Source: Albugo candida
Lineage: Eukaryota
Direction: 5' to 3'
Assembly (NCBI GenBank): GCA_040437565.1
Contig: JBDOQK010000079.1
Coordinates: 62,001-102,080, forward strand
Length of the DNA stretch: 40,080 bases
Below the pieces are notes generated by a model that saw nothing but the letters and a program-made list of their open reading frames with translations, did no database searches and was not told where the DNA came from. Positions 1 through 40,080 of this stretch are shown here, one piece after another. The position numbers were made by a program, and so were the translations under genes. Each line of letters opens with the position of its first letter. The stretch's first letter is position 1.

Positions 1-3000
1 ACGACTTTTGCAGTCGTGATGTTCATCAAAGCGCTGAATGTCAATGTGTAATCCATTCCATATGCTTGCTCGTTACCGCATGCCACAAGTATCGCCTTGA
101 ATTTTAAAGGGTTCCATCCGCGTGCTTCTTGATCTTAAAACTCACTTGAATGCAATATCTTTCAGCCAAGCGGGCAAATTATCAGCTCCCATGTACCGTT
201 TGCCTTCAGGAATCGATTTCCGAGCGCATCGCATCACGTCACTTCTCCGCCTCTGCAGACTGTATTGCTTCCCGATATGAGGTCGGATCTCCAATCACAT
301 TAGCCATCGCCACCGAAACATGTTTCGAGTAGTCATACGCTTTCTCGGTTTCTTTTCCCCTCCATGGTCAGCATCATCATTCACAGCTGTGTTAGAATTT
401 GGAGTGCCCTTTCTCACGCGGTTACCGCGCCTTGAAACTTTCTTCAGATCTCTTGTAGCTCCTTCCGTTGAGCGACATCCTCTATATCCTGGGTGTCTTG
501 CAAAGATGAATATTCTTGATGTAGATGCTCCTGTAAATGCTGATTTTCGTCAACTCCCATCGTTTCAACATTCTTGACGTATTGCGTTGTCATCACCAAG
601 TTCTCGTGGAGAAGTTACACCTTGCACCCCTTAGTCTCGTCGTGCTTTCCGACAATTACTCCAACCTTGGCCCGTGGCTTTCACGCTTTTCGTCCCGGGT
701 TGCGATACACATTACACGGACTTCCAACCACCACTATGTCAGAAATACTGGGGTTTTCCCGTCATTATGTCAAGTGGCCACGCTCGATTTGAATTCGAGC
801 TACTCGGGATGCGCTTTGAAATATACGTGGCGTACTCCACTGCATCAGCCTCGGAAGTGCAACGCTAAGCCACTTGCGAAGAGCATGCTTCGCGCCATAT
901 TGAGCACAGTCCTATGCATGCGCTCAACCTTTCCGTTGGATGCTTGGTTATTGGCTTCACTTATTTGTCTTATTACCCCATTCGACTTGCAAAACATATC
1001 GACGTTGCGATATTCCACTCCGCCATCTGTCCTTAAAATGTGGACCTTTCCCTCAAAAGCGCGCTCGAAAAAGGTCAAAAAATGCTCAAACATCTGGGCA
1101 GCAAGATTTTTCTTCCGCGCAACGAACACTCCACAGTAGTTAGATACGTGATCAACCAAGTTGTTCATGTATCGGTTTCTGTTTCGGTCCAGTGGCGTCA
1201 TTGTACCTTTAAGGTCACTGCAGAGTACTCCACCAATTCGATCAATTGGTGAGTGCGCGCCAGTATCCTTCTTGAACTGCGCATTCTTCGACTGCTTGCC
1301 TTAAGCGCAGGTAAGACATGTTGGTCGAGTTCGGTCGACTAGCAATTCCCGAGCCTGCACTGTCGTCCAGTTTTTCGACCGTGTCGTACATGAGATGTCC
1401 AATACGATTGTGTAGCTGCAATAAAGTGCATTTCACACGACCCATGGTATCGCCTTCAGAGCTAGCAGCCTGTAGAGTGGCATACACGACCTTGTTTCTA
1501 GTAGATGATGTCCCTTCACTCAAAGTTTTCACGGCCATCAAACTGTTTCTTTTTCAACTTCAAAGACTCGTGCTCTGTCGCTGGATCGCTTTAGTTACCC
1601 CCTTCCGTTTTCATAGCTCAGAGTAACTCTTTTCTCTTTAAACATGCAGTATGAAACAGAGTTATGCGCAAGGTATCTAGCGTAATAAGCTTCCCTTAAA
1701 GTGACCACATGCGCGGTCCCATGTACGATAGCACTCAGCGTAACTTGACCAACCTTCGTGACATTAGTCGACTGTCCATCTGCAACGTTGCACTCGCCGG
1801 AGCAGTCTACTGAAATTATCGAGAATGGTGTCATCCATCAGCAGGTGTCTACTGGCACCACTGCCCAAAATCCAGGTCTTCTGATTTTGACCAGTTGGAC
1901 TGACGCTGCACTCAAAGAGAACGACGCTTGATTTCTGTTGTCTTTTTTTGGACATTCTCGCTTGGTATGGCCAACTTGATTATCGCTTTCTGTCTCCATG
2001 TACCACTGCCTTTATCTCAGTGTCCAACCTCCGAAAATTGTTACGGCCTTCAGTAGATTGCCTGCCCACAATAACCGCATTCGCGCTTGTATCATGATTG
2101 AATGTCACGGCAATGTCTGCCATCTCCCATGCCTGCTTGAGATGGTCAGTACGGCGGCGGTCGAGTCTCGTCTGCATGGCTCGCTTCAGCTCCGGCGGTG
2201 CCACTTTACAAATATACTGAATAGCAAAGTTGTCTGGAAGGTTCGCCAAACTTGTAACAGCAACCAGGTATTGGTAGTGTTGCGTCCAGGAGCGATCATT
2301 TTGTTTCCTCGCCCGTATCAAGCGCGTGGATCGCTCCTCAGTAATTTCTCTTTCGTAGACCTTCAACATCTTGTTCATCAGATGTTCACCGCTGGTAATT
2401 CTGATGCCCAGATCCCTTCATCTTGTCGAAGTGTTTCCTTTCAATTCCATCGAGATATCAATTAAGTGTCCCCATCTTGAACTCTTCAGGCCATTCGCCA
2501 CCACTAAATTGTTGGGCTGTACCAAGTTCGTCCAGCACCTGCAATCCCCAGTCTTTGTATCTAGCTCCAAGTCCTCTGTACTGTTCCTTTTCAGTAAAAC
2601 GCTCGATCGGTTGCTTCATCTCCTTGCCGGCTGGCATCTTAATCCCAAATTCCTGCTGGGGGAAGAACTGCTGCCCCGGCTGCATATGTACTTGCGGCGT
2701 AGGCTGCACAGTCGGTAAGAACTGTTGCTGCTGAACTCGGGGTTGCGGTGAAGCAAAAGGCACATGTACCTGCATGGCTTCCCTTGGCGATTCATCTGTG
2801 GGTCGTTGTTTTCGAGCACCTAAGAACTGGATGAAGACGCTCAAACCACTATCAATTCCGGATCCTGATTCAGCGGAGGCATCTGAGTAAGCTCTACGCG
2901 TTCCCGTGCCATATCGCGCATTAAATTCCCAATGGGTTTCTCCAGTCTGTCCAGACAATCTACACCATGTTCGGAGGCGCCGTGCTCACTTTATTGAGAG

Positions 3001-3255
3001 ATCTGCGCGGTAACACCTGTCGCATCATCATGTACGCATAGTGGAGCTTCTGAGGGTCTTCCGGGGGCTTGGGCTCTAACTGTTTGTCCATGATGCTTGA
3101 TCATTGTGAGATAAACGAGAAGCTGTTTTATTTGAAGCTTATCATCCTATTATCACTTCTTTCCCTTTCCTACAATCTTCGTAAATTACCAAGAGGCGCT
3201 TCATTCGTTTCAAGGATCGCGATCTTTCGACATCAGTAGTCGCGCTTTTTCAACA
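1..3255 (-). mobile_element. Degenerate Ty1/Copia LTR retrotransposon (5' LTR, gag, protease, integrase, start of RT); continues beyond window start
   Basis: Minus-strand fragments in Copia order: gag-like ORFs (2458-2958, 1980-2378); protease WILGSGASRHL (~1870); GAG-pre-integrase LHNRIGH (~1410); integrase LRTDGGVEY...SNGKVERMHRT (845-1201); RT start ANGTWEL...LVACGNEQ..G.DY (1-290). Many stops and frameshifts. Eroded PBS (plus tgggctctaac, 3070-3080) followed by a probable LTR TGTT...CAACA (3081-3255). Confidence 0.88.
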
Positions 3256-3699
3256 CAATCTTCATTGTCTTTGAATGGCTAGACGAAACACTCAGGTTAT
3301 GAGAAACGCTATCCATAATGCATAGGTTTGAAATACTGTACAGTACATCAATAACCACGGGACGTTTAGAGAGATTACAAAAGTTACAAGTTAAGCCTCA
3401 AACAATATATATCGGCCGCAAGAGTGCTTCAATGCGCGACCTCGTGCACTGCATTGTGTGTTAACGTGCACAAATGGGGTAACCAAGAATCGTATTCCAA
3501 AGAAAATGGTAGCATGAGAGACGCAGCAGACGCTTGCTTAGATCGTCAATATGGTCCAAAACATAGATATGGATTTGGAGAGCTGATGAGGTCGATGAAG
3601 CTTGATCTTAGATTCTCCCCCTTCGATTCACTACAAATTATTTGGTCCAAGCTAAAGAAGAAAACCAGCGCATATGCTTATCACAACCATCCCGAACAA

Positions 3700-4466
3700 T
3701 TCGTTGACGCATAATTCCATCCTCTTCCTTGGTCATGGCGTACGCGAAATGCACCCTCCGAGATCTCTTGTTGCTGTTTCTTATCTTGTTCCTTAAGCAA
3801 CTTTTTTCTCACGATTCTCGAGTATTCTGACAAGTAGCTCGTATTCGGCAGGCAAGCTTTCGAGCAAAATCGTCAGCTTCCTTACTTCGTCCATCAGTCT
3901 CCGACTGCTTCCATACTCAACGTGAGCTCGTTCAATCTATGTGGCTGGCCATATTGCTTCCGTCTTCCATGCAAAACTCATGTAGTCTTTGATTCAGAGC
4001 TAACTCTGTTTTGGAGGTTACGCTTGTTAAGTATTCCTAAGGCGTATCTCACAGTTTTTTTGCTGTTCTGGCGTGACGGATCTTTGACAGATGGTCCACT
4101 TCGACTCCTCGTGCGATAATCGCAAAGGACGTTATATATTTGACCTTCAGTGAGCGTCCGAATCGTCCTTGGACTTCAGTTCCATGATATGGTTCCGAAT
4201 CTTCCTCGAAATTCATTTCCATGATATGTTTCCGAAGTCCCTTGCGGGCGAGGGTAACCTTCATCTTGAACTCCCAATGGAAGTAGTAGCCGTTCCCGAG
4301 CAAGTCGTCGGGCTTCTTCATCTTCTCTCTGGCACCACCAGACGCTGTTGGGCTCATAACCTGTTATTTGGATAATAGAAAAAAGGAGAAGAATACTATC
4401 AAGATTTACTGTCGTCTACAGGCCACTTAGCACAGCGCCTGAAGTGTTAAAAAGTTACAAAGCATA
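3700..4466 (-). mobile_element. Truncated Copia element: part of the 5' LTR, PBS and gag N-terminus
   Basis: Minus strand reads AACA|GGTTATGAGCCCA (LTR end at 4362, PBS 4349-4361). The gag fragment NGYYFHWEFKMKVTLARKGL (ORF 4049-4357) is typical of a Copia gag N-terminus. The LTR runs into the gap at 4467; the left boundary is approximate. Confidence 0.8.
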
Positions 4467-5368
4467 NNNNNNNNNNNNNNNNNNNNNNNNNNNNNNNNNN
4501 NNNNNNNNNNNNNNNNNNNNNNNNNNNNNNNNNNNNNNNNNNNNNNNNNNNNNNNNNNNNNNNNNNCGAGTAGCTAAATTAATATAGAATAATTACTGAA
4601 ATTATGTACCGTACCTCACAGTCGTCGCTATCCATATCGTGGACTTCTTCCCCTACAGTACTTCAAATCTAGTGTACGTTTTACCAGTAAACAATATGGT
4701 TAATTCTTCATCCTCTAATTTTACTCTTTCCATCCTCGGAAGATACTGACCTTGCACACATATTTAAATATCAATTTTGCATGCTTGATTGAGCCGTTCA
4801 TCATTCATCTGATGCTGATGTCTGTTGATCCTTCAACTTCGTTGTTTCACAGTCATGAATGAATTCTATAAACGATACAAATCAGGCATCCCGAGTAGTT
4901 CAAGCTGGACTGACTATGTGGTTCTCAGCAATCGTCCTTGCTACAACCGCCATGTTATGTTGATGCGAAGTATCGACTTATTTCATAATACGTCTGGGTC
5001 GTGCTTGCAGCAGCAGGATCCCGCCTCTAAAAGTACCATTAGATATTGCTTTGTAACAAATTGATCGAGTCCGTGAATATTCCTGTTCTGTATGTGGATT
5101 CTTTTATGTGTCTTCTTCATTGTGGTCGATGGATAAACACTTGTACTTTCGACTATTGTTCTCGAGATCGCTCTGTCAACGTCCATTGATATATAACGAA
5201 GATTATTTGACAACAAACCGATTAGAGACCTTTGATTGAGTTGCTAACGATATTCACTTTACTGCATAGAGAAATTGTCTTATTTATGGTCGAATATTTG
5301 ACGTTATCTTAGCAATCCGTTTTAATTCGCAATTTTCTATAACGTTTATGAAGGCGACATAAACCATA

Positions 5369-6661
5369 CAGTAGCCTACAAAAAGTATACGTTATTCTAC
5401 ATATGACGGTTGATTTACCGCTTCGACCTTGACAAAAATACAATTTTTTTATGATCTAAGAGCCACTATAATTCTAAAACAACGCTCAAGGCTGACAATA
5501 AAGTCTATTAGAAGTCGTTCCTGATGTATTTATATTCAGGAAATGCGTTGTTCGTCGAAAATGTAGGTGCCATTGGGGAGGATTCACCGGCGAGTTGCTC
5601 CACCCTTGGCAGCAAGAAGAGCAGCAATTCTCCTTAGCATTGACTCTACTAGTCATCGAAGCATCTCGAGAGAAACCTTGCAGTATTCCTCACCAAGTGT
5701 GGTAGCCATTTCTTCGACGTTTTTTGGCCTGTCGCGGTTCTGGACGGCATCCATAAGGTTCTTCCACAGGTTTTCGATGGGGTTGAGATTAGGACTTTGG
5801 GCAGGCCATTCTAGCTTTGCAAGCGACCGCTTATCATGCCATGCCTTTGCTGCACTACTGCGGTGGACTGACGGACCATCCTCCATAAGAATTAGGTCTT
5901 TTTTGTCATCCCGGTCGTCCATCCATGGTCCAAGTGCAGCGTCATAGATCAGTTTGACAAGTCGGTGGCAGTGTGATGTTGGGGTGGCATGATGACCATC
6001 TGTAGAATCCTCTCACCAGTAAAAGCTCCCCAGATCATCACCGAGGACCGTCCACTCCTTAGTGTTGGCGCCAAACACTCAAAATTGAACTTTTCATCCA
6101 CGCGACACCGCACAACAACCTGACAAGAATTCTTGCCAATCTCAAAGGTGGACTCGTCGGTCCAAATGACCTTCTTCCAGTCCTCTTCAGTCTCTTAACC
6201 TTGTGTTTATCCGTCAAAAAGGCTTCTTGGCGGCAATACGGCTCCTGAAGCCCATTTCATGGAGGGCACTACGGATTGTGCCTGGCGATACCGGAGTATC
6301 CGCATTGTTCGTGATTTCTGCTAGTGGCGCCCGCCGGTTCTGCATCACAGTGCGCCCAATAGACCTGGGGTCCCTTTCTGAGATCTTTGGTGGTCTTACT
6401 CTTGCCTTGGTACCCTCCACCGTACCCCTTTTACGCCAGTTATGTAGCACTGTCGAAATGGTTGATTGGGTGAACCCTGTTTGAGCAGTGATTCCTCGCT
6501 GTTTCAAGCCTGCCTGATGCAGTCCGACAATGATAGCTTTCTCCTCAGTGTTCAAACAACGTGTCTTCATATTTCACAAATGGTTTGATGTTGGAAACAC
6601 AAAGTAATATGGCTGGATAGTCCTCATATACAAAAATAACTTTTACTTTTGTAGGCTGCTA
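5369..6661 (-). mobile_element. Tc1/mariner (DD34E) DNA transposon with inactivated transposase
   Basis: Left TIR TA|CAGTAGCCTACAAAAAGTA (5369); imperfect right TIR TACTTTTGTAGGCTGCT (6644-6660). Transposase runs 6570 to ~5575: HTH N-terminus, WKKVIWTDES, ILMEDGPSVH and WPAQSPNLNPIENLW, with 34 residues between the second D and E. Stops and frameshifts are present. Confidence 0.92.
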
Positions 6662-6739
6662 GTAGGCTACATACAGGGTAAAAACACTTCCCTTACCAAA
6701 GAGCTTGATTGACACCGACAGACAGAGACCAGTCAATCA

Positions 6740-7130
6740 ACTTTGAAATTTTTTTGAAGGACCCTTTTTGACGTAACGGGTAACCAGTAACAGCAGATCT
6801 GTGAAAAGGACTTGAAAAAAAAAGGTTTTAGGTTTGCTATGGCACTTGCTAGGAAAAAAGCTCGGCAATTTTCCTAGGTCGAAGCCATCTTCGCTCACCT
6901 GCCAAATGGTCAAACGACAGAGTAAGCAAAATAATTTTCCTCCACATATGAACACAATTTGGCAATTCATCTGGTGTCTGATCAATTATATTAAAGACGG
7001 GCCGCTGCAGTCTCATCCAAATCTTCACATAAATGTCAATCATATCATCTCCGTCCGCAAAACCTAGTATTCGATACGCAGTCACCCCCTCATATTATGT
7101 AATCCTTCTTTTTTCGTCCCTCGAGAACCA
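6740..7130 (-). pseudogene. Possible PIF/Harbinger transposase relic
   Basis: Minus peptide TAYRILGFADGDDMIDIYVKI...WLRPR resembles the ALR.LAYG..AD..DEYVRI...YLR.P segment of PIF/Harbinger transposases. Weak, by-eye similarity only. Confidence 0.3.
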
Positions 7131-10100
7131 GAAAGATAATACTTGCTATGTCGCCGAATAGATTCGTACACCGTGTTCATTGATTTGCTTTTTGAGTCGG
7201 ATTATATAATAAAAAGTAAGCGTGCGATATTTTATGGAGCTGGATCAAGTCATCCTCTTGTTGCGAAATGAAGCATAGAATATAGAGCTTGTCTACCACG
7301 ATCTGGTTACGTACAAACACATCTCATCATATAATTATCGAGGAATAACTCAAGAAAATTTGACACTTCAATTTCGTTCTCAGTTAAGAAAAAGTATTTC
7401 ACAAAACATCGATTTTTCTATCCCACCGACAAAATCGTTCAGTACCGGTTCACTAGTATCAGTCCAACATCCTTGCGTGCAGGGGGAAGATCCATAGAAT
7501 TCATCATCCTAATTCCCTCTATAACTGCCTTCAAAAAGGTCGCAGAATTGTACTTGTGAAACGTTGTTAGAATTGGTAGCGATATCACACCAGTATATAC
7601 AAATGTTACCAAACATGTATCAGAAATATCAAACGTCATATCTGGTGAATTCGTGAAAGCTTGTACTACAAAGAAGTCTGAAGACCCGCATTGATGTGTA
7701 TCATGGGACATGCTAGTCATCCGTACGAATGCAGATTATTTGTACGAAATCCTTGACGACAGCTTACAAGGACTTATTATATCCAACTATAAGGCTCATC
7801 GCAAAGAGTGTGATTTTATAGGCAGTTCATCTCGAGATGAAGTTCAAGTGCAGATACCTAACAAGGTAGGTAGAATAGAACTTCGCAAACAATGTTCAAC
7901 ATGCATCATGTTTCAGAAGAGGTAAAAGCATAATCCGAACTTCCAGCTGACCGACTATCACGTGAGTAATGGCAGTCCCCTTCTACAAAAGATAGAAATG
8001 CCAATACTTTGGACATGGGACCTTGTTTGTTCGCAAGGATTATAGCCAACTAACCTATATCATGAATGCTTTGTTGGTTTTGTCTTTGGAAAAGCTCACA
8101 TACATTATCAATGCCATCGGCGAACAAGATCAACACTTCTAGTAATGCGTTCTCTGCCTACGAAGAACTTCGTTCTTCGTTGTATCCGTTTTCTGTGCTT
8201 CGAAAATAATTTCATCAACAAGGTGATAAAATTCCTCTATCTTCAAATTGCCGATTATAATCTAGCAAACATAATCTTCTAGTGAGCTAAAGAAAAGACC
8301 AGGCGATCTCAGCTGAAGCAAAGGAGTTCAAATTACGGCTACCATCAATCGAATTAAGTTTTTTAGAAATTGCAATCACTTTGCAATGCGGTGATGTCAG
8401 AAAGAAGTTGTTGATTTTGCTTGGGTTTTAAGGTTTTTATTATAATTTTTATCTGTTTCTTCAACTGCCTTCTTTACACCAGCACTAGCCCATGACCGCG
8501 TGAATATAAATGAAGTCTTGCTTCAAACTTGAGGAGGCAGATATTTTCCAAGCTTCCGCTTGGGGTTAAACTGCTCACACTGGCGAGCATTCGCTTTCTC
8601 AACCGTCTGAGCTGATTAGAACCGACTTCTCGATTTGCCGACTACTACGTAACACGCCATTTTAGTACAAACAACGGGAAAACAACTTTCTTAACTCTAT
8701 TCTCTCCGAAATAAAGGTTCAACTCGACATATTGACACAAACCAGAGTGCTAGGGTCCCCTTTGCTGATGTGGCAACACTGATGAACCACATGGCTTTTG
8801 GTGATTGCACGATTCTTAGTGACTCATCATCTCTTTGTAATGACGTGACGTAAAAATACCCTCACTTCTATTGTGATGGTACAGGACGGTGAAGGTTGTA
8901 GTGCCACTGAATTGTCACAGGGGTTTCCAAAGGAAACTTTAAGTGTGGACAGTAGAAAGTTCCATCCTTGGCTGATATTAGATACAGGAGTCCTTGCATA
9001 AGTACAAGGCTAGAGCTCGAGCGCGATGTAGCGTGAAGCTTGCAAAGCTGAAACTCTCGGATATCGAGAAGATATAATGAAACTATTCGCAGACCGGTCA
9101 CAACCAGATTGGGTCGGTCTTTGCTGCAAAGACGGAGGCAAGGAGGCCTTTTACACTATCCAAACGCCTACCGGATAGCAAAGCCATTGCTAAAGTATCA
9201 AAAATGCCTGGTGGCTACTGAGGGTGATGATTTAGACCGAGGATTCTTGTCAACAGCTAATGTCCCATCCAGAACCATCCTCGGGATGCAATAGTTCCCG
9301 AGGTAGTATTCTATCGAATCTAATTACTTCCGTGATTCTTTTGGTGTGATAGTGGAGGAAGAGAGGACTCCCGTCTTGCGTTCTCTTTACGGTTGAGTAT
9401 GTTCAGTAGTCCTTGATATTTTCAGAAAGTGTGCTGTACAAGTGAGTCGTGATGTCATCGTGGAAAGAGTACTTTAGTACTCGTACATGCTCTCCACGGC
9501 TGGTCTAAATTGGCAAATTATGCGTACAAATTGCATACGCAAAGCTATTATATCCTGTGATAGAGTACAATGCCTCGATTTCTTTAAAACGACGAAGTTT
9601 TGGTCAACGTGGTCCTTATTGGCTGGATTTGGGAGCTGCGTAAGTCAGAGGGGTCAGGCAAGAACCCAATAAAACGATAATAAGCAACGAAATCACTCGT
9701 TGCATCTCCACAAAAGATGGTGGAGCCATTCTCAATCCTGGGAATGAAAAAGGCGAGGAATCGAAACGAAAACCCTACAAACAAATCTCGTTCGAGCTTT
9801 ACCCCCCCCCCAATTTATACCCCCAAGGGCACTAGACTTGCTGCGGCCACTCTCTCCCATCTTATACCTGAAATATAAACGAATCTCACTAGCACAAGTA
9901 AACTAAGATGAGGATGTGTACAAGCAGATTAGAACGGGCAGGTAAAACGTAATCCGGTGGAGCCGTTCCAATAAATGGTAGAGTAGTACTTACTTTGCAT
10001 TTCTTGCAACTATGGAGGTGGACATAGACGATGTAATAGTGTATGACAATATGGATCATGGAAACCGCATCCAAATTAATCCCGTGAAGCACAGATGCCA

Positions 10101-10959
10101 AAAATAGTGAACACTTCGAAAGAGGCGGCTCATTTTTATCGAAAATGTCATACAAGTCTTACAATCGGAGAGGCCAACTCAAGTTGGTGCGGTAAGAGAG
10201 ATCATGGAAATCGATTCCAAAATCTCCCTCCACCCGCTCCGAACAGACAAAGCAGGTCCAGGACGATGCAAAAATCCCTTGTATGTGAAGGCTGGTACAG
10301 TTTTGCAACAAATCGACAAAATAATCGGAGCAGCACTAGATCATCCGATAGCCATGAATAGCACGTGCATGGATTCTAACGGTCGTGCGTCAAATGAAGT
10401 AACTCAGGTATTCTTCTAATCAATCGCGTTATCTCAGCACTCAATCTCGTGGAAGATGCAACGTTTTCTAGACTCGACATGTTGGTGGAAAAGTTCTTTC
10501 GAAGTGAGGTGGATCGTTCAACAAAGTAATTTTGAAGTGGAAGTCACTACCCGAGATAAGCACTGTTTGACATGAGCAACCAGAGCTCTTGCGCTGAAGG
10601 AACTCCTATTTATGTGTACTATTCCGACATTTTATACAATCTATTGCTGCATCCAATATCTCACAGATTTGAATCCTTTCATTTACTGCTGATTGATTTG
10701 CTCGTATCGTTTTTGCGCTGAGAGGTAGGATTCACGTGCTGATTCCACTGGTTTGGAGGCAAACGGTGAGAAGTTTTCTGCTGTGATATCGACGAGCTCT
10801 CCGGCAATATTTGGGTTTTCTCAGAAGAAATGCAACCCCTCACCTCTCACAGCAAATTGGTGCATTGAACTCGATCTTCGATCCACTTCATCGTGAATTC
10901 TAATTGCTCCTGGATTATATCAACGTAGAACAGCATCTCAGCACTCTCAGCACTCTCAG

Positions 10960-12687
10960 CAGTCTCTGTGAATGTCAATGGAATTTATAGAATTGGTAAT
11001 TCGTTTATTAAACACGTCCTATAACAACCAGCTGGAATCATTTCAGTTTTATTACATTCAAAGCTGCAGCACGAAATGTTTTTCAATGGCCACAACAGTG
11101 CTTTTCTGCGTTTAACACAGAATCGCAGTGGCGTTGTGCTGACAATCCTCCGTTTGGACTTTCCCGAGTTTATCACAGCTGAAGAAGTTACCGAACGAAG
11201 TGTTGAAAATCAATATTTGGTTTTGCGTCTTCTCATGACGATGCACCGGTGCATATTCACAATGTTTATGCACCGGTGAGGGACGAGGAGAGAGTGCTCT
11301 CTTCGAACTATTGCTCACCAACAACTTCGAATCGACTGCAACACATATCGTATTTGATGATTCTAAAACTCCACTCGATCCAGCTGTAGATGCCCCGAGT
11401 GGACCAATTTGGCACGAATTAAGTCGATTAGCGTGTCTGGAATATCTTTTGCAATTGGGTGTGGTAGACGCTTGATGAATCAAACATCCGACTTTCGTAA
11501 TTAACAGAGTCATTTCCTCGCAAGGGGTGATTACATTTCATCGGCATATCCAAGTAGCTGTTTAGTATGGTGTACAAAGACTATTTTTTCGATCACGGCA
11601 TTCAGGAGATCGTCTCACACAAGAAGTAATCTTTGGGAACCCAACTCAATCCCCGTTGCAAGGATGTTGGACATATTCAATGCGACTATTCAAATATCCC
11701 TAAGTTGTCGAAGAAATCAAATTAGAAGCGAACTCTGTGCTCGAACAGTTGCTGATAATTTCGAATTCCGTAAAAATTTGGGGAAGTTGGAAGGCACAGA
11801 AGTTCGATATCGCACGTAAACCCCACTCAGTTACGTCGTTTTTTAGTTGATTCTACAATACTTGAGAAAATTCCGTCGAAACGAATGCCACATACAACAA
11901 GGATGAGAGCTTCGATCATCACGCGAAGAATATGCAGAACGCCTATAAGCACTTTATTGCCCTCCGATTGCTCTTTTCGTCGCGTGCCGATAGAAGATGT
12001 GACCAAAACATGTGGCACTGTGAGATCGAATCCAAGGAAAATTATTGACGAATTTCGAGATATTAGGGTGGTGGCATGGGCTCTATAGATCAAAGAAAGA
12101 ATCAGATGATCCATGTGAAAGAGATCAAAACGAGCTACTGTATTCTACTTTCTCTCAAGTCAGAACAGCAAAACCTTCTCCTAATTCTATCAGTAGTTAC
12201 GAGACGCCGAAGTCATCAAGATCAAGCGGGGTAGTTCTCCTCCAGGTATCGATGGACTATCGGCTGCATTTTATGAGCTTGACACGGAAACTTTTGACGA
12301 GTTTCTGAAGATCGTGTTAGAATGGCAGCTGGAAAGAGGTATCTTACTTCGATCACAACGTCACTCGGCAATCACCTTGCTGTACAAGAAAAGGTTACGA
12401 GGTGATTCTGGCAATTTTCGACCGATCACGCCATTATGCGTCGATGGGAAATGACGTTTAAAAGTAGTGGCGCATCGATTGCAACGCATTTGTGCTAGGA
12501 AGGTTTATACATCACCACATTCGACATCTCCCCGACATACAAGACTTGGTCACTCCTCGTGGGAAAAAAGCGTATGCGACTTTTCTCGACTTTCAGAAAC
12601 CTTATGATCGAATCAAACGGACGTAAATGTTACGAGTAAAGGGCGTTGGAAAAAGTCTCATCGACTGGGTTCGTCTTCTTTACCCGT
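10960..12687 (+). mobile_element. Degenerate non-LTR retrotransposon (L1/Tx1-like) ORF2: APE endonuclease and N-terminal RT
   Basis: Endonuclease motifs IHNVYAPV (~11255), HIVFDDS..PLD (decayed GDFN motif, ~11345) and LGVVDA. RT motifs LLYKK...GNFRPITPLCVDGK (~12380-12450) and FLDFQKPYDRI (~12580). Interrupted by the gap at 12688. ORF1 remnants may lie upstream (~9850-10900). Confidence 0.8.
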
Positions 12688-13138
12688 NNNNNNNNNNNNN
12701 NNNNNNNNNNNNNNNNNNNNNNNNNNNNNNNNNNNNNNNNNNNNNNNNNNNNNNNNNNNNNNNNNNNNNNNNNNNNNNNNNNNNNNNAAGCACGTTCGTA
12801 TAATCAGAACAGAGGTTTCATTTGTTCGTAGACAAGATGGTGGGCTAAAAAAAATTTGTTGGGGCGACTGAAGATTCACCGCATTAATATCCTCCAGTAG
12901 TTCGCATACGACGCGTCGAAAATTATTCCTGCGAATTGAACTACTGCTTCGCTACTTATCCAATCTTCCTTTGGAAAAAACAAGCCGATGGATATATTCA
13001 CCATTGCACCACATCGACGTGGGAAAATGGCTCTCAATGAAAAAGCAAATCGTTTTGGTAGAAACACGCATTTAAATGGGGCATCAGATGGATTGGAGCA
13101 TTGCGATGTCAGATTGGAATGTTCTACAATGCTGTTAG

Positions 13139-13287
13139 TGTTGACAGGTGAGCAAAGACGTTTGCATTAAAAGAAAAGGTTGCCGAAACTGAGGTTTATT
13201 CTTAGAAAATCAAACTCCTATCAGTCGTTTAGACTAAGTACCAGGTGCGACTAGAAACCTAAAGCACATTCTCAAGTCCTTCCAGCA
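13139..13287 (-). repeat. 3' LTR (149 bp) of the Copia element
   Basis: TGTTGACAGG...TCCAGCA; aligns to 17432-17541; adjacent polypurine tract (minus TAGAAAGAAGGAG). Confidence 0.93.
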
Positions 13288-16200
13288 CTCCTTCTTTCTA
13301 GTTGCACTTGAAATTTTGGTGTTGGAAACGCCTTTGTCTGCAAGTCGGCCATCATTTTTGATGTATGCACGTACCTTAGTGCGATAATTTGGTTGACCAT
13401 GTTAGCTCCGACGATTTTAGTCGGACGTCGATATGCTTAGCCTTTACTGAAGTAGCTTCGTTGAGAAACTGACTGATATCCGCCTGGTTATCTATCCACA
13501 AGATCATTGGCTCCTTCAATTTTGATGTTCAACTCTTTTAACAATTCATTTGCTCTAAGTAATTCTTTCGATGCTGCTACGAACTCCGCTTCCATCGTCG
13601 ATAATGCCACTGAGTGCTGCTTTTTGCATGACCAGCTGATCGCCATTCCGTTCAAAATGAATGCTGTACCAGATACGCTCTTTCTCGTTTCCTCATCCAT
13701 CGCATAAACAGTATCTGAAAACGCTTCTAGTGTGACTTCTCTGGGATTGGTGCATACTTCACCACCCGATTAGAGCTTTAAGACCTTTAGTACCCTTGAG
13801 ATGCTTCACCACTCTCAAACCTAACGCCCAGTCAGCTGTTGTTGGTGCACGAGTACGTCTCGTCAGCTTGTGTATAGCGAAACTGATGTCTGGACGAGTG
13901 CAACGCGCAAATTATAAAAAACTTCCCGCCAAAGACTAAGACTTCTTGATCGCTGGGTTATTGATTGAACGCATCTCCAAGCGGTCCGAATTTGTTGTTG
14001 TGCTATCGCTGTAATCTTGCCGGTAGACGTGAGGACCGGATGCGCTCAATGCAGACCCATTTTCGTTTTAATTCACATATGGACGGCTCCTGATCCAAAG
14101 AGTATCCATCTTCTTCGCTGTATTCGCTGTAACGAACTCGCAGTCTCAGGAGCTTGCTGGCGGGACCGAGATTCTTGATTGAAAGACTTGAAAGACAATC
14201 AAACATCGACTCGATTCTCAAAAGACTTGTCCCGGTTATCAGTATATCGTCGACATATAGCCACAAAGCCGTAATTCCATTCGTGACTTGGTCGTAATAT
14301 AAACACAAGTCTGTGAGAATTTGCTCAAACCCTGCATCGCTCAGCTCTTCATGTAAAAGGTGACTCCATAGCCGTTCTGCTTGATTCAACCCAGATAGAC
14401 TCTTTTGTAATCGCAGTACCACTTCATCATGACTTGTAACACCGAGTGCATCCATATTTTGGAAACCGAAATGGCCATTCCTTGAGGCACGTGCAAGTTC
14501 AGGTCCAAGTTCTTTTCTGTTGGTGCCTTCTCATACGCGTTAGGTACGTCCCCATGCCTCGCTGGCATTCCCCAGATTCTCGCTAAAGCTAGTATGATCT
14601 TTGCTGTCTCTAAATCCATGACTGCTGCAAATGTCAGATCGTAGTTGGCTTCTAATACTTGTACGCTCACGCAGGCAACCATTCTAGCCTTGAACCGTTT
14701 CAAATTCCCGTTTGCGTCCGTTTTTTCTCTTGAATACCCACTTGGTATGTAAGGCTTTGATATCTTTGGTTCCGGTACCATCGCCCATGTTTGGGTTTCC
14801 TCCAGTAAGGCTGGTTCTGCTTCTGCAGCCTCCTTCCATTCGACTTCCTTTACTGACTTCTTTGCTTGGTTGTACGTCTTTGGATACGGCCCAATAAGTA
14901 CTGAAACGACCTCTCGAGCTGAAGCTTTGCCTCCTTTTCTTCTGATAACCATCTTGTTTCGTGGATCCTTCTTGTTGAGATTCGTTCATGTTCTTGTAGC
15001 AGTTGTGCTGATTCCCCTTTAACGTTATTAGACTCATTGGCTTTCACGTCAGCATCTGTTAAATCCTGTTGACGTCTCTTGGAATTTTAATTTCCATTTC
15101 TCCTTCCAACGTTGACCCAATATGTGAAATGTGTTGGGTATTAATGGCAGTCTTGATTCGGGTAGACAACACTATACCCTCTGGTTTTATCACATTTTCC
15201 GATGACAATGCTTCGTTCACTTCGCTTTGCGAGAGACTTTTTTCCACTCCAAACTTGAATCGAACAAGGTGGGCCGAATGTTACGACATCAACTAGACTT
15301 CTATCCTTCCCGGTCAGTACTTTCAGAGGGGGTTGTCTTCCTTCATTCGCTCTAGCTGGGCTTCTATTGATGATAGGCGTCGCAAATTCAGCGGCATCTA
15401 CTAAAAAAAGATAGCGCCATGGAGCTCCAAATATCATAGACCGCACTAGTTTCATGACTTTCCTATGGATTCGTCCAGATTTACCAATCGATGCTTGGTT
15501 TTCGGCCTCACTGATTTGCCTTCGTACTCCCCCATCTTTGCAAAAAAGTTCGACATTTCTGTTTTCTGCGCCTCCATCAGTTTGTAGAACATGAATCTTG
15601 TAATCAAATCGCTTCCTGAAGTAAATCAGGAAATCTTCGAACTTTATAGCTGCTTCACTCCTAGTCTGGCTAATAATACCCGACTATACTTCGATATGTA
15701 GTCGATGCGATGAAATCAGCCAAGTATCGATTTCCACGTCGGTCTAGAGGTATGATCGGCCCTTCAGATCACTGCATATGACTCCACCAACTCGTTCCGT
15801 TGGTGCGTTTATACCGATATCTTTTCGAGACTGTTTGTTCATTGTTTGCTTGCTTTCCGCGCAAGTATCGCATTTCAATCGGTGATGGTCATCAATCTCG
15901 GTCCCTGATTCCGGAAGCTTTGTTGTACTCTTAATAGTACCGTAATTTAGAAGACCAAATCGTTGATGAAAGTGTAGAAGACTTCTCATCTTCTTGTTTG
16001 TTCTGTACACGGACTCAATTGAAGCGAGTATACCCATAACACTTGATACGCGTTCTCGACCTTCTGTCTCAATAAGGAGATCGTTCTTGGCCATATTTAC
16101 TTCGAACACGAACGTGCTATCAGAAGTACGTTAAACAAATCTCGATCTGTCAGGTGGATACATCAACTTGCATCCCTCTGCCTTCAACTTTCCATACGAG

Positions 16201-17418
16201 ACAAAGTTCCAAGGGAGGTGTTCCGAATATTGCACATCGTTTAAGAGAACATTCCTCGGTAACCCGTCGACTGTTGCGATAATCTTCGCCGATCCTGTCC
16301 ATCTCATCTTCATTTCTTTCCCATTTGGAAGTATGCCTGATTCGTTGCACCTGTCGATGTATATCCGTTACGAGTTGCCTGCCGATTCCGTCTAGAATCC
16401 ATACTGTCTTCGTTTGTTCCAGCGCAGTACTTTTGCATTTAATCCCTAAAACGATGTCTTCATCGCTGATGGAGCTTTGATGCCGGCAATCCTTTTTCAT
16501 ATGTCCATTTTTCCCGCAATTGTAGCAGTTCATTCGCCTCTTCGGCTTCGATTCCCTTATCCCACCGATCCGGTCGCGAGTCCATTTATTTGGCCTTCTA
16601 GGTGCATCGCTGATATCTGAATCAATAAGCTGGGTAAATTGACACATTTCCTCGGCTTGCCGTCTGGTGTCTTCCCTCATTATGTTGACACGGGCCATCA
16701 GAGCTTGTTTGGAATCAGGTCTTGCGTACTTGATAACGCTTTTCAGAGACATATCATCTGCATTATCGACTGCTTCACTCACTGACTGCCGACATGAATA
16801 GAAAATGCTCGCTCCAAGAACATCCACTCGGTTTTTTGCGGTAAAAAATCGTGTCGCGTGCGTTCTGGTGGTATTGGTCCGAAACACTTCGTTAATCCGG
16901 TCCATCACTTCTTCAACGCTAGATCACTGTGTCACCATTGAGGTACTTGCTGCTCGTAATAAGTGAGCGCTTTGCCACTCAGATGCCGCCCTAGGCAGTC
17001 CAGCTTCACCTCTTCACTCCAAATACCGCCGGATGCTTGTTGGGCATGCGATAGTTTCCTTCCCGTCGAATGGCTGAATTGCGAGCTTCATATCCCTTTC
17101 TGACAAGAATCTGACTTGGTTGAGCCGTCCAGCGCATTCTGTTGCATCGCATAGACAAATCTTCTCTTAATCACGCTTTCACGATGCTGTATCGGTCGCA
17201 TCTAGGGATGACATTTTCAAACCCTGTCCTTGGTTGCTTGGTCCGGCAAATACGCTTTCCGTACGCGCAGGTGGTGGTACGGGCGAGCCGACTCTCCGCT
17301 CGGTTTCGATCTTGTCCATTCGATTTCTGAGTGTCTCCAGCAGCAGCATCATTCGGTCCATCTTCGACTCATCTGATCCGTAGAATTATTCAATGGTCTT
17401 GGATGGTGGAATCTTCAC

Positions 17419-17431
17419 TGGGCTCATAACC
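17419..17431 (-). promoter_or_regulatory. Primer-binding site complementary to the anticodon stem-loop of initiator tRNA-Met (half-tRNA priming)
   Basis: GGTTATGAGCCCA lies directly after the LTR-terminal CA, the same class of PBS as Drosophila copia and yeast Ty5. An identical copy is at 4349-4361. Confidence 0.85.
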
Positions 17432-17541
17432 TGTTGGCAGGTGAGCGAAGACAATTAGAAAATCAGAATCCTAGCCAATCGTTTAGACTAAGTACCAAGT
17501 GCGACTAGAAACCTAAAGCACATTCTTGAGTCCTTCCAACA
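17432..17541 (-). repeat. 5' LTR (110 bp) of the Copia element
   Basis: TGTTGG...CCAACA terminal inverted repeat; about 40 bp shorter than the 3' LTR; abuts the PBS. Confidence 0.93.
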
Positions 17542-17559
17542 GTTAGTACTACATGAAAT

Positions 17560-18950
17560 AATCGATGTGGCCTCACTGCGACCAAGAATTTTATTTTGAT
17601 GCCGCTACTCGCAATCCGAGTACGCATACTTTATGGTACAAGCTTGGCATTGCGAATGAACCAAATCGGCCATTTCGAAAATCGTTTGCGACAGCTTTCG
17701 AGAGGCGAAGTGTTCGAGACTTTTTTCGAGATTACGATCATAACAAGGCCAGCTTTCGTTGACATATATTACATCGAGGAAGAGCTGAATACGTCGGATA
17801 TGGCTGAAGAAAAGTTACTGAGTCGACTTTACGATGAAGTCACTCATATACTACAGCGTATACACACGACGATTGGTCTCGTCACTTGGATCCAACCAAA
17901 TGCAAGTTGACGAACGTTTTATGTGGGAGTGCAAAGCTAAGAGAGGAAATTTTATTTCTCATCTGTTCCACGTCGTTAACTTTTACGAATCGTCTGGAAT
18001 CAACCAAATTCATCCCATGTCAACGCATTGGTCATCACGGGAGACGTCGGACGCAATGAATAAAGAACGAGTTGAACATTTATGGATTTATAATCGTGTC
18101 TTACCAATGTTCTAAAATCTATGGTTTCGTCTGGCCTTTCGGATGTTGGCAGTTCGATCTCGTTTCTATTTTTGAAAGACATTCAGCCCGACATCATACG
18201 GTGCGCGTAGCCTTCGTGTGGGTGGGTAAGTGGAATCCAATCAACTGAATCCAATGAACTCTTTTTTTAAAGTGCGATCACACAACGTATCAAATCATAT
18301 CAGATTTATGGCTTCCAAGCGGTGACACTGAAGTTCTTCTGGACGATCGGAAGCGTCTTTTGCTCGATCAGCGACCAGCAACACTTCAACCACTTTCCGT
18401 TATATACATCACGTTTAATGCGTTCGTTCGGTACTTTCGAAGACAGTGTTACGACCAACACGAATGCATTCGGCTTGCAAAGGTGCTGGGTCAACTCGCA
18501 ACGCAAGGATCATTCNNNNNNNNNNNNNNNNNNNNNNNNNNNNNNNNNNNNNNNNNNNNNNNNNNNNNNNNNNNNNNNNNNNNNNNNNNNNNNNNNNNNN
18601 NNNNNNNNNNNNNNNTTAAAGTGCGATCACACAACGTATCAAATCATATCAGATTTATGGCTTCCAAGCGGTGACACTGAAGTTCTTCTGGACGATCGGA
18701 AGCGTCTTTTGCTCGATCAGCGACCAGCAACACTTCAACCACTTTCCGTTATATACATCACGTTTAATGCGTTCGTTCGGTACTTTCGAAGGTAGTGTTA
18801 CTATCAAGGCCAACGAATTCGGCTTAAAATGGTTTTGGATCAACTCGCAACTTAAGGATCATCTGATCATTGCTGCGGGTACTGCACCGGCAAGTGCCAG
18901 TGCAAGTGCCAGTGCAAGTGCGATCCTAGTCCCAGTTGGATGGCTTTGTT
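17560..18950 (+). pseudogene. Possible highly decayed hAT-like transposase
   Basis: BED-finger-like PHCDQEF...STHTLWYKL, then IGLVTWIQPN..FYVGV, VITGDVGRN and IIRCA, in the order expected for the hAT D-W, TDN and CxxH motifs. Multiple stops. Confidence 0.3.
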
Positions 18951-19666
18951 CAGCCTAGTGTGGCGCACGACAATTTGCAAAACACGGTACTTTTGGACAA
19001 TTTTACAATTTTTACACGCTGGACACAGTCTCGTATTCTGACAGTTTTGACGCTACCGCAATACAGGTGTGTCAACGAGAAGACATAATATCATCTCTCA
19101 CGAAAGGTCTTTATATGTATAATTGTTATTCATGATAACCTAGGCAACTAGAGAAGTCGGTTAGCATAATCCTAATATTTGAGACACCTTCAACTGCTGC
19201 ACTCGTATGGTTCTTGTAGACTAGATTTGCGCTTTTATGGGGATCGCTGCGCTTTCGTTAAACCAAATAAAATATCGCTTTTTGGGCACTCTAAAATTGT
19301 CACATTTCAAGCGAGCTCCATTGTATGCGTATTTTGCATCTAAGAATTGTGAGTGCATGAACAGTTCTTCATTGCTAATTCTATTTTTTACTTAATGTGC
19401 AAATCTTCGAAGAAAACTTCATGACGAAATCAGAAAAAGATCGTTCTTCTCGTAGCTCGTTGCGATGTCTCCCTCAACATAGCGCACGATGTAGTCAATG
19501 ACGTACCTTCACATCGTAAGCAGAATTAGTTTGTGCTGGAATTATCTGTCGTTGTTCAATAAGGCAGATAATTCGAGATCAGTCTGGTGTACGAATTATC
19601 TTTTCGAGATTGACTGATTGGGCCACAGAATTGATTGATACCAGACGAGATAACCCGATGATACAG

Positions 19667-21124
19667 TCGTCGGGCTTAACTCTATCGCTGAACAATACTT
19701 TGAACACAACGCCATTGAGGACAAACTTAAAGTAACATCAACTTTCACACCGTTAATACTACAACATGAGACCTGCAAAAAGGGCTGTGAAAGGCTACCA
19801 ATGGACACGCAAAGTAAATCAAAACGTGATGTTGCCAGGTACTATTCATACCCACAGACAAGCGTCTCCTCAGCATAATTTGTAGAGTATAGGAATATCC
19901 TTTGCGAACATAGCGATATTCTTGGATTGCTTTGCCTAATCACATCGAAGAGAAGATGCTCAAGTCATTTAGATTGGTTGTGGCCTTTTGACAACTATCG
20001 CAGACTCTCAAAATTTGGTGCCCGTCAGGTCAATCAGTCAATTTAAGTTTTCTTGATTCTATCAGAGTGGCTTGATAGATCTGGCGTAAGCTTGCCTATA
20101 TTTTGGAGCAACTTGCCACAAGAGTCGATGAGAAGAAAATCAACGAGTACAGCGTCCAGCTCATAGAGTTGTTACCAGAGTTAGAGTTTCTCTTTGATCG
20201 AATTGATTGTCTTTGCAAGGTCGGCTTTATATTGGATGCGTTGAAAAAGTATTTCAGCGCACCCAACACTACTTTTGAAGTCAATCGGATGGCATTAAGA
20301 AATTTCGTGGACGAATACTTCACACAGCTTCAGTGCGATTTACGACCGCTTTCGGAAAATAGTGTCGAATTCACACGTATCACTGACTACTGGAAACTGG
20401 GTCAGCCTTGTGAGGAGTGGAAAGTGGTGAATGCTTATCGAATTCGGAACAAGATAGAGAGTCGCGCATATTTAAAGCTCAACAATCGTAAGGTATCGAC
20501 AGGATCGTAGCTGTTTCTTTATGATATGAACCTTACTTGTGATTGGTGGCAGCTTCTTTGGCATGCAAGTTCAGGAAATAATTGGGTTCCAATATTTCGT
20601 TACGGACTTTGCATCGAGCGCGCAAACCTGGGCTTATATGGAGTAGGCGTTTATTTCGCGGATATGGTGCGTGATCAATTTTGCGTTCGACAAGTCTGAA
20701 AGTTTACGGTTTTTGCTGTTTTGCTGTTGTGTTGCAGGCATGCAAATCGTTCAATTATAGTCATGATCTAGGATCGGTATCGAATCCGACCAGACTGTTG
20801 CTCTTATGTGAAGTTGCTTTAGGTCGAACAAAACGATTAAAAAAACCGGACCCGACTGCAGCCAACTATGTTAATGAACCACTACGACCTTCAGATAGAT
20901 ACAACAGCTGTTGCTCCAATGGGACATTTGCGAAGAATCTCGATGGAGTGGTGGATGAAAGCGGCGCAATTTGGCCGACAAGACAGTCTCACAATGTTTT
21001 GAATGCAGAGCCTACAGAATACATTATTTACGATAATACGCAGGCTAAAATGCGTTATTTGGTGCAAATTGAGAAGGCATGGGACGAGGGTGTTTATAGC
21101 GGAATTGATGATTCCGAATACTAA
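19667..21124 (+). CDS. Poly(ADP-ribose) polymerase family protein (helical regulatory plus catalytic domain), multi-exon; 5' end uncertain
   Basis: Spliced reading RLSKFGARQ|IWRKLAYILEQL...LNNRK|LLWHASS..NWVPIFRYGL...GVGVYFADM|ACKSFNYS...LLLCEVALG...TEYIIYDNTQAKMRYLVQI. GT-AG introns at 20029-20078, 20493-20552 and 20667-20737, and probably 19839-19892. Stop at 21124. Confidence 0.88.
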
Positions 21125-21207
21125 TCATTTATTAAATTTACTCATGTTATCTTGATTAAATTTTAATTTATACAGCGCCACTGATGTCATGGTCTGCTTC
21201 GTCCTAT

Positions 21208-22703
21208 TCACATCCGATAACTGCTGATCAATAGCGAGTTGATAGGTGGAAGCATGTTCCGTGTGGCTTCTATTGTGCATTGTGTCAACCCAAGTGGAGG
21301 CAGATATGACGAACTATTCCGACTAATGGAGGAGACTGGATCCGTGAGATACTTCAAGCGAGGTAACGTCGCTCGGTGTGAATGAGCGGCGTCTTCTTTT
21401 ACTGAGCTATCATCTTGTTTTGTAGAATCCTTCGAACTGGAAGTTGAGGTTGGATCTGTTGAAACGTCCCGTCCAATTCGCTCTTCTTTGCCACGAGGAT
21501 CATGAAGAAGTAGAATCAATTTCCATTTCAGTTTATCCAGCTGCTTTTTGTAGGTCTGTCGCTGTTCTTCACTCAAATGGGATGCAGCGTGCTCGAGTGA
21601 TTCGATACTTTTGCGCAAACCAGTGATTTGTCGATGTGGCCATCGAGCAATTCCTAATTGTCGACATCGCTTTTTCAGTAATGTGACGCTAATTCCAAAT
21701 TGATCTGCAACGAGCACAATCGGTTGCTCAAAATACGGACGGAGATGTTTGATGGTGAGACTTCCACTCTTGGACCCAGCACTTGATTGCTGTTCCGAAG
21801 GACTTGTCATTTTTATTTGCTCCATAGAGGCCATCAGCCGCATATGTTGTCGGGATAGAAATCGTGCTGTCAATACTGATGATTTCGATGTTTGACGACA
21901 TTTGTAGACGTTTGGATCGCAGTGCAACTGTACCAAGNNNNNNNNNNNNNNNNNNNNNNNNNNNNNNNNNNNNNNNNNNNNNNNNNNNNNNNNNNNNNNN
22001 NNNNNNNNNNNNNNNNNNNNNNNNNNNNNNNNNNNNNATCTTGTTTTGTAGAATCCTTCGAACTGGAAGTTGAGGTTGGATCTGTTGAAACGTCCCGTCC
22101 AATTCGCTCTTCTTTGCCACGAGGATCATGAAGAAGTAGAATCAATTTCCATTTCAGTTTATCCAGCTGCTTTTTGTAGGTCTGTCGCTGTTCTTCACTC
22201 AAATGGGATGCAGCGTGCTCGAGTGATTCGATACTTTTGCGCAAACCAGTGATTTGTCGATGTGGCCATCGAGCAATTCCTAATTGTCGACATCGCTTTT
22301 TCAGTAATGTGACGCTAATTCCAAATTGATCTGCAACGAGCACAATCGGTTGCTCAAAATACGGACGGAGATGTTTGATGGTGAGACTTCCACTCTTGGA
22401 CCCAGCACTTGATTGCTGTTCCGAAGGACTTGTCATTTTTATTTGCTCCATAGAGGCCATCAGCCGCATATGTTGTCGGGATAGAAATCGTGCTGTCAAT
22501 ACTGATGATTTCGATGTTTGACGACATTTGTAGACGTTTGGATCGCAGTGCAACTGTACCAAGCATGACGATTTGGAGGATTCAGGCATTCGGTCCAAGT
22601 ACCGCAGAGGGGACGAATGAGCTTCTGATGAGAGATTTGTTGCGTCTAAATGTAGATTATTCCACCATGTGGGTGCTTGTGGTTGTTTCGTAGTGGATAG
22701 CAT
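21208..22703 (-). CDS. RWP-RK domain transcription factor (one ~289-aa gene, artificially duplicated across a gap)
   Basis: LRPYFEQPIVLVADQFGISVTLLKKRCRQLGIARWPHRQI is the RWP-RK domain. Collapsing the 626-bp offset duplication gives one uninterrupted 870-bp ORF from ATG 22703 to stop 21208. Confidence 0.92.
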
Positions 22704-23538
22704 CTGGCTCTTTGGATGTAACGGAGAAATAGGTTGTGCTTAGGCAGCGCTTATTGTGTATGTATGCGTATGTCCCGAAACTCCCTTTTGCGAGTCGAAA
22801 AAGTTGAGTGCCGAAGAATGTAAATCCGAAAATGAATACATTTTGTAGACCAAATTGTATTAGATTTTGTGAAAGGACCTACTCGCTCTCGAGTAGCCTT
22901 TAAAGAAAGTCGCAATCGAGCTATTTGGACGCAAAATTCTCTAATGTAAAAACACCTTTCATTTCAATTTTACAAGTGAAATATATTGAATCAGAAACTC
23001 GCGGCAGAAAAAGATACGAAGCAGCGGTGGAAACACTAAGGAATACAATAATGTAAAGAGCCAACAGGAGAAAAAACATGTACCAACGAGGTTTTCCTTC
23101 GTGACAAGAGCAACATCTGCATTGATTTTGATAAACCTGATTATGAACTTTTCGAATAATTATAGGTACGCCTGATCTCTCGGATCAGGAGCAGGAGAGA
23201 GCACACTGTTTGTTACCGTCATCTAATTGGCCGATAATCGGTCATCGACGATTGGTCAAAATCAGCGCGTTGGCAATGTCATTTTATACCATCGCTACCT
23301 TCTCACTACCTTCTTGCACAACTGCAAGCGCATTAGTGACGCACGGTTTGCGGCTAGAAAAATGAGTCTGTATTTCCACATGTCGGTCTGCATCTTTAAT
23401 TGACTTGAATGAAGTATGTCCATCATGAGTAATTTTTGCTCAATCTGAACAATTCTCTCGCATAGCTATCATTCTTTTCATCACTCCAAATTCCAAAATT
23501 GTGAGAACCGGAAAGGTAAATCTGTATACTGAGCGAAA

Positions 23539-24549
23539 ATGACGGACGAATTTGAAGTCTTCAGCAATGAAACATTCACTCCATACCAATTTGAAGGATT
23601 TTTCACACAATCGGATGACAGTGCGCTGAGTAACGTAGACCCACTTTATGTCACAGCACCAATCTCCGATATATATCATGATGTGGATGCGAAAGCAGGC
23701 ACGGTACAAACTCCGTCTTGCAATGAAAGTCCCAAAGATATTTTCGATTTTCCTGGTGACGACTGCTTCAATGGGTACGGGCAAATCTATTGCCACAACG
23801 AGCACCATGATCCTATTATAGAGATCGATGACAACACGATCACATATCTAGCGGTGGAATCCATACATTATGAAGAACCAATCAAGTTCGAGCCTGCTTT
23901 GGACTCAATAGATGAAGCAGTCAAAGAGACTTTGCCTCTTTTCGACAACTTCCCAGTATACTTGTTGGAACCAGAGTCAAACGTAACTTCTGAGCACTTG
24001 ATGACGTGGCAAACTCTTCTGTCGAGCGCATCGCAAGAGCCGATAAACTCTTCAACTTTCTTATCTTTGGATTGGGAAGAAAGCCTCGTGACAAGTCCAA
24101 AGCCTGAAGTAAAAATCGTCAAAAAGTCACCAAAACAAATAAATCGAGGTAAAGCGTGCACTGTACCCAACTGCACACGTCGTGCTCAATCCAACGCACG
24201 CTGTAAGGCCCATGGAGGTGGTTCTCGATGCCGATTTCAAGAAGTCGATGGAACAAATTGTACTCGAAGCTCACAAGGTCGCGGTCTTTGCCGAAGCCAT
24301 GGAGGAGGTAAGCGTTGTGAGATTGTAGGATGTCATCGTGGTCAGCAACGCAAAGGACTATGCTACATCCATGGAGGAATACGCCAATGTCAAATCCCAG
24401 CATGCGTGAAGAAAGATCGTGGTAACGGCTTTTGTATCGCGCATGGTGGCGGTAAACGATGCCAATCTCAATTTGGTTGTGTCCGAGCTGTACGAAGGGG
24501 TGACTTTTGCCACTCTCATTCAAATGAACTTCTTGTGGCCAGAAAATAG
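23539..24549 (+). CDS. WRKY19-like C3H zinc-finger repeat protein (CxxxxC...CxxHGG repeats) with acidic N-terminus
   Basis: Intact 336-aa ORF with five repeats (CKAHGGG, CRSHGGG, CYIHGG, CIAHGGG, CHSH). No WRKYGQK motif. Confidence 0.9.
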   Translation: MTDEFEVFSNETFTPYQFEGFFTQSDDSALSNVDPLYVTAPISDIYHDVDAKAGTVQTPSCNESPKDIFDFPGDDCFNGYGQIYCHNEHHDPIIEIDDNTITYLAVESIHYEEPIKFEPALDSIDEAVKETLPLFDNFPVYLLEPESNVTSEHLMTWQTLLSSASQEPINSSTFLSLDWEESLVTSPKPEVKIVKKSPKQINRGKACTVPNCTRRAQSNARCKAHGGGSRCRFQEVDGTNCTRSSQGRGLCRSHGGGKRCEIVGCHRGQQRKGLCYIHGGIRQCQIPACVKKDRGNGFCIAHGGGKRCQSQFGCVRAVRRGDFCHSHSNELLVARK

Positions 24550-25090
24550 CCTGTTTTTTCAACTTTCAAACAATCACTCTGTAGCGTCCATGTCGACTGT
24601 TAAGTTTTTACTTGTCTATGTTCTGGCCACTCATGTGTTTCATGTCCGTTATACTGCGATGAGTGCATGTGTTTTTTTGTAACAAATAGAGAACATGTTC
24701 CCTTTATTGTTCCAATGTCGAATTTTCACCCTGCGCCATCTGTCACAGAGAACCCGTCTGTACCGCTTTATGCGCCTCAATGCTTCCATCTTTCAATTTT
24801 GCATTGTTTTTAGTCAATCATGATTCTCATTCCAGACCAGAATTCCTGGCTTGGGCTTTTCCCCGTCTTGTCGCCAGTACCGTCCTCGTGTGCGTCAGAC
24901 GGAAAGGCCGGCTTGAAGCTCTATACAAAAGTCGTTTCGCTAGCGACGAAGCTCACCGAAGCTCCTGAGTGACCGCTTTAACTGTGTGTCGCAGTGTTAT
25001 AATAACACATCAGCCTGGACAAAATGCCGCCTTTGATCTCCAATCAAAATCATCAATTTAGTTTAATTAACGCTGTAAGATATTTTTCAA

Positions 25091-28084
25091 CTAACGACAA
25101 GTCAGACGCTTGACCTTATTGCTCCACATTTCTTTCAATCGTGCAGCTTTGGCTTTTCCTTGAAAATACTGCTTTTTGTTTGCGCTTGTTATCATTCCAT
25201 TGACAGAAATCTCTGAACACAAAAACGGCATATCGTTTCGATGGAATGCATACAAAATAAGTGATTCAGAAGGTGATTTGGGCGTTGACAACTTCATTGA
25301 TGCAGGATCATTCCCGAAAGACCCTGGACGTGATTTCCTTAATGTAATGAACGATCCTAATCGCTTGGAAAAGCTCTTCATGCTTGTAGCCGAGTCTGTG
25401 GACGTGCGTTTGGATGCGTCAGAAGTGATACTTTCGACTGAAGAAGTCCGAAGTACGCTTTCCGGAGAATCTTCTGACACCGTTTCCTGAGGAGATAATG
25501 ATGCGTTTGAAGAGGTTGAGGTCGGAGACGTCCGTCGAACTACTTGTTTACGTATTGCTTGATAAAGTGAGCTGAAGTTTGCGCCATTCCGAGGAAGTGC
25601 TGATTGATCGGGTGCATGAGTATATAGCATTTCCTCCTGCGAATTAGACTGCTCCATTTCCAGGACGGTGATTTTCCTGAATTTGGTGAAAGAACTTGCC
25701 AACAAAGCTTGCTCAATTTCTTGCGGGAGGCATAGTAAGATGCAGTCACGTTGCGGGTAATGGGCGAAAATGGATGCGAGGAATCGGACAATGGACTGCT
25801 GATACTGCTTCTCGTATGCTTGATGTATGCTAAAGTGTGAAATTGCAATGCAATTGTTCCGAAGTAGTAGCCATTCAATAGCTGCAATGAAGAAAGAGGC
25901 AATCGCACTCATGTCGTTCGTACCATCCTGTTGGATTATGTCACACACGGGGTGAAACACTTCCAACACCTTATTGAGATTTGCATGATATGCTTCGAGA
26001 CGCACTTTTACTACTTCCAAGGTGTCATCGTCTCTTATAATACACCGTGACTGAATTTGAGGTGGTGGAGGATTCATTTCTTTGTGGTATGAAAACTTTG
26101 TTATTGGATCAATCAGACGCCCGGAAATTCGATAGATCACTTGTTCGTCTGGCACTTGCAGTACAAGCATTGCGTCTGGAATGATATCACGTTCCAACAT
26201 GGCTCGAGCCTGTAACTCTGTGCGAGGAAATCCATCCAAGAGCCATCCATATTGCTGACAATCTTCATCTTGGAGACGATGTAGAATCAAGTCGATCATG
26301 ATATCATCTGGGACCAGTTGCCCAGCATCCATGTACGCTTTGGCTTTGACACCTATGGGAAGATCGTTGTGGATGGCACTACGCAAGATATCTCCTGTAG
26401 ATACATGGACGACGCCATATGCTTGAACAATACGTTCACATTGAGTTCCTTTTCCTCCTGCGGGTGGTCCGACAATGACAAGCTTTGGAGGCGATTGCAC
26501 TCGTAATGGGCGAAGCCACTGCTTGGCACGATACACTTCTCTGATTATTCGATCAGAGACTTGAGCAGGAGACTCCATAGCGTTCACAGAGATCGTTTGG
26601 ACCTGTAGTTTGGAATAGACAGCTTGTATGGTGAGGCATGTGTCAGTATACTTGATCAGACGTCTTCGGATTGTTATCACAGAATCATCTGTTTGGTGGA
26701 CGACCCGACTAGCGATGCTGGCTGGAGGAGGATTGTGTGTCATATGATATCGTTTACCAGTGTGAGGATCAATTCGACCACCTAAAACGCGGTCAACTAC
26801 TTCATCTTCAGGAAGGTCCAGAATTACAAGCATGTCGGGGATGATTTTGGCTGCCAATAGTGCGTTTGCTTGCTTTTGCGTTTTGGGAAACCCATCCAAT
26901 ATCCATCCTCGCGAACGGCAGTCTTCACGTTTCATCCTGTCCGCCAAAACTTTCACGATCAAAGATTCTGGTACGACCTCACCAGCATCAACGAATATCT
27001 GAATGCGTTGGCCAAAATGTGTACCGTACTGTGCATGGGATCGGAGTAAATCCTCAGTGGAAAGGTAGACAAGCTCAAACTCTTTGGCCAAACGCTCACA
27101 TTGTGTTCCTTTGCCGCTTGCCGGAGGTCCACACATGATGATATTTAGTGGTAAAGTAGCCGTCTTCGCAAGCGAAAAAGCTTGCTGAGGTTTTGTTGCA
27201 TGGACCCAGTCTCTATACATTCCACCAAACATCTTGGCGTACATGTTTGCGTGGGCATACGCATCCAAAGGAAGATGGTTGAAATCATCTGTTGTACATG
27301 CCACTCCAATCGTTTCGCTCCGATCTTTTTCGACGTCAGCTCTGTGAGCGATAAAACAAGCTTGATGATCATCTTGCTCCACTTGTTCCAACAAGCCTTT
27401 GAAGGATGTCATATTGTATGGCTGCAATTGATATGCGCTATCTTTTTGCTGCAAGAGAGCTTGTATTTGTATGAGTTGGTCCGCATCATTCGTCAGCTTT
27501 TCAGCTCGATCAATCATCAGATTTTGCATATGTGTGCAGTATTGCGTTCGATCGGCGTGGTACAAGTAGAGATGAGCGCCAAAAGACGAGAGAACCGATT
27601 CGCGTGATGTAAAGCAGTGAGGAAAGACATTGAGTGTTTCCAAATCAAGCTCTGCGTTTGTCGGCAAAGTTATTTGTTGCAATTTGTTGTACGAATGAAA
27701 AAGGTGGTGGAAGAAACTTGTGACAACATTACAGTGAGACGAATCGGTACACTGAGCAAAAGATGTGATGACCAGACAAGTTCCTTGGCCAAGCATTTGT
27801 TGCATTGGCTCATTATGTGTCAAATGAGCTTGAATTTCACAATAGCTGGGTGACGCTTGCTGTGCTTTAAAGAATTGATTGCTGAGCGCCATGAATGCGA
27901 TTACTTTTTCCTCATTGTGGTCGCACGAAGTTTGGACTGCGATCAACAATGTGGAAGCTGTTTTAGGTGCTTCTTGTGGAGAAACACCAAAAATCTGGCA
28001 GTGAACTCTCTGTACCGGCGAATCAAGCGCACTTACGGCTTCGGAGTCGGATTCATCGTACTTGCGAATATGTATACTTTCCAT
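25091..28084 (-). CDS. Tandem adenylate kinase domain protein with CFAP61-N-like flanking domains
   Basis: Long open frame with two AK domains: GPPASGKGTQ..GWILDGFPKT..GRIDP (~27145-26540) and GPPAGGKGTQ..HVSTGDILR..GWLLDGFPRT (~26485-25880). The ORF-track start at 28306 is TTG. ATG 28084 (997 aa) follows an Inr-like TCATTTCCAA; ATG 28261 is an alternative start. Confidence 0.9.
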   Translation of the reverse strand: MESIHIRKYDESDSEAVSALDSPVQRVHCQIFGVSPQEAPKTASTLLIAVQTSCDHNEEKVIAFMALSNQFFKAQQASPSYCEIQAHLTHNEPMQQMLGQGTCLVITSFAQCTDSSHCNVVTSFFHHLFHSYNKLQQITLPTNAELDLETLNVFPHCFTSRESVLSSFGAHLYLYHADRTQYCTHMQNLMIDRAEKLTNDADQLIQIQALLQQKDSAYQLQPYNMTSFKGLLEQVEQDDHQACFIAHRADVEKDRSETIGVACTTDDFNHLPLDAYAHANMYAKMFGGMYRDWVHATKPQQAFSLAKTATLPLNIIMCGPPASGKGTQCERLAKEFELVYLSTEDLLRSHAQYGTHFGQRIQIFVDAGEVVPESLIVKVLADRMKREDCRSRGWILDGFPKTQKQANALLAAKIIPDMLVILDLPEDEVVDRVLGGRIDPHTGKRYHMTHNPPPASIASRVVHQTDDSVITIRRRLIKYTDTCLTIQAVYSKLQVQTISVNAMESPAQVSDRIIREVYRAKQWLRPLRVQSPPKLVIVGPPAGGKGTQCERIVQAYGVVHVSTGDILRSAIHNDLPIGVKAKAYMDAGQLVPDDIMIDLILHRLQDEDCQQYGWLLDGFPRTELQARAMLERDIIPDAMLVLQVPDEQVIYRISGRLIDPITKFSYHKEMNPPPPQIQSRCIIRDDDTLEVVKVRLEAYHANLNKVLEVFHPVCDIIQQDGTNDMSAIASFFIAAIEWLLLRNNCIAISHFSIHQAYEKQYQQSIVRFLASIFAHYPQRDCILLCLPQEIEQALLASSFTKFRKITVLEMEQSNSQEEMLYTHAPDQSALPRNGANFSSLYQAIRKQVVRRTSPTSTSSNASLSPQETVSEDSPESVLRTSSVESITSDASKRTSTDSATSMKSFSKRLGSFITLRKSRPGSFGNDPASMKLSTPKSPSESLILYAFHRNDMPFLCSEISVNGMITSANKKQYFQGKAKAARLKEMWSNKVKRLTCR

Positions 28085-28375
28085 CGGGACTTGGAAATGA
28101 AGTAGGTGTGAGCGGTTCTGAGCAAGTGGAGAAATGAAACAAGTTGGACTAAGAAAAAGAATACGCAGGCAAAGAATACGTTTTATTTCATACGTAGTTA
28201 TGATAGCCAGTGGAGGAGATACAAAGAGGTGGTTTTTCCGCACGAGTACCACATTTCCCATTCGATTCGAATCCGAGCCGGAGCTGTGGCTACGCTCTGC
28301 ATCCAATGACGCCGAGCTTAGGTTAGCGACTTAATTGAAGTAATACGGTACATATCACACAAATTCTACTCAAAA

Positions 28376-29278
28376 ATGACTTTCAGAGATTGCCTAACGG
28401 AATGCTGCACGGGAAGCGCGCTCTTTATATTCAATGGAGTCGATTTGATATGTGGTATCATATTATTAGTGTATAGCTTATACATTGGTACACTACATAG
28501 GCCCTTGATGTCAACAAACTGACACGCTCATTGCTTCTTTAGGCCTCAATCATTATGCAGCCGAATGGCTTTACGGTAAGAGAATTGTTTTCTTCTTCAA
28601 GATCACATGAACACGATTTATATCGTCTATCTTTCTAGTTCCAATATGCCTTCTTGGTTCGTTTTTGCTCATTACTGTAGCATTGAGCTGGTTTGGTACT
28701 TTCAGCCCAAAGTACTCTGTATTGCTTCCATGCTCTTCAAACTTGTTCCTCTTGTTGGCGATTTTGGAATTCGCCTTTGCAGTTGTTATTTTCACACAGA
28801 GTGCTGCTATCAATCAATTCCTCCGTGACCATCAACAAGAGCTCAAATTAAGGTATCGTTTTTCTTAGTTGTGGTGATTTCACTGACAGTCGGCTGTGTA
28901 TTAGTGACAAGCAACTTCAGCGGATTGAGGACAGCAAATTTTTACCCGCCTATTTATTTTTGGGGCTTTTCGTTATGGAGATTATTCGATTTGGATGCGC
29001 TACTCGTCTCTTTTACTCTCGAAAAGATCGACTTTTCCGGTACCGCCGCCTAGGCGCACTTGATGACTTAGAAGCAGAACTCATGGAAGCAGCTAAAGAA
29101 GAGGTCTGTTGTTTGTTCATCTGACTTTGAATGCAAATTTAATTATGCAAGCGCATCGTAGGAAATTACAAAGAAATATTCCAACCTGCGAGATAATTAT
29201 CAACAGAAATATACATCAAAAACTAAGCCATGTATCGTGCCGGTAGAGACCCCGGAAACGATTGAGTACATGGTTTAG
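28376..29278 (+). CDS. Four-transmembrane tetraspanin/TOM2A-like protein, 5 exons, 224 aa (missed by the ORF track)
   Basis: Exons 28376-28487, 28543-28575, 28639-28852, 28905-29103 and 29162-29278 join in frame through GT-AG introns (675 nt). Four hydrophobic segments (LFIFNGVDLICGIILLVYSLYIG; WLYVPICLLGSFLLITVALSWFG; LFLLLAILEFAFAVVIF; YLFLGLFVMEIIRF) and a charged C-tail. Confidence 0.82.
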
Positions 29279-29292
29279 ATGGGAATACTTGG

Positions 29293-30659
29293 TCATGCAC
29301 GGGAGATGTTTAGGATCTGAGCCAATTGCTGCACAGACCTATGTAACGTGTGATACTGCTCGGAACAATGTGTCGTACAGTAAGCGATTTCTTTGGAGAT
29401 TTCTTGAGATGTGTTTTGAACTTGATCATTTAACTTTTTGTATCGATTGGAAAGAGAACGGAATTCTTTTGCACATATATTCATGTGCTCTTGTATAGCT
29501 GCTCGTATCACAGAGCTACTCTTTTGTAATTGGGAATACTTTTCGTGGGCATTGAATTCATTTGCTGTCAACATTTGTGTGACAGAGTGCAGCCGTTGGT
29601 GTCGTTCAGAACATTCCTTTTGAATACGCATGTCAATAGCCTCTCTCATGGATTCGAGCTGACGTTTCCATTCTGTATGTGTCTGCTGCAAGGCCGCACG
29701 CATTGCTGAAGACTGACCAGCCAGGGTCCGTACGTCGCTGGCGAGCGCTAAGGTTGCGCATTTCAGCTCTTGTTTCCTACAAATCGACTAGAGTGAGTTT
29801 TTTTATAAGCGGTACACAGCTTACAAGTTCTCATGGTCCATGTGGTGTTCCACTGCATCGACTTTCGCCTTGTGGGTCCACTCTGTTGCCTCTTTTTGTA
29901 GCACCTGAATTACGTCAAGTCTTCCCGAGAGCTCATCTTTCTGCGTCCCGAAGACCTTCACTTTCTCTTCCAAGCAAATCACTTCCTTTTTTGCTTTTGA
30001 GACTGAGCCAGAAAGGTGCTCAAAGCGCTCCTGAAAAGTGGATTCTGAATGCCCCAGGAGTTTTACTTGCTCCGTTTGTTTTTTCTCAATGACGTCGAGT
30101 GTTTTACCCACCACTTTACTCGTCCTTTCCATCACTTTGACTCGATCTCCAAGCTGTTCGATCTTTTTCAGCATTTTTCCTTGCAGATCGTCTAGAAGCC
30201 ACCCAGCTACATTATCACGCTCACGAAGGTGTCAGGGTGTATAAGTACCGATCTCGGACACAAAAGCGTTGGAGAGCGACTCAAATGCATTCTCAAGCGT
30301 TTGAATCTGAAAAAAGACGAATGAGTGAATGTCTACTCTAAATCATCTTCACCTTTGTGGTTAATTCCTGGACAATTACGCGCTCACGTTGTTGGTGGGA
30401 GATGTATTCTGACTGGCGATCTTCCAATTGCTAAAAATGCAATCAAGACGAAGCCGATAAATATTATTTTGTTAGCGGACCTTCAAATTCTCAATAACGC
30501 CTCCAAAATCACTTGTTCGAGCAGCGTGCTACCGAAAGAGACACGTCACAAATTTCTCTCTTCGGGAACCAGCATTACACTTTGTTGTGTGCCAAATGGC
30601 GTCGAATATGAGGATTTTGTCATCGTATTTGCTGCTCGACGAAGTGCATGTGCCTTCAT
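29293..30659 (-). CDS. Coiled-coil protein of unknown function, 5 exons, ~390 aa
   Basis: Exons 30659-30579, 30528-30481, 30430-30353, 30306-29825 and 29776-29293 join in frame through 46-50 bp GT-AG introns. Heptad-rich E/K/Q/L sequence. The first exons are less certain. Confidence 0.78.
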
Positions 30660-30772
30660 TAGTCACGAAACGTTTCAGTGAACGTGACATTTGACCCACG
30701 AAAGGGTGGCCTTGTATATCACGATAATGTGACTAATTGACGCAAGTAAATTTGTATTTGGAAATTGCGTTA

Positions 30773-31705
30773 TTAATGAAGAATACTTGGGAATGAAAAG
30801 TGATTACTTGCCAATGTGTTCCACACCTGTACCTTGGCCCTAACGAAGCTCTTAAAGGTAGATCTGTCAATACACACAATTGCAAGCTTTGTCCTCCACC
30901 GAAAAATTCGCATCATGTCCAGCATTGCCGTTAATGCTAAATGGCTCGCTTCCTCAGGAGGATATCGATTGTTGCCTGTGGATATGGATGCAAATGTAGC
31001 GCAATCGATGCCATCACTGTTCCGAATCTCTCGAAGTGCCATCACGTACGCCTCGTACAGCCGCAAGTCGCATTTGCTTTGTTGATGATAATACGGTCCT
31101 ACACAATGTATCAACTTCTTTACTCCCTGTATGTTGAACGCAGGTGTTGGATATACAAAAGAACCGTGCTTCTGGCTGAACGTGGTCCTATTTTTGATGA
31201 GAAAAGAGTTTAAATTCGGGCCTGCGAGGCTGTGGATTCTTCCGGCTACACCGATCGCCGGATTAAGCAAGCCACCAGAAGTCGGGAAAGCAATGCAATC
31301 GACTTGATGTCCATCAATTTTTGTCACACATCCAATATCACCTTCGATTATAAAAACATTTTCCATAAAGCAGCGATGCAACGTTGCAATGGCGAGATAA
31401 TTTTTCATTTCGAGACATCCAACTATAACATCACACTCGACCGGTGACTTTAAAACTTCAGTTTTGCTTGTGAGCGACTTTCTGGAGCGTGAGTGCTGTG
31501 GTGTACTTGGAGGTTTTGAATTGAAAAATGAATCACCGATGTTATAATTTGCTTTCAGTAAATATCTCCATTTTGACGCATTGACTAGATTCTGAATTCC
31601 ACGATGTGTCGCTTGTACGGCAATGCAGTAATGCTCAAGCTCTAATGGCTCCAGGAACGGTATGATAGGACCAAACAAATCATAACAATCCGACAAGCGA
31701 CCCAT
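30773..31705 (-). CDS. Macrodomain (ADP-ribose-binding, Appr-1''-p family) protein with F-box-like N-terminus
   Basis: Intact 310-aa ORF with macro motifs IIEGDI, VDCIAFPT, GVAGRIHSLAG, KKLIHCVGP and ATFASISTG..RYP. The N-terminus LSDCYDLFGPIIPFLEPLEL...WRYL is F-box-like. Confidence 0.87.
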   Translation of the reverse strand: MGRLSDCYDLFGPIIPFLEPLELEHYCIAVQATHRGIQNLVNASKWRYLLKANYNIGDSFFNSKPPSTPQHSRSRKSLTSKTEVLKSPVECDVIVGCLEMKNYLAIATLHRCFMENVFIIEGDIGCVTKIDGHQVDCIAFPTSGGLLNPAIGVAGRIHSLAGPNLNSFLIKNRTTFSQKHGSFVYPTPAFNIQGVKKLIHCVGPYYHQQSKCDLRLYEAYVMALREIRNSDGIDCATFASISTGNNRYPPEEASHLALTAMLDMMRIFRWRTKLAIVCIDRSTFKSFVRAKVQVWNTLASNHFSFPSILH

Positions 31706-33294
31706 TGCGAATTGATCTATTGAGCGGATTGTGCACTCACTTCCACCAGTTTAAAAATTGCATGATGGACGACCTAACGGTCGGTTCAATAGAAACAACG
31801 TGTTTCAATCACGATGACGCGTGATGGCAGTTGCGGTGCGTATTTTGGCCAACCGCTTCTTCGGACTTCATTTTTGCATCGGGAAACTTTATTAAGTAGG
31901 GGAATCCCTTAGATCATTCCCTTCTAAAGGTTTTACTGCTCCAAATAGTCAGATCAGATATTTTGTGCAAGTGCGTATAGATTTTTCTCATAGGCATTTA
32001 TGGTGTAGATAATGCCACTTCGAATATGCGGCGTACCCAAAAACGTTGCATAATTGCGCGCAAACTTGTTAATTTAGATAATTTAGAACGCATGCTGAAG
32101 AAAGCCGTTGAAGTTGGTCGCTGTGGGTTTTTCATCAGCAACACATTTATTGTAGCCACGCTAGCCTTTTATCTCAGTTAGCAACAACGTTGCTGCTACA
32201 AGGAGGAATATACTCCAGACCACACCATCATGAATTTCAAACATGGACAGCATGCGTCGGCGCGAACAGCAAGGCAAGGTCCACCTAACTCGCCTCAGCC
32301 CTCCAAAATCGTCGGGGCAATTTATTCTCTCAATAGTTGAGCAAAATAAATGATCGATTAAGACTCAAATAGTTTATACAAGAGGCGATATTTCTTCTAA
32401 GCATGTATCTCCAATACGCTCACTTCTGCATTACCGGTCCATCATCTGGTAGGACGCAATTGAAGGCCTGCAAAGAACCAGTTCATTCTGTACTATAGAT
32501 ATTCTCAAAAAGCGCTGCTACAAAACAAAGAGTGCGGATACACGGCAGGAAAAAAAGAAATAACGCTACATTCCTTAACGTACATTGAAGATTATGAAGT
32601 CACATTCACAAATGCAAGAATTGTATCATTATCATTATCATAAAAAGAGTAGACAGCAATCGGCCTCTCCCGCTGGTCAAGCTCTCTCATACTACCCAAA
32701 GGTAGGCTGCTCAAGTTCGCAGAGCAGACAAGACACGATGCTTTCTTTTATTTATTTTTAGTTGTATTTTTCATCACCTGCATAAAACTAGTTACTGGAT
32801 TATGTTGTTTTCTCTTAGAAGCTCCATCGGTCGAACTCGTTGTTCTTCTGTTGGACCAGGTATTGTCAAAGAAGTCAGGGGTCCTTCATTTGCGCTTGGT
32901 ATTGGCAATTCATCGGTTCTCATTTGTTGATTGATTTGAGCCGTCATTGCTGCCAAATTCGGGCATCGAGAGCAAGAAATTCTTTAGGCGTAAAGGACGG
33001 TACCATACGCTGTACTGATACATCATCATCAACCAATCCCAATAGCATCTCATGTTGATTTAAACGATCAGCCACCAAGGAGACATATTTTGCATGCTTT
33101 CTAGGTTCTTGTCTTCGTATCCATTGTACAAGGGCTTTGACTTCTTCCGGATTATCTCTCATTCCCATGAAGGTGAAGATCCTAGTGGGAATACCAACGA
33201 GATCAGAGTCAGTCAGATAGCCTGTTATTCTCATTGATCACAAGTCTATAAAGTTGTGTACAGTATTTACCAAGAAAATAATAATATAAAATAA

Positions 33295-34680
33295 GGGTAT
33301 CGGTATAGCCACACCCTAGCTTGATTGAGAGCACCGGTATCGTTACACCCCTAGATATCCTAAATAAATGAGAACCGGTATCACCACACACGCTAAATTT
33401 AATTCAATTAGGAAACGGTATCGCCACACTCCCTAAATTAATTTAGATCTAGTTGCGATACATGTCAGTAATCAACCTCAGTTGAAGGTGTCTATATTAC
33501 TAGAATTAGACTAATTGACTTCTCTAGTTGCCTAGGCTATCTTAAATAACATATATACATATAAAAACGTTTCGTGAAATANNNNNNNNNNNNNNNNNNN
33601 NNNNNNNNNNNNNNNNNNNNNNNNNNNNNNNNNNNNNNNNNNNNNNNNNNNNNNNNNNNNNNNNNNNNNNNNNNNNNNNNNGGTTGTGTCGATATGTCGA
33701 CTTGAACCATTGTTTTCGAGAGGAAGGAGGTGAAAAAAGTTGTTTTTTCGAGTTGTTTTTACTAAATTGGCTGGTTACTTTGTAGCCGGCAAATTGAGAA
33801 GTCTCAGTAATCAACCTCACGAACTGGTGTGCTTGGTTACGTCACTCATTCTGATATTAAATTCATTTTCTTATATTACTATCACGCGTTGTTTCAAAAA
33901 TTATATCCTGCTAATTATCAAAGCTACATCTCAATTATCTCGTTTCCATCAGGATCCATTTCTTCATTCCTACTTTACTTTCTTGTACTACTCATATTTT
34001 GCGTTGCAACTAAGTACGCCTGTACAATCGGATTGCTTATTACGCGTCGAGAGGTTAATTTCTAGACGCTAAGATCAGGCCCTTACAAACCTCCAGCATC
34101 ACATTAGTTAGCACCGACACNNNNNNNNNNNNNNNNNNNNNNNNNNNNNNNNNNNNNNNNNNNNNNNNNNNNNNNNNNNNNNNNNNNNNNNNNNNNNNNN
34201 NNNNNNNNNNNNNNNNNNNNCTTTCTTGTACTACTCATATTTTGCGTTGCAACTAAGTACGCCTGTACAATCGGATTGCTTATTACGCGTCGAGAGGTTA
34301 ATTTCTAGACGCTAAGATCAGGCCCTTACAAACCTCCAGCATCACATTAGTTAGCACCGACACTTAAGTGAAGTGATATATAATCGAAATTTCGGGTATT
34401 TACGATACCGGTTCCTTTTAAATGAGGGGATTTGGGGGGGGGGGATGCGGTTTTTTTTTTCCTAATTAATTCTAGGGGACTTAGCGAGTGTGGTGATACC
34501 AGTTCTCATTTATTTAGGATATGTAGGGGTGTAACGATACCGGTGCTCTCAGTTAAGTTACGGTTGTGGCTATACCGGCTTCCTAGAAATATAAGGGCAT
34601 TGATCTCCCCACAACTTGGTATTCCTACATTAAAGGGAACCGTTATCGTGACACCGCCTACAATATAAGCGGGAACCGGT
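33295..34680. repeat. Cluster of ~17-bp CCGGTATCGCCACACCC-type motifs forming ~100-bp inverted arms
   Basis: 33301-33396 is the imperfect reverse complement of 34481-34578. Motif copies at ~33301, 33334, 33374, 33415 (+); 34402, 34489, 34528, 34565 (-); 34638, 34674, 37114 (+). Confidence 0.75.
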
Positions 34681-34689
34681 ATCCTTAGA

Positions 34690-37083
34690 GGGTGTGACTA
34701 TTGCCACAGACGTTTTGACAAACAAATCTGATTGGCTAATTTGTGTAAAGTAACATAAATTGATCTATATAATACTGCGTCTACGTAAGATGGATACATA
34801 ATACAATACACGTTCCACGTTTTCGCATTTCCTCGCTTCCCTCCCTACCACGCAACATACACCGAGTTGCGCAATAATAACGGCTTTCAATAAAAGAATG
34901 GATTTCAAATACACGAAAGAATATGATGTCATTGTTCAGAACAAATTACTGCAGCCACCAATCGGACTTGTTGAAGTTAAATATAATCCTCGCAAAGCGA
35001 TGGAAAAGGAATTGAATGAATCCGCTGCGACCCAAAGCTATGGGATAGTGACAAAAGCATCCTACAAGCAGCGTAACGGGAACTATACGGTCCATTACAA
35101 ATGGGACTGAGGAGGGTCTCACCGCAATCGGTTTGGTCTAACGGAAGAGACTGGAACTCGAAAGACTTCGACAGTACTCGCCAGTTGTCCATTCCGCTTC
35201 AAAGCCATACAGGATAAGCTGCACTGGACTTTCCACGTGGTTGAAGAGGATCAAAATCATATGCCATCCACCTCCACAAGCGCCCATCCTGTCCACCTCA
35301 GACTCGAAACAGAAATGGAAAAGACAATAGTTGAATTGTATGATGCTGGGGTCCCAACGAGAAACATTCAAACATGTTTGCGGAATGATCATGGACTTTT
35401 TTTGCCTAGAACAAAACTGAATAACGTCCGCCAAGCCGGAATTCTCAAAACTTTGGATGGCCGTACATCGATGGATGCTCTTGTACAGAAATTTCGCAGA
35501 TTGCAATTTGATCTCGAAACAATAGTGAGCAATGATGATGGTAAAATTTCCCACCTGTTCTTTGCCCATCCACCATCTACCGAGATGGCTCGGAGCCACA
35601 ATGACATTTTTCTGGTGGATGCCATATACAAGACAAATGCTTTGAAGCTTCCCTTGTTACATCTCGTTGGGGGCTCGTTGATGTAAAAACATTTTCCGTC
35701 GCATTTGTTTTCATGACGAACGAGAGTCAATCCTCATACTCTTCAGAAATGAAATTCTTTCAATCGATCTTTAAGGGACGGAATTCTCCCGAACATTTTT
35801 GTCGTTGATCGCGAGCTGGCGCTACTTTTAGAATGTTAAGAAGACTTCCCTGCTTCCCAAATTCTGTTATGTGCATGGCATATTGCCAAAAGAAGAAGAA
35901 TGGATAGTCTTCATGAAAGACTGGAGGGAAATCATGTAGGCACAAACAGAAGGCTCCTTCGATGAACTATGGCAACAAATCAAACTGCGTGCAGACAGTG
36001 CAATCATCAAGTATATTGTCGAAACATAGATTCTCTGCAAAGAAATGTTTGTTACCACTTTAACTGACTGTATAACGTATTTCGGTCATACTGCGACCTC
36101 GTGCGGTGAAATCGCTCACCACCTGCTCAAGCAATGCATGACAACTAGCATGAACAACCTTCTTTCGTGCTACGAAAAATTATACCTAGCTATTGAAAAT
36201 AATCTCGCCGAGCACAATGTGTCCCGACAGCGTCAACAAATGAGAACATGCAACTATGCACAGCCAACGCCTCAAGGAATGATTTTTCGGGATATTAACT
36301 TGCAAATTTCTCATTTTGCACTGAATAAAATGTACGAGCAGTTGAAAGTTGCCCGCCAGCCACAAAGAAGCGACGATGACGTATGCTCTGGAGCATTTTC
36401 ACAGTCTGGGCTTCCCTGGAAGCACAAACTGCGTCATTACCTGTGTTAAAATCAAACCTTGCAAATGAGCCACATCCATCCGCATTGGCACTTGGCTGAG
36501 CCCCACCACTAAGTCCTCTTCCGTTGCGGCCAGCCAAAATTCTCCCAATGTTACTTGATCAAGTGGCCACCTGCTTTGGGGCCTTTCCAGACCATAAGCA
36601 GGCTACGACACCCGACGAACTTCAGACAATATCGCAACAAATTCCAAAAATTTTGTAAGAGCTAGTAATTGCGCCCCAAAGGATGGCCGCTCCAACAAAA
36701 TGGATAAAAGCGGCGCAATTTATCTGGGTTTAAATGTGTGGAACCCAAGGAAAACCCCAAAAAAGATGCTTGCAGAGCTTGTGCGGGAGCAGGGCACCGC
36801 TCGGACTCTAAGAAGCGCAAGAAAAGCATCAAATAAGAAATTCTATTATGAATCTTAGGTAGACTCAGTGATATAGGCATCCTATCGATTAATCATTTTG
36901 GTTTACACAAATTAGCCAATCATGCATGTCTTGTCTGTGGCAATAGTGAAAACTTGTGTGGGAGTTGTGAAAACGATCGATGAATCACACAAATCAGCCA
37001 ATCATACTAGTTTACTCAAATTAGCAAATCAGAAATGTTTTGTATGTGGCATTAGTCAAAACGTCTGTGGCAATAGTCACACC
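34690..37083 (+). mobile_element. Mutator-like (MULE) transposon with complete ends and inactivated transposase
   Basis: Perfect 29-bp TIR GGTGTGACTATTGCCACAGACGTTTTGAC (34691-34719 / 37055-37083) with subterminal repeats, and a TSD-like pair TATCCTTAGA / TATCCTTGA. Transposase motifs: FLVDAIYKTNALKLPL, VVDRELAL, LCAWHI, FGHTATSCGEIAH, SWIM-like CSGAF..GLPWKH and a C-terminal CRAC..GH. Confidence 0.93.
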
Positions 37084-37143
37084 TATCCTTGAATCCTCTA
37101 CGGAAATTGGGAAACCGGTATCGCCACACCCCCTAATTTTTAA

Positions 37144-39537
37144 GGCCGTTGCTATGGCCACAGACATTAATACTACGGCCATAGATAATTGATCTAACCA
37201 ATCACAGCTTACAAAAATTAATCGTTGCCAAGTACGCCAGCCAATCAGGTCACCTGTCTACTTTTATACACGAGCTCATTCACGAATCGGGCTAGATATC
37301 CGCAGCACTCTCATCAAGCATGGACATGGAGCAGCAGCAGAACGAACAATTCACCGCATGGAAGACCATGGAAGAACATATGAATGTGGTAGCTGCTGCA
37401 AATGGCTATGGAATCATCAATAAATCCTCATAAAAGCAACCAGATGGACGACAAGTTGTTCACTATAGATGCGATCGTGGAGGCGTAGATCGAAACCCTC
37501 ACGGACTTGTCCAAGAAACAAGGGTTTGGAAGGCAGTGCACTCCTTGACTGTCCTTTCAAAGGTGTTGGACAGGAATCGAAAGGTAAATCCACGCATCAT
37601 GGTCGAATGAGGCTACCGAGGAATTCAGCGTTCACATTAACAATCTCCTCTCAATTATGGATGGTACCTGGTTTCTTACAATTACATTCAACGAGCATAG
37701 CCACGAAGATTCCATCGCCAGGACCGCTCATCCAGTTCACACTCGCATATCGGAGTCTCAAGAGAAAGAAAGCTGACCTCTTTCAGTCCGGTTTGAAAGC
37801 TAGGAAGAGTCAAGCCATCATTCGAGAGCAAGACCAGCAATTGGAACTCACTAAGCGAAAGCTTTGGAATTTGAAGCAAAAGAATGCAATCAGGGACCTC
37901 GAAAACGAACTCCAATGGACATGCTGTTCGAAACCTTCACGAACTTTGGATTCGGAATAAATATCGAGAAAAAAATCCAATGGGCGCATCACACATTTGT
38001 TCTTCGCTCATTCAAAGAATGTGAAACTTTTCAGGAATAACTGCAACGTCTACTTGCTAGATTGTACATATAAAACAAGCAAGATGAGATTTCCTTTGCT
38101 CCACGTTGTTGGAAATACCAGGATATATTCCACGTTCTCGGCGGCCTTCGTTTTATGAAGAAGGAGGATGCTGACTCGTATGTTACCGCCGTCCACCTCT
38201 TACGACTTTTTCACGCCGACCATCAACCGAAAATATTCGTTACTGAGCGAGAGCTCGCTCTCATGAACGCTTTGCGAATGATTTTTCCTTTGACAAAAAT
38301 CCTTCTTTACATTTGGCACATTCAGAAGAACGTCGTCATCAAATGCAAGCTCCATTTTTTGAAGGATGATGAGTGGAAAGCATTTTCGAAGAATTGGAGA
38401 TCGGTAACTTGCCCTTTGTTGTTTGTGATCACTAAGTTTCATTCATGTTCTAAGTTATTCCTCGTTGTGCAGGTGGTTTACTCAAACACGATCGAGGAAT
38501 TCAATGAAAATTGGGAATTTTCAACTCATATGGACAGAACGCTAAACGGAATCCGTGGAGTATCTAGCCAAGACGTGATTCGATCCCCACAAGGAGAAAT
38601 TAGTTCGAGCATGGACGAATTTAATTCAGCAATTCGGTCACACAGTCACTTCACGTGGAGAAGGTGACCACAATGTCGTGAAAGAGTTCAACGCAAGCAT
38701 CATGAAAAATCTGTTTGGGTGTTATGAGCGGATAGTTCAGTCCATGAAAAGCTTCCAGATCGAATTCACCACAGAACTGGCGAAGTAGCAAATAAAAATA
38801 TTATACCTTTCGCGCAGCCAACCCCACGTGGTGATTATATTGAACATATCAACCGGAAAATCTCATATTACTTTCTTCGGAAAGTATTTGATCAAGTTAG
38901 TTTATAATGTTCCTTTCTTTCTATGTGTTTTCTCCAATCACTAGAGTTTCGCAATGAAAGCTGGAAAAATCTCGACGTCTAATGACAACTGGCGCGAAGC
39001 TATGCTCTTCTACTTTTTCTACCATATGGGAGATACCTTACGAGCATCAGTTGCGGCAGCTGATTGCAAGCGGGAGGAGGCTTGAATTTAGCGATTTCGA
39101 TGTTCATTGGCACCTTCATTGAGCCCCTTCAGTACGACCTCCAGTTGCAGGCCAACAAGTTGACGATTTGCCAGTCGCTTTCGAAATATCACGCGACAAT
39201 TTCAGCAACCTACTTTGACACCAGAAAGAGGCAGTCCTGGACAATCTGGAAGAGATATCACAGGTATTTCGCGATTGAAGAATTTCTGTTTGATAATATA
39301 ATGGGTACTAACGCTGTTTATATAAGCAAACACCAGAAGTCCTCGAAGAGCCGGAGGTTGCTCTAACGAGAGCAAGACCAAGCGGAACGAGCAACAAAAC
39401 ATCGACGTGACGAGAACCTTTCCAATTTGAATACGTGGAGGGGATACCTCCCAGGAAGAGGAATGCGCCGACGTGTGGTGCTTGTCATAAAACGGGACAC
39501 CGACGTTCATATGCAGCGTGCCCCATCAATGCAATTT
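37144..39537 (+). mobile_element. Second MULE, degenerate, right TIR missing
   Basis: Left TIR-like GGCCGTTGCTATGGCCACAGAC. Transposase from ~37320: CDRGG, LLDCTYKTSKMRFPLLHVVG, FVTERELALMNAL, YIWHIQKNV, FGHTVTSRGEGDH and a terminal CHKTGHRR..C knuckle. Cut off at the atp1 fragment. Confidence 0.88.
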
Positions 39538-39949
39538 AAAAATGATGCTGAAAATAAAGTATATTGTATTTATGTAGGAATAGGTCAAAAATGATCAACT
39601 ATAGCAGAATTAACAAAAATTTTAGAAGAAAAAAATTCAATGTTTCATACAAGGGGTTATAAAAAATNNNNNNNNNNNNNNNNNNNNNNNNNNNNNNNNN
39701 NNNNNNNNNNNNNNNNNNNNNNNNNNNNNNNNNNNNNNNNNNNNNNNNNNNNNNNNNNNNNNNNNNNTCTTGTGGTATTTTTATTTTATTTTTCATTTAT
39801 CTTGGTGTATTATTTATAACCCCTTTATACAATTATAGTTGCTGCTACTGCTTCAGATTCAGCACCTTTACAATTTTTAGCTCCTTATACTGGTTGTACT
39901 ATAGGTCAATATTTTAGAGATAATGGTAAACATGCTGTTATTTCTTATG
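39538..39949 (+). pseudogene. atp1: NUMT: internal fragment of mitochondrial ATP synthase alpha subunit gene, interrupted by an insertion
   Basis: AT-rich. 39541-39651 reads NDAENKVYCIYVGIGQK*STIAELTKILEEKNSMFHT and 39826-39948 reads [41 protein letters not shown], which are contiguous atp1 segments. Conserved Arg of GQKRST is now TGA at 39592-39594. Confidence 0.93.
39653..39823. mobile_element. TIR element (Mutator-type/MITE) inserted in the atp1 NUMT; interior hidden by gap
   Basis: TIRs GGGGTTATAAA (39653) and TTTATAACCCC (39813-39823). 9-bp TSD TTCATACAA (39644-39652) / TTTATACAA (39824-39832). Removing it restores the atp1 frame. Confidence 0.8.
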
Positions 39950-40042
39950 TGGTCACCCACCCGAATACTACCCGAGCTTGAGGCTGCTTACCTTCGCAGA
40001 GCAGACGGGATACGGTGCTTTCAGCCTAATATGGCCGTCTAC
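39949..40042 (-). rRNA. 5S rRNA gene, 3'-truncated (94 of ~119 nt; likely pseudogene)
   Basis: Minus strand GTAGACGGCCATATTAGGCTGAAAGCACCGTATCCCGTCTGCTCTGCGAAGGTAAGCAGCCTCAAGCTCGGGTAGTATTCGGGTGGGTGACCAC matches oomycete-type 5S rRNA and ends abruptly at the NUMT. Confidence 0.9.
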
Positions 40043-40080
40043 GAAAGTGAATGGACGTAACACAATAGATCGCACAATGC

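Follow-up and report, generated by a model that had tools for sequence, protein, structure and literature searches.

An adenylate kinase pair inserted in a truncated CFAP61-like protein of Albugo candida and other oomycetes

A CFAP61-like protein carrying two adenylate kinase domains

The window (the whole stretch of Albugo candida DNA analysed here, 40,080 nt) carries on its minus strand, at 25091..28084, a gene whose product has two adenylate kinase (AK) domains between stretches that resemble the N-terminal part of CFAP61. The interpretation that we favour, and consider reasonably probable, is that the protein is a truncated paralogue of oomycete CFAP61 (hereafter T) with an AK8-like pair in a hairpin of its second GNAT-like domain, that the insertion is ancestral, and that the product is a kinase docked on the axoneme. 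The gene is a single stop-free open reading frame of 997 codons plus a stop at 25091-25093 (stop-to-stop 25091..28330). The 997 aa product has the same size as the public A. candida and A. laibachii models; A. laibachii F0WC21 matches it end to end with 83% identity, and it shares a 90% cluster with A. candida CCI11005.1 (997 aa). All strings quoted in the first-pass annotation are present in the translation, namely IHIRKYDESDSEAVSAL (aa 4-20), ETIGVACTT (aa 257-265), NNCIAISHFSIHQAYE (aa 743-758), FLASIFAHYPQRDCILLCLP and LYAFHR.

All features are encoded on the minus strand. GNAT-like domain 1 (aa 1-178, 27551..28084) corresponds to the first part of the Pfam domain CFAP61_N and is supported by strand and helix order in the AF2 model, VIA, Foldseek and hhalign. 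The N-terminal half of GNAT-like domain 2 follows (aa 179-270, 27275..27550), with beta1, alpha1, alpha2, beta2 and beta3 predicted at residues 189-193, 197-212, 228-237, 241-248 and 257-265. A long linker helix (aa 271-310, 27155..27274; helical at 273-297 in both structure models) leads from the GNAT fold into the first AK domain, and a Y..LF..MYR motif is conserved in this region in the orthologue alignments (A1 and A3). AK1 spans aa 311-525 (26510..27154; located by Pfam and by alignment to maize AK 1zak and AK8) and AK2 spans aa 530-738 (25871..26497; Pfam and motif alignments). The core of the C-terminal half of GNAT-like domain 2 (aa 740-812, 25649..25867) contains predicted beta4 (745-753), alpha3 (761-775), beta5 (781-787) and alpha4 (792-809). 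It is separated from beta6-beta7 (aa 939-962, 25199..25270; predicted strands 941-948 and 953-960), which include LYAFHR, by a Ser/Thr-rich loop predicted to be disordered (aa 813-938, 25271..25648; pLDDT < 50 over residues 791-939). This loop is far longer in Albugo and appears as alignment gaps in other genera. The translation ends with a short basic tail (aa 963-997, 25094..25198).

When profiles are compared, both flanks resemble CFAP61 far more closely than chance would allow. Against an alignment of CFAP61s without AKs, numbered by its member P0045, hhalign placed the N-flank profile on residues 8-263 (99.5%, E 3.3e-22, 256 columns) and the C-flank profile on residues 264-314 (97.0%, E 8.1e-11). 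In PDB sequence searches, the best match of the N-flank profile was CFAP61 (E 7.9e-5; next match E 0.27), with the alignment to Chlamydomonas FAP61 reaching residue 248, and the top four matches of the C-flank profile were all CFAP61 (Chlamydomonas residues 395-448, E 3.4e-5). The best VIA matches of GNAT-like domain 1 were CFAP61 chains (9fqr_Xg, Z 14.3, 162 aligned, rmsd 3.0; 9e5c_5d, Z 13.7; 8glv_LZ, Z 11.7), with generic GNATs ranking below them (Z <= 11.2), and CFAP61 chains also took the top four places in Foldseek (E 6.6e-10 to 5.6e-6). The CFAP61 likeness of the flanks, which the annotation had proposed, is thus borne out by profile searches for both flanks, and the AlphaFold and Foldseek check that it suggested gave CFAP61 chains first for GNAT-like domain 1.

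The outcome of its other proposed check, Pfam with and without the AK block, was mixed. The ADK domain was recovered, but the Albugo N flank alone had zero Pfam matches at E<=10, and the C flank alone scored 17.1 bits against CFAP61_N (PF16092), below the 27-bit cut-off. Orthologues exceed that cut-off (P0012, 45.0 bits; P0007, 35.2 bits), and four of ten members match at E<=1. Judged from these scores, the Albugo N flank is diverged beyond Pfam detection; the CFAP61_N region is recognisable through orthologues, family profile and fold, and not by Pfam in the window protein alone. With the N flank of P0012 as query, a word-indexed search returned 11 matches, all of them AK-bearing orthologues. 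The second GNAT-like domain carries on in the C flank (human CFAP61 residues ~387-450). The CFAP61 motif quoted in the annotation does match CFAP61, at human residues 387-426, but lies beyond the end of the Pfam CFAP61_N model rather than within it. In the beta6-beta7 part with LYAFHR, F214, H215, R216, P220, F221 and L222 are invariant in alignment A4, and LYxxHR also occurs in the canonical CFAP61 consensus.

The C-terminal FAD/NAD-like half is absent, as had been claimed: Pfam found no Pyr_redox_2-like (FAD/NAD(P)-binding-like Rossmann) domain in the window protein at E<=1, and the protein ends 35 aa past beta7. The CFAP61_dimer domain (PF23150), present in the full-length oomycete protein and in canonical CFAP61, was likewise not found in it by Pfam.

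The insertion site and the AK pair

Since the N flank extends to residue 263 of P0045 and the C flank starts at residue 264, the two flanks abut in insert-free CFAP61, which identifies the AK pair as an insertion. In the predicted structure of the 997-aa protein the order of elements is b1-a1-a2-b2-b3, AK-AK, b4-a3-b5-a4-loop-b6-b7, and without the AKs this is the canonical GNAT topology. That the AK pair lies between beta3 and beta4 of the second GNAT-like domain is supported by this model, which is of middling confidence (mean pLDDT 67; 62-82 over beta4 to beta5) and in which the two halves of domain 2 are assigned by secondary-structure order. The earlier proposal of an AK pair inserted in a loop therefore holds, both at the 263|264 junction and in the predicted hairpin. 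The Pfam CFAP61_N model ends exactly at the AK insertion site; as the two stretches are contiguous in insert-free CFAP61, this boundary merely coincides with a variable insertion site and splits a structural domain in two.

GNAT-like domain 1 has a GNAT fold (3pgp_A, Z 11.2-11.7, 140-141 residues aligned, rmsd 3.3-3.4), and domain 2 is identified as such by its secondary-structure order alone. The best 50 matches listed for the 997-aa model were nearly all kinases, with GNATs matching domain 1 (3pgp, 4pv6, 9mto) also among them, so this search is uninformative on domain 2. The acetyl-CoA motif A of GNATs is Q/R-x-x-G-x-G/A and follows beta4. A regular-expression scan of the window protein found no motif A after beta4 in either GNAT-like domain; the sole match, at residues 96-101, lies ahead of beta4 inside an Albugo-specific insert. 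Both GNAT-like domains of T are probably non-catalytic.

An alternative that we consider improbable is that the AK pair separates two distinct domains, in which case the C flank would be a partial GNAT-like repeat in its own right and would not complete domain 2. CFAP61_N does seem complete before the AKs (residues 43-291 of P0012 cover positions 2-246 of the 264 in the profile), and the C flank weakly resembles beta4-alpha3-beta5 of domain 1, both in Pfam (profile positions 96-177, E 0.0048) and in hhalign (N flank 98-147 to C flank 7-58, E 0.0046, probability 7.5%). However, the stretch before the AKs has only b1-a1-a2-b2-b3 and that after them only b4-a3-b5-a4...b6-b7, each half of a GNAT fold, and the two are directly contiguous in insert-free CFAP61. 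Residues 231-290 also reach a pLDDT of 61-77 when the whole protein is modelled, against 45-63 for the N flank alone, a comparison confounded by unequal alignment depths. A whole CFAP61_N before the AKs with the C flank as a duplicated repeat was rejected, because the C flank maps to CFAP61 directly after the N flank. Even less credible, indeed extremely improbable, is a mis-assembled or fused gene model joining an AK gene to CFAP61 fragments. Fused oomycete models do exist at this locus (2651 aa in Lagenidium, 2666 aa in Globisporangium and 4888 aa in A. candida), but the window gene is a single stop-free frame, and the architecture is collinear in 18 aligned orthologues from independent assemblies and in the full-length paralogues, with conserved junctions.

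The two AK domains claimed in the annotation are both found by Pfam (ADK, PF00406; E 2e-79, 265 bits, two stretches) and give VIA fold matches with Z 20-23. Catalytic motifs of adenylate kinases were placed by alignment to 1zak and AK8. Every motif checked is intact in AK2 (GPPAGGKGT, TGDILR, LDGFPRT, GR..DP....YH and RDDD....RL). In Albugo AK1 the P-loop GPPASGKGT is intact, but two arginines are replaced (DGFPKT for DGFPRT, and HQTDD, with Q for R, in the R-x-D-D motif), so the catalytic motifs are complete in AK2 and only partly so in AK1. Every T row that extends over AK2 retains its motifs (17 of the 18 rows of alignment A2; P0026 is cut off), as do 10/10 rows of the full-length paralogue. 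From these motifs we infer that AK2, and perhaps AK1, has adenylate kinase activity (2 ADP <-> ATP + AMP). In T of Phytophthora and Nothophytophthora, AK1 is without its lid, and this loss, together with the arginine losses in Albugo, suggests that the AK module is partly decaying.

As a unit, the pair has its best solved relative in the axonemal two-domain protein AK8 (9fqr; E 9.4e-59, query 310-726 to chain 74-479; VIA Z 22.8, 410 aligned, rmsd 22.4 over both domains), at 30% identity. AK1 alone matches the two AK8 domains equally (100.4 and 100.5 bits), so orthology to AK8 is not shown. AK8 is a free-standing two-AK protein of ~480 aa, whereas the T pair is embedded in a CFAP61-like protein, and the window protein is not an AK8 family member in that sense.

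The full-length paralogue and the history of the insertion

The AK insertion is also present in full-length CFAP61 (F, ~1,700 aa) of Phytophthora, Plasmopara, Pythium, Lagenidium, Saprolegnia, Aphanomyces and Albugo. When proteins were retrieved with the C-terminal half of Plasmopara CFAP61, 38 of 42 had both ADK and CFAP61_N in a precomputed Pfam list, and our own domain scan found the order Nd-AK-AK-Cc in all oomycete F proteins, with three AKs in Saprolegnia and four in Aphanomyces. F proteins carry PF07992 and PF23150, and both of their AKs retain all motifs, Albugo F excepted. F (e.g. Plasmopara halstedii CEG40254.1, 1737 aa; P. infestans XP_002997819.1; Saprolegnia diclina XP_008617970.1) is the sister paralogue of T and has the same insertion site and domain order, but runs ~900 aa further, with Rossmann-like and dimerisation domains. 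The two GNAT-like domains of T are collinear with residues ~1-450 of CFAP61/FAP61 (C20orf26; stalk/base protein of radial spoke 3, RS3; 8glv_LZ, 8j07_d0, 9d2f_J), including human 387-426; compared with CFAP61, T lacks the Pyr_redox_2-like and CFAP61_dimer domains and has ~470 aa of AK-AK at a position that is empty in insert-free CFAP61s and holds ~120-150 aa in the human and Chlamydomonas proteins.

A. candida itself has an F protein (99.4-99.9% identical to P0062; Nd-AK-AK-Cc, Pyr_redox_2 and CFAP61_dimer), which is not within the 40,080-nt window and to which T of the same species is only 33% identical. In a tree of 25 rows and 791 columns, T proteins grouped together (100/100), Albugo T branching as sister to the others (97/96), and F proteins, including Albugo F, formed a second clade (92/99). 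The T stem is long (0.62), and the Albugo branch, at 1.28 changes per column, is very long. That Albugo T arose separately, by truncation of Albugo F, was rejected by the tree and an AU test (p-AU 0.0001 for an Albugo T+F clade, a group named only after the tree had been inspected). By its placement in the tree, the window gene is a member of a separate truncated clade. The paralogue status given in the annotation is thereby confirmed, A. candida having a full-length CFAP61 as well; its truncated CFAP61 paralogue with an AK pair stands as regards truncation, paralogy and insertion, but the insertion is shared with full-length oomycete CFAP61.

T adjoins F in Pythium, Phytophthora and Nothophytophthora, as seen in neighbouring locus tags of P. 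oligandrum (010368/010369), P. brassicae, Nothophytophthora and P. infestans, and the two are merged into a single gene model in Lagenidium and Globisporangium. On sequence evidence, the AK insertion predates the T/F duplication and is common to full-length oomycete CFAP61. It would have arisen in an ancestral oomycete CFAP61, being present in all named full-length oomycete CFAP61s examined; T may then have arisen when the gene was duplicated in tandem on the peronosporalean stem and one copy lost its C-terminal half. What is new here, as far as sequences tell, is the same AK insertion in full-length oomycete CFAP61, the separate T clade and the location of T beside F; no description of a CFAP61-AK fusion was found in the accessible text of the literature searched.

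Proposed role

CFAP61 builds the RS3 stalk/base (PMC4395127; PMC6678824), and according to a preprint RS3 carries AK7 and AK9, and Tetrahymena FAP61-KO axonemes have only ~50% of AK activity left after salt extraction (bioRxiv 10.1101/2025.05.19.654877). AK8 is reported at RS1/RS2 and not RS3. In recent cryo-EM and proteomic studies RS3 is described as a metabolic hub whose adenylate kinases are separate subunits (bioRxiv 10.1101/2025.05.19.654877; PMC6678824). Adenylate kinase activity is likewise built into axonemal scaffolds in AK7/AK9 (RS3 head) and in CPC1/SPEF2 and FAP42 (central pair), but these are separate polypeptides or other scaffolds, whereas the oomycete AKs lie covalently inside CFAP61. 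Such AKs within an RS3 protein provide independent evolutionary support, of the fusion type, for a link between RS3 and adenylate kinase, and they illustrate neatly how a domain can be inserted into a beta-hairpin of a pseudo-enzyme fold.

T retains only the two N-terminal GNAT-like domains, without the Rossmann-like and dimerisation domains, and carries between beta3 and beta4 of the second an AK8-like pair of long-type adenylate kinases. Under the proposed mechanism, the GNAT-like domains would anchor T to the axoneme as they do in CFAP61, at the base of RS3 or close to it, and AK2, perhaps with the partly degenerate AK1, would catalyse 2 ADP <-> ATP + AMP beside the inner dynein arms in the zoospore's flagellum. 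By analogy with CFAP61, we infer an axonemal location for T, and the tethering of ATP regeneration to the zoospore axoneme that the annotation suggested would follow the same analogy. Several observations weigh against this reading: the Rossmann-like and dimerisation domains missing from T may be needed for RS3 incorporation, the Albugo branch is very long, the Albugo N flank has diverged beyond Pfam detection, and the AK module is partly decaying.

Unlikely, if still deserving weight, is that T is a neofunctionalised non-axonemal adenylate kinase which no longer enters RS3 after its C-terminal loss, its CFAP61-like domains serving another partner or being merely tolerated. The lost Pyr_redox_2-like and CFAP61_dimer domains agree with this, as do the long T stem and Albugo branch and a T-specific tail (VKGLGVKG...W) conserved in Pythium and Phytophthora and absent from F. 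Yet the GNAT-like parts are conserved as well as the AK parts between the two Albugo species (80-88% identity for the folded parts; 72% for the disordered loop), and T is an intact reading frame in at least five named genera besides Albugo, which we take to be zoosporic. Among the matches listed, the sole relative from a downy mildew presumed to be non-zoosporic, Peronosclerospora sorghi, is a diverged 271-aa fragment (36.5% identical to P. infestans T; the T accession in that species is XP_002997823.1).

An extension of the axoneme-docked reading, speculative and quite unlikely in our judgement, is that oomycetes have built RS3 ATP regeneration into CFAP61 and split the work, F building the spoke and T acting at different sites as a minimal kinase-carrying docking module. 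If so, T might be sited in one of the two dissimilar heterokont flagella or at places along the axoneme that lack a complete RS3, and it would mark the part of CFAP61 sufficient for axonemal docking; the truncated paralogue in any case suggests which part may suffice. Judelson et al. (PMC3471859) list PITG_18377 and PITG_18379 as adenylate kinases associated with flagella, PITG_18379 being highest in zoospores; a look-up linked neither identifier to T or F. A practical gain is better annotation of proteins now filed as 'adenylate kinase' or 'hypothetical protein'.

Flanks of the kinase pair and the insertion site

The gene (25091..28084, minus strand) comprises one 997-codon frame without an internal stop, and all of the sequence strings cited in the first-pass annotation were found in its translation. 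The protein falls into one 90% cluster with Albugo candida CCI11005.1 (997 aa) and is 83% identical to Albugo laibachii F0WC21 over its full length. Orthologues and NCBI models start at the position of MESIH (28084). Some automatic gene calls take an in-frame ATG 59 codons upstream (28085-28261, minus strand), as in P0002, a call of 1056 aa. Public records carry the names 'adenylate kinase' and 'hypothetical protein', and in UniRef the A. candida protein is a 'CFAP61 N-terminal domain-containing protein', so the co-occurrence of the domains was already visible in databases. The literature searched, which covered papers without their supplements, contained no description of a CFAP61-adenylate kinase (AK) fusion, of its site inside a GNAT-like fold or of a truncated paralogue.

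Pfam confirms the two AK domains that had been claimed (ADK twice, E 2e-79); our own domain scan set their limits at aa 311-525 (AK1) and aa 530-738 (AK2). The Albugo N flank alone (aa 1-300) had no Pfam match at E<=10, and the C flank alone matched CFAP61_N (PF16092) at 17.1 bits, under the 27-bit cut-off, at profile positions 96-177. Four of the 10 orthologue members tested matched CFAP61_N at E<=1, all N-terminal to the kinases; two exceeded the cut-off, P0012 (45.0 bits, residues 43-291 against profile 2-246 of 264) and P0007 (35.2 bits). A first reading from Pfam, in which CFAP61_N is complete and the kinases simply follow it, was overturned by tests with flank profiles.

These profiles were built from 10 sequences (N flank) and six sequences (C flank), and were compared with the PDB and with an alignment of nine AK-free CFAP61s that includes P0045, our reference. 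The best PDB match of the N-flank profile was Chlamydomonas CFAP61 (8glv_LZ, E 7.9e-5; runner-up E 0.27), and against the alignment it matched P0045 residues 8-263 (hhalign probability 99.5%, E 3.3e-22). The best four PDB matches of the C-flank profile were all CFAP61 (Chlamydomonas 395-448, E 3.4e-5; bovine 386-439; T. brucei 324-372; human 387-426), and it matched P0045 residues 264-314 (probability 97.0%, E 8.1e-11). The flanks are therefore contiguous in an insert-free CFAP61, with the junction at 263|264. The Pfam match in P0045 spans residues 10-263, hence the end of the Pfam model coincides exactly with the insertion site. The CFAP61 motif cited in the first-pass annotation lies in the human stretch matched by the C-flank profile.

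A fold search points the same way. With the N-flank model (mean pLDDT 63), Foldseek returned CFAP61 chains first (8j07_d0, E 6.6e-10; 9fqr_Xg; 9d2f_J; 8glv_LZ), with GNAT acetyltransferases from E 1.4e-5, and VIA ranked CFAP61 chains (9fqr_Xg, Z 14.3; 9e5c_5d, Z 13.7; 8glv_LZ, Z 11.7) above GNATs (Z <= 11.2) by a small margin. The likeness of the flanks to CFAP61, suggested in the first-pass annotation, is borne out by both profiles and, for the N flank, by fold. The 1236-aa chain 9fqr_Xg is labelled 'CFAP20' in a local PDB name file but is CFAP61 by sequence (E 5.8e-47 to an insect CFAP61).

The GNAT topology is b1-a1-a2-b2-b3-b4-a3-b5-a4-b6-b7. In an AlphaFold2 model of the whole protein (18 sequences, mean pLDDT 67, pTM 0.58), aa 1-178 form a GNAT-like domain, followed by E189-193, H197-212, H228-237, E241-248, E257-265 and a long helix, H273-297, before AK1 and AK2. 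The kinases are followed by E745-753, H761-775, E781-787, H792-809, E941-948 and E953-960, and a stretch at aa 791-939 is disordered (pLDDT <50). With the kinases removed, the predicted elements of this second part stand in the GNAT order. The AK pair is thus predicted to be inserted in the b3-b4 hairpin of a second GNAT-like domain whose two halves would pack together, in keeping with the earlier proposal of a loop insertion in a CFAP61-like fold. PF16092 takes in the first GNAT-like domain and the first half (b1-b3) of the second, the other half of which is covered by no Pfam model. The weak C-flank match to profile positions 96-177 reflects paralogy between the two GNAT-like domains; compared directly, N 98-147 aligned to C 7-58 (E 0.0046, probability 7.5%). 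GNATs bind acetyl-CoA through the motif Q/R-x-x-G-x-G/A, which was not found after beta4 in either GNAT-like domain of the protein, so both are probably non-catalytic folds.

The insertion across the CFAP61 family

An exhaustive search with the N-flank profile recovered 55 proteins at E<=0.001. Full-length matches (about 1,000 aa or longer) aligned at their own N termini in all but P0062, an Albugo gene call cut at its N-terminal end. Pfam scans of 13 of these proteins and of P0118 separated AK-free CFAP61s (Chromosphaera P0039, Pieris P0044, Telonema P0047, P0045, P0050, P0042, P0058 and P0069) from proteins with kinases between CFAP61_N and the remainder: Plasmopara halstedii (1737 aa, two ADK and CFAP61_dimer), Saprolegnia diclina (1745 aa, three ADK, Pyr_redox_2 and dimer), P. 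infestans PInf_021790 and P0062. When the C-terminal half of the Plasmopara CFAP61 served as the query, 42 proteins were recovered, and precomputed Pfam assignments show ADK in 38; their sources are eleven named Phytophthora species, Plasmopara, Nothophytophthora, three Pythium species, Globisporangium, Lagenidium and Aphanomyces. In our domain scan of 124 proteins, every oomycete full-length protein had the order N-flank unit, AK, AK, C-flank unit, with three AKs in Saprolegnia and four in Aphanomyces. Full-length oomycete CFAP61 therefore carries the same AK insertion as the window protein.

The gap between the two flank units is under 50 aa in P0045, P0055, P0064, P0052 and P0065 (with nothing inserted in P0045 and P0055) and about 100-270 aa in many other family members. 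It holds one AK in P0118-P0120, two in peronosporalean oomycetes and about 400-520 aa without a Pfam match in P0042, P0058 and P0069; in P0048 it is ~540 aa, by domain scan only. Across eukaryotic CFAP61, the second GNAT-like domain has a hot spot for insertions at its beta3-beta4 site.

A truncated paralogue beside full-length CFAP61

The truncated and full-length forms occur together. In P. infestans they are PInf_021794 (909 aa; XP_002997823.1 in strain T30-4) and PInf_021790 (XP_002997819.1), respectively. Their locus tags are neighbouring, on equal-sized contigs, in Pythium oligandrum (010368/010369), P. brassicae (007066/007064) and Nothophytophthora (00003587/00003590), and the two are joined in one gene model, truncated form first, in Lagenidium (2651 aa) and Globisporangium (2666 aa). 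Albugo also has a full-length form. P0062 carries CFAP61_N, two ADK, Pyr_redox_2 and CFAP61_dimer, shares 33% identity with the window protein, and matches parts of A. candida CCI44297.1 and KAL0586634.1 at 99.4-99.9% identity over 1516 aa; it is not encoded in the window. The public A. candida models that contain it (CCI44297.1, residues 684-2199) run to 3841-4888 aa as giant fusions, and one of them bears the name 'UDP-glucose 6-dehydrogenase'.

A maximum-likelihood tree was built from 25 rows chosen from the 124 proteins (791 columns); Logan models that were cut off, near-duplicates and CFAP61s without AKs were excluded. The truncated forms made up one clade (100/100), with that of Albugo sister to the rest (97/96). 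The peronosporalean full-length forms, including that of Albugo, formed another (92/99), and the two clades were united to the exclusion of Saprolegniales (91/83). Forcing the three Albugo rows together, a group named after the tree had been seen, was 55 log-likelihood units worse (p-AU 0.0001). Both Albugo forms are long branches, an effect that would favour joining rather than separating them. This separate clade, the full-length form also present in A. candida and the missing dimerisation domain uphold the first-pass description of the window gene as a truncated CFAP61 paralogue.

The kinase domains and a possible axonemal role

The best solved relative of the AK pair as a unit is AK8, an axonemal two-domain kinase (9fqr_G8, E 9.4e-59, query 310-726, by sequence); AK8 also comes first by fold (9fqr_Oh, VIA Z 22.8 over 410 aligned residues, with an rmsd of 22.4 across the two domains). 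AK1 by itself matched either AK8 domain equally well, so the arrangement is called AK8-like here with no claim of orthology. Positions of the AK motifs were read by aligning the domains to maize AK 1zak and AK8. AK2 keeps all motifs (GPPAGGKGT, TGDILR, LDGFPRT, GR..DP....YH and RDDD....RL), as do 17 of 18 aligned orthologues (the remaining row, P0026, ends within AK2) and all 10 full-length paralogues. AK1 is conserved less well: both Albugo species have DGFPKT instead of DGFPRT, the R-x-D-D position reads Q-T-D-D in A. candida and L-T-D-D in A. laibachii, and the lid is missing altogether in the Phytophthora and Nothophytophthora orthologues. In the Albugo full-length form (P0062), the first AK has degenerated (it reads DGYPLT and KQPDD and lacks the lid motif), and the second is intact.

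The GNAT-like domains would dock the truncated paralogue on the axoneme, where AK2 may regenerate ATP near dyneins. Counted in favour of such a role are the uniform identity of all folded parts between A. candida and A. laibachii (80-88%) and retention of the paralogue as an intact ORF in the named genera, which are zoosporic. The downy mildew Peronosclerospora is not known to form zoospores, and its 271-aa protein P0035 (P. sorghi KAI9915047.1), also counted in favour, is 36.5% identical to the P. infestans truncated form over 208 aa and stops where the AK1 P-loop is expected; from its sequence, it looks like a decayed, diverged remnant of the paralogue. The missing dimerisation domain and the decaying AK1 count against the role. 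Earlier work established that CFAP61 builds the stalk/base of radial spoke 3 (PMC4395127; PMC6678824). AK7 and AK9 are present in mouse and Tetrahymena radial spoke 3, and Tetrahymena FAP61-knockout axonemes retain about half of the AK activity after salt extraction (bioRxiv 10.1101/2025.05.19.654877). AK8 is assigned to RS1/RS2.

Elsewhere in the window, the convergent neighbour (23533-24549, plus strand) is a 338-aa ORF with three WRKY19-type zinc fingers (PF24906, E 7e-25). Two ORFs at 21208-22125 and 21870-22739 (minus strand), with one RWP-RK match each, overlap in different frames, which suggests that 21208-22739 is split by an intron or a frameshift. An ORF at 30773-31750 (minus strand) has a Macro domain, and retroelement fragments (RVT_2, zinc knuckle) lie at 14386-16923 (minus strand; 14.4-16.9 kb).
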